A stretch of 64,000 bases of DNA, from positions 3,313,881 to 3,377,880 of the forward strand of contig NC_057758.1 in NCBI RefSeq assembly GCF_004010195.1, written 5' to 3'. Of this stretch, positions 1 through 64,000 are shown one piece after another. Positions within the stretch are counted from its first letter, which is position 1, and each line of letters starts with the position of its first letter. Origin of the DNA: Chiloscyllium plagiosum (taxonomy: Eukaryota). The notes beneath the pieces are model-generated. The model was not told the origin of the DNA, ran no database searches, and saw nothing but the letters and a program-made list of their open reading frames with translations. Position numbers and translations under genes: made by a program.

Positions 1-34
1 CATACTTAGGGATCATTCTATAATCCTGGCATTC

Positions 35-345
35 ATAGTCCTTAGTTAGACCATACCTGGAGATCTGCACACTCTTTGGGACTTCGCATCCCTTGGTTGA
101 CTGCATTTGCAGCACTGTTCCAGTTTTGATATCGCTAATTTCGAATATACCTGGAGCACTGTACGTAGTTTTGGTCTCCATAGATCACAGTTGCAGCATT
201 TTGAACAGTTTTACTCTGTGTATCCCTCAGCCAGACAACGCCCGGAGCACTGTGTACAGTTCTGGTCTCTAAAATCCTCAGTTGGAACACACTTGCACCA
301 TTAAATGGAGTTCTGGTCTATGTATTCTTCAGTTAGAACTCACCA
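35..345 (+). repeat. Degenerate tandem array (~45-50 bp unit) derived from the CR1 RT segment encoding LVRPHLEYCVQFWSP
   Basis: About six consecutive units resembling CTTAGTTAGACCA-C-TGGAGCACTGTGTACAGTTCTGGTCTC, e.g. 226-270 and 140-181; compare the intact CR1 motif at 28022-28065. Confidence 0.6.
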
Positions 346-2464
346 TACCAATTTCAAAACACAATAGGCTCACTTTAGCTTATATTACTTGCCTGAAACA
401 TCAGTGAGACTCAGATATCCCTTCTGTCTCACAGCGTTGGTTAAGACGATCTGACAGAACTGAATTATCTGAGGCAAAGATTCAGCAGTTCACTTAACAT
501 CGCCGACTGTCCTCACGACCTATCACAAATTGAATGACGAGGATATGAGGTCATAGGAAAACTAAGAGCTGGACAGCTCCCTCTGTACCTCACACACCAC
601 CAACACTTGAACTCCTTCCTTCACTATCACTCTATTTTAAGGTCATCTTTTTTATCTCTGTTGTCTTTTATTTCCACTGGATGGCCTGTCTTGCCGGAGG
701 AACAGGGCGAGATCACAACTGTCACATGAAGGTTATGATCCTCTGTGGATGTCTGTCAAGGAGCTATAAGATATCAATGTGAGCCTGCCTTTTTTTCTGA
801 ACTTCCCTCCCTCCCTGGAGACAGCAGAATACAAGGTGTTCGGTGATAAATGAGAGACGGACAAGAGGCAGTGATCAATGAAGTGAGTTTTATTTCCATC
901 TATTAGAAAACAAAACGCCGGGGACATTGTCTCGCTGAATGGAGACTATCTCGAAATGAAGAAATGAATGTGAGCTTCATTCGGTGTCTCAGATGGGTTC
1001 CTTTCTGGGATTTGTTTACTTTATGGGGCTTATTTCAACGAGCAACACTTGAAAATTTAGACACATCTGAAAGTGAGTATTTCACCTTTTATTTTGCATT
1101 GGTGTAACCTGTAAGTCTCTGCCCGACAACCTGTGAAACAGACAGAAAGAATTCATCAATTCCGTTGTTCGTGACCCACAAGGTCAGAAGTATATTGACT
1201 GCTCTCTTGGACAGATGTGAAACGGAGGTTTATAAAAATAACGATTGAACCTATAGTTTGTCAGTTGTCGGGCTGACCAAAGTGTGTACCGTCTGTACTG
1301 AACCTGGCCATGGGTAGAACAATAATCACGTTGTCACCAAATAATGAGAGAGCAAACCTGTGCTCAGTGTTCCAATGGTGAGTTCCCAAATGCATGTCAG
1401 AGCTGTCACTGAGCACATTGCTGCAAGTGAGGTCTGGCCAATCAGCAATGTAAGTGGAAAGAGTCTAGAACAACCAATCATGACGCAAAACTGCCTCGAG
1501 GGATTGAATGGCCTCCTTCTCTTCACAAGAACATTCCGTTCATTGTTCACTGAGAGGTGTACTCATCTATCAGACCACGAGAAATAGGCCACTTCGCCCC
1601 CGAAGCCTGTTCTTCCATTCAATAGAATCATGGTGATTCGACATACCTCATGTCCACTTTCCTTCCCTTTCCACATATTCCATCATTCACCAACTGACCA
1701 ACAATTCATCTCTCTCAGCTGTAAATATAAACAAGGACTCTGGCCCCACATAATGAAAAGGCGCTCCAACACAGGAATAAAATATATCCCTCCCTATCTC
1801 AGTCTTCAATTGGTTCCCCTTTATTCTGAGACTATACGATTTGATCCTAGACTCTCCTATAAGGGGAAATATCTGCTCAGCATTTACCCTTAAGGTTCAT
1901 AAGAATCCCATACGTTTCAATGAGATTATCTCTCAAGGTTGTAAACACCAGTCAGTACACTATCACACTGCTAAGTATTCACTCCAGAGACCACCCCTCC
2001 ATTCTGTGATCATCTCAGTTAACCTTCTCTAAACTGCCTCTAAAGGCTTTTTTTCTTGAATAAAGGACATTTCCAATACAGATTTGGAACTCACCACAAA
2101 ATCGGCATTGATAGGTTGTATCAGCAACAGGATGACAAGGACGAAGAGAAACACTTCCCCATTCTCTGCTCACTACATTGGTAGCCACTCTGAGACGATG
2201 TAGGAAAGGATGCTTTTGGTATGAATTACGAATGTATTAAGGCACAAAATAGCCCGATTGAATTTCATAGTCGGGCACACTCGAAACTCTGACTGATTTC
2301 TTCCAGCACCTGGGAATGGTTCTGCATGTCGTTTTCAAAGATGCAATGACCCATTGTAAACTTTGAACTTATTCATGTACTGGCAATGATCACTGTGAAA
2401 AGTACTAGGGAAACCTTGAGCAAACTTAGTGCTTTTCTCATTCTTCTCAGAGTCTCCCAGAGTC

Positions 2465-2786
2465 AGGGTGGCACGGTGGCACAGTGGTTAGCACTGCTGC
2501 CTCATAGCACCAGAGACCCGGGTTCAATTCCTACCTCAGGCGACTCTCTGTGTGGAGTTTGCACATTCTCCCCGTGTCTGCGTGGGTTTCCTCCGGGTGC
2601 TCCGGTTTCCTCCCACAATCCAAAAATGTGCAGGTAAGGTGAATTGGCCATGCTAAATTGCCCGTAGTGTTAGGTGAAGGGGTAAATGTAGGAGAATGGG
2701 TCTGGGTGGGTTACGCTTCGGCGGATCGGTGTGGACTTGTTGAGCCGATGGGCCTGTTTCCACACTGTAAGTAATCTAATCTAATC
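2465..2786 (+). mobile_element. HE1-like tRNA-derived V-SINE, full length
   Basis: A box TGGCACAGTGG, B box GGTTCAATTC, V-domain TGTGTGGAGTTTGCACATTCTCCCCGTGTCTGCGTGGGTTTCC, (AATCT)n tail. Confidence 0.9.
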
Positions 2787-2989
2787 ATGACTAAAAAGCG
2801 GAGGCCACTGAAAGAAAATCAGAGGCTACTGTGTATTAGATGTTTACAAGAGGCAGGTAGCACTATTTTAGTTTGAGATTATGGTCAGCATGGACTGATT
2901 GGACCAAAGGTGCTGCATCTGTACCGTCTGACTGTTTGCCTTGATAACTCTATGAATCATGAGGATTGGATCAGTTCACTGTGACCAAA

Positions 2990-5900
2990 TGTAACTGGAA
3001 TCAAAGTCTTGGAATCAATACCTGGAATCAAAGATAGACACGTGGGCAGAGGGGGTGGGTTGCTCAATTTGTAAGAAATGAAATTAAATCAATAGGAAGA
3101 AAGGAAGTAGGGTCTGATGGTATAGGATCTGTGTGGGTAAAATTGAGGTACCACAAAGGTTAAAAAAATGACACAGTTGGAATCATAGGTCTCCAAACAG
3201 TAGTCATGAGCTGGGGCGCAAGATATCCCAGGGGATCGAAAAGATGAGTAAAAAAGGCAAAGTCACAGTGATCACAAGGGATTTCAATATGCAGATGAGC
3301 TGGGAACCTCAGATTGGTCGTGGTTCGAGTGAAAATGAATTTGCATAATGTCTGTGAGATGGCTTTTTGGGGCAGCTTGTGATGGAGTCCATTAGGGAAC
3401 AGTCAATGCGACATTTAGTGCTGTGCAATGAGAACGACTTGATTAGGGAGCCCAAGGTGAAGGAAAACTTAGGAAGCAGTGATCACAACATCATCAAATT
3501 TACTCTGCAATTTGGAAGAGAGAAAATAGAATCAGAGGTAACGGTATTTCCACTGAATAAAGGCAACTATCGAGGCAATAAGGACAAGCTTGGTAGAATT
3601 AACTGAGAGAGAAGCTGAGCAGTTAATACAGTGATACAACAATGGAAGGAGCTTCTGGGGGTAATTCAGAAGACACAGAAGAAACTCATCGCCAGTAAAA
3701 AAGAAGCATAGTATAAGGAGGAACTGGCAACCATAGCTGACTAGGGAAGTCAGGAATCGCATTAAAGTTAAAGAGAAAGTATATAAAGTAGTGAATAAAG
3801 GTGGACAACGCACAGGACTGAGAACTTTACCAAGACCAACAAAGGGCAACATGAAAAGAAATAAGGAGGATACGATAGCCAGTAAGACAAAAGAAGATAG
3901 TAAGAGATTTTTCTTTGATTATAAAGAAGAGAAAAGAGAGACAGAGGTGAAAATAGGGCTGTTGGAAAGTGACGCTGAAAATATCATAGTGGGGAACAAG
4001 AAAATGTTGAGGACTGAATAATTACATCGCATCACTCTCCAAGGTGGAAGACACGAGCAATTTCCCTAACGTTCAAGACAGTGAGGAGACAGAGGTGAGT
4101 ATGGTAGCGATTACCAAGGTGAAGGTGCTAGAAATCCTGAATGGCATGAAGTTGAACAAGTCACTTGGACCAAACGCACTACATGCCAGAGTTGAAAGGG
4201 AGACAGCTGAAGAGATAGTGGAGGCATTAGTGGTAATCTTTCAGGAATCAGCAGAATCATGGAGGGCTCCGGGAGACATGAAAACAGCTAACATAACAGC
4301 CCTGTTTAAGAAGGGAGTAAGGCAGAAGATGAAAAACGCCTGAACGATTTGGCTAACCTCAGTCATGGATAACATCTTGGAATCTATCATGAAGGATCAG
4401 ATTTCTGAATACTTGGAAGTGCATAATACAATAGGTAGAGTCAGCATGGTTTCATCAAGGATGCTTAATGCCTGAAAAATCTGCTAGAATTAGAGACATG
4501 GAGTCATAGAGATGTACAGCACAGAAACAGGCCCTTCAGCCCAACCGTCCATGCTGACCAGATATCCCAACCCAATCTAGTCCCACCTGCCAGTACTTGG
4601 CCCATATCCTTCTAAACCCGTCCTATTCATATACACATCCAAATGCCTTTTAAATGTTGCAATTGTACTAGCCTCCACCATTTCGTCTGGCAGCTCATTC
4701 CACGCACGTACCATCCTCTGTGTGGAAAAAGTTGCCCCTTAGGTCTCTTTTCTATCTTTCCCCTCTCAACCTAATCCTATGCCCTCTAATTCTGGACTCC
4801 CCCACCCCAGGGAAAAGACTTTGTCAAATTATCCTATCCATGCCCCTCATAATTTTGTAAACTTCTATAAGGTCACCCCTCAGCCTCCGACGATCCAGGG
4901 AAAACAGCCCCAGCCTGTTCAGCCTCTCCCTGGAGCTCAAATCCTCCAACCCTGGCAACGTCCTTGTAAATCTTTTCTGAACCATTTCAAGTTTCACAAC
5001 ATGTTTCCCATAGGAAGGAGACCAAAATTGCATGCAATATTCCAACAGTGGTCTAACCACTGTCCTGTACAGCCGCAACATGACCTCCCAACTCCTGTAC
5101 TCAGTATTCTGACTGATAAATTCAAGCATACAAAGCGCCTTCTTCACTATCCTACCTACCTCCAACTCCACTTTCAAGGAGTTATGAACCCGCACTCCAA
5201 TGTTTCTTTGTCCAGCAACACTCCCTAGGACCTTACCATTAAGTGTATAAGTCCTGCTAAGATTTGATTTCCCAAAATGCAGAACGTCGCATTTATCTGA
5301 ATGAAACTCCATCTGCCACTTCTCTGTCCATTGGCCCATCTGATCAAGGTCCTGTTGTAATCTGAGGTAATCTTCTTCGCTGTCCACTACATCTTCAATT
5401 TTGGTGTCATCTGCAAACTTACTAACTATCCCTCTTTATGGAGAACCAATGGATGTTATCTACTTGGACGTCAAGAAGGCCTTTGACAAGGTGCCGGACA
5501 GGAGGCTATTGAATAACATAGGGGCCCATCATGTTAGAGGCAAGGCGTTAGCATGGGTAGACTGAGGCTATTTGGCAGAAATCAGAGTATCGGGATAGAA
5601 GGGTTCTTCACAGCCAGTGACAAGCAGCATTCCTCAGGGCTCCGTGTAGGGTCCACAAACTTTCACATTAACGATCTTGATGAAGGGACTGAGGGTATTC
5701 TGCCTAAATTTGCAGATAATACAAAGATTGTTAGAGGGGCAGGTGGTATTGCGGAGTTGGAGAAACTGCAGTAGAATTTGGACAGATTAGGAGATTGGGC
5801 AATGAAGTGGCAGATGAAGTATATCGTGGGAAAGTGTGGGATGTGGGGTCATGCACCTTGGTACAAGCATAGAGGAATGGACTATTTTCTCAATGAGGAG

Positions 5901-6625
5901 GAAATTCAAAAGTCTGATGTACAGAGACTTAGGAGTTCTGATCCAGATTCTCTCAATATAAACTTGTCGGTTAATTTAGTAGTTAGGAAGGTAAATGCAA
6001 TAATGATAGTTATTTCAAGAGGACTTGAATATAAAAACAGAGATGTACGTCTGAGTCTCCATAAGGCTATGGTCAGGTCACATTTGAACTATTGTGTGCA
6101 GGATTGGGCACCACATCTCTGGAATATAGTACAGGCTTTGGAGCGTGTTCAAAGGAGATGCACAAGAATGATCCCAAGAATGCACAGCTTAATTTGTGAT
6201 GAACGCGTGAGGACTCTGGGTCTAAATCGATAGAGTTTAGAAGGATGAAGGGTGGTCCAATTGAATCTTACAGAATACTAAATGGCCAAGACAAAATCGG
6301 TGTTAAGAAGACGTTTCCACTGATAGGAGAGACGAGAACACTAGGGTATTGCCTTTGAATAAAGGGAAGATCTTTTAGAACAGAGCTGAGGAGAAACGTC
6401 TTCAGTCAGAGAATGGTGAATCTGTGGAAATCACTGCCACAAAAGGCAATGGAGGTCAGGTCATTCAGTATACCTAAGATTAAGATAGCTATGTTCAAAG
6501 GGATCAAAGATTAAGGCGAGAACACCGGAGAATGGGGTTGAGAAACTTATCGGTCATGGTTGAATGTTGGAACAGACTCGATAGGCTGAATGGCCTAATT
6601 TCTGCCCTTATGTCTTATGGTCTTA
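2990..6625 (+). mobile_element. Decayed CR1-clade LINE ORF2 (APE endonuclease and RT) with 3' end
   Basis: Fragments LGSSDHNII, ANITALFKKG, KFADNTKI and HLNYCVQDWAPH with many stops and frameshifts; 3' tail ...CTTATGTCTTATGGTCTTAT. Confidence 0.85.
4495..5438 (-). mobile_element. Younger HER1/CR1 LINE 3' fragment nested in the older CR1
   Basis: ORF 4824..5387 encodes the CR1 RT C-terminus (LQQDLDQMGQW...LEYCMQFWSP...RLRGDLIEVYKIM), opposite in orientation to the host. Confidence 0.9.
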
Positions 6626-7159
6626 TCAAAACTTAATGCTTCTGTCAAGCCAATTAGTTATCAGTGTACAGATATATCTAACTGTATAATATTTGTCGTG
6701 GTGAAGGTTTGAATACAGTCGTCTTTGAGCTTAAAATAAGTATTGTTCTGTGGTTATGGAGATGATTTGGACATTATTCCGCTGCTGTTTCTTGAACAAA
6801 TATCTGAGTTTGCCAACACAATAAGGACATAGAGTCACAGCAGCTTCATAAGGAAAATGAGACAGGATGGCGACTAGCTCCTCTTCAGAAGTAAACATTG
6901 AGAAAAACAACATTCAATCGTAAGAACCTGCAACAATTGGAAGAGAATGGTAGTGGTTTGACCTGATAGTCATCACACCTCAGACAATGGGAAGGCTTGA
7001 GAAGGTGGGACCTGCCATGGTATGAATGGAGAGGCAATGTCAGATAAAGTCATTTGAAAAGAAAATAACAAATCGTGTATGATGTAGGAAGTGGTGAAGT
7101 TGTTCATTTGGCAAAGCAATCTAACTTTCATTGAACTATGACCACCATTTACAGATGCA

Positions 7160-7935
7160 CCAGACAAAGCATTTTGCCTGGATGCATCACAATCTAATGC
7201 TCTGTCTAAGACTGGAAGAAACTACAGAAAGCTGTGATCACTGTCTAGATCAACAAACAAGCCAACCTTCAATCCATTGACTCAATCTATACTTCTTGCT
7301 GCCACAGAAAGGCAGTCAACATTATTAAAGGCTGCTCCCCTGACCCCCACCCCAGTTATGATTTCTTCCAACCTTTCTGAGTCATATAAAGTCATAGAGT
7401 CCTACAGCACAAAGACAGGCCCTTTGGCCCAAACTGGTCCATGCAGACCAAAATGTCCATCCACGCAAGCTGCATTTACTTGGACTTGGTGCATATCCTT
7501 CAAAATCTTTCCTACCCATGTCTTTGTACATATGCCTACTTCCACTGGCAGCTTATTCCATATGCGCACCACCCGCCATGTAAAACAGTTGCCCTCAGGT
7601 TCCCCTCTAAGCTTAAACCAATGCCCTCTCATCCTCGATTCCCCAAAGTTGAGAAAAAGACTGAGTGCATTCTCTCTCTTCTGTCAGACAGAAGGTACAA
7701 AACCTTAAAGACACATACTGAAAGGTTCAAGAACATCTTATTCCCCGTTGTTATCAGACTTCTGAATGGAAAACTCATATTTGAACACTCATGTTGACGT
7801 TGCTTTCTGTACACTATTGCAGCTGAAACTTCATATTGCTCACTCTGTTTAATTACCTCTCTGTATTTGCGTGTTATAATCTGCCATACTGCAGGCAACA
7901 CGTAGCATTTCATTGTACTTAGGGACATAATAAAT
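7160..7935 (+). mobile_element. Rex1/Babar-like LINE 3' fragment interrupted by a minus-strand CR1 3' end (~7385-7670)
   Basis: Peptide RRYKTLKTHTERFKNILFPVVIRLLN resembles Rex1-type C-termini; ends in an AATAAATCAA-type tail; the insert encodes RGHWFKLRGE...VVRIWNKLP. Confidence 0.55.
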
Positions 7936-9712
7936 CAAAATAAATCAAATTCATTTCTAACATCGCTCTGCACTATAAACTCCAACATCGATGCAATGGC
8001 AATCATACAAATGTGGAAATCTGAAGTACTTTTTGCAGATAGTGACAGATAAAAATAGGCAAGGTAAACACAGGGGAAGATAATTGGCAAACAGAAAAGG
8101 AGAGATGGAGAAATAGTGAGGATAAAGAAAATGAGATAGAGAGAGCAATCAAAGGGAGACTCAGACCGAATAATCAGGGAGAGACTACGGAATAGAAAAG
8201 CCAAAAAAGAGACAAAACGGGGGAGTGAGGTGGGGGTGGGAGAGGGGAAGCAGAGTGAGCTACTGGGAAATGAACAGATCAGGAAAGGTACAGAATTGTA
8301 ATAAATAACTGACAGCACCCGTTCCAGAATCCCAGGACGTCTCAGAGTGATGGACACACATGCCTGGCAATTGTCTGCTGTCATTGTTTTGTTGGGGAGG
8401 GGGGCACAAGGCAACCATTTTGCACACAAGTAGTTTCCAATGTTACCAACAACGTAACAGCTGGTCTGTTGTAGGGATATGTTTTGGTGCCAGTTCACAC
8501 TGGGGGAGGGATGCAGTGGAAGGGTCGTTGGGGGAAACCACAAGGTCCGATTCCATGAAATATTTCAAGTTGGGAAGTTTCAGGATCCAGTAGGAATATT
8601 CCAATTGGAACTGTGTGACGACCGAGTTGGACAATTGCTTCCGAGGTCGATTAACTGAAACCTGCCATGCAAAGGGGGGTAGAAGCAGGCATGTCATGCA
8701 GCTTTGGACGTATATATGCATCCAGAATGGGGAGCTGTCGCAGAAACATCTGAAAAAGAGAAGTGTTGTTATTTGCATAATCTCCCAGCCTCTTTGAAAG
8801 ATCTAAATGCATCATTTCTTGCCCAATTGTAATGGGTTTAAATACAAACTCAGTCTACTCTTGCTTTTCTGCATGACATTCATGGCATCAACAAATAGCA
8901 ACCATTCGTTAAGCTGAACAAAGCATTGGCATGATTTCCAAGTTGGTTTTTTTGTGTCGTGGGTTCCATGTGGCAGTCTGGTATATGAACTCACAGCTCC
9001 TGCATCAGAGATCAGAAGATCAGAAATGATTCTTGCTGCAAACCACAAGAACTCTCAGTGCCTTGTCTGTTATTGATGGCTCTTTATGATTAAACCTTTG
9101 TTTGAGAATCAGTTGTAGATGAATTTCTACTCATGGTTACAAAACCAAGTTAAACGCCAGGAGGCCAACACAATTTCAGGGATGCGAGGGAACAATCTCT
9201 GATTATTTTGGACAGTCGGTCGGTCTGTTAAATATTTGCCTCTTAGACGGATTTCACCGGCCCCAAGGCTCCATTCAGTCTCTGAGGGCTCCACAAGGCT
9301 CTAATCAAACAATGCAAAAACTGAAAATGATCCAGTATCTCATTGTGTGTTCAATACACAGGCTGTACGCAGTTGAATGCCACCCCTCCCAAAAAAAAAC
9401 CCAAACATTGCACGCATTATTGCACTGTAGGCAATGTGCATGTTGCTAAATGGTGATTACCCAAATATCTGGAGTCCCAAATGTAGACATTACATTACTT
9501 AGTCAATACAGACTGTGCAAGTGTTTACATTGAAGTGACAGTCATCTCACACTGTCCACATTGCCTTACTGTAAACAATACAGTTTACACAATGCTGAGT
9601 GTCTAAATGTCAGGGGACAACACAGAAGGTGTTGTATTACAATTGGTCTTGTTTTACTGCAGCCTGTACAATGGTAAGTAGCCAAACCAAACAGTAGACA
9701 TTGCATTACAGC

Positions 9713-10758
9713 CATGATTTGGAGATGCCAGTGTTGGACTGGGGTGTACAAAGTTAAAAATCACACAACACCAGGGATAGTCCATCAGGTTTATTTGGGA
9801 ACAATACCTTTCTGAGCGCTGCTCCTTCATCAGGTGGTTGTGGAGTATAAGGTCATAAGACACAGAATTTATAGCAAATGCTTACAGTGTGAAGTAGATG
9901 AAATTATACATTGAAAAAGACCTGAATTGTTTGTTCAGTCTCTCATCTTTTGGAATGAACACGTTGATTTCAGTTCTTTCATATGTAAATCGCAGAACTG
10001 TTTTAAAGTTACACTCTCAGGTGAACTTTAACAATTGGTATCATCTCGGCCCAGATAATGCAGTTAAGCTGTGAGGTGCCCTTTGTGAGCCTGTCTGTGC
10101 CAGACTGTTCAGACTGATTCTAATCTTAAAGAAAAGGATTTACAGAATCGTACATGGATTCATGCAGTTTTGAGCAAAATAAAATGTAATTTTGCAAGTA
10201 CAATTTCACCCCTCAAACTTATATGTGTGCATGTGGGTGGTGGTGATGAGTGTCTGTGAGAGAGTGTCTGCATGCATGTGAGTGTGAGTGTGAAGGGGTG
10301 TAAGTCTGTGAGAGGGTGCATGTGTGTGGGAGTGTATATGTGAGTGTATGAGAGAGAACTTGTATATGAGACAGGGTCTGTGTGAGTGTATGGGTCTGTG
10401 TGTATGCGTGTGTGTCTGTGTGTGCGTCTGTGTGTGCATGTCTGTCTGTATCTGTGTGTGCAGTCCAATAGGGTGTAGTAAAGTGTAGTTGAGTGTAGAA
10501 TAAAAGGTTATGCGATTTACATATGAGAAAACTGCAACCAGCATGATCATTCCAAAAGTGGAGAGACTTAACAAACAATCCAGGTAATTTTCAATATATA
10601 ATTTCAGTTACATCACACTGTAACGCTTGCTATAAATTCTGTGTCTTACGATCTTATACTCCACAACCACCTGATAAAGGAGCAGGACTCCGAAAGCTAG
10701 TGCTCCCAAATAAATCCGTTGGACTATAACCTGGTGTTGTGTGGTTTTTAACTTTGTA
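9713..10758. mobile_element. PLE-derived non-autonomous element with ~170-bp inverted termini (AGCU-family hammerhead)
   Basis: 9747-9920 is the reverse complement of ~10590-10758. Degenerate hammerhead cores at 9803-9836 (-) and 10668-10702 (+). Internal (TG)-rich tract. Confidence 0.75.
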
Positions 10759-11289
10759 TTACCGCAGACAAGACACAGCTGACTCACTTTTGAGTGTTCA
10801 AGTATCTATTCTATTATAGAGTAGACATTGTATTACTGTAGATGCCATGCACTTTTCACACTGCTGAGTGTCCGTGTCTCAGTTAGTTTACACAGTGTAC
10901 ATTGTAATAATGTGCACAACACACTGTCTGAATAATTCTGAGTACCAGAATATCAGTCCTCCCACACTGTCGACATTGTATTACTGTACATTACATCTCC
11001 TTGTGCGTCTGAGATATCATATATTTAGGCATATTAATATGTGCGTGCGTGGGTGCACGAGCTTGTGAGAGAGTGTGTGTCTGTGTTTGTGTGTATGTAA
11101 TTTTGTATGTTTTTCTATGTATGCGACTATGTGTGATTGTGAATGCATCTGTGTTTTTGTGCAAATGTGTATGACTATATGTGTGTAGCTGTGCATGTGT
11201 ATGTATGTGATTCTGTACGTGCATGTCTGTGTGTGCCTGCGTGTGTGAATATATGAGGCGACGTGAGAGTGGGTTTCAATAAGTGTTTC

Positions 11290-11600
11290 TCTTTGTATGA
11301 GAGTGTCACTGTGCAGTCGTACATTCATCACCGAGTTCATGTGTGTTTCTGCAGACGTTTCGCTAGGTGAAATCATCAGTGCACCTCTGCGAATTGTTTC
11401 TGGTTTGTCTCGAATGGTATTTATGCGTTTGTGTTTTCTGTAACTTCTAGGTCTGTATCTGATTGGCTTGTACATTAGGTAGTGTTCAATACATTTATCG
11501 ATTCAGTTCTCGTTGGGGTGCCAGGCTTCAATGAATTCTGATGGGTGAGTCTATTTTGCCCGCAGTAGGATCTTACATTGTGCCATTTGAATTTGTGTCT
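11290..11600 (-). mobile_element. Penelope/Poseidon-like element 3' fragment (GIY-YIG C-terminus plus hammerhead remnant)
   Basis: Minus strand encodes HTDNERHKFKWHNV... followed by TGCA-CTGATGA-TTTCACCTAGC-GAAACGTC-TGCA at 11383-11350. Confidence 0.65.
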
Positions 11601-11727
11601 TTCATTGTCTGTGTGGTTAGAAATGAGAGAGAGAGTATTGGTGGTGAATGGCAATGGCGAGCTGATGTTTAAGCACACACATGTTCAATTTTCTTCATAT
11701 TTGTCTTATATAGCGTTTTTCACAGTC

Positions 11728-12124
11728 CTTGCAGGTAATCCTGTCTATTACATTCGTGCTGTTGGATGTGGGTGTCGGATCATTAACGTCTTGTGGAACT
11801 GGTAAAAGATGTTTGCTGGTTTGTTGGCCATTATGACTCTTAGAGGTCTGTGTGCTACTGTGTGCATCTCAGAGTGTGTGTGGGTGTGCGGTTGTGTGCG
11901 TATTTGAGTGTGTGTGTATACACATATGCAGAAACACACACACACTCTCAGATACACACACACACAAACACACACACTCAGATACACACACAGTAACATA
12001 CTGTCCTCAAGGAGTCTTAGTGGCCCACAAACCAGTAAACAACTTTCACCAGCTCCTCACAGAAGTTAAAGACCCGACACCCACATCCAACAGCATGAAA
12101 GTCATCGACAGGATTACCTGCAAG
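11728..12124. repeat. Inverted duplication of a PLE GIY-YIG N-terminal fragment flanking a (TG)n/(CA)n spacer
   Basis: ~11728-11846 is the imperfect reverse complement of ~12005-12124; encodes VAHKPVNNFHQLLTEVKDPTPTSNSMKVIDRITCK. Confidence 0.75.
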
Positions 12125-12149
12125 AGAGAATGGGAATGGGTGGCCAGTT

Positions 12150-13950
12150 CTGTGGGAGGTGGGACTTTTAAAGTTGGATGATCTACACTTGGCCAGGAAC
12201 AAAACCTGTACAGGAGTTACTGAGAGATAATGACGTTATTACATTGTTATAATGGAGGGACAACGCTTACCCAAAGTTTTAAAGATTATCTGCAAAACTG
12301 AACAACCTGACATCTTCACACCCTATGATTGGAATACCGTAAGTGATAGGTACTTGAAAGGCAAGATTCTCGAGATTGTATTCAGGAGGACTTTCCGCAG
12401 CAGTACGTGTCCAGGCCAATGAGAATGAAGCTATTGTTTGACCTGGTCTTTGGAGAAGTTCTAGATCAAATATATCAAGTGGGAGCACATTTAGGAAATA
12501 GTTACCATTATAACAGAAGATTCAGGATGATGATGGAGAAGTACAATGCTCAATTTATGGTAAGGTTTGGCAAAGAGAGGTCTTCAATGGGACAACAATA
12601 GGTTGGTGGAAGAGATTGTAAATAAACATTCAACTACCTTTGAAGAGGAGATGGTCAAAGTACTATCAAGGTTTATTTTCTCAATTTGGAAAGAGTGGAC
12701 AAAGGCAGAGCGCCACGATTGACAAAGATGCTATCATAAGTTGAAACACATGTTGATGATAGGTGTCACTCGGACTTACAAGTTAAGATCAGGAGGCAGT
12801 TAGTTGATTCAATGGGAGGTTAAAGTTGTCGTAGAGAAAAAAGAGCAAGAGTGAAAAGTGATGTTCCAAAACGTACTTTATGTATATAGCTTTTCTTATG
12901 TGGTGACATAAGGACTAGGAATAATGAGGGTCAAAAACATATGGAAACAGAGGACAGACAATTTTTATCATGGACTCAGATGAAGGACAGAAGGTGGAGC
13001 AGTACAATTTGCAGCCTGCACCAAGATAGGAAGGGGAAGTATGTTGTGAAGTGGCACAAGGAGGATGCAGATTTACAGAGACAGGTTGAACGGGTGGGCA
13101 AAACTCGGCCAGCTGGAACATAGGGTGTGAAAATGTCAGGTTGTTCGGTTTGGCAGATAATCTTTAAAACAACAGCAAATATCATTTCAACAGAGGGGCC
13201 ATTGCAAAATTCCGACGTGCAGAGAGATTTACATCGTCGGGCGCACTAGCCCCGATAATTATTATATAAACAAAGAACATAATGACTTTTTTTTTAGATT
13301 AGATTACTTAGTGTGGAAACAGGCCCTCCAGCCCAACAAGTCCACACCGACCCGCCGAAGCACACCCACCCATACCCATTCCCCTACATTTAACACTACG
13401 GGCAATTTAGCATGGCCAATTCACCTAACCTGCACATCTTTGGACTGTGGGAGGAAACCGGAGCACCCGAAGGAAACCCACGCAGACACGGGGAGAATGT
13501 GCAAACTCCCCATAGTCAGTCGCCTGAGGCGGGAATTGAACCCGGGTCTCTGGCGCTGTGAGGCAGCACTGCTAACTACTGTGCCACCATGCCACCCACT
13601 ACATATGTATTTACGACAAGATAGTGTGAATACAAATGCAATGCTCTACTTTGGGATCTGGGAAGACCACATCTGGAATACTGGCCTTCCTTGTTGAAGA
13701 AAAGCTGTGTGTGTGTCTGTGTTGGAAGTTTCGTGGAGTGATACCTGCAATGAGTGGGCTGTTTTCTGAGGAAATGTTGGACAGACTGAACTTATTCCGG
13801 CTCGAGTTTTGAAGAGTGGGAGAAGGTGGATGCGGCTGACCTGATTGAATAGCATGAGATGCTGAACAGCGTGGACAAGTGGACATGAGAGGGGCTGTAT
13901 ACTGGTGTAGGTCAGTCCAGAACAAAAGTGCAATGATTTACATTGGGCGT
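12150..13950 (+). mobile_element. Old, highly decayed CR1 LINE fragments
   Basis: Residual motifs LDLVFGE...VGAHLGNSYH and EDADLQRQVERV plus an RT C-terminal remnant; interrupted by a SINE. Confidence 0.55.
13297..13597 (-). mobile_element. HE1-like V-SINE
   Basis: Reverse-complement match to 2465-2786 including the A/B boxes and tail. Confidence 0.9.
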
Positions 13951-15376
13951 GGTGGTGGGTGGCGTGTGGAAGTCTGACACCGGGTTATTGGGGAAAGGAT
14001 GTGGAGGTTTTGAGCAATGGAAAGTTATTGGAGGCGGATGGGAAGGTGAAATTAGAAAGAGAATTGAATCAACCAAGATCTTATTGAATGATGGTGTACG
14101 CGTGTGAGAGGGTTCGTAAAATTACAGTCTGCTCCTATCTGGAATGTTTACATAACCCTTAACAGGGACCAAATGAGTTATTCCTTAGTCAGATCCGATG
14201 GCTCTGTTGACATTGATTTTCAAAGACAGTACTTACAGCTTTTTTCTGTAATATTCATCCCAGTCATCCTATCTTGACCTGTCATACTTATTCCAGGCCT
14301 GTGTCAACCCAAACCTTTCAATACAACACATCTCAATCCTGCACAATGATATGGTTCCCAACGCACAGTCCCAATCCGTTCTGTGTATGTGGCATCCTTC
14401 CTCTCTCTCTCCCCTCTCTCTCTCTCACCAAATATTTACTGTCATCAATTTTCTTAACTTTCTGAACACCACATAAAAAGCAATATGTCATATCCACTCC
14501 TTCCTTCACAGAGACGCATACTTTGGAACACCCACAATATTTTATCATCTTTTTGGGAGGGTGGGGATGGAGGATGAAAACCTGTGACAGTATCTCACCA
14601 ATTCTATTTACCACAGGCATTATATTTCATTTCCATGTTATTCCCTTTCTAACAGGTCACTCTGAGCTGACCGATATCTTATTGTTTCCTGATGTAGCAA
14701 CATTATCTGCCTTTAGATTTATTCTGTGCGCCTTGGTGTTTCTCTCTGATGTTATGCCCTGGCTTCCACCCTCCTGGCCAGCTCGCTATAAACCTGCCTT
14801 CAGTCACCTGTCATTCTGGTCCACTGGGAGCTATGCAAGTCACATCAGTCTCAGCATTGGTGCTATTGCTCCTTCGTCCTACAACATACTATTGTGCTCC
14901 ATTGTTCTAGTCACTCTTTTCTTTTCACTTTTCTTTTGTTAATTGTGAACATTAATCCCCTCATCAATCCTCTTCAGTTACTCTCTGAAAAATCTGGAAA
15001 AGGTTCATTATTTTCAAAACAAGGTGATTAGATTGTGTAAGGTGAAGAGAGAGTGGTTTAGAGGTCTTGGAATTATTTTTATTTCAGGTGGTAAAAATAC
15101 AGAAAATGCTATCAAGGAGGATGTTGAAGGCGTGTACTCTTGCAGCATTTACAAAGCACCTGAATGAGCACAGAACGTGCTGGGGCATAGCAGGTTGTGG
15201 GCGAAATGCAGGTAAATGTGATGAGTGTAGTTTACTCTCTTGGTTGGCATGAACTTGGTGGGCCAAAGGACGTGTTTCTATGCTGTTTGACTCTCTGATG
15301 CCATGTTTTGTACAAAGCATGTTTGAGTTAGATTAATAAGGTCCTACCCCCTTAACACATGATCACTGATATTACA

Positions 15377-15661
15377 AAGTTAAAAATCACACAACACCAG
15401 GTTATAATCCAACAGATTTAATTGGAAGCACACTAACTTAACAGACAATCAAATTTTCAATGTATAATTTCAGTTACATCACACTGTAAATTTTTGTTAT
15501 AAATTCTGTGTGTTAAGATTGAGCCCTCCACTACCACCTGATGAAGGAGCGTCGCACCGAAAGCTAGTTTGCTTCCAATTAAACCTCTTGGACTATAACC
15601 TGGTGTTGTGTGATTTTTAACTTTGTACACCCCAGTCCAACACCGGCATCTCCAAATCATG
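15377..15661 (+). mobile_element. Short PLE 3'-end insertion with inverted 5' segment and 12-bp TSD
   Basis: ACTGATATTACA at 15365-15376 and 15662-15673; hammerhead core CTGATGAAGGAGCGTCGCACCGAAAGCTA from 15538. Confidence 0.8.
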
Positions 15662-16123
15662 ACTGATATTACACTGAGAGCTCCACACATACATGCCTGC
15701 CATTAAATTGTTACGAGATATGCCTTTTGCAAAACCATCTCTGGCTCAAACGAAGAAAAAAAACAAAACTAAAAAATTGAAAGATTATTGTTATTGAGAT
15801 GGTGTTTTTTTAAAGCCTAGTATCTGGAAATCTCAATTAGGATTATAAATATTCTCCTGACGCTTTGGGAGCAAGGTATGTTGATTTGAGAATCGTGAGC
15901 TGAACTTGTTTTTTTTTTCAGAGACTGCAATCAATGTCAGTGTCCAGGGATACTGGTTGTGACGCTGGAGAGTTTCCCTCTTCTGCTCATAAGGGACCCC
16001 TTCCAAAGTGTGCTCTCGTGGTATCGCAGCGAACTCTCAGCTCTGGCATGCACAGGCGTCAGCATCTCAGAGAGGTAAAGGAGCAACTGTAATTCAAGAA
16101 GTACACACTGGAATATTGCAGCA

Positions 16124-16304
16124 ATGGAACTGAATATGGGGACAGCAGACTGGAGTTTCACAAAGATAGATAAGACACTGTCTTCACAAATCATCTATTA
16201 CATTAGAAATCAGCACTGGATGACAGTCAATGATCGAATACGATATGTACTCCTGCTGTTTCAGCACGTTTACTATCCCTTCCTTGCTGCTGTTGGTATC
16301 TTTG
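16124..16304 (+). CDS. Coding exon 1 of a GPR139/GPR142-like orphan class A GPCR (N-terminus and start of TM1)
   Basis: ATG at 16124 reads MELNMGTADW...VYYPFLAAVGIF, then G|GTAAGT donor at 16305 (phase 1). YYPxLAxVG is typical of TM1 in this receptor group and splices in frame to exon 2 (G+TT=Val, giving AVGIFVNIMAIAILSR). Confidence 0.85.
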
Positions 16305-16589
16305 GTAAGTCTCTCTAAATAGTGAAGTCACTCCATGAGCTGGACGTAAGGGGTCTGTCAAATGAAGACAGACCGAGTGGTTTAGACGTTCATACTGACT
16401 GTGTGCTGCCTTTGAGGAGCGCGGCTAACTGGATGGCTGCTTTGCCATGCAGGGTGGCACCAGCAGCAGATGTTCAATTCTGGAGGTCCGTGATGGTCCC
16501 ATATTGCTTCCGATATAGCGACTAAATCTCCTCTCCTGGAAAGTGACTATGTACAGTGCGTCCACATTAATATCATCCTCATTTCTGCT

Positions 16590-17030
16590 ACACATATTGA
16601 TCAAAGTTCCTCCAAGGGAACTTGCAGGGCGAGTTGTTTCATGTAGCTGCTGTCCTTGTCCTTCCAGACTGAGGTGGTGGTAAGTTTGGAAGATGCTGTC
16701 TGAGGGTCTGAGTGAATGTTTGCAGTGCATCCTGTTGATAGTACACAATACTCCAGCTAAGCATCGATGCTGGAGAGAGTGGATGTCTGTGTACATGGTG
16801 CTAATCATGCAAGCTGCATTTTTCTGAATGGTGTCGAGGGACCTGAGTTTTGTTGGAGCTGCACCCATTCAGGCAAGCAAGGAGTATTCCACCACTTTTC
16901 TGACTTGAGGTGGGATACAGGCCTTTGGGGGGGGGGGGGGGGGGGGGGGAGATTGGGGTGGCATCAGGAGGTGAGTGATTCACTGCAGGATTCCTAGGCT
17001 CTGGTAGCCACTGCATTCATAAATCTAATA
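16590..17030 (-). mobile_element. LINE 3' fragment (L2/CR1-group) in the GPCR intron
   Basis: ORF 16425..16868 reads LDTIQKNAACMI...IHSLQHRCLAGVLCTINRMHC, an RT C-terminal motif. Confidence 0.6.
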
Positions 17031-20000
17031 CAGATCAGTCTGAATGATCATTTTGTCTACACACTGTTGCCAGTCAAAAGCAGATACAATTAAAATATCC
17101 ATCACTGAATTCAGTCAATGGCTAGAAAATGTCAACCTGAACTCCGTCAGACATGCGTCCTTCTTCCCAAACTGCTATGTGATGTTCCATGATGTTTTCT
17201 ATTCTTTATGGTCCGCTCTTAGGCAGGAACATTTCCTTTGGGAGACAGAACGCTTTCAGGACAGTTCACAGGCTCCTCGCAGCATGAGCAGATACAGAAA
17301 CAGTACCAGATGCATCCACTGTCCGAAGCAGGAGTGGGGATAACAGTGCCAGTTACTGAAGTAGTGTCACTGGACTGGAAAGGTTCACTCTGTCCCCCTC
17401 TCCACAGGTCCTGCCAGAGCTGCTGAATTTCTCCAGATATGTCAGCTTTCCTCTGAGATTCCAACAGTTCTTCTTTTATTTTTAATGATGGAAAGGGCAA
17501 GCAGGAAGGGGAGAAACACACAGATGGAAGGGATAGGTAGTGGAAGATTTTCATTGCTAAGAGAAACGCCCAAAGGCAAATTGGGTTGGGAATGGATTAA
17601 AAAGACAAAAGACAACTGCCGATTTTGGAGTTCCCTGCAAAATGCGAACTCTCCATTCCCAGCTCCAAACCGAAATAGAATTTTAAGTCTGAAATTGCTA
17701 AGGTCTGAAATAAGTGTCATTTCAGAGTCAGCTTGGATTGGTGTGTGCTGATGGCTTGACATTTCCTACTCTGCTTATGAGCAAACATTCAACAGGTTGG
17801 GACTCTATTCGCCACAATACAGAGTCATGAAAGGTGAGCTCATCACAATGTTCACTTCTCAGTTGGTGACAAGGGTCAATGCTTCTCGTGGATGAGTTTA
17901 GGAACAAAGCACATAATCTCAGAACACAAGGACTAGGACTTTAGACTGAGAGGAGGGGAATTTCATCTGTCAGAGGGTTGCAACTCATTGAAATTTCGTA
18001 CAGAGCAGTCGGAGTAGAGTCGTTGTATATGCTTAAGGCTGAAATAGTCAGATTCTTAATTGGGATCGAGAGTTACAGGGAAAGGGCAGGAAAGTCAATG
18101 TGAGGATTGTCAGACCAGTAATGCTCCTATTGAATGGCGGATCAGGTTTGATGGGCCAAACAGCCTTCTGCTGTTCCTATTTCCCATGAGCTCAATACCA
18201 CCACAGGGCTGCACTCTCTTTAGAGAGGTGACTCGGTAGTCAGCCCATCCTGAGGGCCACCATGACTCAAGTGTGTGGTGAGTTGCTGGAGGCAGAGATC
18301 TGCATGGTCACCCCAACCGATCAGGACAATGGAACTCGTGCTTTTGGCATCATTTTGCATTGCAAACCCGCTGTTCAATCAACTGAGTTAACCAACTCCC
18401 TCGCCGCCATTCCACTCCTTCCCCCATTAGCCCCACCATGTTAATAGCACCACGGTCCAGCCATCTAAACTTTAGAGGGCTTTGCTGCAGAGGGGTCTGC
18501 GGGCTATGTGCATGAATCAAAAGAAACAGGCATCCATGAATAGCGGGATGTAAGGAAAACAAGTTTTTTTTTTCATTTCTCTCTAAAGTAACAGCATATG
18601 AAAGTAAGGCGATGTGACTGCTACTGTGCAAGGTATTAGTAAGACCTCGTCTGGACTATTGCACATTAGTTTGATCCCTAATTTGAGGAAGGGGTCGTTG
18701 TATTTGAGGCAGTTCAGAGGAGCTTCACTCAATTGATTCTCTAGAAGAGAAGTTTGGCCTAACAGAATGCAAGGAGATCATATTGAGGTCTCTAAGATGC
18801 TACAGTGATTGATGCAGAAGATGTTTCATCAGGTCACAGTTTTGGGATAAGAGGTATGAATTTTAAAACAGAAATGAGAAAAATAATGCTTCTCTCAGTG
18901 GTCACTGGTGCGTGGAATCCATTACCACATAGTCTAGTCGAATCTTGCACATGAAATATAAGTAAGGAAAAGATGGACTGATTTCTCTTTGGTAACATGT
19001 TGAAGGGAGTGAGCAAGAAAGTGGAGTTAAGTCTGAGATGAGATTAACCAGTCGGATTCAATGGCGGGTAAGGCAAGACGTTCTGCAAGGTTATCCTCTG
19101 CTCCTACTTCTTTTATTATAAGGAATGCCTGAATGGAGTAGATTTGATGGATAGGCGGAATTTTAATTGGGGGACGGCAACGAGGAGGGCCAGAGCACAA
19201 TTTCAAAACATTTCTCCACAGCTACTGAAGGCATGTCCAACACTGAAGGTGAAACTGCATCTATGCCACATCTGTCCTGTCCACCAAATTGTCAATGTTC
19301 CTTTCGATTTCCCCACTGTCCACCACACAGTTTATAATTCGCCCAAATTGAGAAACAAACTCTGACATTGTTCTCCCCATACCACGATTGAGGTCTTTCA
19401 TATAAATTGAGGTTGTGCATGGGGATGACGCCAGAATTAGAGAGGTGAGTTTGGACATGATCAGAATTCTAAGGGCCCAGAGAGTAGAATGTGGAAGGAG
19501 GGCCATTTCTGCATGGAAACAGAAGGTCCAACCTGACAGGTGTGGAGGCTGCAACCTGGTCCAAGCGGGAGGGTTATTATTGACAGGGGATACTTCAGGT
19601 ATACACTCCGCTTTCCTTCATCAATATTCTGCTGACCAGTGCAACTGTCAGTTTCTGTGGTGGGTAAGCCTTACATGCAGTATTATATCAATGACCTGTG
19701 TAACTCCTATTTCTTTTTAAAGGATGCAGATAAAATGAATGCTGCTTTCGAGCAATTGTGCACAAAGTAAACCCACCCTAACCTGGCTTCTGCACGTAAT
19801 CATTCCAAAGAGGCGATGTTACACTGAAATGATGATCAGGGAATCTGAATCCAAATGCAAACAAAATGAAATTGTCGATTTGATTCGACGAGACCACAAG
19901 ACATAGGAGCAGAAATAAGGTATTCGGCCCAACACCTCTGCTCTGCTATTCAATGAGGTCGTGGCTGATCTGATCACCTCCACATTCCTGCTTCTTCCCC

Positions 20001-21957
20001 CATTAACATCATTGAAATGTGATCAGAATGAAAAACTCTGTGTTGTGGAATCAAGTTATCCCTGTGCCTGAATCGCAAATGGGGGCAGGAAAAGTAAGCA
20101 ATTGGGAAAAAAACATAGAACATAAAACAGTACGGCACAGGAACAGGCCATCCAGCCCACGATATAGTGCTGAAATAGGACACCAAATTAAACCAATCCC
20201 TTCTACCTGCCACTGGTCCAAAGTCTTCTATTCTTGCATGTTCATGTGCTTATGTAAACGTGCCTGCCTTGTTCCTACTTATTTGCCTCCACCAGGACCC
20301 TGGAAGCACGTCCCACACTCCTACAGCTCTCTGCGTAAATAAACGTGTCCCCCTCAAATCTGCTTGAAACTTTCCGCCTCTCATCTTATGCTTCCCCCAA
20401 TTTTAAACATTTCAACTCTGGGATAAATTGCTGACTATCAGCCATCTCTAAGCATTTTATAGCTTTCTGGACTTTTCTCGTCTCCCCTCAGCCTGCACCG
20501 GTCAGAGAAAACAACGCAAGTGGGTTTTTTTTGCATCTCCTTAAAGCTCATTTCCTCAAATCCAGGCAGCTTCCTGGTAAACTTTTTCTGTCCCCTTTCC
20601 AAAGCGTCCACATCATCCCTGTTATGTGGTGACTAGAAAGGTAGAATGTTCAGCATTTATTTTGAGGGAAACTTAACTCAAAAGTGTGGAGGCTACATCC
20701 TAGTTATACAAAGCACTGGAAAAATCACAGTATTGGCAGTTTGGCTGCTGACGAAATGTTAGTCAGAATAGGCTTGTTCCCGTTGGAGTTTTGAAAAGTT
20801 TTAAAACATAGAACTCCGAAAGATAAGTGTCAGTGTGCGCACTCAAAGCATGTTCCCTCATCCTATCATCAAAGCGGGGAGGTCAGCCTTGTTTAAAACA
20901 GACGTTCAGCAGACCTTGCCATGAGCAGGAACAAGCATATCGAGGAAAGGCAAGTACAGACTTGATGAAGAGACACCGATCCTGAATTCGTGACCCTAAC
21001 AGCGCCAGTAGCTTGTGGTTGACAGAGTTGAAGTATCCTCAAAGCAACAGTTGAGATTTAGGACATGCAAGTGTAAATGATGGCAGATAATTTAACTTGG
21101 AACTGAGGGATGGAGCTTGACAAATGTCACAATATGACGGAGCCCTTGCACATGGTGAAAGAAAAAATCTGAGTATGCGTAGATGTTTTCAGCTCGAGGT
21201 TTCTCGTGCCGATGTCATCTTGGCCTCCTGTCAGTCCACATGATACACATCAGCAATCTATCCCAGCTTCGGCGATGATTGCACAGGTTGCAGGAACCAG
21301 CTGCACCACTAGTGGTGCTGTTTCAATATATCAAAAGCACTGGCATTGATGTTCCTGTCTTCTCACATCCCGCCAGTCTGTTTTTGATCGTCAGCTAAGT
21401 GTTGGTAAATTGCCGTCAATGACACGCTCGCGGAGGCCCAGTCGGTGTTCCCCTTGGGCCATTAACACACATAACGTCAGGACAAACCTTATAGGATCTC
21501 AGCAGATTGGCAACATTTGTAGACAGAGAGGAAATCAGAGATAAAGTTTCATCTAAGTGCTATGGTGTGTCCTTAGACTATCACCAACACTTCCCCCACC
21601 CGATCTCAAGTTCTAGACGCCACCGTTCATTGCAAACATCCTTCTTATATGTACCCTGTACAGTCTTTTTCCGGCTCCAGCATGATTCTTCTTTAGGGCA
21701 GCACTTTTGGAAACTGAAGTATGGTTCACATTTCAAATCCAGAATGGTGTAAATATCCACAAGGATTCTGGCTGGCACAACTTTCTGTAACAAGGAATTC
21801 CAAAACACACAAACTTCGAGAGAAGCAAAACATTCCCATTTCAGTCTTTCATGGGTGTCCCTTAATTCCAAGACTGTGCTCCTCTATACATTGTCAAATG
21901 GTATGTGTGCTCTGCAACTCATGTATAATTTTCAGGTTTTGTTGCTCTTTCTCACAG

Positions 21958-22859
21958 TTAACATAATGGCGATTGCAATCCTCTCACGGGATCAATGTGG
22001 TCTATCCAAATGTGTTACCCAGTATCTGGTGTACATGGCAGTGGCGGATCTACTGGTCAACATTTTTGACCTGATTCTGAGGCATATTCCAATTGTTTAC
22101 GTGAAAGAATTTCAGTTTGTGAAGTCCCTCCCTCTTTGCAACATCCACACCGTTCTTGTCCATGCAGCCACGGACTGTTCTGTCTGGTTCACTGTTGCTT
22201 TCACCTTTGATCGATTTGTGGCCATCTGTTGCCAGAAACTGAAACGTAAATATTGCACGGAGAAAATTGCATCTGTCATTTTGGGAATAGTGACAATACT
22301 GAGCTGTTTAAAGAATATTTTTTGGTATTTTATGTTAACAGGTCAGTATCAGCTAAAGAACTTCCCTTGGTTTTGTGAGTTAAGATCGGGTCTTATATTA
22401 TCTAAATTCTGGGGAATAGTCGAAATCAGTCATCATCTTCTCACACCATGTTTGGCAATTCTTTTTACTGTTCTGTTCAATGCTTTATGTGTCAGACATC
22501 TCTTAATGGCCAACAGAGTCCGTGGGAGACTCCAGGCACTCAGCAGCAGGAACAACATCACAGAGCCAAAAATGGAGAATCGAAGAAAATCCCTAATTTT
22601 ACTGTTTTTCATCTCGGCCAACTTTGTACTGTCATGGGCAATCATTATGCTGTATTCAATATGGAACCGGGCGTGGCTATTGGGTCACAAGTTCATATTT
22701 CTGCATTATTTTGTGCGGGAAATTGGTTACATCTGCCAACTCACAAGTTACTGCACAAATATTTGTATTTATGCTGGGACATTGACCAAGTTCAGGAATC
22801 AGGTGATGGATGCATTCAAATATCCAATTCATCTGTTACTAAAATTGATTAATCAATGA
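21958..22859 (+). CDS. Coding exon 2 of the GPR139/GPR142-like GPCR (TM1 end to TM7 and C-terminus); spliced product 360 aa
   Basis: Polypyrimidine tract and CTCACAG acceptor ending at 21957. Open frame with TM2 MAVADLL, TM3 Cys (PLCN), SVWFTVAFTFDRFVAIC (DRF), ECL2 WFC, TM6 RRKSLILLFFISANFVLSW, TM7 CTNICIY and helix 8 KFRNQV. Stop TGA ends at 22859. Confidence 0.92.
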
Positions 22860-24672
22860 ATAACTGTTCAAAACAGAGAAACCATTTCCAAGTCAAGATC
22901 AGTGCAATTCACTTTCCCATGGTTTCAGAAAGAGAGACAAGATAAAGTTCATGAACGTACACTGGCAGGTGATATGCATGCATAATGGGGTCGGTCTATC
23001 TTCTTCCGGGTTCAGTGATAAACATACAGTGGCCTAAGTCTGTTCTCTCCTCTGGCTCAGTGTGATATGAACGGGGGAAAGGAGTCAGACAGGTGTCTCC
23101 CTGGGATCAGTGATGCGCACAGATTGAGTTCTCTCCACTTTTGTATCATTTTCAGTGACACACACACGTGGCTATCAGTACGTCTCTCAGCAGGGTCAGT
23201 AATACAAACGCAGGCGAGTTTGTGTGTAATCGCCCCGGGGTCCATCAGTTCACAGTGGGGTCCATCAGTTCACTCCCCGAGGTCAGTGATACACACACAG
23301 GGGTGTCTGCTGTCTTTCCCCGGGGACAGTGATACATATATAGTCGCGTCAGTCTGCATTTGTACCGGGCTCAGTGACACACATACAGTGGGATCATTGC
23401 TCTCCCCAGAGTCAGTGATATGCAGACATTGGCGTAAGTTTGCTCCCTCCGGGGTCGGTGAAACTGGTGTCAGCCTACAGTCTTCACTGGGGTCAGTCTG
23501 CTCTCTCACCGGGATCAATGATACACACACATTGAGGTCAGTTTGCTCCCTCTGCAAGGTCAGGAATGCACACGCCAAGGGGTCAGTGAGCTCTGACTGT
23601 TAATGATACGCTCACAGTTTGGTCATTCTGCTGCATTCCAGCTCTCAGTACTAAACACTCAGTGGGGTCAGTCTGCTCTGTGTCAGAGCCATTGGTACGC
23701 ACAGAGTGGGTCATTCTGCAGTGTCAAGGGCGCAAACATTTGGATCAGGGCAGAGATGATGAAGGGTTCCCACCCGAAACGTCGATTTTCCTGCTCCTCG
23801 GATGTGCCCGACCTGCTGTGCTTTTCCAGCATTACTCTAATCTTGACACATTAGGATCCGTCTGCTCTATTCCCACGGTCAGTGATGCACACATACAGAG
23901 GGTTCAATATGATCTCTCCTACGGGTCATTGTTGCACAACAGTATTTCTGCTGTCGCCCGGGCTGAGGGATAATACACCATAAGGTCAGTGTGCTCTCCC
24001 GAGAGTCAACAATACACACACAGTGGGGTCAATATACTCTCACCCCAGAGTCAGTGACACACACAAAAACAATGAAGTAAGTTCGCTCTCTCCTGCGGAT
24101 CAGTAATACACATATAGTGACATCATTGGGGAATTATCCCGGTGTCAGTAATGCTGATACACAGTGGGGTGAGTCTGCTTTACTTCCACGGTCAGGGATA
24201 AACATGCAATAGGATCAGCCTTCCCATCTCCCCAGATTCAGTGATAAATACAGAGCGGGGCAGTCTGGTCTCCCCACGGGTTCAGTGATATATACAGAGT
24301 GGAAAATATGTTGCTGGAAAAGCGCAGCAGGTCAGGCAGCATCCAGGGAACAGGAGAATCGACGTTTCGGGTATAAGCCCTTCTTCGATGATGTTCTGTC
24401 GATGGAGTCAGTGATATGTACCTATTGGGCTCAGACTGGTCTCTCTCTCTCTCTCTCTCTCTCTCTAAGTTTAGTGACATGCGCAGTGGGGTCCAGCATC
24501 TGCAGACCTCACTTTCTCCTCCTATATACAGAGTGGGCTGAGTCCGCACTCTCCCCAGCATCGGTAATCACACACAGTGTGGTCATTAGGCTTTCTCCTC
24601 GAGATCAGTGATGCACAAACAGTGGTATTATTCTGTTGTTCCCGAGGTCAATGATCTCTACACACACTGGAG

Positions 24673-24876
24673 GAGAAAGTGAGGTCTGCAGATGCTGGAG
24701 ATCAAAGTTGAAACTTTATTGCTGGAACAGCACAGCAGGTCAGGCAGCATCCAGGGAACAGGAGATTCGACGTTTCGGGCACAGGCCGAAGAAGGGCCTG
24801 TGCCCGAAACGTCGAATCTCCTGTTCCCTGGATGCTGCCTGACCTGCTGTGCTGTTCCAGCAATAAAGTTTCAACT
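24673..24876. mobile_element. Fold-back PLE derivative with perfect 82-bp inverted repeat and 15-bp TSD
   Basis: Arms 24706-24787 and 24795-24876 are exact reverse complements around the loop GAAGAAG. CTACACACACTGGAG at 24658-24672 and 24875-24889. Confidence 0.9.
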
Positions 24877-24904
24877 ACACACACTGGAGTCAACCTACCC
24901 TTAT

Positions 24905-25068
24905 GAGAAAGTGAGGACTGCAGATGCTGGAGATCAGAGCTGACAATGTGTTGCTGGAAAAGCGCAGCAGGTCAAGCAGCATGCAAGGAGCAGGAGAATC
25001 AACATTTTGGGCATGAGTCCTTCTTCAGGGATGATTCCTGAAGAAGAGCTCATGCCCGAAACGTCGAT
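24905..25068. mobile_element. Second fold-back PLE derivative with 15-bp TSD, directly adjacent to the first
   Basis: TCAACCTACCCTTAT at 24890-24904 and 25069-25083; hammerhead core CTGAAGAAGAGCTCATGCCCGAAACGTC from 25038. Confidence 0.85.
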
Positions 25069-25164
25069 TCAACCTACCCTTATCCAGGATCAGTGATGCA
25101 TGCACAATGGGGTGAGTTTGCTCTCTCGCCGAGTTCAACATGCACATATTGTGTATGTTGACCT

Positions 25165-28100
25165 CCATAGTTAGGTGGAGAGATAGCAGATTCTGTGGGA
25201 ATGAAAAGAGACTCGTGGTTGGTATGCTGTCTCCCACGTGCCAGGGTCCGTGATGTCTCAGACTGTGCTTTAAGGATCTGTAAAGGAGAGGGTGAGCAGC
25301 CCCAAGTCATTGTCCATGAAGGCACCAACTACATAGGTAGGAAAAGGGATGGGGAATTAAGGCAGAAATTCAGGCAGCGAGGGTGGAAGCTTGGAGCTGG
25401 AACAAGCAGAGTTGGTATCTCTGGTTTGTTACCCATGCCACGTGCTAGCAAAGCGAGCAAGAGGGAGAGAGAACAATTGAACATGTGGCCACAGGGATGA
25501 TGCAGGCGGGAGGGATTCAGCCACCTGGATAATTGGGCTGGTTCTGGGGTATGTGGAATCTCTACAAAAGGAATGGTCTACCAGAGGGGTATCAATATCC
25601 TTGGGGGAAAATTTGCTACTGCTCTTCGGGAGGGTTTGAACTAATGCACCAGGGAGGGTGGGAACCTGAATTGGAGCTGCAGTGTACAGGATGTTGAGAG
25701 TAATTAGGCCATGAATAACGTTTCAAGGTCGCAGGCGTGTACCGGCAGCCAGGAAGGTGGTTTGAAGTGTGCTACTTCAATGCCAGGAGCGTCCGGAATA
25801 AGGTGGGTGAACTTGCAGCATGGGCTGGAACTTCCAACTTGCGGCCATTTCGGAGACATGGATAGGAATGATTGTTGCAGGTTCCGGGGTTGAGATATTT
25901 CAGTAAGAACAGCAAAGGTGGTAAAAGAGAGGGAGGCGTGGCATTGTTAGTTAAGCATTGTATTACGGTGGCAGAAAGGACTCTTGATGAGAACTCGTCT
26001 ACTAAGGTAGTGTGGGCTGAGGTTGGAAACTGGAAAGGAGAGATCACCCTTTTGGGGGGTTTTCTGTAAGCCTCCGAATAGCTCCAGAGATGTAAAGAAA
26101 AGGATTGCAAAAATGATTGTGGATAGCAGCGAAAGTAACAGGCTCGTTGTTATGAGGACTTTAACTTTCCTAATATTGACTGGAAATGCTATCCTTAGAT
26201 GGGTCAGTTCTCATTCAATATGCGCAGGAGATTTACCTGACACAGTATGTAGATAGGCCAACAAAAGGTGAGGCCACATTGGATTTGGTATTGGGGAGTG
26301 AGCCGGGCCAGGTATTAGATTTGGAGTTAGGTGATCACTTTGGTGATAGTGACCACAATTCGGTTACTTGAGGGATGGAAAGAAATAGGTATACACGGCA
26401 GGACAAGAGTTATCGTGGAGGAAAGTCAATTATGTTGCGAATAGGTAAGATTTAGGATGCATACGATGGGGAAGGAAACTGCAGGGTATGGGCACAACTG
26501 AAAGGTGGAGCTAGTTCAAGGAACAGATACTGCGTGTCCTTGATAAGTATGTACCTGCCAGGCAGGGAGGAAGTTATTGAGAGAGGGAACTATGATTTAT
26601 GAAAGAAGATAATCGCATTTCAAGAGGAAGAAGGACTCTTATGTTAAGATGAGGCGTGAAAAATCAGTTAGAGCACTTGAGTGTTACAAGTTCCCCAGGG
26701 AATACCGAAAAAAGAGCTAAGAAAAACCAGAAGAGGGCTTGAGAAATCTTTGGCAGGTGGGATCAAGGAAAAGCCTAAAGCTTTTATTAGGCATGTAAGC
26801 AATGAAAGAATGACGAGTGTAAGAGTAGGCCCCATCAAGGACAGTCGTGGGATGTTGTGCATTGAGTCCAAAGAGATAAGAGAGGTGCTAAATGGATCTT
26901 TTGTCAGTATTCACACAGGTAAAAAAGACAATTTTGTCGAGGAGAATACTGAGATCTGGGATGTTAGGTAGACGGGATTGTGGTTTAAAGGAGGAGGTGT
27001 TAGCAATTCTGTAAAGTGTGAAAATGGATAAGCCAACTGTGCCGGATGGGAGTCATCCCAGAATTCGCTGGGAAGCCAGGGAGGAGATTGCAGATGCTTT
27101 GGCTTTAATCTTTATGCTGCCATTGTCTACAGGAATACTACCAGAAGGCTGGATGATCACAAATGTCCCCTTGTTCAAGAAGGGGAATAGCGATAACCAT
27201 GACAATGATGGACCTGTGAGCCTTACTTCGGTTGTGGGTAAAGCATTGGAAAGGATCTTAGGATATAGGATTTATAATCATCTCGAAAGGAATAAGTTGA
27301 TTCAGAATAGTTAACACGGTTTTGTGAGGGACCGTTCATGCCCCACAAACCTTATTAAATTCTTTGAGAAGGTGACCATACCAGTGGATGGGAGTAAACT
27401 GGTTGATGTGGTGCATATAGATTTCAGCAAAGTGTTTGATATGGTTCCCCACGGTCGATTATTGCACAAAATACAGAAGCATGGGATTGAAGGTGATTTA
27501 GCGATTTAGATCAGAAGCTGTCTGGCTGAAATAAGACACAGGGTGTTAGTTGATGGGAAATATTCATGCTGGAGTGGTGTTTCACAATGCTCTCTTTTGT
27601 GGCCACTACTGTTTGTCATTTTTATAAACAAAATGTTTGAGGGCGTAGAAGGATGCGTTAGTAAATTTATGGATGGCACAAATGTTGATGGAGTTGTGGA
27701 CAATGCAGAAGGATGCTGCAGGTTACAGAGGGACATAGGTAAGCTGCAGAGCTTGACTGTGCGTTGGCAAATGGAGTTTAATGCGGAAAAGTGTGAGGTG
27801 ATTCACTTTCGAAGGAGTAACAGGACTGGAGAGGACTGGGCTAATGGTAAGATTCGTGGTAATGTGGATAAGCCGGGGAATCTTAGTGTCCATGTGCATA
27901 GGTCTCTGAAAGTTACCACCCAGATTGATATGGTTATCAAGAAGGCATGCGGCCTGTTAACTTTTATTGGTAGAGGGATTGAGTCTCGAAGCCATGAGGT
28001 CATGTTGAAGCTGTACAAAACTCTGGTGTGGCCGCACTTGGAATATTGTGTACAGTTCTGGTTGCCGCATTATAGGAAGGATGTGAAAGCATTGGAAAAG

Positions 28101-28545
28101 ATGCAAAGGGGATTTACCAGGATGATGCCTAGCATGGAGGAAAGTGTGAGGAAAAGCGGAGGGACTTGAAATTGTTTTCTTTAGAGAGAAGAAGGTTAAG
28201 AGGTGACTTAATAGAGGCAAACATGATCAGAGGATTACATAGGGTAAACAGCGAGAGCTTTTTTTTCCTTGGATAGTGATGGCTAGCAGGAGGGATCATA
28301 ACCTGAAATTGAGGGGTGATCGATACAGGACAGATGTCAGAATTAGGTTCTTTACTCATAGAGTACTAAGGCATGGAATGCCTTGCCTGAAATAGTAGTA
28401 GACTCGCCAACTTTAAGGGCATTTAGATGGACATTGGATACATACATGGATGAACATGGAATAATGGAAGTGAGGTGAGCTTCAGATTAGTTTCACAGGT
28501 CGAGGGCCAAAGGGCTTGCACTGCACTGTGTTCTGTTTTCTAACA
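25165..28545 (+). mobile_element. Near full-length decayed CR1 LINE (ORF1 SGNH-esterase remnant, APE endonuclease, RT, 3' UTR)
   Basis: VCCLPRARVRDV...VIVHEGTNYIGR...ISGLLP (esterase-type ORF1), LDLVLGSE...GDSDHNSV, DFSKVFDMVPH, HLEYCVQFWLPHY; multiple stops. Confidence 0.9.
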
Positions 28546-28549
28546 GGCA

Positions 28550-31480
28550 GTAAGATGCTTGGGGTCTGTAATACCCAAAGTATAGTGAGGTTAGTCTGCT
28601 CCATTCTCGGAGTCAGTGAAGCACTGACAATTGGTTCAGGCTGCTCTATCCCCAGGGCCTGACATAGTTGCATCTTTCCGCTCTCCCCACGGGGTCAGTG
28701 ATCCACATGCAATGGGTTCATTTGGCTTGCTCTTCAGGATCAATTAAACATGCACATTGGTGTCAGTCTACCCTCTCACTGGTGTCAGTCTTACGCATGT
28801 GGTGGGGTCTTTCTGAACTCTCGTCCTGATCAGTTGTATCTACGCAGTGCTGTTAGTCTGTACTTTCACCTGTGTCAGTAATACACACAGAGTGAGTTTT
28901 TTTTTCTGATGTCTCTCCAGGGTCAGTAATACACAGGTACAAGGGTCAGTCTACTCTCTGTCCAAGATTATTGATACACTCACAGTTGGGGCAGTCTACT
29001 TTCTCCCTGGAATAGTTGACAGTCTGCTTTCTCCCCTGGGTCAATGATACACACTCAATAGGCTTCATCTCACCTCTCCATGGGGTCAGTGATACTCACA
29101 CAATGATGCCAGTCTGCTCTCCCCAGCATCAGTGATACACAGAGTTTGGTCTGCCTGCTTTCTTCCCAAGGTCAGCGACATCTACACATGGCAGTCAGTG
29201 TGCTGTCTCCTCTGAGTCAATGATAAAGACGCAATTGATTCAGCCTGTTCTCTCCTGGTGTCACACACAGTGGGTTCACCCTACTGTCTGCCTGGGGTCA
29301 GTGATACACGCCCAGTGGGCTCATTCTGCTCTCTCCTAGGGCGTCAATGATAAACACACAGTGGGGTCACTCTACTCTCTGTCTGGGGACAGATAAGTAC
29401 AAACACTCGGGTCAGTTTGCTCTCGAAAGGGGACAGTTGCACACACCAATTAGTGTTAGTCTGTCCTCTTCTCGGGGATCAATCATACATACACAGTGGG
29501 GTCAGTCCGCTCTATCCCTGGATCAGAGGTACATAAATATCACAATGGGGTCATTGTGCTCTGTCTCCAAAGTCAGTGATATACACACAGAGGGGTGAGA
29601 CTGCTCTCTCCCTGGGATCAGTGGTTGGGTAAGTCTGGTTTCTCCACTTAGTCAAAATACACACACAGATGCCTTCAGACAGGCCTCTCCCTGGGGTTAC
29701 TAACACACACAGGGGATTCAGTCTATTTTTTTCCCTGGGGTCCGAGATCCAGACTTGGGGTCACCAGTCTGGTCTCACCACCGGGTCAGTAATGCACACA
29801 CAGAGGGGTCAGTCTGCTATCTCCACGTAGACCATTATGTGCACGCAGTGGGCTAAGTCTGCACTCGCCCCAAGGTCAGTGATCCACACACAAAAGGGTC
29901 AGTCTGCTCTCTCCACAGGATCAGTGACACACACGCAGTGGTGTCAGTCAGCTCTGCCCCCACGGTTAGCGACGCACACGCAGTTGGGGTCAATTACATA
30001 CAAACAGTGGGGTCAATCTGCTCTTTCCTTGGGGTCAGTGAAAAACACACAGTGGGAACGCTCTACTGTCTGTCCGGGTACAGTGATGTCCAAACATTCG
30101 GGTCCGGGAGTTCTCATCAGGGGACAAAGTAGCATCAGTCTGCTCTCTTCCCAGAGTCTGTGATAAACACACAATGTGGTCAGTTCGCCCTGTCCCCGGG
30201 GTCAATGAACCAAACTCAGTGGAGTCATTCCACTCTCTCCCCGGGGTCAATGATGCATAATTATTGGGGTAAATGTGCTTTAGCCCTGAGTCAGTGATAT
30301 GCAGACAGGGGTGAGACTGCTCTCTCCCTGAGATCAGCGATACATTCACAGTTGGGTCAGTCTGTTCACTCCCTTGGTCAAGATACACACAAAGTGCCTT
30401 CTCACTGTTCTCTCCCCAGAGTTAGTGACACACAGACTATGGTTTCAGTCTATTTCACCCCGAGGTCAGAGATCAGTCTGCTCTCTCCACAGTGTCTGTA
30501 ATACACACACAGTGCGTTTAGTCTGCACTTGCCCCAGGGTCAGTTATGCGTGCACAGAGGGATCAGCTCACTCTCCCCACGAGATCTGTGACACACACAA
30601 ACACAATAGGGTCCATTAGCTCTCTCCCCGGGGGAGAGCACCACGCAAACAATGGGGTTAATCTGCTCTCTCGCTGGTGTCAGGCACACTCACAAAGTGG
30701 GGTCTGTCTGCTGTCTCCCAGGAGTCAAAGTATACACACATATATAAGGTTCAGTCTGCTATCTCCGCAGTTCAGTGATACTCGCCAGAGACAGTCACAT
30801 GCCAACAAAGGCGTCAGATTGCTTTCTCCCCAAAGTCGACAAGAAACATACAAGTTGGGTCAGTATGATCTGTCTTCGGAGCCAGTGATGTACACATAGT
30901 GCGTTATGTATGCATGTTTCGCAGAGAGAGTGATGCACACACAGATGGGTCAGTATGTTCTGCGCAGTGGGGTCTCTCTCTCTCTCTCTCTCTAAGTTTA
31001 GTGACATGCGCAGTGGGGTCCGTCTGCTCTCTCCACAGAGTCTGTGATGCACACAATGTGGAGTTAGTGTTTTCACTCACCGGGATCAAGACAAATGCAC
31101 ACACAGGGGTCAGTCTACTCTTTCCAGGTTCACGGATACCAAAAACAGTCGGGTCAGTCTGCTCTGTCACTGGAGTCATTGATACATGCACAAGGGAGTC
31201 GGTCTGCTTTCTCCCAAGAGGCAGTGAGAAAAATACAATGGGGTCAGTATGCTCTCTCCTCAGGGTGAGTGATGCACGCACATGGTGCATGGCTGCTCTC
31301 ACCTCCAAGCTGGTGATGCATTCACAGTGATGTCAGGGAGACTGATAGACACACAGTCTGGTCAGTCAGCTGTCTCCCCAGGCTTGGGGATGCACATACA
31401 GTAGGGACAGTCTGCTGTTGCCCAGGGCGAGTGGTATACAGACAAAATGGGTTGGTTCTCTCCCTCCCTGGGGTGAAAAT
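28550..31480 (+). repeat. Degenerate ~45-bp minisatellite array, right arm
   Basis: Same unit and orientation as 22975-25165; dozens of copies. Confidence 0.88.
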
Positions 31481-31734
31481 ACACGTATAGTGATAACAGT
31501 CAGCAAGATGTCTAAGGTCAATAATACTCTCAAAACGTGTGAACAGATTTGCACAGCCTCAAATAGATTTGATGTACGAAAGATCCCAGCAGGTTTAAAC
31601 AGACCTGGTCAACCACCCGATGAAGGGCCAGTGCATGGAAAGCTAGTGCTTCATATAAACCTGTTGGTCTACAACCTGGTGTTGTGTGATTTTTTAACTT
31701 TATTTACCTGTGTGAGTAAGAGTTACCTCAGTAG

Positions 31735-33700
31735 AGTCATAGAGTCAAAAATAACAGCATGGAAACAGACCCTTCAGTCCAACCCGTCCATGCCGACCAG
31801 ATATCCCAACCCAATCTAGTCCAACCTGCCAGCACCTGGTCCATATCCCTCCAAGCCCTTCCTATTCATACATCCATCCAAATGCCTTTTAAATGTTGCA
31901 ATTGTACCAGCCTCTACCACTTCCTCTGACAGGTCATTCCATGCACATACCACCCTCTGTGTGAAACAGTTGCCCCTTAGGTCTCTTTTATATCTTTCCC
32001 CTCTCAACCTAAACATGTGCCCTCTAGTTCTGGACTCCCCCACCACAAGGAAAAGACTATGTCTATTTATCGTATCCGTACCCCTCATGATTTTTAACCT
32101 CTATAAGGTCACCCCTCAACCTCCGACGCTCCAGGAAAACAGCCCCAGCCTCTTCAGCCTCTCCCTATATCTCAAATCCTCCAACCCTGGTAACATCCTT
32201 GTAAATCTTTTCTGAACCCTTTCAAGTTTCAGAACATCTTTCCGATAGAAAGGAGACCAGAATTGCACACAATATTCCAACAGTGGCCTAACTAATGTCC
32301 TGTACAGTTGCAACATGACCTCTCAATTCCTGTAGTCAATACTGTGACCAATGAAAGAAAGCATACCAAACGCCATCTTCATATCCTATCTACCTGCGAC
32401 TCCACTTTCAAGGAGCTATGAACCTGCACTCCAAGGTCTCTTTGTCCAGCAACACTCCCTAGGGCCTTACCATTAAGTGTATAAGTCCTGCTAAGATTTG
32501 TATTCCCAAGATGCAGCACCTCACATTTATCTGAATTAAACTTCATCTTCAACTGCACCTCCAACTTTGATGTCATCAGCAAACTTACTAACTGTACCTC
32601 TTATGCTCACATCCAAATCATTTATGTAAATGACAAAAACGCAGAGGACCCGACACCAATTCTTGTGGCACTCCACTGGACACAGGCCTACAGTCTGAAA
32701 AACAATCCTCCAGCACCATTCTCTGTCTTCTTCCTTTGCGTCATGTCTGTATCCAAATGGCTAGTTCTCCTTGTATTCCATGAGATCTATACTTGCAAAC
32801 AAGTCTCCCATGGGCAACCTTGTCGAACGCCTTACTAAAGTCCATATGGATCACATCAACCGCTCTGTCCTCATCAATCCTCTTTGTTACTTCTTCAAAA
32901 AACTCAATCAAGTTTATGAGACGTGACTCCCACACACAAAGCCATGGTGACTATCTCTAATTAGTCCTTGCCTTTCCAAATACATATACATCCTGTCCCT
33001 TAGGATTCCCTCCAACAATTTGCCCACCACCGACGTCAGGCTCACTGGTCTATAGTCCCCTGGCTTGTACTTACCACCCTTCTAAAACAGTGGCACTACG
33101 ATAGCCAACCTCCAGTCTTCTGGCACCTCACCTGTAGTTATCAATGATGCAAATATCTCAGCAACATTTCTATGCACATTGAATGAACTGCCAGCAGACG
33201 TGGTTGAGGTCGCTCCATGTGAGAAACAAAAGCTCACTCACTTTAATAATTTCAGTCCGAGACAAATATCTGAATAACAGCTTCTTTTTTATTTATACAC
33301 CAGTGTAAGGTGAAGGGGTAAGTGTAGGGGTATGGGTGGGTTGCGCTTCGGTGGGTCGGTGTGGACTTGTTGGGCTGAAGGGCCTGTTTCCACACTGTGA
33401 GTAATCTAATCTAATCTAATTTATCCAACATTATGTGTTTCAAGACATCCAGCACTTCCTCCTCTGTAATATGGACATTTTGCAAGTTGTCACCATCTAT
33501 TTCTTACATTCTGTATCTTCCATACCCTTTTCCACAGTAAATACTGATGCAAAATACTTGTTTAGTATCTCCCCCATTTTCTGAAGCTCCACACCAATGC
33601 CGCCTTGCTGATCTTTGTGGGGCCCTATTCTCCCCCTCGTTAACCTTTTGTCCTTAATGTATTTGTAAAACCCCTTTGGATTCTCCTTACTTCTATTTAC
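31735..33700 (-). mobile_element. HER1/CR1 LINE RT fragments, interrupted (partial SINE at ~33304-33420)
   Basis: Minus ORFs NLIEFFEEVTKRIDE..DFSKAFDKV, LEYCVQFWSP and KENPKGFYKYIK. Confidence 0.85.
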
Positions 33701-33945
33701 CAAGAACAGGAGAGAAGATAAAGAAGTTAATACGGGAGATACGAGCACTAGACAGTCTGTAATACGGAATATAGAGCATGACAGTGCAGTACAGGTACTT
33801 CGTCCCTCGATGTTGTGCTGATCTGTGGAACCAATCTGAAGCCCATCAAAACTACGCTATTCCTTTCGCGTTTGTATGTCTATCCAATGACCATTTAAAT
33901 GTCCTACATCTCTCCTATATATATCAGCCCTCAATTTAAAGATAT

Positions 33946-34270
33946 GTGGCACAGTGGTTAGCGCTGTTGCCTCACAGCGCCAGAGACCCGGGTTCAATTC
34001 CCGCCTCAGGCGACTGACTGTGTGGAGTTTGCACGTTCTCCCCATGTCTGCGTGGGTTTCCTCTGGGTGCTCCGGTTTCCTCCCACAGTCCAAAGATGTG
34101 CAGGTCAGGTGAATTGGCCATGCTAAATTGCCCGTAGTGTTGGGTATAGGGGTAAATGTAGGGGTATGGGTGGGTTGCGCTTCAGCGGGTCGGTGTGGAC
34201 TTGTTGGGCCGAAGGGCCTGTTTCCACACTGTAATGTAATGTAATGTAATGTAATCTAATCTAATCTAAT
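33946..34270 (+). mobile_element. HE1-like V-SINE
   Basis: A/B boxes, V-domain, (AATGT)n(AATCT)n tail. Confidence 0.9.
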
Positions 34271-34887
34271 GTCTGTTGTGCTAACCATCACCCTCTGAAA
34301 AGAAAAGGCTCTCACTGTCCACCTTATCTAACCCTCTGCTTAATGATATGTCCTAATTAAGACCTCTCAATCTTCTTCTCTGACGAAACCAGCCTCAAGT
34401 CCCTCAACCTTTCCTCATAAAACCTTTCCTCCATACCAGACAACATCCTTGGAAATCTCATCTGAACGCTTTCCAAAGCTCGCATATTCTTCCTGTAGTG
34501 CTGTGATCAGGACTGTACATAATTCTCCAATTGAGCTGCACCAGAGTTTTGTACAACTGCAGCATGACACCATGGTTCCAAAACACAATTCCCCTACCAA
34601 TAAAAGCTATCAACCCTTAATTTAACAACCCTATCAACCTGGGTGACAACTTTCAGAGATCTGTCCACGTGGACACCGAGATAGTTCTGCTCATCCACAC
34701 GAACAAGATTCTTGCCATTACCCCGGTACTCTGCATTCCTGTTACTCCTTCCAAAAGGGATCACCTCACACTTTTGTGCATTAAACTCCATTTGCCACCT
34801 CTCAGCACAGCCCTGCAGCTTATCTATGTCCCTCTGTAACCAGCAACATCCTTCGGCTCTATCCACAACTTCACCATAAATTTCCTA

Positions 34888-35011
34888 GTAAAAACAATGA
34901 CTGCAGATGCTGGAAACTAGATTCTGGACTAGACGTGCTGGAAAAACACAGCATTTCAGGCAGCATCCTCGGATGCTGCCTGAACTGCTGCGCTTTTCCA
35001 GCACCTCTAAT
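34888..35011. mobile_element. Small fold-back PLE derivative with 14-bp TSD
   Basis: CCATAAATTTCCTA at 34874-34887 and 35012-35025; inverted arms centred on GCAGCATCC-TC-GGATGCTGC. Confidence 0.8.
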
Positions 35012-35591
35012 CCATAAATTTCCTAACCCATCCTTCTATGCTCTCATCCAGATCATTTTAATAAATGACAAACAATTGTTGATCCAAAGCAGATCCTTGT
35101 GATACATCACTAGCAACTGAACTCCAGGATGAATATTTCCTATCAACTACCACCCATTGTCTTCTTTCAGCTGGCCAATCTCTGATCCAAACCACTAAAT
35201 CACCCTCAATCGCATGCCTCAGTAGTTTGTGCAATAGCCTCCCGTGGTGAACCTTAAAAAACGCCTTACTGAAATCCATATACACCACATCAACCACGTT
35301 ACCCACATCCACCTGTCTGGTCACCTTCTCAAAGAACTCAATAGGTTTTGCGAGGCACGACCTACCCTTCACAAAATCGTGTTGACTATCCCTAACCAAC
35401 TTATTCCTTTCCAGATCATTATGAATTCTTTCTCTTATAACCTTTTCCAACACTTGACCCACAACTGAAGGAAGGCTCACAGGTCTAGAATTTCCAGGGT
35501 TGTATCTACTCCCCTGCTTGAACAACAGAAAAAAGTTTGCTATCCTTCAGTCTACTGATACTTTTCCTGTCAACAGTGACGACATAAAGAT

Positions 35592-37255
35592 CCCGAATGG
35601 ATTACGGATCACAAACCCACTTAGGTCGACCTACAACACAGACTACGCAGAGAGACTTTGCCACCGCACCTCTCGTAAACTTCTCAATCATCTCGTGCAC
35701 CAACTCTACAGCAGGCCAAAAACTGGAGACGCTGGGCATTCTCACCAATAATAGCAAAGCCCGCCCTGGAACCACAGTAGACAACATTATCACTGTGGGG
35801 AAGTCTATTGTCAACTTATCGGACCACACCCTTCGACCGGAAGAGATTGAAGTCCTGAGTAGGGGTCTCAACTTCTGCCCCACCACCAAAATGGGCCCGT
35901 TGGATCTGGCAGCAGTCAGAGGAGTTCATCAGATGTATGAGACTCCGGGAATTCTTTCAAGGTGCCGGCATTGATCCCACTGATGAACTAGAACAGTCAT
36001 CACAGGGATCTGTAGAGGAGCGACCAAAGAAGGTGTCAACATGGACCCCACCGGAGGGCCGGAGTTCATCAGACGAATGAGACTCCGGGAATTCTTTCAA
36101 AGTGCCAGCAGTGATCCCACTGAGTCCACTGATGAACTAGAACAGTCATCACAGGAATCTGTAGAGGAGCGACCAAAGAAGGTGTCAACATGGACCCCAC
36201 CGGAAGGCCGCTGCCCTGGGCTTGACATGTATGCTCAAACTGTCAGGAAATATATAAATGCCAGATTCATCAGCCACACCCACAAGGTAGAGCAAAACAT
36301 CACCCGTTCACAACGCAATGCCATCCAGGCTCTCAAAACCAATGACAACATTGTCATCAAACCAGCAGATAAAGGAGGAGCCATTGTCATTCAGAATAGA
36401 ACAGATTACTGCAGGTAAGTGTACTGACAACTGAACAGCCAGGAACACTACAGGCAACTACCAGCTGATCCGACCAGAGAACACACCCATGAATTAAACA
36501 CACTGATCAGAACTTTGGATCCAATCCTTCAGAGTTCCCTACGCGCCCTCATCCGAAACTCAGCACCCGCGGGCCAGTCGAACCGGGAACGTTCCTCGTC
36601 ACAATGGATGTTTCCGCACTCTACACCAGCATCCCCCACAATGATGGCATCGCGGCAACTGCCAGTCTCCAAACACCATCCTATAACTCATCCGCTTTAT
36701 CCTCGATCATAATGTCTTCACCTTTGACAACCAATTCTTCATCCAGACACACGGAACAATCATGGGGACCAAATTTGCACCCCAATATGCCAACATTTTT
36801 ATGCACAGGTTCGAACAAGATTTCTTCTCTATGCAGGATCTCCAACCGACATTGTACACCAGGTACATTGATGACATTTTCTTCCTCTGGACCCATGGCG
36901 AGGAGTCACTGATAAAACTACACAGTGACATCAACAATTTTCATCCCACCATCAAACTCACCATGGACTACTCTCGACTGTCTGTCTCATTCTTGGACAC
37001 GTGCGTCTCCCTCAAGGACGGACACCTCAGCACCACACTCTACCGCAAACCCACAGACAACCTCACAATGCTACACTTCTCCATCTTCCACCCAAAACAT
37101 ATTAAAACAGCCATTCCCTATGGACAAGCCCTACGCATACACCAGAAACAAAAAAAAACACAATCACCTGATGAAGGAGCATCGCTCCGAAAGCTAGTGT
37201 GCTTCCAATTAAACCTGTTGGACTATAACCTGGTGTTGTGTGATTTTTAACTCTT
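35592..37255 (+). mobile_element. Penelope-like retroelement, internally deleted (RT pseudogene plus hammerhead-bearing tail)
   Basis: PLE motifs IVNLSD...VLSRGLNFCP, IVIKPADKGGAIVI, MDVSALYTSIPH, GTKFAPQYANIFM, YTRYIDDIFFLW, FLD, LYRKPTD; frameshifts; tail with hammerhead at 37165-37199. Confidence 0.92.
37165..37199 (+). ncRNA. Minimal type I hammerhead ribozyme motif, AGCU family, intact core
   Basis: CAC-CTGATGA-A-GGAGC-ATC-GCTCC-GAAAG-CTA-GTG: helix I CAC/GTG, helix II GGAGC/GCTCC, palindromic AGCT helix III, predicted cleavage after CUA. Confidence 0.7.
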
Positions 37256-37773
37256 TAGTAAACAACAGCTCCCGCGCTCGACAATTTCTTCCCTGCCTGA
37301 CCAATACATAGTTATCAAGTAGCTGGTCCTTGAATAAACTCCACATTTCAATTGCGCACATCCCCTGAAGGTTCCTTTCCCACCCTATGCATCCTAATTA
37401 CATGGCAATTGCCTTCCCCCCAGCTATAACTCTAGCCCTGCGGCATATACCAATCCCATTCCATCACTAAAGTAAACATAACCGAATTATGGTCACCTAC
37501 CTCCAAATCTAACACCTGGTCCGGTTCACTACCCAGTACCAATGTTACCTCGCCCTTTGTTGGCCTATCTACATACATACATAGACTACACCTCCTCCCA
37601 CCCTGCCCCCTGTAAAAATGCAATTCCATATTCCCAATTCCTTCGTCTCTGCCGCATCTGCTCCCAGGAGGACCAGTTCCAATACCGAACAACCCAGATG
37701 GCCTCCTTCTTCAAAGACCGCAATTTCCCCCCAGACGTGATCAACGATGCTCTCCACCGCATCTCCTCCACTT

Positions 37774-38422
37774 NNNNNNNNNNNNNNNNNNNNNNNNNNN
37801 NNNNNNNNNNNNNNNNNNNNNNNNNNNNNNNNNNNNNNNNNNNNNNNNNNNNNNNNNNNNNNNNNNNNNNNNNNNNNNNNNNNNNNNNNNNNNNNNNNNN
37901 NNNNNNNNNNNNNNNNNNNNNNNNNNNNNNNNNNNNNNNNNNNNNNNNNNNNNNNNNNNNNNNNNNNNNNNNNNNNNNNNNNNNNNNNNNNNNNNNNNNN
38001 NNNNNNNNNNNNNNNNNNNNNNNNNNNNNNNNNNNNNNNNNNNNNNNNNNNNNNNNNNNNNNNNNNNNNNNNNNNNNNNNNNNNNNNNNNNNNNNNNNNN
38101 NNNNNNNNNNNNNNNNNNNNNNNNNNNNNNNNNNNNNNNNNNNNNNNNNNNNNNNNNNNNNNNNNNNNNNNNNNNNNNNNNNNNNNNNNNNNNNNNNNNN
38201 NNNNNNNNNNNNNNNNNNNNNNNNNNNNNNNNNNNNNNNNNNNNNNNNNNNNNNNNNNNNNNNNNNNNNNNNNNNNNNNNNNNNNNNNNNNNNNNNNNNN
38301 NNNNNNNNNNNNNNNNNNNNNNNNNNNNNNNNNNNNNNNNNNNNNNNNNNNNNNNNNNNNNNNNNNNNNNNNNNNNNNNNNNNNNNNNNNNNNNNNNNNN
38401 NNNNNNNNNNNNNNNNNNNNNN
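37774..38422. other. Assembly gap (N run)
   Basis: Run of n. Confidence 1.
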
Positions 38423-38471
38423 AGTCCCTCCTCCCTACCTTTTATCTTAGCCTGCTGGGCACACTTTCCTC

Positions 38472-38507
38472 ATTCCTGAAGAAGGGGTCATGCCCGAAAC
38501 GTCGATT
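38472..38507 (+). ncRNA. Minimal type I hammerhead ribozyme motif, ACGU family
   Basis: ATTC-CTGAAGA-A-GGGGTCATGCCC-GAAAC-GTC-GATT: complete core, predicted GUC cleavage triplet, short helix I with one mismatch. Confidence 0.65.
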
Positions 38508-39230
38508 CTCCTGCTCCTTGGATGCTGCCTGACCTGCTGCGCTTTTCCAGCAACACACTTTCAGCTATCTACATACTGTGTCAGGAAACCCTCCTACACA
38601 CACTGAACAAAAACTGACCCATCTAAAGTACTTGAGGGGTTGCTCCCCCTTCCCCTCAAGGATAACAAAAACACAATAAGAGACATCACGAAGCCTGGCA
38701 CGTGGGAGGCAACACACCAACCATGAGTATTTCTCATTCTCGGAGGAACTCCTATCTGTCCCCTTAACTATGGAGTCTCAATGACTAATGCTCGGCTCCT
38801 CTTCCACCTTCCCTTCTGAGAAACCGGAACAGAATCTGTGCTAGAGACCTGTACATCATGGTTTACCCCTGATCAGTCCCCGCACCACCCCCCTCCCGCC
38901 CAATCGCTGTGGGCCAAGAAGGGAGTGGGATATCATTGCAGACAGAGCAAAGAGACAAGATGGGAAATAGTGGGACAGTTGCAAAACAGCACATGAGAAG
39001 AGAAGGAGAGAAATGGAGAAGAACTGAGAGTAAAGAATGAAGAGATTTTAGCTCGGCAAATGATGCAGGGCAAGGAGAGTTGTATTTCGCATGGGTATTG
39101 ATACAGGGCTATGGTGTGAGAGCGGGACATTGGGATAATTTTGGGAATGATACAGGGACAGGACGGGTAATGAGATTAGCTTGGAGACTGACACAGGAAT
39201 GTGAGAAACAAACAGGATAAACTCACTCAC

Positions 39231-39414
39231 CAGCCTGATCAGTACTCAATAGATTTCTCCTTGCCAACGGACCTAGACTCTGAACTCCATCAAAGTGGTG
39301 GCAACAGTCAGTAAAACACCCACCAGCAGCAGGCCTTCAGAATCGCACTGCACCCTGGTCTTCACGAGGCTCAGGTGGAAAACTTTGCGTTGCTTCAGTA
39401 TCCTGTCTACTTCC
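39231..39414 (-). pseudogene. Candidate exon of an unidentified, probably decayed gene
   Basis: Strong polypyrimidine acceptor (CCCCCCCTCTCTCCCTCGCAG) and CTG|GTGAGT donor around unique sequence; every frame contains stops. Confidence 0.4.
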
Positions 39415-40200
39415 CTGCGAGGGAGAGAGGGGGGAGCCTCAGACACAAATACTGGCACTCACAGAGGGGAAGGTGAGGCAGAGAGGGGGGCAGAAGATGT
39501 GAGGGGGACACAGACAGAAAGACAGACACAGAGACAGAAGAGTGATAGAGATTCTAGATACACAGAGTCAAAGCACGTGTGTGAGGGTGAGACAGAGAGC
39601 ATGCATACGAGAGGGTGATGCAGATGCGCGCGAGAGAGAGAGAGAGGCAGAGACAGAGACAGCCTGAGTCAGGAACAGAGGGGAACTGAACAGGAGCGAG
39701 TACACAGCAAAAAGGGGAGCAGTGCCTTCTAGCGACACAAACTCAGCTTGTCTATCAGGAAAGTGGGCTGGGCAAGAGAGGATGCAGAAGGCTGGAGCTG
39801 TGAAGGGAGCCAGATACTGAGAGAGTGCAGCGGGAGGCATAGTGAAAGAGAGTGTGCCTGACAGGTGAACCACATCCTTATAAATTGCTTTATGTGGGTT
39901 GGGGGAGGTGGGGGGGGGAGGTTTGGTGTTTTCTGGGGTCAACGGAGGGAGGAACGGAGAGAGTGAGACACACAAAGCAAGGGGAATAAATGAACATGGC
40001 AGGTTCACTGGATGAGTAGATGGGGTGGGGGACGGGGTAGAGAATGGCAGGGGTGTCAATGGACAGGGGGTGAGGAGAGGAGGAGATAGGAAATGGCAGG
40101 CTGTGTTAATGGAGGGAACAGGGAAGACGATGGGGAACAGAAGGGCTGTGTCAACATGTGTGGGGACAGGAGCTGGGGAACAGGCCAGTCATCTTTCTAC

Positions 40201-40412
40201 CTTTGCGGGTTTCCTCTCACAAACCGGACGCACACTGTGACCTTCATTTGTGTAGCTGTGGGTGGCGGGGAGGATACAGCAACTTGCAGACAGACTCCAG
40301 TGCAAAGGCGAGCTACAGCTGTGGCTGATCGATGTGGATGACGGAGCGGATCTCAACAGCAAAGGCCCTCTGACAACAACCTCGCGAGCGGTTGCCAAGA
40401 CAACTGGCCAGC
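40201..40412 (-). pseudogene. Candidate exon of the same unidentified gene
   Basis: CTTCTCTCTGCCAG acceptor and AAG|GTAGAA donor; unique GC-rich sequence within pyrimidine-rich (minus strand) flanks. Confidence 0.35.
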
Positions 40413-41059
40413 CTGGCAGAGAGAAGGTTCATCAGACCCGACATGGGGAAGGGAGGGATGGATGAGAACCAAGACAAAAAGGAGAAGGGCGAAACGGCTG
40501 GCACTCTGCCAGGGGCAGGAGGTGAAGGTAAACACCAGCAGAGGGTGGTGAGACAGAAGGGGACTGAATGGGGATGCCAAGATTGAGGAGGGATGGGGCG
40601 TTGCAAGCCTTGAGGGAGACTGGACAGGTGGGGTTGGAGGAGGGGGTAAGGGAGGATAGGAGGGTAGAGGAGAGGAGGGTAGGGGAAAAGGAGGGAGGGG
40701 CTTGGGCAGTACTTGTAGGACTAAGAAAGAATTTATAGGGCAATGTATACCAGGGTGCAGTATACATGGGGAAGGCGAGTACGTTGGTGCGGTCAGTGAT
40801 CCCGCGACATTTGACTCAGGGCCAGTGGTCACAGCGAGGGCAGTCAATCAACTCGACCTCATGGTCACTGCTGAGCTCCAACCACAGACAGGGTGACACC
40901 AACAACAGGGTCAACACCAACAAGAACAGAGTGCAACGCGACCTCCATCAGATGGGCTAGTCGGCCGAGTGTGAGATGAAGTTTAACTTAAAACGATTAC
41001 GAGGTGCTACATTTTCTTACGACAAACATAGACAAGGCATGCAGAGTAAACGGTAGGGT

Positions 41060-41380
41060 AGTACAGTCCCTGCAGTGTGGAAACAGGCCCTTCGGCCCAA
41101 CAAGTCCACACACCAACCCTCCAAAGAGTAACCGACCCAGAACTATTCCCCTACCCTATTATCCTACATTTACCCCGACTAAAGCACCTAACGTACACTT
41201 CCCTGAAGGCTGTGGGAAATTTAGCCTGGCCAATTCACCCTAACCAGCACATCCGTGGACTGTGGGAGGAAAAAGGAAACCCACGCAGACACTGGGAGAA
41301 TGTGCAAACTCCACACAGACAGTTCCCTCGAGGCTGGAATCGAACCCGGGTCCCTGGCACTGCAAGGCAGCAGTGCCACC
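41060..41380 (-). mobile_element. HE1-like V-SINE within a CR1 fragment
   Basis: Reverse-complement SINE body and B box. Confidence 0.8.
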
Positions 41381-41569
41381 AACTTTTAAGCTGACTGCAC
41401 CTGGTATTCCCAGGCAGTCTTCCACCCAAGTAATGTTTCAGGAAAGATTTGCAAACATGTGGCTGCGGTTGGAGGGTTTGAGCTACAGAGGGAGGGGCTG
41501 AACAGGCAGAGGCTGTTTTCCCTGGAGCATTGAAGACTGAGGGGTGACCTTATAGAGTTTTATAATATC

Positions 41570-41878
41570 AGATTAGATTAGATTACACAGTGTGGAAAGA
41601 GGCCCTTCGGCCCAACAAGTCCACAACGACCCTCCGAAGCGCAACCCACCCAGACCCATTCCCCTACATTTACCCCTGCACCTAACACTGTGGGCAATTT
41701 AGCGTGGCCAATTCACCCAACCTGCACACCTTTGGACTGTGGGAGGAAACCGGAGCACCCGGAGGAAACCCACGCAGACACGGGGAGAACGTGCAAACTC
41801 CACACAGACAGTCGCCTGAGGCGGGAATTGAACCCGGGTCTCGGGCGCTGAGGCAGCAGTGCTAGCCACTGTACCACC
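41570..41878 (-). mobile_element. HE1-like V-SINE
   Basis: Reverse-complement SINE with (AGATT)n tail. Confidence 0.9.
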
Positions 41879-42539
41879 TGGGAGGGGCGTGGATCGTATA
41901 AATAGACAAAGTCTTTTTCCTGGGTGGGGATGTCCAGAATTAGAGAGGGCAGTTTACAATGAGGGGGGAAAAATCTCAAGGGGACCATTTGTGCGTCATG
42001 CCCAATCCGATTGGCCATCTCAGTTTCTCCATCAACATGTGCAACGCCACCACCGCCTGCCTGATTGTGACGGTGTAGGTGCAGTAATAGACCAACCTAT
42101 CCAAATCTTATATCCGGTTGGCCCACCCCCGTGTCAGTCAACCATATTGACCCGCTTTGCTATTGGTCTCTGTATCCTTCCATCAGCGTTCCCCGCCCAT
42201 CCCATTCATTCAATCGCTGGCTCTCATGTCAATCAAAAATGTGCATCAACTACCCGATGAATGGGCACCACTGTGAAAGCTAGTGCTTCCAAATAAACCT
42301 TTGGACTGTAACCTGGTCTTGTGTAGTTTTTGAACTTTGTCCATTACAAAGTTATGCCCCGCCCCCATTTCCAAATTGCACCGCTACAGTATCCATCTGC
42401 AATGCTGCAATTGTACAAAACTCTGGTGCAGCCACATTTGGTGTATTGCATACAGTTCTGGTCACCACACTATAAGGATGTGGAAGCTTTGGAAAGAGTT
42501 CAGAGCAGATTTACTGGGATGTTGCCTGATATGAAGGGG

Positions 42540-42744
42540 AGCTGAAAATGTGTTGCTGGAAAAACGCAGCAGGTCAGGCAGCATCCAAGGAACAGGAGAA
42601 TCGACGTTTTGGGCATAAGCCCTTCTTCAGGCTTATGCCCGAAACGTCGATTCTCCTGTTCCTTGGATGCTGCCTGACCTGCTGCGCTTTTCCAGCAACA
42701 CATTTTTAGCTCTGATCTCCAGCATCTTCAGTCCTCACTTTCTC
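42540..42744. mobile_element. Fold-back PLE derivative inserted in a CR1 fragment, with ~16-19 bp TSD
   Basis: Near-perfect arms 42540-42621 and 42630-42711; CCTGATATGAAGGGGAGCT at 42525-42543 and 42744-42762. Confidence 0.85.
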
Positions 42745-42994
42745 CTGATATGAAGGGGAGCTCTCATGAGGAAAGGCTGAGGGACTTGAGGCTGTTTTCA
42801 TTAAAAAGAAGGTTAAGACACTACTTAATTGAGACAAATAAGATAATCAGAGCCTTAGCTAGGGTGGACTATGAGAGCCTTTTTTCCACAGATGGTGATG
42901 GCTGGCACGAAGGAATATAGCTTTAAATTTTGGGATGATAGATATAGGACAGGTTTCAGAGGTCATTTCTTTACTCAGAGTGGTAAGGGCATGG

Positions 42995-43316
42995 ATTAGA
43001 TTACATACAGTATGGAAACGGCCCCTTCGGCGCAACAAGTCCACACCAACTCTCCGAAGAGTAACCCACCCAGACCCATTTCCCTCTGACTCATGCACCT
43101 AACCTACACAGCCCTGAACACTACGGGTATTTTAGCACAGCCAATTCACCTTTCCTGCACATCTTTGGACGGTGGGAGAAAACCGGAGTATCCAGCGGAA
43201 GCCCACACAGACACGGGGAGAATGTGCAAACTCCATACAGATAGACGCCCGGGGCTGGAATCGAACCTGGGTCCCTGGTGCTGTGAGGCAACAGTGCTAA
43301 CCACTGAGCCACCGTG
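42995..43316 (-). mobile_element. HE1-like V-SINE in a CR1 3' end (~42400-43510, +)
   Basis: Reverse-complement SINE motifs. Confidence 0.85.
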
Positions 43317-43544
43317 CAACCCCATGCTGTGGAACATACTGCCTGCAACTGTGGTGGATTTGCTCACTTTAAGGGCATTTAAATGTTCATTGGATAAGTA
43401 TATGGATGAAAATGGAATTGTGTAAATTAGATGGGCTTCAGATTGGTTCCTAAGATTGGCGCAACATCGAGGGCTGAAGGGCTTGTACTCCACTGTAATG
43501 TTCTGCGTTCATCACCTCAACTCTTTTTCCGACTGGTTTTCACT

Positions 43545-43855
43545 ACGGAGAAAGTAAGGACTGCAGACACTGGAGATTAGTGTCAAGAAGTGTGGTGCTG
43601 GAAAATCACAGCCAGTCATAGGTCAGAGCAGAGGGTGGAGTAGATAGGTGGGAAGAAAGATGGACAGGTAGGACAGTTCAAGAGAATGGTGCCGAGTTGG
43701 AGGGATGAATCTGGGATAACGTGGGGGGAGCAGAGGTGAGGAAACTGGTGAAATCAACATTGATCCCATCTGGTTGGAGGGTCCCAAGGCAGAAGATGAG
43801 GCTTTCTTTCTCCAGGCTTCGGGTTGCTAGAATCAGGCGGTGGAGGAGGCCCATG
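43545..43855 (-). mobile_element. PLE 3' fragment (GIY-YIG C-terminus)
   Basis: RSLEKESLIFCLGTLQPDGINVDF matches the PLE endonuclease C-terminal motif; followed by the same tail as the ACGU family. Confidence 0.75.
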
Positions 43856-44624
43856 TCCCCATTGTGGTGTCCTGTCCATTTATGTTTCTCTGAAAGGCTG
43901 GATAGACCACCGCCTGTTGACCCAGCTGCCTCAACCAACACCACTGTTCCAAAGTGTTGCATTGGCGAGTCTACACTATTCCCGTCTCCCTATCTTCATT
44001 CCGATTGGAAGAGACACATTGGCTCTGAACGAGGAGTGGGGCACTCGGCTATTGAGTGATCCACCTGTCACTCACCACCTTTGCAATCTCCCAATGGTGA
44101 TCCTGCCCGTCCACCAGGGAGAATGCAGTGGATTGGCGCCAAAGTCACTTTCAATCACTTGCCCACCCTGCCCTGAGCTCATTTCATTGGATGTCCTGTT
44201 CACTGACCACTATTGCCCTTGGCCAAATGTCTGAGCAGTCGGACCTCAGTCATCATGCCTCTTCACCTCACCACTAACTTGTTGTAATCCCACTCACAGT
44301 TGAGCAATGCTAAAAATCACACAATATGAGGTTACAGTCAAACAGGTTTGTTTGGAAGTGCAAGCCGAAAGTTAGTGTGATTTTTCACTTTGTCCACCCC
44401 AGTCGAACACAGCACCTCCTCATCATCACAGTTGGGCAGCCGCCCTCCCCTGCATCACTGGTCCATTACACTTTCAGTGCCTACCCTCTCCTCGCTCTTC
44501 ATTGACGCATCACCCTGCAAGACCCTTTTCATCTTTCTCCGCATTAGACAGGCACTGGGAGTCTGAATTGAATATCGGGTTTATGCTTTCTCTCTCACCA
44601 GCCCCATCTCACTCCACATTTTCA

Positions 44625-45600
44625 CAGTCATACAGATGTCCAGCACAGAAACTGACCCTTCGGTCTAACTCGTCCATGCCAACTAGATATCCTCAATTAA
44701 TCTTGCCCCGTTGCCAGCACTTGGCCCATATACTTCTAAACCCTTCCTATTCATATACCTACCCAGATGCCTTCCAAATGCTGTAATTGTACCAGCCACC
44801 ACCACTTCCTCCGGCAGCTCATTCCATACATACACCACCCTCTGCATGAGAAGTTGCCACTTGGGTCCCTTTGAAATCTTTCCCCTCACACCCTAAACCT
44901 ATGCCCTCTAGTTTTCGACTCGCCTAACCCAGGGAAAAGACCTTGTCCATTTAGCCTATCCATGCCCCTCGTGATTTTATAACTGCCCTTCAGCCTCCGA
45001 TGGTCCAGGGAAAACAGCCCTAATCAAATCAGCCTCTCCCTATAGCTCAAATCCTCCAACCCTGGCAACATCCTTGTAAATCTCTTCTGGACCTTTTCAG
45101 AATTAATAAGATACTTCCTATGGGTGGCACGGTAGCACAGTGGTTAGCACTGCTGCCTCACAGCACCAGAGGCCTGGGTTCAACTCCCACCTCAGGCAAC
45201 TGACTGTGTGGAGTTTGCACATTCTCCCAGTGTCTGCGTGGGTTTGCTCCAGGTGCTCTGGTTTCCTCCCACAGTCCAAAAATGTGCAGGTTAGGTGAAC
45301 TGGCCATGCTAAATTGCTTGTACTGTTAGGTGAAGGGGTAAATGTAGAGGAATGGGTCTGGGTGGGTTGCTATTCGGAGGGTCAGTGTGGACTTGTTGGG
45401 CCAAAGGGCCTGTTTCCACACTGTAAGTAATCTAATTTTGAGAGAGACCAGAATTGCACAGTATTCCAAAAGTGGCCTAAACTATGTCCTGTATAGCCGC
45501 AACCTGACCTTCCAACTCCTGTAGTCAATGCTACAGGAAAGCATACCAAATGCCTTCTTCATTGTCCTATCTACCCGAAACTGCACTTTGAAAGGACTAT
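44625..45600 (-). mobile_element. HER1/CR1 3' fragment with nested HE1-like SINE (45122-45436, +)
   Basis: QRVVYVWNELPEEVV motif; SINE A/B boxes. Confidence 0.85.
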
Positions 45601-46689
45601 GATCCAAATTTTGCATTCATCAGGACAATTTGCAAGAATAGCAATTTACTGGGATACCAAGATTTATTCTGCAGGAGAGGCGGGTTCTTGTGTTCGCAAA
45701 GCAGACACGGAGACTCGGACATTGCAGCACTTCAAGGAGCTCACTGACACACCACCACACTTCAGGGGCAATTAGAGGTAGGTATCCAATGCTGACCTCA
45801 CCAGTGACACTCCCATTCAAACATTTTCAAAAATCTCTCTTCTGACATACACTCTGTGTCAAAGAAAAACAAATTAATTGCACTATGCCCTTTGAATGTG
45901 TGTGTCATCTGGTCTCACTCTCCATGGTGATTCCCACTGACTGACCCTGGTCGCCTTTGTCCCCAGGTAACAAACATCTTGCAATATTTGCCGTGACAGT
46001 CAATATTTAAAAATAAATTCAAACTATCAGCAAAACGTTGAAAACGCGTAACATCATATTTCACATAGTTAAGCAAAAACAAACTTTACTGGGCACAGGA
46101 AAAATTTAACAATGAAGCATCCTAACTTAACACTATCATGAATAATTATCACACAACACCAGATTATTGTCTAACGGGTTGATTTAGAAGCACTAGCTTT
46201 CGGAGCACCACTCCTTCACAACCACCCCAGTCCAACACCAGCACCTCTCAGTCATGAATATTTATGTAATGTTTTGAGTTCAGGTGTAAATTTACACCAG
46301 AAGGTTTGCCTTATCTCATAAAATCTTGAATGTTCATTCACTTTCTTTCGGGATTAACGCAAAAATATGCCACAGCCCACTAGAATTTACTTTGATTTCT
46401 CACCAGTTTCTCATTCTGACACCTAAGATTTCCAGAGCTCTTTCTCTCTGCAAACGTTCCACTGACTGTGTTGTCAGTGCCGACTGGATAAAACCAGCTT
46501 TTTTTTCCTGTCAAAACACCTTCAACTCTTTTATTTTTAGTTAAAATATTCATAGATGAGCATCTGAATAATGCGACCAATGTTCACAGGAATGGTTTGT
46601 TGAGTGTGGCCAGTCCAGCAAGAACAAACACTCAGGCTCCCACTTCACCCCCTGTCAGAATGAAAATGAATGTTGATGAACAGCAGAAC

Positions 46690-47305
46690 TGCCTTTAATG
46701 GTCAGTGCATTAAGTGTAGGAGTTGGGAGGTCAGTTGTGGCTTTACTGGACAATGGTTAGGCCACTTTTGGAATACTGCATTCAATTCTCATCTCCCTGC
46801 TATAGAAAATGTGTTGTGAAACCTGAAAAGGTTCAGAAAAGATTTTCAAGGATGTTGCGAGGGTTGGAGGGTTTCAGCCATACGGAGAGGCTGAATAAGC
46901 AAGAGCTATTTTCCCTGCATCCTTGGGAGGCTGAGCCAAAACTTATAGAGATTTATAAAATCGTGAGGGTCATGAACCAGGTGAATAGTCAAGGTCATTT
47001 CCACAGGATAGCATAGTCCAAAACTAGAGGGCATTGGTTGAAAGGGGAAAGATTTAAAAGGAACCTAAGGGGCAACATTTTCATGCAGAGGATGATGCAT
47101 GTATGGAACGAGCCGCCAGAGGAAGTGGTGGAGGCTGGTACAATTACAACATTTAAAAGGCTTCCGGGTAGGTGTACTAATAGGAAGGATTTAGAGGGAT
47201 ATGGGCCAAGTGCTGGGAAATGGGACGAGATTAGTTTAGGATGTCTGGTCAGCATGGTCAATTTGGATCAAAAGATCTGCTTCCATGCTGTACAGCTCTG
47301 TGACT
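46690..47305 (+). mobile_element. HER1/CR1 3' fragment
   Basis: LEYCIQFSSPCY...LIEIYKIV...WNEPPEEVVEAG. Confidence 0.85.
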
Positions 47306-47334
47306 CGAAAACATGGCAACATGCTCCTTATGGC

Positions 47335-49230
47335 CTCACTGGTGTCTCCGCAGGCTGGATAATCGAGTGTATGCTTTTCTGCACTCAGAGCTTCTCCTCG
47401 GTGTGACCTCACTGGAGGTCCTGCAGGCTGGATAATGGAGGGAATCCCTTCCCAATCCAAGAGCAGGTGAGTGGCTTCTCCCCGGGGTAAACTCGCTAGT
47501 GTCCCTGCAGGCTGGATCCTTACCCGAGAGCAGGGGAATGGCCTCTCCCCAGTGTGACCTTGCTGGTGTCACTGCAGGTTGAATAACTGTAAATCCCTTC
47601 CGGCACTGCCAGCAGGTGTATGGCTTCTCCCCGATGTGAATCCATTAATGGTGCATCAGTTTGGATTAATCTGTGAACCGCTTCCCACACTGAGGGCAGG
47701 TGAACGGCCACTCCCCGATGTGAATCAGTCAGGGATGCAGCTGGTGGCATGAAGCAGTGAATTCCTTCCCACACGGAGTTACAAATCGCACAACACCACG
47801 TTATAATCCGACAAGTTGAGTTGGAAGCACTAGCTTTCGGAGTGCCCTTACATACTCACACCCCTACACGCTCATACAGACCCTCTCTCATACACACGTT
47901 CTCTCTCTCATATACACACAATTACACCCCTACTCACAGGCTTATACTCCTCCTCTCTCTCTCTCTCTCTCTCACACACACTCACACTGTCTCTCTCTCT
48001 CCTGCGTGCGCACACACAAGTCTATAGGGGCGAATTTGTATTTGCAGAATTATACTTGCAAATACATTCTATTTTGTTCAAGAAATGCACAACCTGCAGG
48101 CAGTTAATCCGCGTTATATTTTATAAATTCCACTTTGGAAATGAAGCCAGTCTGACTCAAGATTGGGATACAGACTGTAATTTCACACCTTTAATGCATT
48201 GTCTGAGCTGAGATGTGTTTTTTTATATAAAACCTTAAGTTATCTTGAGAATGTGACTTCAAAGAAGTTCTGGCATTGACATGTTAATGGTCTGAAACCT
48301 GCAAACCTTTCTAAAAGATGAAAGATGTGACAACAGTAGAGGTGTATTTAATATATCACTTCAGTTGCATGATACTGTAATCTTGTGCTACACATTGTGT
48401 GTCCTATGGTCCTGCTCCACAACCACCTGATGAAGCAGTGTTTTGAAAGCTCGTGCGTCCAGACAAACCCATTGGACTATAACCTGGTGTCATGTGACTT
48501 TTAACTTGGTCCACCCCAGTCCAACACTGGCTCCTACACAGACAGGAAGTAAATGGCTTCTACCCAGTATGAATTCAATGGTGAATGAGCAAGGCGGACA
48601 ACTGAGTAAATTATTTCCCACATTCACAGCAAGTGAACAATCACTCCCTCGGATGAACTCTGAAGCTCTCAGCAGCTTGGCTGAATGGGGGAATCCCTCC
48701 CATGGTCAGAGCCAGGGAACACCGTCTTCTGGGTGTGAACTCCCTTGTGTTTCAGCAGGGTGGATTTGTCAGTGAATCACTTCTCACTTGGTGGGTGGGG
48801 GCGGCACAGTAGCACTGCTGCCTCACAGCCAGGGACCCGAGTTCAATTCCAGCCTCGGGCGACTGTCTGTGTGGAGTTTGCACGTTATCCCAGTGTGCGC
48901 GTGGATTTCCTCCGGGTGTTCCAGTTTCCTCCCACAGTCCAAAGGTGTGCAGGTTAGGGTGAATTGGTCAGGCTAAATTACTGGTAATGTTAGGCGCATT
49001 AGTCAGGGGTACATGGGTCTGGGTGGGTTACTCTTTGGTGTGTCAGTGTGGACTTGATGGGCTGAAAAGGCCTGTTTCCACACTGTAGGGCATGTAATCA
49101 CTCTCAGAACACATGAATGGCCTCATGTATTTGCGAGCATGCATCTCAAGTGCAGATGGGGAAGGGAATCCCTCCCTACAGTGCCCACATTTCTGGAATT
49201 TACTCATGCTGAGAGTGTACTCATTGGTGG
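47335..49230 (-). pseudogene. C2H2 zinc-finger gene remnant, interrupted by a PLE derivative (47779-48535) and a SINE (48790-49098)
   Basis: Minus strand reads [96 protein letters not shown] and HTGERPFPC, with stops and frameshifts. Confidence 0.85.
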
Positions 49231-49298
49231 ACCTGGAAAGTCAATCAGTTGAGGCATCTGCTGTGAATCTGCAATTTCTTTTCAGGCTGTTTAACTAG

Positions 49299-50579
49299 TG
49301 TTGTGAAGTTGAAAGCATATACAGTCCCTTTAAGAGAGAGGGTGTTTTTTCTGAGAGTTACGATGTGGTGCTGCTAAAAGCTCAGAAAAGCTCACCTCGC
49401 CTCGAAATCGGTTAAAGTATGAGTGACAGAGAACTACCCAAATTCCACTACTTAAAGAAAAGAAAACAATTTCATTCTTTAACTCTAAAATGAACATTAA
49501 CCAACAACTATTTACTACTCCCAGCCTCCTTTCCCTTAAAGATTTGTTATCTACCTCCCATTCTATAACAATCTACTGATTGGATAAAGCCCCTGTTAAA
49601 TGTGCAGCAATGTAACGTTTTCAAAACCAGACAGCAGCTGTCATCTCCGGTGTTGATCTTCCTCTGTTTGTAGGTCTCCCCGTGTTAATTCAGTCTTTGG
49701 CTGCAAAGGTGTTTCATACGGAAAAGATATGTTTGACAGAGCGTGTTTTCAGGCAGTCTGTAGGACAATGATGGGTGGTGCTCCATCGCTGGCTAACTGT
49801 CCAAAATGCTTGCTTTTCATACCCCAAACATCGGATCGTCTCATTGGTTCAATGTTGTCAAAACATTAAAATTCAAGTTTGATTGGGTTTTAGCCTCTTG
49901 TGGCACAATGTGAACTGATTGGCTAAGTTCGAACTGCTGTGGAAACAACTGGTATCTAGGTTGCAGCCAAAATATTATATCTTTCAAGGTTCCAGTCACA
50001 CGACAGGTGTTTGCCAGCTTTCACTCTCTCATAAAGGTACAGTGGAAAGATGTTGCGAAACTTGAAAGGGTTCAGAAAAGATTTACAAGGATGTTGCCAG
50101 GGTTGGAGGATTTGAGCTACATGGAGTGGCTGAACAGGCTGGGGCTGTCTTCCCTGGAGTGTCAGAGGCTGAGGGGTGACCTTATAGAGGTTTACAAAAT
50201 CATGAGGGGCATGGATAGGATAAATAGACAAGGCCTTTTCCCCGGGGTGGGGAAGTCCAGAACTAGAGGGCATAGGTTTAGGGTGAGAGGAGAAAGATAT
50301 AAAAGAGACCTAAGGGGCAACTTTTTCACACAGCAGGTGGTACATGTATGGAATGAGCTGCCAAATGAAGTGGTGGAGGATGGTACAATTACAACATTTC
50401 AGAGGCATTTGGATGGGTATATGAATAGAAGGGTTTGGAGGGATATGGGCCGGATGCTGGCAGGTGGGACTAGATTGGGTTGGGATATCTGGTCGGCATG
50501 GATGAGTTGGACCAAAGGGTCTGTTTCCATGCTGTAAATCTCTATGACGATGACTCTACACGCCTTCAACTTCATAACA
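49299..50579. mobile_element. Non-coding element with TG...CA ends and ~42-bp imperfect inverted termini; right terminus split by a CR1 insertion (~50041-50555)
   Basis: Left TGTTGTGAAGTTGAAAGCATATACAGTCCCTTTAAGAGAGAG versus reconstructed right reverse complement TGTTATGAAGTTGAAGGCGTGT|ACTGTACCTTTATGAGAGAG. Confidence 0.65.
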
Positions 50580-51327
50580 TGAGCTAAGAGATTTTGACAG
50601 CACGTGTCTGAGACTAGCTGGCAGAGCCACAGAAAGAATTGAGAAATGTAACTATGTAACAACTGCGGCAAGTTTATTAACATTCGCTTGGGTTGGTTGG
50701 TTGTGTTTGAAGTTAAGGTAACTGGATTTGAGTTTAACCAATTAGTTTTAAATATGCCCAGGATAAATTGAACTTAAAACCAACTGAATTTTAATTTGAT
50801 TGTATTGACAACATCGGATCAATGAGATGGCAGGAGTAGCGGGGTTTATAAAGGAGGGAGTTTTGATAATTGTTCAGAGCTAACTGCCCATCCAACATGA
50901 AAAGCACTCAAAGAAATCTCTAAGGTACCATCTATTTAAAAGGTACTTTTGATCGCTAAAAGTACTTGCAGTAAAAAGTAAGAAAATGGCTCAGGAGAAA
51001 ACAGCAAATTTGGGAAAAGGAAGCAAGGCTGAAGGAACATCTGTGTGGACTTTAAGAGATTACGTCCTAACTTCCTGTTATTATTGTGTTATTGGAACAG
51101 CTTATTCATAGAATTATGGTCATCTAAGGACTAGTGGTTAATAAGGGGAAAGAGTGTTCGGTTTTTTAATAGTTTTGTTAATGTCCACTGTTAGGGTTAA
51201 ATGATTTGTTCCATTTCATTTATACAGTGGAAACCAGGGATCATCTTTCATTCTCACATTTTTGACAGATTACGGGGCGAGGTGATCTTCTCTGGGCGTT
51301 TTAGGATCCGACCTCTGTGTCATAACG
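50580..51327 (+). mobile_element. LTR-like repeat related to 49299-50579, in opposite orientation
   Basis: 50780-50830 is the reverse complement of a variant of 49838-49893; ends ...TGTGTCATAAC. Confidence 0.45.
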
Positions 51328-51474
51328 AGTTAAAAGCTTTTTTCATTATTGGTTGTGTGTGTCTGTGTCTGCATGCGCGTCTGTGTCTGTGAGTCTGAGA
51401 GAAAGACTAAGAGAGAGTCTGAGAGAGAGAGAGAAAAGAGAGCAAGGGGAGAAGAGAAGAGGAGAGAGAAGAGA

Positions 51475-52172
51475 ACATAGAACATTACAGCGCAGTAAAG
51501 GCCCTTCGGCCCTCGATGTTGCACCGACCTGTCATACCAATCTGTAGCCCATCTAACCTACACTTTCCATGTAAGTCCATATGCTTGGCCAATGATGACT
51601 TAAATGGATTTAAAGTTGGCGAATCTACTAGCGGTGCAGGCAAAGCATTCCATACCCTTACTACTCTGAGTAAAGAAACTACCTCTGACATCTGTCCTAT
51701 ATCTATCACCCCTCAATTTAAAGCTATGCCCCTTCGTGCTCGCCTTCACCATACTTGGAAAAAGGCTCTCTCTGTCCACCCTATCTAACCCTCTGATTAT
51801 CTTATGTTCTCAATTAAGTCACCTCTCAACCTTCTTCTCTCCAACGAAAACAGCCTCAAGTCCCTCAGCCTTTCCACGTAAGACCTTCCCTCCATACCAG
51901 ACAACATCCTAATAAATCTCCTCTGCACCCTTTCCAAAGCTTCCACATCCTTATTATAATGCGGTGACCAGAACTGTACACAATACTCCAAGTGCGGCCA
52001 CACCAGAGTTTTGTACATCTGAAGCATAACCTCATGGTTCCGGAACTCGATCCCTCTATTAATAAAAGCTAAAACACTGTATGCCTTCTTAACAACCCTG
52101 TCAACCTGGGTGGCAGCTTTCAAGGATTTGTGTACCTGGACACCGAGATCTCTCTGCTCATCTACACTACAG
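51475..52172 (-). mobile_element. CR1 LINE 3' fragment
   Basis: ORF 51797..52204 RDLGVQVHKSLK...HLEYCVQFWSPHY. Confidence 0.9.
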
Positions 52173-53084
52173 AATGTGCGACTGGACTGCTCAAGAGTCA
52201 GCAATTATTCAAAAGCTGTGCCGTAATGAGCCCATCACTGAGTTATAGAATTTCATGACAACTCTCTCTTACAAATGTGGAAACAATACGCGCATGTTAA
52301 AACAGCATGAAACCATCAAATTTGTACAATTTAACAAAGTAAAGCATAACTCAGTCAGATAATACTTCAATGACTCATCATAAAGTGAGAGAGATGTACA
52401 GCACAGAAAGAGGCCCTTCAGTCCAATTCATCAATGTTGACCCCTAAACTAATATAATCCCATTTGCCAGCACTTAGCCAATGTTCCTGCAAAGTTTTCC
52501 TCTTCATATACCCATTCAGATGTCTTTTAAATGTTCTATTTGTACCAGCCGCTACCACAAAGGATTCTGGGTCATTCAAAATGGAAGTCAGGAAAAAATA
52601 ATGGCCATAGGAGCTGCTCCTTTTGTTTTAGTCATTTTAGGTGTTGAAGCTGATTTCCTCAAATTCCAGGAGGGCTATTTAGTGTTTCTTTACCTGTTGC
52701 ATTGTCGCAAAATAATGGCACACTTAAAAGGATGAGGAGTAACAAAGGCAGAAACTACCTGCATATAGAGAGAGTGAGAGAGAGAGTAAAATCTACACTG
52801 CTGACATAGCAGTGAATCTGCACAGCTACCACCTTTGCTGTTTGAGTTCAAGTATTTCTGGACATCGGAGACATGGAAGAAAAATTAAGAAGTGGCGAAA
52901 ATCACAACTGACCGTTGATGAACCTGTGTGGGACAGCTCATGTCCCAGGAGTAGATAAGGGCATGGCTTTTCAGTGTAACCTTGCTGTCTTTCTTTTTTC
53001 TGTAAATCTACAGGAGTGAGTAGAGTGGGTTCTTTTTGGTTATACATTTTACAGATTTATAAAAGATTTAGAGATTTTATAGAA

Positions 53085-53423
53085 TCCCTACAATGTGGAA
53101 ACAGACTCTTATGCCCAATAACTCCACACAGACATGCTGAAGAGTGATCCACCCAGACCCATTTCCCCCTACCTTATATTTACCGCTGACTAATTCACCT
53201 AATCTTCACATCCCTGAACACTATGAGCAATTTAGCTTGACCATTTTACCCGAACCTGCACATCTTTGGAATGTGGGAGGAAACCAGAGCACTGGGAGGA
53301 AACCCACACAGACACGGGGAGAATGTGCAAACTCCACACAGAGAGTTGCCCGAGGCTGGGATAGAACCCAGGTCCCTGGCACTGTGAGGCAGCAGTGCTA
53401 ACCACTAAGCCACCGTGCTTCCC
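53085..53423 (-). mobile_element. HE1-like V-SINE
   Basis: Reverse-complement SINE motifs. Confidence 0.85.
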
Positions 53424-53479
53424 AATAAAACATTCAGAACAGATGTTTTATTGAGATCTGACTCATGATTAAAACTTAA

Positions 53480-54955
53480 AAGGTTCCCCATGAGAGACTG
53501 GTGAGCAAGGTTAGATCTCACGGAATACAGGGAGAACTAGCTATTTGGATACAGAACTGGCTCAAAGATAGAAGACAAAGGGTGGTGGTGGAGGGTTGTT
53601 TTTCAGACTGGAGGCCTGTGACCAGTGGAGTGCCACAAGGGTCCACTACTTTTTGTCATTTACATACATTATTTGGATGCGAGCATAAGAGGTACAGTTT
53701 GTAAGTTTGGAGATGTAGTGGACAGTGAAGACGGTTACCTCAGATTACAACAGGATCTTGTCCAGATGGGCCAATGGGCTGAGAAGTAGCAGATGGAGTT
53801 TAATTCAGATAAATGCGATGTGCTGCATTTTGGGAAAGCAAATCTTGGCAGGATTAACACACTGAATGGTAATATCCCAGGGAATTTTGCTGAACAAAGA
53901 GACCTTTGAGTGCAGGTTCATCGTTCCTTGAAAGTAGTTAGAGTATTGAGTGCAGGAGTTGGGAGGTCATGTTGCGGCTGTACAGGACATTGGTTAGGCC
54001 ACTGTTACAATATTGCATGCAATTATGGTCTCCTTCCTATCGGAAAGATGTTGTGAAACTTGAAAGGGTTCAGAAAAGATTTACAAGGATGTTGCCAGGG
54101 TTGGAGGATTTGAGCTGTTGGGANNNNNNNNNNNNNNNNNNNNNNNNNNNNNNNNNNNNNNNNNNNNNNNNNNNNNNNNNNNNNNNNNNNNNNNNNNNNN
54201 NNNNNNNNNNNNNNNNNNNNNNNNNNNNNNNNNNNNNNNNNNNNNNNNNNNNNNNNNNNNNNNNNNNNNNNNNNNNNNNNNNNNNNNNNNNNNNNNNNNN
54301 NNNNNNNNNNNNNNNNNNNNNNNNNNNNNNNNNNNNNNNNNNNNNNNNNNNNNNNNNNNNNNNNNNNNNNNNNNNNNNNNNNNNNNNNNNNNNNNNNNNN
54401 NNNNNNNNNNNNNNNNNNNNNNNNNNNNNNNNNNNNNNNNNNNNNNNNNNNNNNNNNTTTGGTCGCCATACTATTGGAAGGATGTGGAGGCACTGGAACG
54501 GGTGCAGAGGTGGTTTACCAGGATGTTGCCTGGTATGGTAGGAAGATTGTATGAGGAAAGGCTGAGGCACTTGGGGCTGTTTTCATTGGAGAAAAGAAGG
54601 TCTAGGGGTGACTTGATAGAGGTGTACAAGATGATTAGGGGTTTAGATAGGGTTGACCATGAGAACCTTTTTCCACGTATGGAGTCAGCTATTACGAGGG
54701 GGCATAGCTTTAAATTAAGGGGTGGTAGGTATAGGACAGATGTTAGGGGTAGATTCTTTACTCAGCGAGTCGTGAGTTCATGGAATACCCTGCCAGTAGC
54801 AGTGGACTCTCCCTCTTTATGGGCATTTAAACGGGCATTGGATAGGCATATGGAGGATAGTGGGCTAGTGTAGGTTAGGTGGGCTTGCATCAGCACAACA
54901 TCAAGGGCCAAAGGGCCTGTACTGTGCTGTATTTTTCTATGTTCTATGTTCTATG
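53480..54955 (+). mobile_element. CR1 fragments on both sides of gap 54124-54457, probably two different copies
   Basis: The WSP..KDV..LERVQ segment occurs both before and after the gap with different subfamily sequences; (TTCTATG)n tail. Confidence 0.8.
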
Positions 54956-54979
54956 CTATTTTCTTGGTCCATACACTGT

Positions 54980-57900
54980 TAAGGAGTGAAGGTGGCCTTT
55001 AGTAAAGTGATGTGCACTTCCTGTCCGATGTGGGAGATTAGGGAGAGTTTCCATGTTATTGATGATTATGTCTGTCTTTGGTTGCAAATCCTATCAGATT
55101 GCATGGATCGGTTGGACTGGCAGTTAGAGGCAATGAGGGATTTACAGGAGCTGAGGGGTGTGATGGATGGCAGTGAGGGGAAGGGAGAAAAACCACAGCA
55201 GGCTTACCATTAGGAAAGAAATAGGAGAGGGAGGCAGGTGGTGCAGAAGTTTTTTGTGGGTATCACCATCTCAAACAAGTATGCTGTTTTGGAAAATGTA
55301 GGGGGTGATGGACTCGCGGTGAAATGTAGCATGAACAGCCCAATTTCTGGTATTGAGACCGGCTCTAATTAATGAGAGGTACATCAGGTTCCAAGCGATC
55401 AAATGTGATAGGGGACTGTCCAGTCAGAGGCACAGACAGATGTTTCTGCAGCTGGCAGTGAAAAATCAGAATGGTGTGTTGCCTCCCTGGTGCCAGGATC
55501 AAGAATATCTTGGAGGGGGTGCAGAATGTTCTCAATGGGAGACAGCCAACAGGAGGTCATTGTGACATTGGAATGAATGACAGAGGAAGGGAAAAGGATG
55601 AGATTCTGAAGGGAAATTAAAGTTAGGCAGAAAATTCAAAAAGGTGGTCCTCCAGGGTAGTAATGTCTGGATTACGCCCAGTGCCACAAGCTAATGAGGA
55701 TAGGAATAGGAGAATAGAGCAAATGAATGCGTGGCTGAGGAGCTGGTGCAGGGGAGAAGATTCACATTTTTGGGTCACTGGAATCTCTTATGGGTAGAAG
55801 TGACCTGTACTAGCAGGACAGATTGCACCCAAATTAGAAAGGGACTAATATACTTGGACTGAGATTTGCTCGAGTTGCCTGGGAGAATTTAAACTGGTAA
55901 GGTGGGGTGGTGGGACCCAGGGAGATAGTTAAGAAAGAGATTAGTCTGAGACTGGTGCAGTTGGGAAAAGGAGCAAGTCAAACAGCCAGGGCAGGCAGGA
56001 ATAAAGAAAGAAAATGAGGTAGGATTGCTAAATTAAAGTGCATTTATTTCAACGTAAAGAGGCCTAACAGAGAAGGCAGATGAACTTGGCACGGTTAGGA
56101 ACATGGGCTGAGATATCATATCTGACCGTCCCTGTGGTTCAGGGACGGTCAGATTGGCAGCTAAATGTTCTGGGACACAAATGCTATGGGGAGGAAAGGG
56201 GGAGTGGCATTTTTGATAAGGGATGACGTTATAGCTGTACTTAGGGAAGATACTCCTGGGAATATGTTCAGGGACATAATTTGGGTGGAACTGAGAAATC
56301 AGGAAGGGAAGATCACCTTATTGAGATTGTATTGCAGATGCCCCAGTAATCAGCAGGAAATTGAGAACCAAATTTGTAAGGAGATCTCAGTTATCTGTAA
56401 AAATAATAGGGTGGTTAGGATACAGGATTTTAGCTTTCCAAACAGACTAGGATTGCCATTGTGCTCAGCATATACATGGAGACGAATTTGTTAAATGTGT
56501 ACAAGAAAACCTTCTGATTCAGTATGTGGATGTACCTATGAGAGAAGATGCAAAACTTGACCTACTCTTGGGAAATAAGGCAGGGCAGGTGACTGAAGTG
56601 TCAGTGCCGAAGCACTTTGGGGCCACCAACCATAATTCTATTAGTTTTAAAATAATGATGGAAAAGGATAGACCAGATCTAAAAGTTGAAGTTCTAAATT
56701 GGAGAAAGGCCAATTTTGACGGTATTAGGCAAGAACTTTCAAAAGCTGATTGGGCACAGATGTTCACAGGCGAAGGGACGGCTGGAAAATGGGAAGCCTT
56801 CAGAAATGAGAAAACGAGAATCCAGCGAAAGTATATTCCTGTCAGGGTGAAAGGAAAAGCTGGTAGGTATAGGGAATGCTGGATGACTAAAGAAATTGAG
56901 GGTTTAGTTGAAAAAAAAAGGAAGTGTCAGGTACAGACAGGATAGATAAAATGAACCCATAGAAGGCTATAAAGGCAGTAAGAGTATACTTAAGAGAAAA
57001 AGCAGGAGGGCAAAAAGGGGACAGAAGATAGGTTTGGCAAATAGAGTCAAGGAGAATCCAAAGGGTGTTTGCAAATATATTAAGGACAAAAGGGTAACNN
57101 NNNNNNNNNNNNNNNNNNNNNNNNNNNNNNNNNNNNNNNNNNNNNNNNNNNNNNNNNNNNNNNNNNNNNNNNNNNNNNNNNNNNNNNNNNNNNNNNNNNN
57201 NNNNNNNNNNNNNNNNNNNNNNNNNNNNNNNNNNNNNNNNNNNNNNNNNNNNNNNNNNNNNNNNNNNNNNNNNNNNNNNNNNNNNNNNNNNNNNNNNNNN
57301 NNNNNNNNNNNNNNNNNNNNNNNNNNNNNNNNNNNNNNNNNNNNNNNNNNNNNNNNNNNNNNNNNNNNNNNNNNNNNNNNNNNNNNNNNNNNNNNNNNNN
57401 NNNNNNNNNNNNNNNNNNNNNNNNNNNNNNNNNNNNNNNNNNNNNNNNNNNNNNNNNNNNNNNNNNNNNNNNNNNNNNNNNNNNNNNNNNNNNNNNNNNN
57501 NNNNNNNNNNNNNNNNNNNNNNNNNNNNNNNNNNNNNNNNNNNNNNNNNNNNNNNNNNNNNNNNNNNNNNNNNNNNNNNNNNNNNNNNNNNNNNNNNNNN
57601 NNNNNNNNNNNNNNNNNNNNNNNNNNNNNNNNNNNNNNNNNNNNNNNNNNNNNNNNNNNNNNNNNNNNNNNNNNNNNNNNNNNNNNNNNNNNNNNNNNNN
57701 NNNNNNGGTAAAGACAAGCCAGGGAACTATAGACCAGTGAGCCTGACGTCAGTGGTGGGCAAGTTGTTGGTGGGAATCCTGAGGGACAGGATGTACATGT
57801 ATTTGGAAAGGCAAGGACTGATTAGGAATAGTCAACATGGCTTTGTGCGTGGGAAATCATGTGTCACAAACTTGATTGAGTTTTTGAAGAAGTAACAAAG

Positions 57901-59155
57901 AGGATTGATGAGGGCAGAGCGGTAGATGTGATCTATATGAACTTCAGTAAGGCTTTCGACAAGGCTCCCCATGAGAGACTGATTAAAAAAGTTAGATCTC
58001 ATGGAATACAGAGGGAACTAGCCATTTGGATACAGAACTGACTCAAAAGGTAGAAGACAGAGGGTAATGGGGGAGGGTTGTTATTTAGACTGGAGGCCCG
58101 TGACCAGTGGAGTGCCACAATGATTGGTGCTGGGTCCGCTACTTTTCATCATTTATATAAATGATTTGGATGGGAGCATAAGAGGTATAGTTTGTAAGTT
58201 TGCTGATGATACCAAAATTGGAGGTGTCATGGACAGCGAAGAAGGTTACCTCAGGTTACAACACGATCTTGATCAGATGGGCCAATGGGCTGAGAAGTGG
58301 CAGATGGAGTTTAATTTATATAAATGTGAGGTGCTGCATTTTGGGAAAGTAAATCTTAGCAGGACTTCTACACTTAATGGTAAGGTCCTTGGGAGTGTTG
58401 CTGAACAAAGAGACCTTGGAGTGTAAATTCACGGCTTCTTGAAAGTGGAGTCGCAGGTAGATAGGACAATGAAGAAGGTGTTTGGCACGTTTTCCTTTAT
58501 TGGTCAGATTACTGAGTACAGGAGTTGGGAGGTCATGTTGCTGCTGTACAGGACATTGGTTAGGTCACTGTTAGAATACTGCATGCAATTCGGGTCTCCT
58601 TCCTATTGGAAGGATATTGTGAAACTTGAAAGGATTCAGAAAAGATTCTTTAGATTTAGATTACTTACAGTGTGGAAACAGGCCCTTCGGCCCAACAAGT
58701 CCACACCGACCCGCCGAAGCGCAACCCACCCATACCCCTACCTTTACCCCTTTAACCTAACACTACGGGCAATTTAGCATGGCCAATTCACCTGACCCGC
58801 ACATCTTTGGACTGTGGGAGGAAACCGGAGCACCCGGAGGAAACCCACGCAGACACGGGGAGAATGTGCAAACTCCACACAGTCAGTCGCCTGAGTCGGG
58901 AATTGAACCCGGGTCTACAGGCGCTGTGAGGCAGCAGTGCTAACCACTGGGCCACCGTGCCGCCCACGGAATGAGCTGCCAGAGGAAGTGGTGGAGGCTG
59001 GTACAGTTACAGCATTTAAAAGGCATCTGGATGGGTATATGAATAGGAATACAGGGATATGGGCTGGGTGCTGGGACTAGATTGGGTTGGGATATCTGGT
59101 CGGCATGGACGAGTTGGACCGAAGGGTCTGTTTCCATGCTGTACATCTCTATGAC
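54980..59155 (+). mobile_element. Near full-length decayed HER1/CR1 LINE (ORF1 Zn-finger/leucine-zipper/esterase remnant and ORF2) containing gap 57099-57706 and a SINE (58650-58967, -)
   Basis: VMCTSCPMWE...LSDCMDRLDWQLEAM, GGVAFLIR, LDLLLGN...TNHNSISF, KFADDTKIGG. Confidence 0.88.
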
Positions 59156-62100
59156 TGATGAAGGCTGCATGATGGACATGATCTATGTGGACTTCAGTAA
59201 GGCACTCAACAAGGTTCCTCGTGGTAGACCGGCTTGCAAGATTAGATCACATGGAATAGAGGGAGAACTAGCCATTTGACACAAAGCTAGCTCGAAGGCA
59301 GAAGACAGTGTGCTGGTGCAGGGTTGCTTTTCAGACTGGAGGCCCATGGCCAGTGGTGTCCAACAACAATCGGTGCTGGGTCTGCTGCTTTTCGTCATTT
59401 ACATAAATGATTTGGATGTAGGAGGTATAGTTAGTTTGCAGATGACAGCAAAACTGGAGGTGTCGTGGACAGCGAAGAAGGTTACCTCAGAGTACAATGG
59501 GATCTTGATCAGATGGGCCAATGGGTTGAGGAGTGGCAGATGAAGTTTATTTTAGAAAAATGTGAGGTGCTGCGTTTTGGGAAAGCATATCAGGGCAGGA
59601 CTTATACACTTAATAGTAAGGTCCGGGGGAGTACTGATGAACAAAGAGACCTTGGAGTGCGGTTTCACAGTTCCTTGAAAGTGGCGTCGCAAGTATATAG
59701 GAAGTGAAGCTTTCCTTTATTGGACAGAGCATTGAGTATCGGAGGTGGGTGGTTATGTTGTGACTGTACGGGACATTGGTTAGGCCACTTTTGGAATATC
59801 ACATGCAATTCTGGTCTCCTTGGTATACAAAGGATGTTATGAAACTTGAAAGGGTTCAGAAAAGATTTACAAGGACGTTGCCAGGGTTACAGGGTTTCAG
59901 CTATAGGGAGAGGCTGAATAGGCTGGGACTGTCAGAGGAAGTGGTTGAGGCTGGTAAAATTACAACATTTAAAAGGCCTCTGAATGAATAGGAAAGATTT
60001 AGAGCGATAAGGGCCGATTGCTGGCAAATGGGACTAGATTAATTTAGGCTATCTGGTCAGCATGGAGGAGTTGGACTGAAGGGTCTGTTTCCATGCTGTA
60101 CGATATGACTTCCTCTGGCAGCTCACTCCATATACGCACCACCCTTTGTATGAAAATGTTGCCCCTTACATCCCCTTTAAATATTTCCCCCCTTAAACCT
60201 GTGCCCTCTAGTTCAGTACTCCCAACCTCAGGGAAAAGACCTTGCTTATTTACTCTATCCATGCCCCTCTTGATTTTATAAACCTCTATAAAGGCCACCC
60301 CTCAGCCTCTGACACTCCAGGAAAAACAGCCCTAGCCTATTCAACCTCTCCAGATGACTCAAACACTCCAACCATGGAAACATCCTTGTAAATCTTTTCC
60401 AAACCCTTCCAGTTTCACACCATCCTTCCGACAGGAGGGAAACCGGAACTGCACACAGTATTCCAAAAGTAACCTATCCAATGTTTTGTACAGCTGCAAC
60501 ATGACCTCCCAACTCTGATACTCAATGCACTGGCCCATAAGGGCATGCTGACCAAATGCCTTCTTCGCTGTCCTATCCACCCGCAACTCCCCTTTCAAGA
60601 AACTATGAACTTGCATTGCAAGGTCGCCTTGTCTAGCAACAATCCCAGGACCTTACTATTAAATGTATAAATCCTGCCCTGATTTATCTTTCCAAAAATG
60701 TCGCACCTCACATTTATCTAAATTAATTTCCATCTGCCACCCCTCAGCCAATCACATCAAGATCCTGTTGTACTCTCACGTAACCTTCTTCGTTGTCCAC
60801 TACACCTTCAATTTTGGTGTCAACTGCAAACTGACGAACTATACCTCCTATGTTCACATACAAACCATTTAATATATGACGGAAAGCAACAATCCTTATG
60901 GCAGATTATTGGTCACAGGCCTCCTGGCTGAAAAAACAACCCTCCACCACCACTCTGTCTTCTACCTTTGAGCCAATTCTGTATCCAAATAGCTTGTTCT
61001 CCCTGCATTCCATGAGACCTAACCTTGTTGAACGCCTTGGCCATATCAATCACACCAATCGCTCTGCCTTCAATCCTGTTCGCTACTTCTTCAAAAAACT
61101 CAATCAAGTTAGTGAGACATGATTTCTTATACACAAAGTCATGTTGCCTTTCCAAATATATGTAAATCCTGTTCCTCAGGATTCCCTCCAACAACTTGCC
61201 CACCACCAATGTCAGGCACACTAGTCTGTAGTTCCCTGGCTTTTCCTTACCACCTTCTTAAAAAGGAGCACTTCATTAGCCCACCACCAGTCTTCTGGCA
61301 CCTCACTTGTGGCTATCTATGGTCCAAGCATTTCTGCAATGTACCCAGAAATCACTTCCCTAGCTTCCCACAGAGTTTTAGGGTACATCTGATCAGGTCC
61401 TGCGAATTTATCCACCTTTATGCATTTTAAGATATCCAGCACCACCTTCTCTTTAATATGGACGTTTCTCAAAATGTCACCATCTATTTCCCAACAGTCT
61501 ATATCTTCCATGTCCTTCTTCACAGGAAATACTGATGCAAAATGCTCATTTAGGATCTCCTCTATCTTCTGTGGCTCCATACATAGGCTGCCTTGCTGAT
61601 CTTTGAGGGGCCATATTCCCTCCTTCGTTACCCTTTTAGAATCCCTACATAGAATCCCTGCTGTGTGGAAACAGGTATTTGGCCCAACAAGTCCACACCG
61701 ACCATCTGAAGAATATCCCACCCAGACCTATCCCCTACCCCGTTAATCTACATTTGGCCTGGTGAATACACCTAACCTACACATCCTTGGGCATTATGGG
61801 CAATAATAGCATGGCCAATTCATCTAACCTGCACAATTTTGGACTGTGGGAGGAAACCGGAGCACCCAGACGAAACCCATGCAGACACAGGGAGAATATG
61901 CAAACTCCACACAGTCGCCCAAGACCGCAATCGAACCCAGGTCCCTGGCGCTGTGAGGCGGCAGTGTTAACCACTGAGCCACTGTGATGTCTTTTTGTCC
62001 TTAATGTACTCATAAAAGCCATTTGCATTCTCCTTAACTCTATTTGCCACAGCTTTTTCATGTCCCCTTTCTGTCCTCCTCATTTCCCTCTTAAGTTTAG

Positions 62101-62225
62101 TTTTACTGCCTTGGTAATCTTCTGAGGAATCACTCGATCACTGCTGTCTAACCTGACATCTGCTTCCTTCTTTCTTCTTGACCAAAATCTCAATTTCTCT
62201 ATTCCAGCATTCCCTACACCTACAA
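59155..62225. mobile_element. Two further CR1 fragments in opposite orientation (+ 59155-60105; - 60105-62225) with a nested SINE (61635-61985, -)
   Basis: RT motifs on + then on -; SINE boxes. Confidence 0.8.
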
Positions 62226-62471
62226 GCACTTGGCTGCTTTTGCCTGAAATTGCCCCCTTTAAATGTGAACATTAAGAAATATGCAACTCTCTTAGTCAGA
62301 CAAATAAGTGTGTCAAGCTGTGGGAGTAAAGGATGTTAACTTCTTTGAGACAACGGAAGACTTAGGCCAAGCTTTCCGGAGTCTGCACTCTCCCTGGATT
62401 CACTTCCTTACCCTTCAATTCTTACAAGTCAACAATTTCAAGCGGAAAGAAAAAAACAGCGTTATGCTCAC

Positions 62472-62780
62472 CGAAGATTGACAGAGTTGTTCAGTCTGGG
62501 CGAAGTTCAACCTTCCTTCACACTTCTCTGGGCGCGAATGACCAACTTCACCGTCCAACTTCCGCATCCAGACAATAGGGGAGCGCCGATTGGCTGGAGG
62601 ACTAACTTGCTTTTGGTCCTCCAGGGCTTCTCATTGGTCAATGGCGAAACTCTTCAACTGAAGGCGCACATTGCTTCGCCGCACGTGGCGTACCGGGCCG
62701 CCCGGCACAGTGGCCGACAGAGTGGCTTCAATGGCGCTGTGCATTATGGTCCTCCTCGCCACCATTGTGCAGTGCGAACC
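62472..62780 (-). promoter_or_regulatory. CpG-rich promoter with candidate non-coding first exon on the minus strand
   Basis: High CpG density; CCAAT boxes (ATTGG at 62589 and 62633), E2F-like GGCGCGAA at 62531, ETS-like ACTTCCG at 62558, E-box CACGTG at 62682, YY1-like ATGGCG; donor CG|GTGAGC at 62471. Confidence 0.65.
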
Positions 62781-63153
62781 CAGACTGTCAGACAAGCATG
62801 AAAATTCGATATGCGGTGTGTAGTTACCTCAATGTGGCTGTAAGGAGTAGTCATATGATTTGATTGTGAAGGCCCCCGTTCTTCCCAAAAGATTTTGTTA
62901 ATTTCAGGATGCCTGGCTGGCATATTCAAGAGGGCAAACCGTGACTGTGAAACAGAACAGGAGAGTCAGCAGTCATTTGTGAAGAGAATGCGAGGGGTAT
63001 TCAAACAGACTGATGTAGAAGATGGTTAGTGAAAGGGTAAGACATTGTCCAAAGCTGTATATAGTCGAGAGTGTGTTGGTTGTCAGGAAGAATCATGAAA
63101 GAGCATTTAACTTAAATGGGGAGATGTTGCAGTATTCTGAAGTACAGCGGGAT

Positions 63154-63415
63154 ATTAGATTAGATTAGATTCCCTACAGTGTGGAAACAGGCCCTTCAGC
63201 CCAACCAGTCCACACCGACCTTCCAAAGAGTAACCTTCCAGATCCATTTCCCTCTGACTAATGCACCTAACACTGCGGGAGGAAACTGCAGCACCCAGAG
63301 GAAACCCACGCAGGCACGGGGAGAATGTGCAAACTCCACACAGACAGTCGCCCGAACCTGGGACGCTGGCGCTGTGAGGCAGCAGTGCTAACCACCGAGC
63401 CACCGTGCCGCCCCG
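63154..63415 (-). mobile_element. HE1-like V-SINE with internal deletions, among CR1 fragments extending to the window end
   Basis: SINE head and tail; CR1 3' end at 63590-63830 (-). Confidence 0.8.
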
Positions 63416-64000
63416 ATTAATCATATTGAGATAGTCTGCAGGGGCAGCGAGTGATTAGGAAGGTAAAGGAATTTGTTTTCAATCATTCATGGGCGGGAAC
63501 ATCACTAGCTGTTCCTTGTTCCTATCAGCCCTTGAAAAGTGGTATTGAGCTGCTTTGAACTGCTGGACTCCATACAAATGACAAAATTCCATAAGACATA
63601 GGAGCAGAAATTAGGCCACTCAGCCCATCGAGTCTGCTCTGCCGATTCAGTCAGGGCTGACAAGTTTCTCAAAGCCATTCTGCTTTCTCTCCATAACCCT
63701 TAATCCTCAAAAACGTATGTATCTCAGTCTTAAACATACTCAATGATCTGGCCTCCATAGCCTTCTGTGGCAATGAATTCCATAGATTCACCAGCCTCTG
63801 GCTGAAGAAAGTTCTCCTTATATCTGGCTGGAAAAGCTCAACGGCAACATCTATGGAGAGAAATTGAAGTTCAGGTGCATGGTTCTCTGAAAGTGGTATC
63901 ACAGGTAGACAGGGCAATGAAGAAGGCTTTTGGCACACTGGCCTTCATCAGTCAGGGCATTGAGTATAGAAGTTGGGAAGTTATGTTGTAGTTGTACAGC

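What the first reader, a model, noticed from the sequence alone, without database searches (positions are those of the whole stretch)
24658..24889. Perfect 82-bp fold-back insertion whose turn lies inside the ribozyme core
Seen: a zero-mismatch 82-bp inverted repeat with a 7-nt loop GAAGAAG (the remains of CUGAAGAAG) and a perfect 15-bp TSD, so the insertion is recent. The turn is also at the hammerhead in the copies at 42622-42629 and ~25028-25034, and about 20 nt downstream of it at ~34969. Inference: these MITE-looking hairpins are PLE retrotransposition products in which fold-back or template switching occurs at the ribozyme-defined RNA end. That would be a ribozyme-guided route to genomic palindromes and possible hairpin-RNA sources.
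Basis: partly seen in the sequence, partly recalled or inferred. Interest (0 to 1): 0.7.

Follow-up and report, generated by a model that had tools for sequence, protein, structure and literature searches.

The report
Twin-primed Penelope palindrome at transcript start
This perfect 82-base hairpin is real and is one of many short head-to-head insertions of a Penelope-type jumping gene; it was likely made by copying the start of the element's RNA from both cut DNA strands and joining the copies, so the turn likely marks the RNA's start, not a ribozyme cut.

Summary
The 82-bp inverted repeat, GAAGAAG loop and 15-bp TSD are confirmed. The long arm is identical to the hammerhead-bearing pLTR behind an RT + GIY-YIG ORF of a Neptune-type Penelope-like element (PLE), with at least 10,509 matches genome-wide.

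In 81 unselected copies the outer ends are fixed at two element positions (+129-131 and +94/95). The inner ends pile up at +1 to +14 and drop sharply upstream of +1, the first base of the hammerhead. They do not pile up at the predicted cleavage site (+32/33; 2 of 129 ends). Junctions are heterogeneous (41 types in 48), and an extra G often precedes +1.

Each arm often holds sequence the other lacks, which simple fold-back cannot give. Best reading: both 3' ends of a staggered cut prime cDNA at the two known PLE start sites, both cDNAs run to a likely capped RNA start, and microhomology joining fuses them. In this copy a short snap-back on ribozyme stem II likely helped.

The architecture is published. 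I did not find the mechanism in print, but this scan has reached the same twin-priming reading in this genome and others.

The parts
24658..24672 (.). Left target-site duplication (15 bp); its last 3 nt also match element +129..+131 (priming microhomology)
24670..24705 (-). One-sided PLE tail (element +96..+131), present only on the long arm; lies between the two fixed outer ends
   Evidence: tail concept from PMC11167929 and PMC8557442
24670..24787 (-). Long arm, element +14..+131 (RNA sense on the minus strand); identical to the 3' pLTR of ORF-bearing copy L201; inferred cDNA primed from the top-strand 3' end
   Evidence: 119 of 119 positions, the last one by chance
24788..24794 (+). Loop GAAGAAG, element +7..+13: hammerhead core lacking C3-U4; present only in the short arm's sense
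   Evidence: this exact junction occurs 116 times genome-wide
24788..24876 (+). Short arm, element +7..+95; inferred cDNA primed from the bottom-strand 3' end at the internal +94/95 site
24794..24813 (+). Hammerhead stem II (GGGC-CUGU-GCCC), GAAA and palindromic stem III up to C17; cleavage would fall at 24813/24814 in an intact copy; predicted dead here
   Evidence: sequence; fold of the intact L201 copy; min-HHR description in PMC4209133
24875..24889 (.). Right target-site duplication (15 bp); its first 2 nt also match element +94/+95
24890..25083 (.). Adjacent older-subfamily head-to-head copy with its own 15-bp TSD; turn at +1 with an extra G
42525..42762 (.). Older-subfamily head-to-head copy, turn in the hammerhead 5' half, 19-bp direct repeat
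34874..35025 (.). Divergent head-to-head copy, turn near +48-50, 14-bp TSD

Best explanation
This is a 5'-truncated head-to-head insertion of a Neptune-type Penelope-like retrotransposon, likely formed by twin target-primed reverse transcription. SHOWN: the arms match the element's pLTR; outer ends are fixed at +129-131 and +94/95; inner ends stop at or just inside +1; TSDs are mostly 13-17 bp; junctions vary. INFERRED: (1) the GIY-YIG endonuclease makes a staggered cut about 14-15 nt apart; (2) each 3' end pairs by 2-3 nt with the RNA and primes RT, one at about +130 and the other at +94; (3) both cDNAs run only 95-130 nt to the RNA's 5' end, a likely capped Pol II start at an Inr-like TC[A]TTCC that is also the first base of hammerhead stem I; (4) the two cDNA ends are trimmed and fused by microhomology-mediated end joining. 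In this copy the long-arm cDNA likely folded briefly on the stem II region (TTTCGG..CC), added GAA, and used it to anneal to the other cDNA. The ribozyme sits at the turn because it occupies the first 36 nt of the RNA and offers a hairpin, not because it cleaves.
For: PLE link: RT + Cys-linker + GIY-YIG ORF followed by the same pLTR. Fixed outer ends: 71 of 81 long arms at +129..131; 33 of 48 short arms at +93..96. Single-arm copies end at either site too. Boundary at +1: long arm 46 ends in +1..+14 against 9 in -14..-1 (p=4e-7), short arm 36 against 6 (p=3e-6); 2 of 129 ends at +31..35 against 50 of 129 at -2..+3. Genome-wide 2,259 starts at +1, 925 at -1, 129 at +33, 38 at control +41. The short arm reaches further 5' than the long arm in 32 of 48 (16 by 10 nt or more) but lacks the tail. 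G precedes +1 in 18 of 33 non-inverted copies (p=7e-4), and in 14 of 21 where the TSD does not explain it; L275 has it on both arms; contigs of run X15 show a joint with one G before +1. Snap-back series at stem II of 3-13 nt before switching (L003, L008, L012, L011, L115, L116). In vitro, a PLE extends both strands, starts internally at two sites that bound the tail, and does not need HHR cleavage (PMC11167929).
Against: No RNA 5'-end data: the RNA run showed no start sites. No full-length copy with 5' pLTR contiguous to the ORF was recovered, so priming in the transcript's 5' pLTR is inferred. The G excess is partly ambiguous: 5 of the 14 end in ATG and could be templated from the antisense -1 base, and the sample skipped GGAATTCC hits. 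Rare variants are mirrored in both arms, which fold-back also predicts. L019 and L061 have pure fold-back-shaped junctions. This copy's junction recurs 116 times with the tail on the same side in 18 of 19 informative copies, which needs an order or asymmetry that I only infer. 4,368 matches extend past -17, so many cDNAs come from longer templates.
Confidence: 0.7

Rival explanations
1. A single cDNA folds back on itself (self-priming) and copies itself, and the palindrome centre is later revised asymmetrically. This is the first reader's fold-back, akin to the self-priming proposed for rotifer PLEs.
For: Junctions of L019 and L061 have pure fold-back form at stem II. Rare variants are mirrored, including an 8-nt deletion. 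Self-priming is proposed in PMC3846280 (passages).
Against: The short arm extends beyond the long arm's inner end in 32 of 48, by up to about 70 nt, yet lacks the tail. The short arm ends at +94/95 with microhomology to the TSD, the same end as single-arm copies.
Confidence: 0.11
2. Twin priming as in the best explanation, but the cDNAs stop because RT stalls on leaving the folded or protein-bound hammerhead in a longer RNA, not at a transcript start.
For: The boundary coincides exactly with the 5' edge of stem I; there is a secondary stop at +13/14 (stem II edge); no TSS data.
Against: Excess G before +1 and an Inr-like sequence. Stem I is only 4 bp and the predicted fold is weak (-7.2 kcal/mol). 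A stall would be expected at the 3' side of the structure, where few ends lie.
Confidence: 0.11
3. The palindromic unit is itself a propagating non-autonomous element (MITE-like or retroposed master copy).
For: 116 identical junctions with a fixed tail side in 18 of 19.
Against: That junction is about 1% of the tail matches (116 against 10,509); 41 junction types in 48 copies; TSD sequence and length vary; there is a continuum up to ORF-bearing copies.
Confidence: 0.05
4. Hammerhead self-cleavage creates the RNA 5' end at which the turn forms.
For: 129 matches start at +33 against 38 at control +41, so a small cleaved fraction is not excluded.
Against: The turn in this and most copies lies 5' of the cleavage site, in sequence a cleaved RNA would lack; 8 of 12 inspected +33 hits are microhomology joins; PMC11167929 found cleavage unnecessary in vitro.
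Confidence: 0.03

Closest known systems
EN+ Penelope-like elements, Neptune clade: inverted 5'-truncated pLTR, one-sided tail, TSD (PMC8557442 passages and Fig. 2 legend; PMC3846280 passages)
   Same: RT + Cys linker + C-terminal GIY-YIG; hammerhead in the pLTR; head-to-head inverted copy; 36-nt tail on one side; TSD.
   Different: Here both arms are minimal (no ORF), and the copy number makes ends countable: two fixed outer ends and a fixed inner boundary at +1. PMC3846280 explains the palindromes by self-priming on an antisense template, and PMC8557442 calls the cause undefined.
Poseidon PAc of Anolis in vitro (PMC11167929, parts 1-2 of 4 read)
   Same: Cuts and extends both strands; RT starts internally at two adjacent sites that bound the tail; HHR cleavage not needed.
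   Different: In the parts read, it does not describe joining two cDNAs into a head-to-head insertion or a 5' boundary at the hammerhead start; different clade; it reports initiation without homology, whereas 2-3 nt microhomology is seen here.
L1 twin priming (PMC11702581 passages, citing Ostertag and Kazazian 2001)
   Same: Both target ends prime RT; discrete 12-18 bp TSDs; end-joined inner junction; extra G from the cap at full-length 5' ends.
   Different: In L1 the two cDNAs copy adjacent, nearly non-overlapping parts of the RNA, giving an inversion. Here both copy the same 5' segment, giving a perfect palindrome.
Minimal type I hammerheads of metazoan PLEs (PMC4209133, parts 1-2 of 4 read)
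   Same: Short helix I, extra base between positions 9 and 10.1, palindromic minimal helix III; dual motifs on opposite strands were already noted in Schistosoma.
   Different: This copy lacks C3-U4 and is buried in an 82-bp hairpin, so it is predicted inactive.
Synthesis-dependent MMEJ (PMC5728401, abstract only)
   Same: Hairpins within about 30 nt of a break prime short synthesis that creates new microhomology.
   Different: Here the ends are inferred cDNA flaps; the polymerase is not identified.

Membership tests
EN+ Penelope-like element | Single ORF with RT and C-terminal GIY-YIG endonuclease linked to this terminus | tested here: met
   L201 and L199: RVT_1 over cut-off (E 1e-8, 3e-7); GIY-YIG E 3e-4, about 1 bit under cut-off; pLTR behind the L201 ORF is identical to the arm
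EN+ Penelope-like element | Hammerhead motif in the pLTR | tested here: met
   Core, stem II and stem I read from the sequence and folded; Rfam gave no hammerhead hit; activity not tested
EN+ Penelope-like element | Inverted 5'-truncated copy with a 30-40 nt one-sided tail | tested here: met
   36-nt tail; 48 of 81 copies inverted
EN+ Penelope-like element | Partial tandem (pLTR-ORF-pLTR) full-length copy | tested here: inconclusive
   Short tandems of the pLTR seen (L114, L150); no complete unit recovered, assembly gaps
Neptune clade | Zn-finger-like Cys motif between RT and EN | tested here: met
   C-x4-C-x2-C before the GIY-YIG; criterion from PMC8557442, which gives the same feature for Nematis
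Neptune clade | RT phylogeny groups with Neptune rather than Nematis | not tested
   no tree built; no named reference sequences at hand
MITE (cut-and-paste) | Fixed structure with terminal inverted repeats and a short constant TSD | tested here: not met
   41 junction types in 48; TSD mostly 13-17 bp with variable sequence; unequal ends
Non-LTR retrozyme | Tandem head-to-tail units each with a complete HHR | tested here: not met
   This copy is head-to-head with a broken core; 224-bp tandems of the same pLTR occur elsewhere (L114, L150). Definition from 10.64898/2026.07.22.740005, part 1 of 5 read

The most novel reading that the evidence does not exclude
PLE integration is intrinsically two-ended: a dimer primes both target strands at two dedicated sites of one RNA, and the capped transcript begins exactly at the first base of the hammerhead. 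The inverted pLTR, the one-sided tail and thousands of perfect genomic hairpins would then be a single outcome, with ribozyme stem II steering a fraction of the joins by snap-back.
Probability: 0.55. Interest if true: 0.62.

Novelty: new member of a known kind. Interest (0 to 1): 0.42.

Why it matters
How PLEs make their inverted ends and tail is described as unresolved (PMC8557442). Thousands of young copies give a countable record: two priming sites, a stagger of about 14-15 nt, a sharp 5' boundary and repair-type junctions. These are direct predictions for the existing in vitro system. The data also argue that the hammerhead is not cleaved in the RNA that gets inserted. The locus itself is an ordinary by-product, and no host function is shown.

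Tried and rejected
Rfam found no hammerhead. A DNA search with the tail region alone returned nothing, the words being too common. An RVT_1 family search of the genome was uninformative.

No RNA holder was listed on record. Laying single-cell polyA run X20 gave 510 reads on both strands and no start or end sites; X21 and X1 gave none. Presence/absence could not be tested: four contig runs did not cover the flank.

A second hammerhead PLE family gave only 11 copies in 0.99 Mb, too few to test whether the +1 boundary is general. A splice acceptor at +1 was rejected (no AG at -2/-1). Cleavage at +1 in another register was rejected (stems I and III cannot form).

Literature searches: (PLE structure and mechanism) gave no paper with the twin-priming model for PLEs in the listings or in the passages I read; most listed papers were seen as listings only. 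Searches were for the cap G and SD-MMEJ. Subscription papers are not searched and I read no supplements; Fig. S2 of PMC11167929 may bear on the ends.

Full report
OBSERVATION. The window has a perfect 82-bp inverted repeat (24706-24787 / 24795-24876) with loop GAAGAAG and an exact 15-bp direct repeat (24658-24672 / 24875-24889). The next-longest perfect palindrome is 15 bp. Related copies lie at about 23773, 24300, 24492, 24905, 34900, 38478, 42540 and 43548. The genome is 3.56 Gb; that it is a shark is recalled from the repeat's look and from earlier notes, not tested.

WHAT THE ARMS ARE. A 32-mer spanning the tail junction has 10,509 exact matches. Copies extending upstream lead into a Cys-linker plus GIY-YIG ORF end. 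L201 and L199 carry 749- and 674-aa open frames with RVT_1 over the cut-off and GIY-YIG about 1 bit under it. The long arm is identical to the pLTR behind the L201 ORF. This is an EN+ Penelope-like element, Neptune-type by its linker; no tree was built.

COORDINATES. I number from +1, the A of TC[A]TTCCTGAAGAAG. It is the first base of hammerhead stem I (AUUC pairs with GAAU) and fits the Inr consensus YYANWYY (recalled). By standard numbering (recalled, consistent with PMC4209133) cleavage would be at +32/+33. This copy is a long arm +131 to +14 followed by a short arm +7 to +95.

BREAKPOINT MAP. I took 99 of the first 100 places listed, which were chosen without regard to the junction. I dropped 18 whose match ran past +133 (tandem units or slightly longer ends), leaving 81 (automated parsing, a few rows misparsed).

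Long arms end at +129..131 in 71 of 81. Of the 81, 48 are head-to-head, and their short arms end at +93..96 in 33. The script found a direct repeat in 55 of 81, of 13-17 bp in 43; a few of the rest are chance. Among long-arm inner ends between -3 and +80, 52 of 69 fall in -3..+14 (p=2e-22). There is a boundary at +1: 46 against 9 for long arms and 36 against 6 for short arms in equal 14-nt windows. Only 2 of 129 ends lie at +31..35, against 50 at -2..+3.

Genome-wide exact counts agree: 2,259 matches with a non-native base before +1 (by hand tally of the first 100, 89 are A or G), 925 starting at -1, 129 at +33 and 38 at control +41. Eight of 12 inspected +33 hits have 2-5 nt microhomology to the other arm. 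4,368 matches run past -17, so longer templates also contribute. The turn therefore clusters on the ribozyme's 5' half, in sequence that a self-cleaved RNA would have lost.

TWO cDNAs RATHER THAN ONE FOLD-BACK. The short arm reaches further 5' than the long arm in 32 of 48, equal in 4, less in 12, yet it lacks the tail. In this copy the loop exists only in the short arm's sense and the tail only in the long arm. Single-arm copies end at either +94/95 or about +130, so both are priming sites in their own right. Both outer ends share 2-3 nt with the TSD. This matches the in vitro finding that a PLE cuts and extends both strands and starts RT at two internal sites bounding the tail, without needing cleavage (PMC11167929, parts 1-2 read).

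Against this: in 91 young pairs 60 had no variant, 5 variants were mirrored (including an 8-nt deletion) and 31 were private, many at CpG. In 13 older pairs both arms shared the subfamily changes. That points to one source RNA or locus, and fold-back predicts it too.

THE JUNCTION. There are 41 junction types in 48 copies, with 0-3 nt microhomology or short inserts. A graded series ends the long arm at stem II and adds 3-13 nt copied from its own upstream strand before switching to the other arm (L011, L012, L003, L008, L115, L116). L019 and L061 never visibly switch. This copy is the shortest member of the series, and its junction occurs 116 times, with the tail on the GGCC side in 18 of 19 informative copies of 20 fetched. 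The asymmetry suggests an order of events that I cannot establish.

WHY +1. Of 38 script-classed non-inverted copies starting at +1 with a non-native preceding base, I dropped 5 as misclassified. Of the 33 left, 18 have G, 8 A and 7 T (p=7e-4 against 0.27), and 14 of 21 have G where the TSD does not supply the base. L275 shows it on both arms, and contigs of run X15 hold a joint with a single G before +1. An extra G marks reverse-transcribed caps in full-length L1 insertions (PMC11702581, passage). Caveats: 5 of the 14 could be templated, the sample skipped GGAATTCC hits already held, and no RNA start data were obtained. PLE promoters lie in the pLTR in Drosophila virilis (PMC2377424, passages), but there the start is 46 bp upstream of an intron rather than at the hammerhead edge. 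No full-length unit was recovered.

COMPARISON AND VERDICT. Inverted truncated pLTR, one-sided tail, TSD and hammerhead are all published PLE features (PMC8557442 and PMC3846280, passages; PMC4209133, parts 1-2). The locus is a new member of a known kind, predicted to be catalytically dead and to fold as a -185 kcal/mol hairpin if transcribed; no function is shown. I did not find the twin-priming and transcript-start reading in print. Earlier unchecked notes of this scan reached the same twin-priming reading in this genome and others; my reading was recorded before I saw them, and they are not independent evidence. Interest 0.42: ordinary as a locus, useful as a testable record of an unresolved transposition mechanism.

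Noticed in passing
window 21753-22856 (+): Intact 368-aa single-frame rhodopsin-family GPCR ORF (7tm_1, E 1.7e-11), about 1.8 kb upstream of the insertion.
   Followed up: partly
window 24240-25085: Four insertions or fragments of this PLE family within 850 bp; the TSD of the next copy begins at the base after this copy's TSD. Two fragments at about 24300 and 24492 share a 14-bp direct repeat (24289 / 24523) around a (TC)n tract, perhaps one interrupted insertion.
   Followed up: partly
L114 and L150 (G000:C1 about 16.163 Mb and 26.522 Mb): Head-to-tail 224-bp tandem units of the same pLTR, each with a complete hammerhead, resembling non-LTR retrozymes derived from this PLE.
   Followed up: no
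window 15538, 37168, 48427 (+), 9833 (-); RT remnant 35987-37247: A second hammerhead-bearing PLE family (CTGATGAAGGAGC..GAAAGCTAG); L160 and L200 show head-to-head turns just 5' of its core. A third motif lies at 11379 (-).
   Followed up: partly
L043, L053, L147: Three independent loci share an identical upstream junction (-72 to -145): a second recurrent join in longer copies.
   Followed up: no
The 116 matches of this junction split 71 forward to 45 reverse, an unexplained strand imbalance, possibly from assembly.
   Followed up: no
L216, L222, L223, L230, L266, L271, L277, L282: Single-arm copies starting at +1 often have shortened TSDs (8-12 bp) whose target continues with AT, matching the element's first bases: microhomology capture of the cDNA end.
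   Followed up: partly

What the first reader, a model, noticed from the sequence alone, without database searches (positions are those of the whole stretch)
37165..37199. Intact minimal hammerhead ribozyme at the tail of a Penelope RT (AGCU family)
Seen: CAC CUGAUGA A GGAGC-AUC-GCUCC GAAAG CUA GUG directly after the PLE RT fragment. All core nucleotides are present, with an extra A after A9, and helix III is reduced to a loopless self-complementary AGCU. Known: PLEs carry minimal type I hammerheads thought to act as dimers. Inference: the abundant shark repeat tail CTGATGAAGGAGCnnnGCTCCGAAAGCTAGTG is a ribozyme with a CUA triplet. Decayed copies lie at ~9803-9836, 10668-10702, 15535-15570, 31615-31650, 42255-42290 and 48424-48455.
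Basis: partly seen in the sequence, partly recalled or inferred. Interest (0 to 1): 0.75.

Follow-up and report, generated by a model that had tools for sequence, protein, structure and literature searches.

The report
Penelope hammerhead sits at RNA cap
This is a real, intact copy of the small self-cutting RNA motif already known from Penelope-type jumping genes, and the ends of its thousands of sister copies likely show that it sits at the capped front of the element's RNA, that most copies were likely made from uncut RNA, and that the rare long copies likely came from a different, possibly ribozyme-closed circular, template.

Summary
The motif at 37165-37199 is there as described. It fits the published Penelope-like-element (PLE) minimal hammerhead consensus, including the extra nucleotide and palindromic helix III; 12,186 exact copies, control 0. 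Known kind. 'Directly after the RT' is peculiar to this dead copy: in 18 of 29 sister copies the motif lies 1.07-1.46 kb further on, in none closer; here about 1.43 kb is replaced by a 13-nt A-rich filler. Cleavage is untested. Copy ends add more: 1,357 start 37 nt before the cut, 30 nt below a TATA box, 93 of 100 listed with a non-native G (cap signature); 82 start at the cut, no more than at a control site. Raw RNA reads gain poly(A) 28-31 nt after the cut. So the hammerhead likely lies in a terminally repeated R-like segment, and most insertions are run-off copies of uncut capped RNA. Long copies mostly pass the cap site (8 of 10), fitting but not proving a circular template. The scan noted the known motif and the cap-G pattern before, on other DNA including this genome.

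The parts
37165..37199 (+). Minimal type I hammerhead motif: 3-bp helix I, intact core, extra A, 5-bp helix II, palindromic AGCU in place of helix III, predicted cut between 37196 and 37197 (coordinate 0 = 37197)
   Evidence: matches the consensus line in PMC4209133 supplement file 2
37159..37252 (+). Short pLTR piece of about 94 nt. It begins at -38/-37, the family's pile-up of 5' ends (inferred cap site), and ends at +55, the first of two preferred 3' ends (inferred RT start). This copy has the native C, not the extra G, at -38
37208..37213 (+). Polyadenylation signal ATTAAA (AATAAA in a sister subfamily), with a GU/U-rich stretch at about 37231-37248
   Evidence: A(A/T)TAAA in 231 of 266 copies; reads with A tails 12-15 nt downstream
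37225..37228 (+). Position equivalent to the poly(A) addition site (+28/+31) seen in RNA reads laid on sister copy L062
   Evidence: 420 + 516 of 3,386 laid reads in run X20; 0 genomic copies with an A-run there
37146..37158 (+). 13-nt A-rich filler in place of about 1.43 kb (rest of the thumb, Cys linker, GIY-YIG domain, 3' UTR, TATA region)
35586..37145 (+). Broken PLE ORF fragment of the same family: 5'-truncated about 110 nt into the ORF, with a 130-nt deletion near 35717, a 150-nt duplication near 36061, a 188-nt deletion near 36554; RT core with YIDD in 36687-37145
   Evidence: (RVT_1 E 1.8e-05, below the curated cut-off)
35058..35585 (-). Host LINE RT fragment (CR1-like; name recalled) interrupted by the PLE; it resumes at 37253. 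About 500 nt of the LINE are missing at the insertion and no target duplication was seen
   Evidence: RVT_1 E 1.9e-11; gap 495-594 nt in 4 of 5 comparisons, 71 in one
9802..9833 (-). Decayed copy of the same motif, with long upstream sequence and full tail
10668..10702 (+). Decayed copy (core G8 changed)
15535..15570 (+). Decayed copy with an inverted 5' partner
31615..31650 (+). Decayed short copy starting at -36
42255..42290 (+). Decayed short copy starting at -36
48424..48455 (+). Decayed copy with shortened helix II

Best explanation
The motif is a minimal type I hammerhead in the pseudo-LTR of an endonuclease-bearing Penelope-like element, left here in a broken copy, and in the intact element it likely sits in a short segment repeated at both ends of the mRNA, where the two copies are predicted to pair through AGCU and would cut and rejoin the RNA into a circle that templates long copies. 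Steps: (1) shown: units of 3,438 nt carry the motif at both ends, 92 nt before the ATG and after the endonuclease. (2) Inferred from junctions: transcription starts at a capped A 37 nt before the cut, 30 nt below a TATA box. (3) Seen in reads of a coded organism: poly(A) is added 28-31 nt after the cut, so the repeated segment runs from -37 to about +30. (4) Inferred, by analogy with the Anolis element: RT starts internally at +55 or +92, often on both target strands. (5) Inferred: on uncut capped RNA it runs off the cap after 90-130 nt, which gives the majority short and head-to-head copies; occasionally it jumps from the cap end to an internal point, which likely made this window's copy. (6) Least certain: slow, probably protein-assisted dimer cleavage and ligation supplies the cap-free template of long, more-than-unit copies. 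Rough odds: membership 0.95, cap site 0.85, this copy as a jump product 0.6, circle 0.35-0.4.
For: Unit architecture in L062 and L069. C-X4-C-X2-C linker and a C-terminal domain that resembles GIY-YIG clusters (scores 0.96, PF01541 on 31-34% of members). Family-level changes that keep the fold. In 179 copies found through their 3' part, 131 start in -46..-1 (69 in -46..-30), 40 run further upstream, 8 start at 0 or later, 3 at -1..+1; 97 have a head-to-head partner; 3' ends are bimodal, 72 at about +54..+61 and 80 at +87..+92. Genome-wide exact junctions: 1,357 at -37, 147 at -5, 82 at 0; 93 of the 100 listed at -37 have G where the element has C (counted by eye); untemplated 5' G is attributed to cap copying for L1/SVA (PMC3287187). 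TATAAA in 76 of 93 long-upstream copies. A tails in 936 of 3,386 laid reads, none in the genome. Of 63 ORF-start copies, 13 (plus 1 by eye) show an ORF piece followed by a jump back to -32..-46 with 0-6 filler bases, six exactly at -37, four of these with G. Of 10 long-ORF copies that reach the cap zone, 8 pass it and 2 stop, against 40 and 131 in the general sample (Fisher p 4e-4).
Against: No cleavage, ligation or circular RNA was observed. Copy ends show no excess at the cut, and RNA depth shows no step there (1389, 1378, 1535), though a poly(A)-primed library cannot see cut products. The monomer does not fold into helix I and the two-copy minimum-energy fold is not the hammerhead dimer. 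In Anolis PAc, hammerhead mutants do not affect insertion in vitro and no reads ended at the cut (PMC11167929); Naiad PLEs thrive without canonical hammerheads (PMC8557442). The long-copy contrast rests on 10 copies and fits read-through RNA equally; my first count was 0 stops and fell to 2 on inspection. Comparison of 5' and 3' repeats did not separate the models. Jump chimeras are uncommon overall: 0 of 41 non-inverted short copies in the unbiased set have element sequence directly upstream, the window's copy lacks the extra G, and its 13-nt filler is longer than the 0-6 seen elsewhere. Many G-bearing junctions are inverted joins, where a G-rich partner can contribute. The reads are from coded organism B, not shown to be the species of G000, and may be host transcripts ending in copies.
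Confidence: 0.5

Rival explanations
1. The hammerhead is real but dispensable for making copies. Short copies run off the cap as above, while long copies come from read-through transcripts started upstream, or from a homology-guided template switch between the two repeated segments, as in LTR elements.
For: No excess of ends at the cut; uncut poly(A) RNA; about 30% of depth continues past the poly(A) site (1596 to 489); jumps from the cap end demonstrably leave copies; PAc insertion is independent of the hammerhead in vitro.
Against: Several families keep core, extra base and palindrome while helices change, which needs selection on the fold. A switch from the cap end should fail as often on the second arrival as on the first, yet 8 of 10 long copies pass. 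Read-through alone would erode the promoter over generations (inference).
Confidence: 0.3
2. The hammerhead is a regulatory switch on the mRNA: dimer cleavage would remove the 37-nt capped leader and the poly(A) end, stopping translation or triggering decay, without making a template.
For: The cut lies 37 nt after the inferred cap and 28-31 nt before the poly(A) site; PAc cleavage needs bound protein, which would give feedback; cut RNA leaves no excess of copies.
Against: Does not explain why long copies lack the cap wall; no expression data bear on it.
Confidence: 0.13
3. About this copy only: the RT-to-hammerhead join arose later, by deletion in an ordinary long copy or by a separate short insertion plus loss of the rest, and says nothing about mechanism.
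For: The fragment has two other deletions and a duplication, about 500 nt of the host LINE are lost, and the extra G is absent.
Against: The right side of the join falls on the family's 5' wall, and the same ORF-piece/filler/-37 structure recurs in 13-14 of 63 ORF-start copies.
Confidence: 0.35
4. The likeness to a hammerhead is chance within an abundant repeat.
For: Rfam gives no hammerhead hit; folding z-score only -0.88.
Against: 131 descriptor hits in 1.34 Mb of fetched DNA (enriched for these elements), 0 in the reversed control; independent families with different helices; exact fit to the published PLE consensus and position.
Confidence: 0.02

Closest known systems
Minimal hammerheads (min-HHR) in pLTRs of metazoan Penelope-like elements (Cervera and De la Pena 2014, PMC4209133; parts 1-2 of 4 and supplement file 2 part 2 of 3 read)
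   Same: Type I topology, CUGANGA plus one extra base, G10.1-C11.1, loopless palindromic helix III, 3-bp helix I, location in both repeats, dispersed solo copies. Their alignment has an AGCU form in the turtle Chrysemys and a circular-template hypothesis.
   Different: No cartilaginous fish term was found in the supplement text searched (file 1 not searched). AGCU with A17 is not among the vertebrate rows seen. Motif counts here (29,857 AGCU and 118,116 ACGU pattern matches) exceed their 4,000-9,000 in coelacanth and Xenopus, by a different search method.
Poseidon element PAc of Anolis carolinensis (Frangieh et al. 2024, PMC11167929; parts 1-2 of 4 and passages read)
   Same: Two internal RT start sites bounding an optional tail (here +55 and +92, 37 nt apart), AT-rich targets, extension on both strands, uncut RNA as main substrate, no RNA ends at the cut.
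   Different: In PAc the ATG lies inside the hammerhead and the starts are 111-118 nt into the ORF; here the hammerhead and both starts lie before the ATG, and the protein has the Cys linker. The passages read do not map a cap site or poly(A) site.
Neptune/Nematis clades of endonuclease-positive PLEs (Craig et al. 2021, PMC8557442; passages read)
   Same: RT, then a CX2-5CxxC linker, then a C-terminal GIY-YIG-like domain; partial tandems, inverted 5' partner, 30-40-bp tail, hammerhead in the pLTR.
   Different: Clade not placed by a tree here. Arkhipova et al. 2013 (PMC3846280, passages) read head-to-head joins as self-priming on an antisense template; the extra G at a fixed sense-strand start points instead to a capped sense template.
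Metazoan non-LTR retrozymes (Li, Clavereau and Pollet 2026, bioRxiv 10.64898/2026.07.22.740005; parts 1-2 of 5 read)
   Same: Type I hammerhead, PLE pLTR origin, reported from one cartilaginous fish.
   Different: Retrozymes are tandem non-coding units; the short copies here are single or head-to-head, share a fixed start, and belong to a coding element.

Membership tests
PLE minimal type I hammerhead | Core CUGANGA...GAAA...UH intact | tested here: met
PLE minimal type I hammerhead | Extra base between positions 9 and 10.1; G10.1-C11.1 pair | tested here: met
   A37175; G37176-C37188; feature stated in PMC4209133
PLE minimal type I hammerhead | Palindromic 15.2-16.2, no stable helix III | tested here: met
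   AGCU here; ACGU in other families
PLE minimal type I hammerhead | Families with compensatory changes in helices I and II | tested here: met
   Majority sequences of fetched copies: helix I CAC/GUG, AUUC/GAAU, UCA/UGA, GUU/AAC; helix II GGAGC/GCUCC, GGGC/GCCC, GGGUC/GACCC and longer forms. Qualitative; no phylogeny-aware covariation statistic. One large ACGU family has a U-U mismatch in helix I. Within the AGCU family frequent variants fall in loop II, the leader, a 2-nt indel after helix I and one base of the poly(A) signal
PLE minimal type I hammerhead | Located in both pLTRs of a PLE | tested here: met
   L062 and L069; the window copy keeps only one
PLE minimal type I hammerhead | Self-cleavage as a dimer | not testable with these tools
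   No assay; indirect genomic and RNA signs of cutting were not found
Endonuclease-positive PLE | Single ORF with RT and C-terminal GIY-YIG | tested here: met
   RVT_1; Pfam found no family on the C-terminal 163 aa but the Atlas nearest named clusters are GIY-YIG; no fetched copy has an unbroken ORF
Endonuclease-positive PLE | pLTR partial tandems, inverted 5' partner, optional 30-40-nt tail | tested here: met
Neptune/Nematis clade | CX2-5CxxC linker between RT and endonuclease | tested here: met
   C-X4-C-X2-C in L062; criterion from PMC8557442
Neptune/Nematis clade | RT groups with the clade in a tree | not tested
   No reference sequences were fetched
Non-LTR retrozyme | Tandem non-coding units each with a hammerhead | tested here: not met
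   The window copy is single and joined to ORF sequence; sampled copies are single, head-to-head or ends of coding units. No genome-wide array search was run

The most novel reading that the evidence does not exclude
The Penelope pseudo-LTR is built like a true LTR (TATA region, then a repeated cap-to-poly(A) segment holding the hammerhead, then the RT start sites), and the dimeric hammerhead is the switch between two fates of one RNA: uncut and capped, it yields tens of thousands of dead strong-stop-like stubs; cut and closed into a 3,438-nt circle by pairing its two ends through AGCU, it yields the long tandem copies that keep the element alive.
Probability: 0.3. Interest if true: 0.75.

Novelty: new member of a known kind. 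Interest (0 to 1): 0.45.

Why it matters
The motif alone is ordinary for Penelope-like elements. What the hammerhead does in these elements is described as unclear (PMC8557442), and how they make tandem copies from an internally primed RT is open (PMC11167929). This family gives exact coordinates for an inferred cap (-37), the predicted cut (0), the poly(A) site (+28/+31) and two RT starts (+55, +92), and a contrast between short and long copies, so the 2014 circular-template idea can be tested with three primer pairs and one mutant.

Tried and rejected
Rfam scan: no hammerhead family among 24 weak matches. Monomer and two-copy folding did not give the hammerhead fold, so energy offers no support. 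PDB sequence search with an RT fragment: nothing meaningful. Pfam did not name the endonuclease. Search for an AUAU/AAUU palindrome family: 2,031 matches (control 70), mostly ACGU copies decayed at the CpG. End-to-end jumping onto the natural poly(A) tail as the source of long copies: 0 genomic copies with the A-run. Identity of 5' and 3' repeats as a circle test: too few complete pairs, inconclusive. My first count of long copies (0 stops at the cap, 8 passes) was wrong; two copies with internal deletions do stop there, and the corrected test is. No RNA holder was on record in the run index; run X21 gave 0 laid reads, and contig runs cannot show ends. Lunse et al. 2017 could not be read and is known only through a review. 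One search timed out and was rewritten.

Full report
Observation. The window shows the motif exactly as described at 37165-37199: 3-bp helix I, full core, an extra A, 5-bp helix II, AGCU in place of helix III and a CUA triplet. The six decayed copies are present and four more family pieces were found. The 35-nt pattern has 12,186 exact matches in the 3.56-Gb genome, reversed control 0; a looser AGCU pattern has 29,857 (control 4) and the ACGU pattern 118,116 (control 13). Rfam does not detect it. The host species was not tested. Below, position 0 is the base after the predicted cut (window 37197).

The element. The RT fragment beside the motif belongs to a family with at least 3,223 candidate matches. 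In the 29 other best copies the RT continues; 18 carry the motif 1,069-1,459 nt downstream and 11 have none within 1.5 kb. Loci L062 and L069 show the full layout: repeat, ATG at +92, RT, a C-X4-C-X2-C linker, a C-terminal domain resembling GIY-YIG clusters, 3' UTR, repeat; unit length 3,438 nt (Pfam named only the RT). By the linker this is a Neptune/Nematis-type PLE (criterion in PMC8557442, passages); no tree was built. The window copy is dead: 5'-truncated, two deletions, one duplication, and about 1.43 kb replaced by a 13-nt A-rich filler, inside a LINE that has lost about 500 nt at the site.

Is it a hammerhead? It fits the published PLE consensus, which includes the extra base and the palindrome (PMC4209133). 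A descriptor found 131 motifs in 1.34 Mb of fetched DNA, which is enriched for these elements, and 0 in the reversed control. Other families change helix I, helix II and the palindrome but keep the core. Within this family frequent variants fall in loop II, the leader, a 2-nt indel after helix I and a base that switches ATTAAA to AATAAA (66 copies); the downstream part was used for selection, so it is no neutral control. Folding programs do not return the hammerhead for one or two copies. Cleavage was not tested; published PLE motifs cut weakly and only as multimers or with protein.

Where copies begin. I collected 179 copies through their 3' part (89 copies from motif- or RT-selected loci and 3 with N at the junction were left out; copies starting beyond about +18 cannot be seen). 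131 begin in -46..-1 with a wall at -37/-38, 40 run further upstream, 8 begin at 0 or later and 3 at -1..+1. 97 have a head-to-head partner. 3' ends cluster at about +55 (72) and +87..+92 (80), matching the two internal RT starts that bound the tail in Anolis PAc. Genome-wide, for the young subfamily, junctions defined by three non-native bases number 1,357 at -37, 147 at -5 (37 of the 100 listed are palindromic inverted joins, ten pairs counted twice) and 82 at 0 (the anchors differ in length and position). Of the 100 listed at -37, 93 have G where the element has C (counted by eye; the pattern allowed A, G or T). Such a G is attributed to copying of the cap in L1 and SVA (PMC3287187, passages). 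A TATAAA box starts at -67 and is kept in 76 of 93 long-upstream copies. I infer a capped start at -37, five bases before helix I. Caveat: many of these junctions are inverted joins with a G-rich partner, though G also precedes 4 of 5 non-inverted -37 starts.

RNA. In raw single-cell poly(A) run X20 (coded organism B, about 2% of the run read), 420 and 516 of 3,386 laid reads carry an A tail at +28 and +31, 12-15 nt after the signal; depth of that strand class falls from 1596 to 489 across the site and shows no step at the cut (one search gave 342 and 400 at a stricter likeness). No genomic copy has an A-run there against 20,452 exact tail matches. So sense RNAs with an uncut hammerhead are polyadenylated just after it. 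This library cannot see cut products, and the reads may include host transcripts that end in copies. Run X21 of the same sample gave no reads.

Long copies and jumps. Of 70 copies with the tail-ATG junction, 63 were examined; 7 on small contigs were not fetched. Thirteen (one more by eye) show an ORF piece followed by a return to -32..-46 with 0-6 filler bases, six exactly at -37, four of those with G. The window copy has this structure, so it is likely a cap run-off cDNA that jumped into the ORF; but such chimeras are uncommon (0 of 41 non-inverted short copies in the unbiased set) and later deletion remains possible. Among 21 copies with 600 nt or more of ORF, 8 pass the cap site into upstream sequence, 2 stop there and 11 stop at +6..+81 (one bounded by N); among 42 shorter ones 19 stop and 3 pass (Fisher p 4e-4 and 6e-4). 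Long copies therefore mostly come from a template without the capped end: a circle, or read-through RNA. Comparing 5' and 3' repeats did not decide.

Mechanism. Shown: anatomy, counts, junction pattern, A-tailed reads. Inferred: cap at -37; a repeated segment from -37 to about +30 that holds the hammerhead at both ends of the mRNA; internal RT starts on both target strands; short copies as run-off products of uncut RNA. Least certain: pairing of the two AGCU palindromes, cleavage and ligation to a 3,438-nt circle as template of long copies, an idea proposed in 2014. Against it: no sign of cutting here, and PAc inserts without an active hammerhead in vitro.

Literature. Read in part: PMC4209133 (parts 1-2 of 4; supplement file 2 part 2 of 3; file 1 not searched), PMC11167929 (parts 1-2 of 4, passages; supplements not seen, and its Fig. 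S2 on copy ends may bear on the cap claim), bioRxiv 10.64898/2026.07.22.740005 (parts 1-2 of 5; supplements not seen, and they may list this family), passages of PMC6765202, PMC8557442, PMC2377424 (D. virilis Penelope has a TATA-less internal promoter), PMC3846280 (TATA and Inr noted in a rotifer pLTR) and PMC3287187. Lunse et al. 2017 was not held. Searches found one review for Penelope + shark + hammerhead ribozyme, none of 15 listed (of 37) with both Penelope and 'untemplated G', 0 for Penelope-like + strand transfer + pLTR and none of 15 listed (of 21) with 'template jump'. The library lacks most subscription papers, so this is not proof of novelty.

Earlier scan notes. Several file the motif as known. 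One reports joins clustered at the cut in another genome; it prompted, which do not show this here. The cap-G reading was reached and then found in notes on this and other genomes; a circular-template reading for another shark-like element appears. These are unchecked notes and are not counted as evidence.

Verdict. Real, a new member of a known kind; interest 0.45, carried by the testable map of the replication cycle and not by the motif.

Noticed in passing
window 38470-38510 (+), with ORF remnant 37482-37772: A second PLE family with an ACGU-palindrome minimal hammerhead (one helix II mismatch here); 118,116 pattern matches genome-wide. Many copies also begin a few bases before helix I and form head-to-head pairs.
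   Followed up: partly
window 42580-42672: The Rfam 'microRNA' hits here are a head-to-head pair of ACGU-family short copies; such pairs form long hairpins that could mislead miRNA prediction.
   Followed up: partly
G000:C1:147113717-147113760 and nine other pairs: Perfect inverted joins centred on the palindrome that includes the helix III bases, which probably serves as microhomology when two cDNAs are joined.
   Followed up: no
L124, L146, L152, L204, L258, L264: A rarer hammerhead family with extra U, 6-bp helix II and a TATA-like box upstream; further families with 5-6-bp helix II and U17 in L012, L064, L104, L143.
   Followed up: partly
window 37160-37251: The predicted fold pairs the leader and the 5' strand of helix I with the GU-rich stretch at about +37..+47, which would block both helix I and the poly(A) downstream element (z -1.88); no covariation support.
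   Followed up: no
L297 (= L072), L077, L320: ACGU-family copies inserted inside or at the end of AGCU-family repeats (L297 with a target duplication, L077); in L320 a deletion starts at the predicted cut, over 3 nt of microhomology.
   Followed up: no
window 37208-37228 and sister copies: Tens of thousands of short copies carry a working poly(A) signal, so sense-oriented copies may end host transcripts.
   Followed up: no
window 11860-12000 and 34943-34996: Simple (TG)/(CA) and inverted repeats that give spurious microRNA-family scores below the gathering thresholds.
   Followed up: no

What the first reader, a model, noticed from the sequence alone, without database searches (positions are those of the whole stretch)
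38472..38507. Second hammerhead family (ACGU palindrome, GUC triplet) shows covariation with the first
Seen: AUUC CUGAAGA A GGG(G)UCAU(G)CCC GAAAC GUC GAUU; the copy at 24806-24817 has GAAU, which pairs fully. Compared with the AGCU family, helix I (AUUC/GAAU vs CAC/GUG), helix II (GGGC/GCCC vs GGAGC/GCUCC) and helix III (AC-GU vs AG-CU) all change while keeping base pairing and the CUGANGA/GAAA core. Inference: this within-window covariation is strong evidence for a selected RNA structure.
Basis: partly seen in the sequence, partly recalled or inferred. Interest (0 to 1): 0.7.

Follow-up and report, generated by a model that had tools for sequence, protein, structure and literature searches.

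The report
Shark Penelope retrotransposon's minimal hammerhead motif
This is a mutated, likely inactive copy of a tiny RNA motif predicted to cut itself (a hammerhead), sitting in the end repeat of a very abundant Penelope-type jumping gene; its base pairs do change in step across the genome's families, but that is a published property of such elements.

Summary
The motif at 38472-38507 is real. It is the minimal hammerhead in the end repeat (pLTR) of a Penelope-like retroelement (PLE); a 30-base pattern has 63,365 exact genomic matches. The fully paired helix I joins arms from two different copies: the 24806 copy has lost its own 5' arm and the CU of the core. This family usually has a U·U mismatch there (the facing base pairs in 14 of 88 copies), and this copy also has G·G in helix II. 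Two families alone give weak support (18 of 20 cells paired, p about 0.03). Seven genomic families give strong support (64 of 70; shuffle mean 40.9), including a U3-A8 core swap. Copies decay at CpG even at core G12, so selection likely acted on the source elements. Such covariation is published (PMC4209133), and this scan found it before on other DNA of this genome. Following an earlier scan lead, I confirmed U6 fusions exactly at the predicted cut (6 of 6 and 2 of 2 pattern hits), indirect evidence of cutting in cells.

The parts
38472..38507 (+). Minimal type I hammerhead motif, ACGU family. Helix I 5' arm 38472-38475; CUGAAGA 38476-38482; extra A 38483; helix II 38484-38495 (G38487 breaks pair 4); GAAA 38496-38499; palindrome ACGU 38499-38502; C17 38503; predicted cut 38503/38504; helix I 3' arm 38504-38507 (U·U at pair 3)
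38423..38566 (+). pLTR (end repeat) of the PLE that carries the motif; 85-97% identical to the pLTRs of the five PLE loci compared
38440..38447 (+). TATA-like TTTTATCT about 31 nt before the first A of helix I; inferred promoter box (not tested)
   Evidence: TTTATC at -31 in 32 of 60 copies that keep the upstream part
37578..37773 (+). 5'-truncated PLE ORF piece (region downstream of the RT core); followed by the assembly gap 37774-38422, then the pLTR
24673..24874 (.). Fold-back insertion of the GAAU subfamily (two inverted pLTR tails) between 15-bp direct repeats (24658-24672, 24875-24889); its + arm starts at 24788 and lacks AUUC and C3/U4
24905..25068 (.). Second fold-back insertion of the ACGU family between 15-bp direct repeats (24890-24904, 25069-25083); hammerhead at 25034-25069 with G10.2 read as A
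37165..37199 (+). AGCU-family hammerhead (CAC/GUG, GGAGC/GCUCC), the comparison family, after its own PLE RT fragment
35987..37145 (+). Broken RT fragment of the AGCU-family PLE (RVT_1 E 1.8e-5, below Pfam cut-off; 37% identical to the ACGU-family RT over 154 aa)

Best explanation
The motif is the minimal hammerhead in the end repeat (pLTR) of a very abundant Penelope-like retrotransposon family; its paired shape was likely kept by selection on the active source elements, while this copy is a mutated, likely inactive relic. Transcription of the element is inferred to start at the first A of AUUC, about 31 nt after a TATA-like box, so the 5' arm of helix I would be the first four bases of the RNA. 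The motif is predicted to cut after GUC (38503/38504) only when two copies pair through the ACGU palindrome, perhaps helped by the element's protein. Cutting was likely partial: most genomic copies read through the site, so they came from uncut or rejoined RNA, while rare cut 5'-OH ends were likely ligated to U6 and copied into the genome.
For: Shown, link to a PLE: 26 of the 30 best genomic relatives of the ORF piece at 37581-37772 (the window's own locus included) have this hammerhead 0.5-1 kb downstream. Related ORFs carry RVT_1 (E 6e-8, over cut-off) and GIY-YIG (E 0.0022, under cut-off). Shown, pairing: seven families, 64 of 70 cells paired against a shuffle mean of 40.9; helix I 20 of 21, slid controls 6 and 4, and 1 of 5040 arm permutations reaches it. 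The U3-A8 sister family has 1,178 exact matches; the first 100 listed are 93 U3/A8, 7 C3/A8, 0 with G8. Shown, decay of copies: CpG sites differ in 10-19% of 88 copies, including core G12 (17 of 88), against 2-9% for non-CpG guanines. Shown, copy ends: 25 of 169 tail-anchored copies start 31-32 nt upstream of the cut (the A of AUUC), against 2.1 per position in between, and 3 start at the cut +/-1. Shown, U6: 6 of 6 pattern hits for this family group join at the predicted cut out of 31 allowed offsets, 0 join upstream, one more at L127, and 2 of 2 for the AGCU family. Literature: RtcB joins U6 2',3'-cyclic phosphate to 5'-OH RNA (PMC6789731, passages); an anole PLE hammerhead cuts only with protein added (PMC11167929).
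Against: No cleavage was assayed. Helix I of this family is weak: the hammerhead fold scores -2.1 kcal/mol for this copy against a competing fold of -5.4, and the lowest-energy fold of the subfamily majority does not form helix I. None of the 7 U6 fusions has the tail of the finding's own young subfamily; all have tails of sister subfamilies. The seven families are not independent (three share a tail, three others are related), and with three rows per test only 1 of 6 permutations is possible. Loci of the other families were fetched with patterns that fix part of helix II. The start site is inferred, not mapped; an extra G before AUUC, reported by earlier scan notes as a cap trace, was not enriched here (10 of 56). 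In the anole element cleavage was not needed for insertion in vitro and no RNA-seq reads ended at the cut (PMC11167929).
Confidence: 0.85

Rival explanations
1. The fold is selected in source elements but mainly as a non-catalytic structure (protein-binding or promoter-proximal signal); cleavage is incidental or absent.
For: Most copies read through the cut site (3 of 169 start there). U·U in helix I is kept in most subfamilies. Cleavage was dispensable in vitro for the anole PLE (PMC11167929), and Naiad PLEs spread without canonical hammerheads (PMC8557442, passages).
Against: The 3:8 core pair changes on both sides in a whole family, as expected for a catalytic core pair. U6 fusions fall on the predicted bond in 9 of 9 junctions seen, in two families with different sequences.
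Confidence: 0.1
2. The two-family pairing is chance or independent origin of short hairpins, with no selection on RNA structure.
For: The two families do not align outside the core and the pairwise test is weak (p about 0.03). Core conservation is imposed by the search descriptor.
Against: Helix I, whose arms are about 30 nt apart and were not both fixed by any search pattern, is paired in 20 of 21 cells. Three families with an alignable tail still show 5 further pair types (29 of 30 cells, p 0.013).
Confidence: 0.03
3. This particular copy is a host-selected, working ribozyme.
For: It keeps every core base.
Against: It has a G·G break in helix II and U·U in helix I, lies in an ordinary truncated PLE insertion, and copies of the family decay at CpG regardless of function.
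Confidence: 0.02

Closest known systems
Minimal hammerheads (min-HHR) in pLTRs of metazoan Penelope-like elements (Cervera and de la Pena 2014, PMC4209133; parts 1-2 of 4 of the main text read, two supplement files searched, file 1 not searchable)
   Same: [quoted passage not shown]
   Different: Sharks are not named in the parts read or in the supplement files searched. Copy number here is far higher (63,365 exact for one pattern; the paper gives about 4,000 and 9,000 for coelacanth and Xenopus). Helix II is 4 bp and helix I carries a fixed U·U mismatch in this family.
Hammerhead of the Poseidon PLE of Anolis carolinensis (Frangieh et al. 2024, PMC11167929; parts 1-2 of 4 read)
   Same: pLTR hammerhead upstream of an internal start of reverse transcription; genomic copies read through the cut; optional short tail at copy ends.
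   Different: That element is Penelope/Poseidon and was assayed (protein-assisted cleavage). This family has a CX4CxxC linker before GIY-YIG (L105), which PMC8557442 (passages) says Penelope/Poseidon lack, so it is Neptune-like. No assay here.
U6/LINE-1 chimeric pseudogenes made by RtcB ligation (Moldovan et al. 2019, PMC6789731; passages read)
   Same: U6 ending in five U joined directly to a retroelement RNA, then retrotransposed.
   Different: Here the partner is a PLE and the junction is at one fixed bond, the predicted hammerhead cut; 'Penelope' does not occur in that paper.
Non-LTR retrozymes of animals (bioRxiv 10.64898/2026.07.22.740005; part 1 of 5 and passages read)
   Same: Type I hammerhead related to PLE pLTRs; reported in one chondrichthyan genome.
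   Different: Retrozymes are tandem arrays with a hammerhead in each unit; this copy is a single pLTR at the end of an ORF fragment, and no tandem repeat covers it.

Membership tests
min-HHR of metazoan PLEs | CUGANGA and GAAA-N-N-UH core, type I layout | tested here: met
min-HHR of metazoan PLEs | Extra base between positions 9 and 10.1; G10.1-C11.1 pair | tested here: met
   A in 88 of 88 copies; G-C majority
min-HHR of metazoan PLEs | No loop 3; self-complementary 15.2-16.2 for dimer pairing | tested here: met
   ACGU; predicted duplex -1.7 kcal/mol
min-HHR of metazoan PLEs | Short helix I of about 4-5 bp closing the motif | tested here: inconclusive
   3 of 4 pairs with U·U in this subfamily; 4 of 4 in the GAAU subfamily
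min-HHR of metazoan PLEs | Self-cleavage as a dimer | not testable with these tools
   Only indirect: U6 junctions at the predicted bond
Penelope-like elements (EN+) | RT followed by a C-terminal GIY-YIG endonuclease in one ORF, ending in the pLTR | tested here: met
   RVT_1 over cut-off in L109, GIY-YIG E 0.0022 (under cut-off) in L110; both 89-94% identical to the window's ORF piece; pLTR downstream in 26 of 30
Penelope-like elements (EN+) | 5'-truncated, partial-tandem and inverted copies with pLTRs | tested here: met
Neptune clade | CX2-5CxxC linker before the endonuclease | tested here: met
   CX4CxxC in L105; criterion from PMC8557442
Neptune clade | Placement in an RT tree with reference PLEs | not tested
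   No reference PLE proteins were fetched
Non-LTR retrozymes | Tandem units each with a hammerhead, no ORF | tested here: not met
   No tandem array at this place; an ORF piece lies upstream

The most novel reading that the evidence does not exclude
In these shark PLEs the hammerhead is a cap-proximal switch: its 5' arm is the first four bases of the messenger RNA, so dimer cleavage removes the capped 32-nt leader. The genome keeps a record of both states, many copies of uncut RNA that end at the first A, and U6 fusions joined to the cut 5'-OH end. The U6 fusions would be in-vivo evidence that PLE minimal hammerheads cut in the germ line even with a U·U mismatch in helix I.
Probability: 0.55. 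Interest if true: 0.55.

Novelty: new member of a known kind. Interest (0 to 1): 0.27.

Why it matters
As filed, little: covarying minimal hammerheads in PLE end repeats are published, and this copy is a damaged relic. The useful part is indirect. Whether these weak ribozymes cut in animal cells is open (PMC4209133 says in-vivo evidence is absent; PMC11167929 found no reads ending at the cut). This genome offers several high-copy families with natural compensatory variants and U6 junctions at the predicted bond, which makes the question testable. Those side results were first noted by earlier scan reports and were reproduced here.

Tried and rejected
Rfam scan of the window at gathering thresholds: 0 matches. 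Sequencing runs: no RNA holder listed. Laying reads: a polyA single-cell run (X19, labelled with an organism not shown to be this one; about 2% read) gave no pile of molecule ends in either lay, and X20 laid nothing; this library type cannot map cut ends, so it is no evidence either way. The best-supported loose ends in those lays include the A of AUUC (38472; L009:1534), matching the genomic copy ends, but only 18 rows per lay were shown. Extra G before AUUC as a cap trace: not enriched (G 10, A 10, T 10, C 26 of 56; 3 of 41 in the cruder); rejected for this family in my sample. First boundary script gave 21 copies at the cut; these were register errors, since gapped alignment gives 2. MAFFT alignment of nine natural copies did not put helix II in register and was not used for pair counts. 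R-scape was not available; column shuffles, slid controls and arm permutations were used instead. Link of the U3-A8 family to an ORF: tblastn hits in only 3 of 25 loci, two of them in inverted position; left open. The MER6/SINE literature search gave nothing that I followed up. Lunse et al. (PMC5785218) is not held; only its title was seen in a reference list.

Full report
Observation. The window is G000:C49:3313881-3377880 of a 3.56-Gb genome; that it is a shark is my recall from its repeats, not a tool result. The motif is not chance: a core descriptor without any pairing demand gave 55 hits in 543 kb against 4 in the reversed sequence, and a 30-base family pattern has 63,365 exact matches against 0 for its control. 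Rfam gave no match at gathering thresholds.

The 24806 copy is one arm of a fold-back insertion between 15-bp direct repeats. It starts at 24788 and has neither AUUC nor C3/U4, so 'AUUC/GAAU' joins two copies. That pairing is real in the GAAU subfamily elsewhere (12 copies), but the finding's own subfamily has AUUC/GAUU with U·U at pair 3. In 88 complete copies taken from 1.107 Mb of arbitrarily placed regions, including the window (198 tail hits, 169 kept as this family type, 88 reaching the whole motif), the facing base is U 62, A 14, C 12. This copy also has G at 38487 where 82 of 88 have C. Between the ACGU and AGCU families 4 of 10 scored positions are unchanged, 4 are compensatory and 2 are mismatched in one family: 18 of 20 cells, p about 0.03. 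Their RTs are 37% identical and their pLTRs do not align.

What it is. The motif lies in a 144-bp repeat (38423-38566) that follows an ORF piece (37578-37773) across an assembly gap. Of the 30 best genomic matches to that piece (150 scored of 36,373 candidates), 26 have the same hammerhead 0.5-1 kb downstream; 4 have none within 1.5 kb. Longer relatives carry RVT_1 (E 6e-8) and GIY-YIG (E 0.0022, under cut-off) and a CX4CxxC linker. This is the pLTR of an EN+ Penelope-like element, Neptune-like by the linker criterion of PMC8557442 (passages); no tree was built. The AGCU hammerhead at 37165-37199 follows another PLE's RT fragment.

Covariation tested more widely. I collected descriptor hits from all loci held, assigned families by tail motifs outside the helices, and took majorities (hits that fitted no rule were left out; rows rest on 3-93 copies). 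Seven families give 64 of 70 cells paired with 18 further pair types, shuffle mean 40.9, p < 1e-4. Helix I pairs 1-3 alone give 20 of 21, slid controls 6 and 4, and 1 of 5040 arm permutations reaches it. The three families that share an alignable tail give 29 of 30, p 0.013. One of them has U3-A8 in place of C3-G8: 1,178 exact matches, of the first 100 listed 93 U3/A8, 7 C3/A8, none with G8; at least one C3 is a fold-back junction (L227). Limits: the families are related in groups, core conservation is imposed by the descriptor, and the patterns used to fetch extra loci fix part of helix II. R-scape was not available.

Where selection acted. CpG positions differ in 10-19% of the 88 copies, including core G12 (17 of 88), against 2-9% for non-CpG guanines. 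Inserted copies therefore decay without regard to function, and the compensatory changes are fixed family traits, so selection is inferred to have acted on source elements. This copy's hammerhead fold scores -2.1 kcal/mol against -5.4 for a competing fold, and -7.1 for a GAAU copy; it is likely inactive.

How it likely works. Of 169 tail-anchored copies, 25 start 31-32 nt upstream of the predicted cut, at the A of AUUC, against 2.1 per position in between; 3 start at the cut +/-1 and 36 run on 55 nt or more (both arms of fold-backs are counted, and several at 31 are fold-back junctions). A TATA-like TTTATC lies at -31 in 32 of 60 copies that keep the upstream part, and TATAAA at -31 to -35 in two other families. 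I infer that transcription starts at AUUC and that most copies came from uncut or rejoined RNA, in line with the anole element (PMC11167929, parts 1-2 read). An extra G before AUUC was not enriched (10 of 56). Following earlier scan notes, I tested U6 fusions: 2 of the 30 U6 loci inspected (of 48 scored) run into this family's tail at the cut; a pattern allowing 31 offsets gave 6 of 6 at the cut (one is the same locus as, so 7 loci in all), none joined upstream, and 2 of 2 for the AGCU family. There is no microhomology at the junctions. RtcB joins U6 to 5'-OH RNA (PMC6789731, passages), so these likely record cut RNA. All 7 have the GAUU arm, but all belong to sister subfamilies, none to the finding's own. 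No cleavage was assayed.

Comparison and novelty. PMC4209133 (parts 1-2 of 4 read) describes the same motif, the extra base, the palindrome, covarying consensus families and the U3-A8 variant. Sharks are not named in the parts read or in two supplement files; file 1 could not be searched and may hold shark examples. A search for shark, Penelope and hammerhead ribozyme listed one review, seen as a listing only. A search on U6 chimeras (15 of 29 listed) and term look-ups in two of those papers found no mention of Penelope; this is a limited check in open-access text. PMC6765202 (passages) restates the dimer model. bioRxiv 10.64898/2026.07.22.740005 (part 1 and passages) reports retrozymes in one chondrichthyan; its supplements were not seen. 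This scan has reported these families, their covariation, the U3-A8 family and the U6 fusions before on other DNA of this genome.

Verdict. A new member of a known kind; observation partly confirmed; interpretation right in outcome but overstated on the evidence given. Interest 0.27.

Noticed in passing
G000 loci L127, L151-L156, L327, L328: U6 snRNA copies fused to PLE pLTR tails exactly at the predicted hammerhead cut, in two families (lead from earlier scan notes, reproduced).
   Followed up: yes
L217-L241: Sister family with U3-A8 core, AGCU/AGCU helix I and a G·U pair in helix II; at least 1,178 copies.
   Followed up: partly
window 21753-22859 (+): Uninterrupted 368-aa frame matching 7tm_1 (E 1.7e-11): a rhodopsin-family receptor gene or pseudogene.
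   Followed up: no
window 35600-37200 (+): The AGCU-family RT fragment stops shortly after the RT domain and is joined through an A-rich linker to the start of its pLTR, a 3'-truncated ORF followed by the pLTR start.
   Followed up: no
window 11017-11379 (-): A third PLE-type family copy whose hammerhead has lost part of helix II.
   Followed up: partly
window 22980-24060 and 28580-31430: Degenerate 45-bp satellite-like repeats; the two fold-back PLE insertions at 24.7-25.1 kb sit in similar sequence.
   Followed up: no
window 24658-25083: Two adjacent fold-back pLTR insertions from different subfamilies, each with its own 15-bp direct repeat.
   Followed up: partly
L267-L296: An abundant family group (18,671 pattern matches) keeps an A·G or G·G mismatch inside helix II, and another has G·U at 10.1-11.1.
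   Followed up: no
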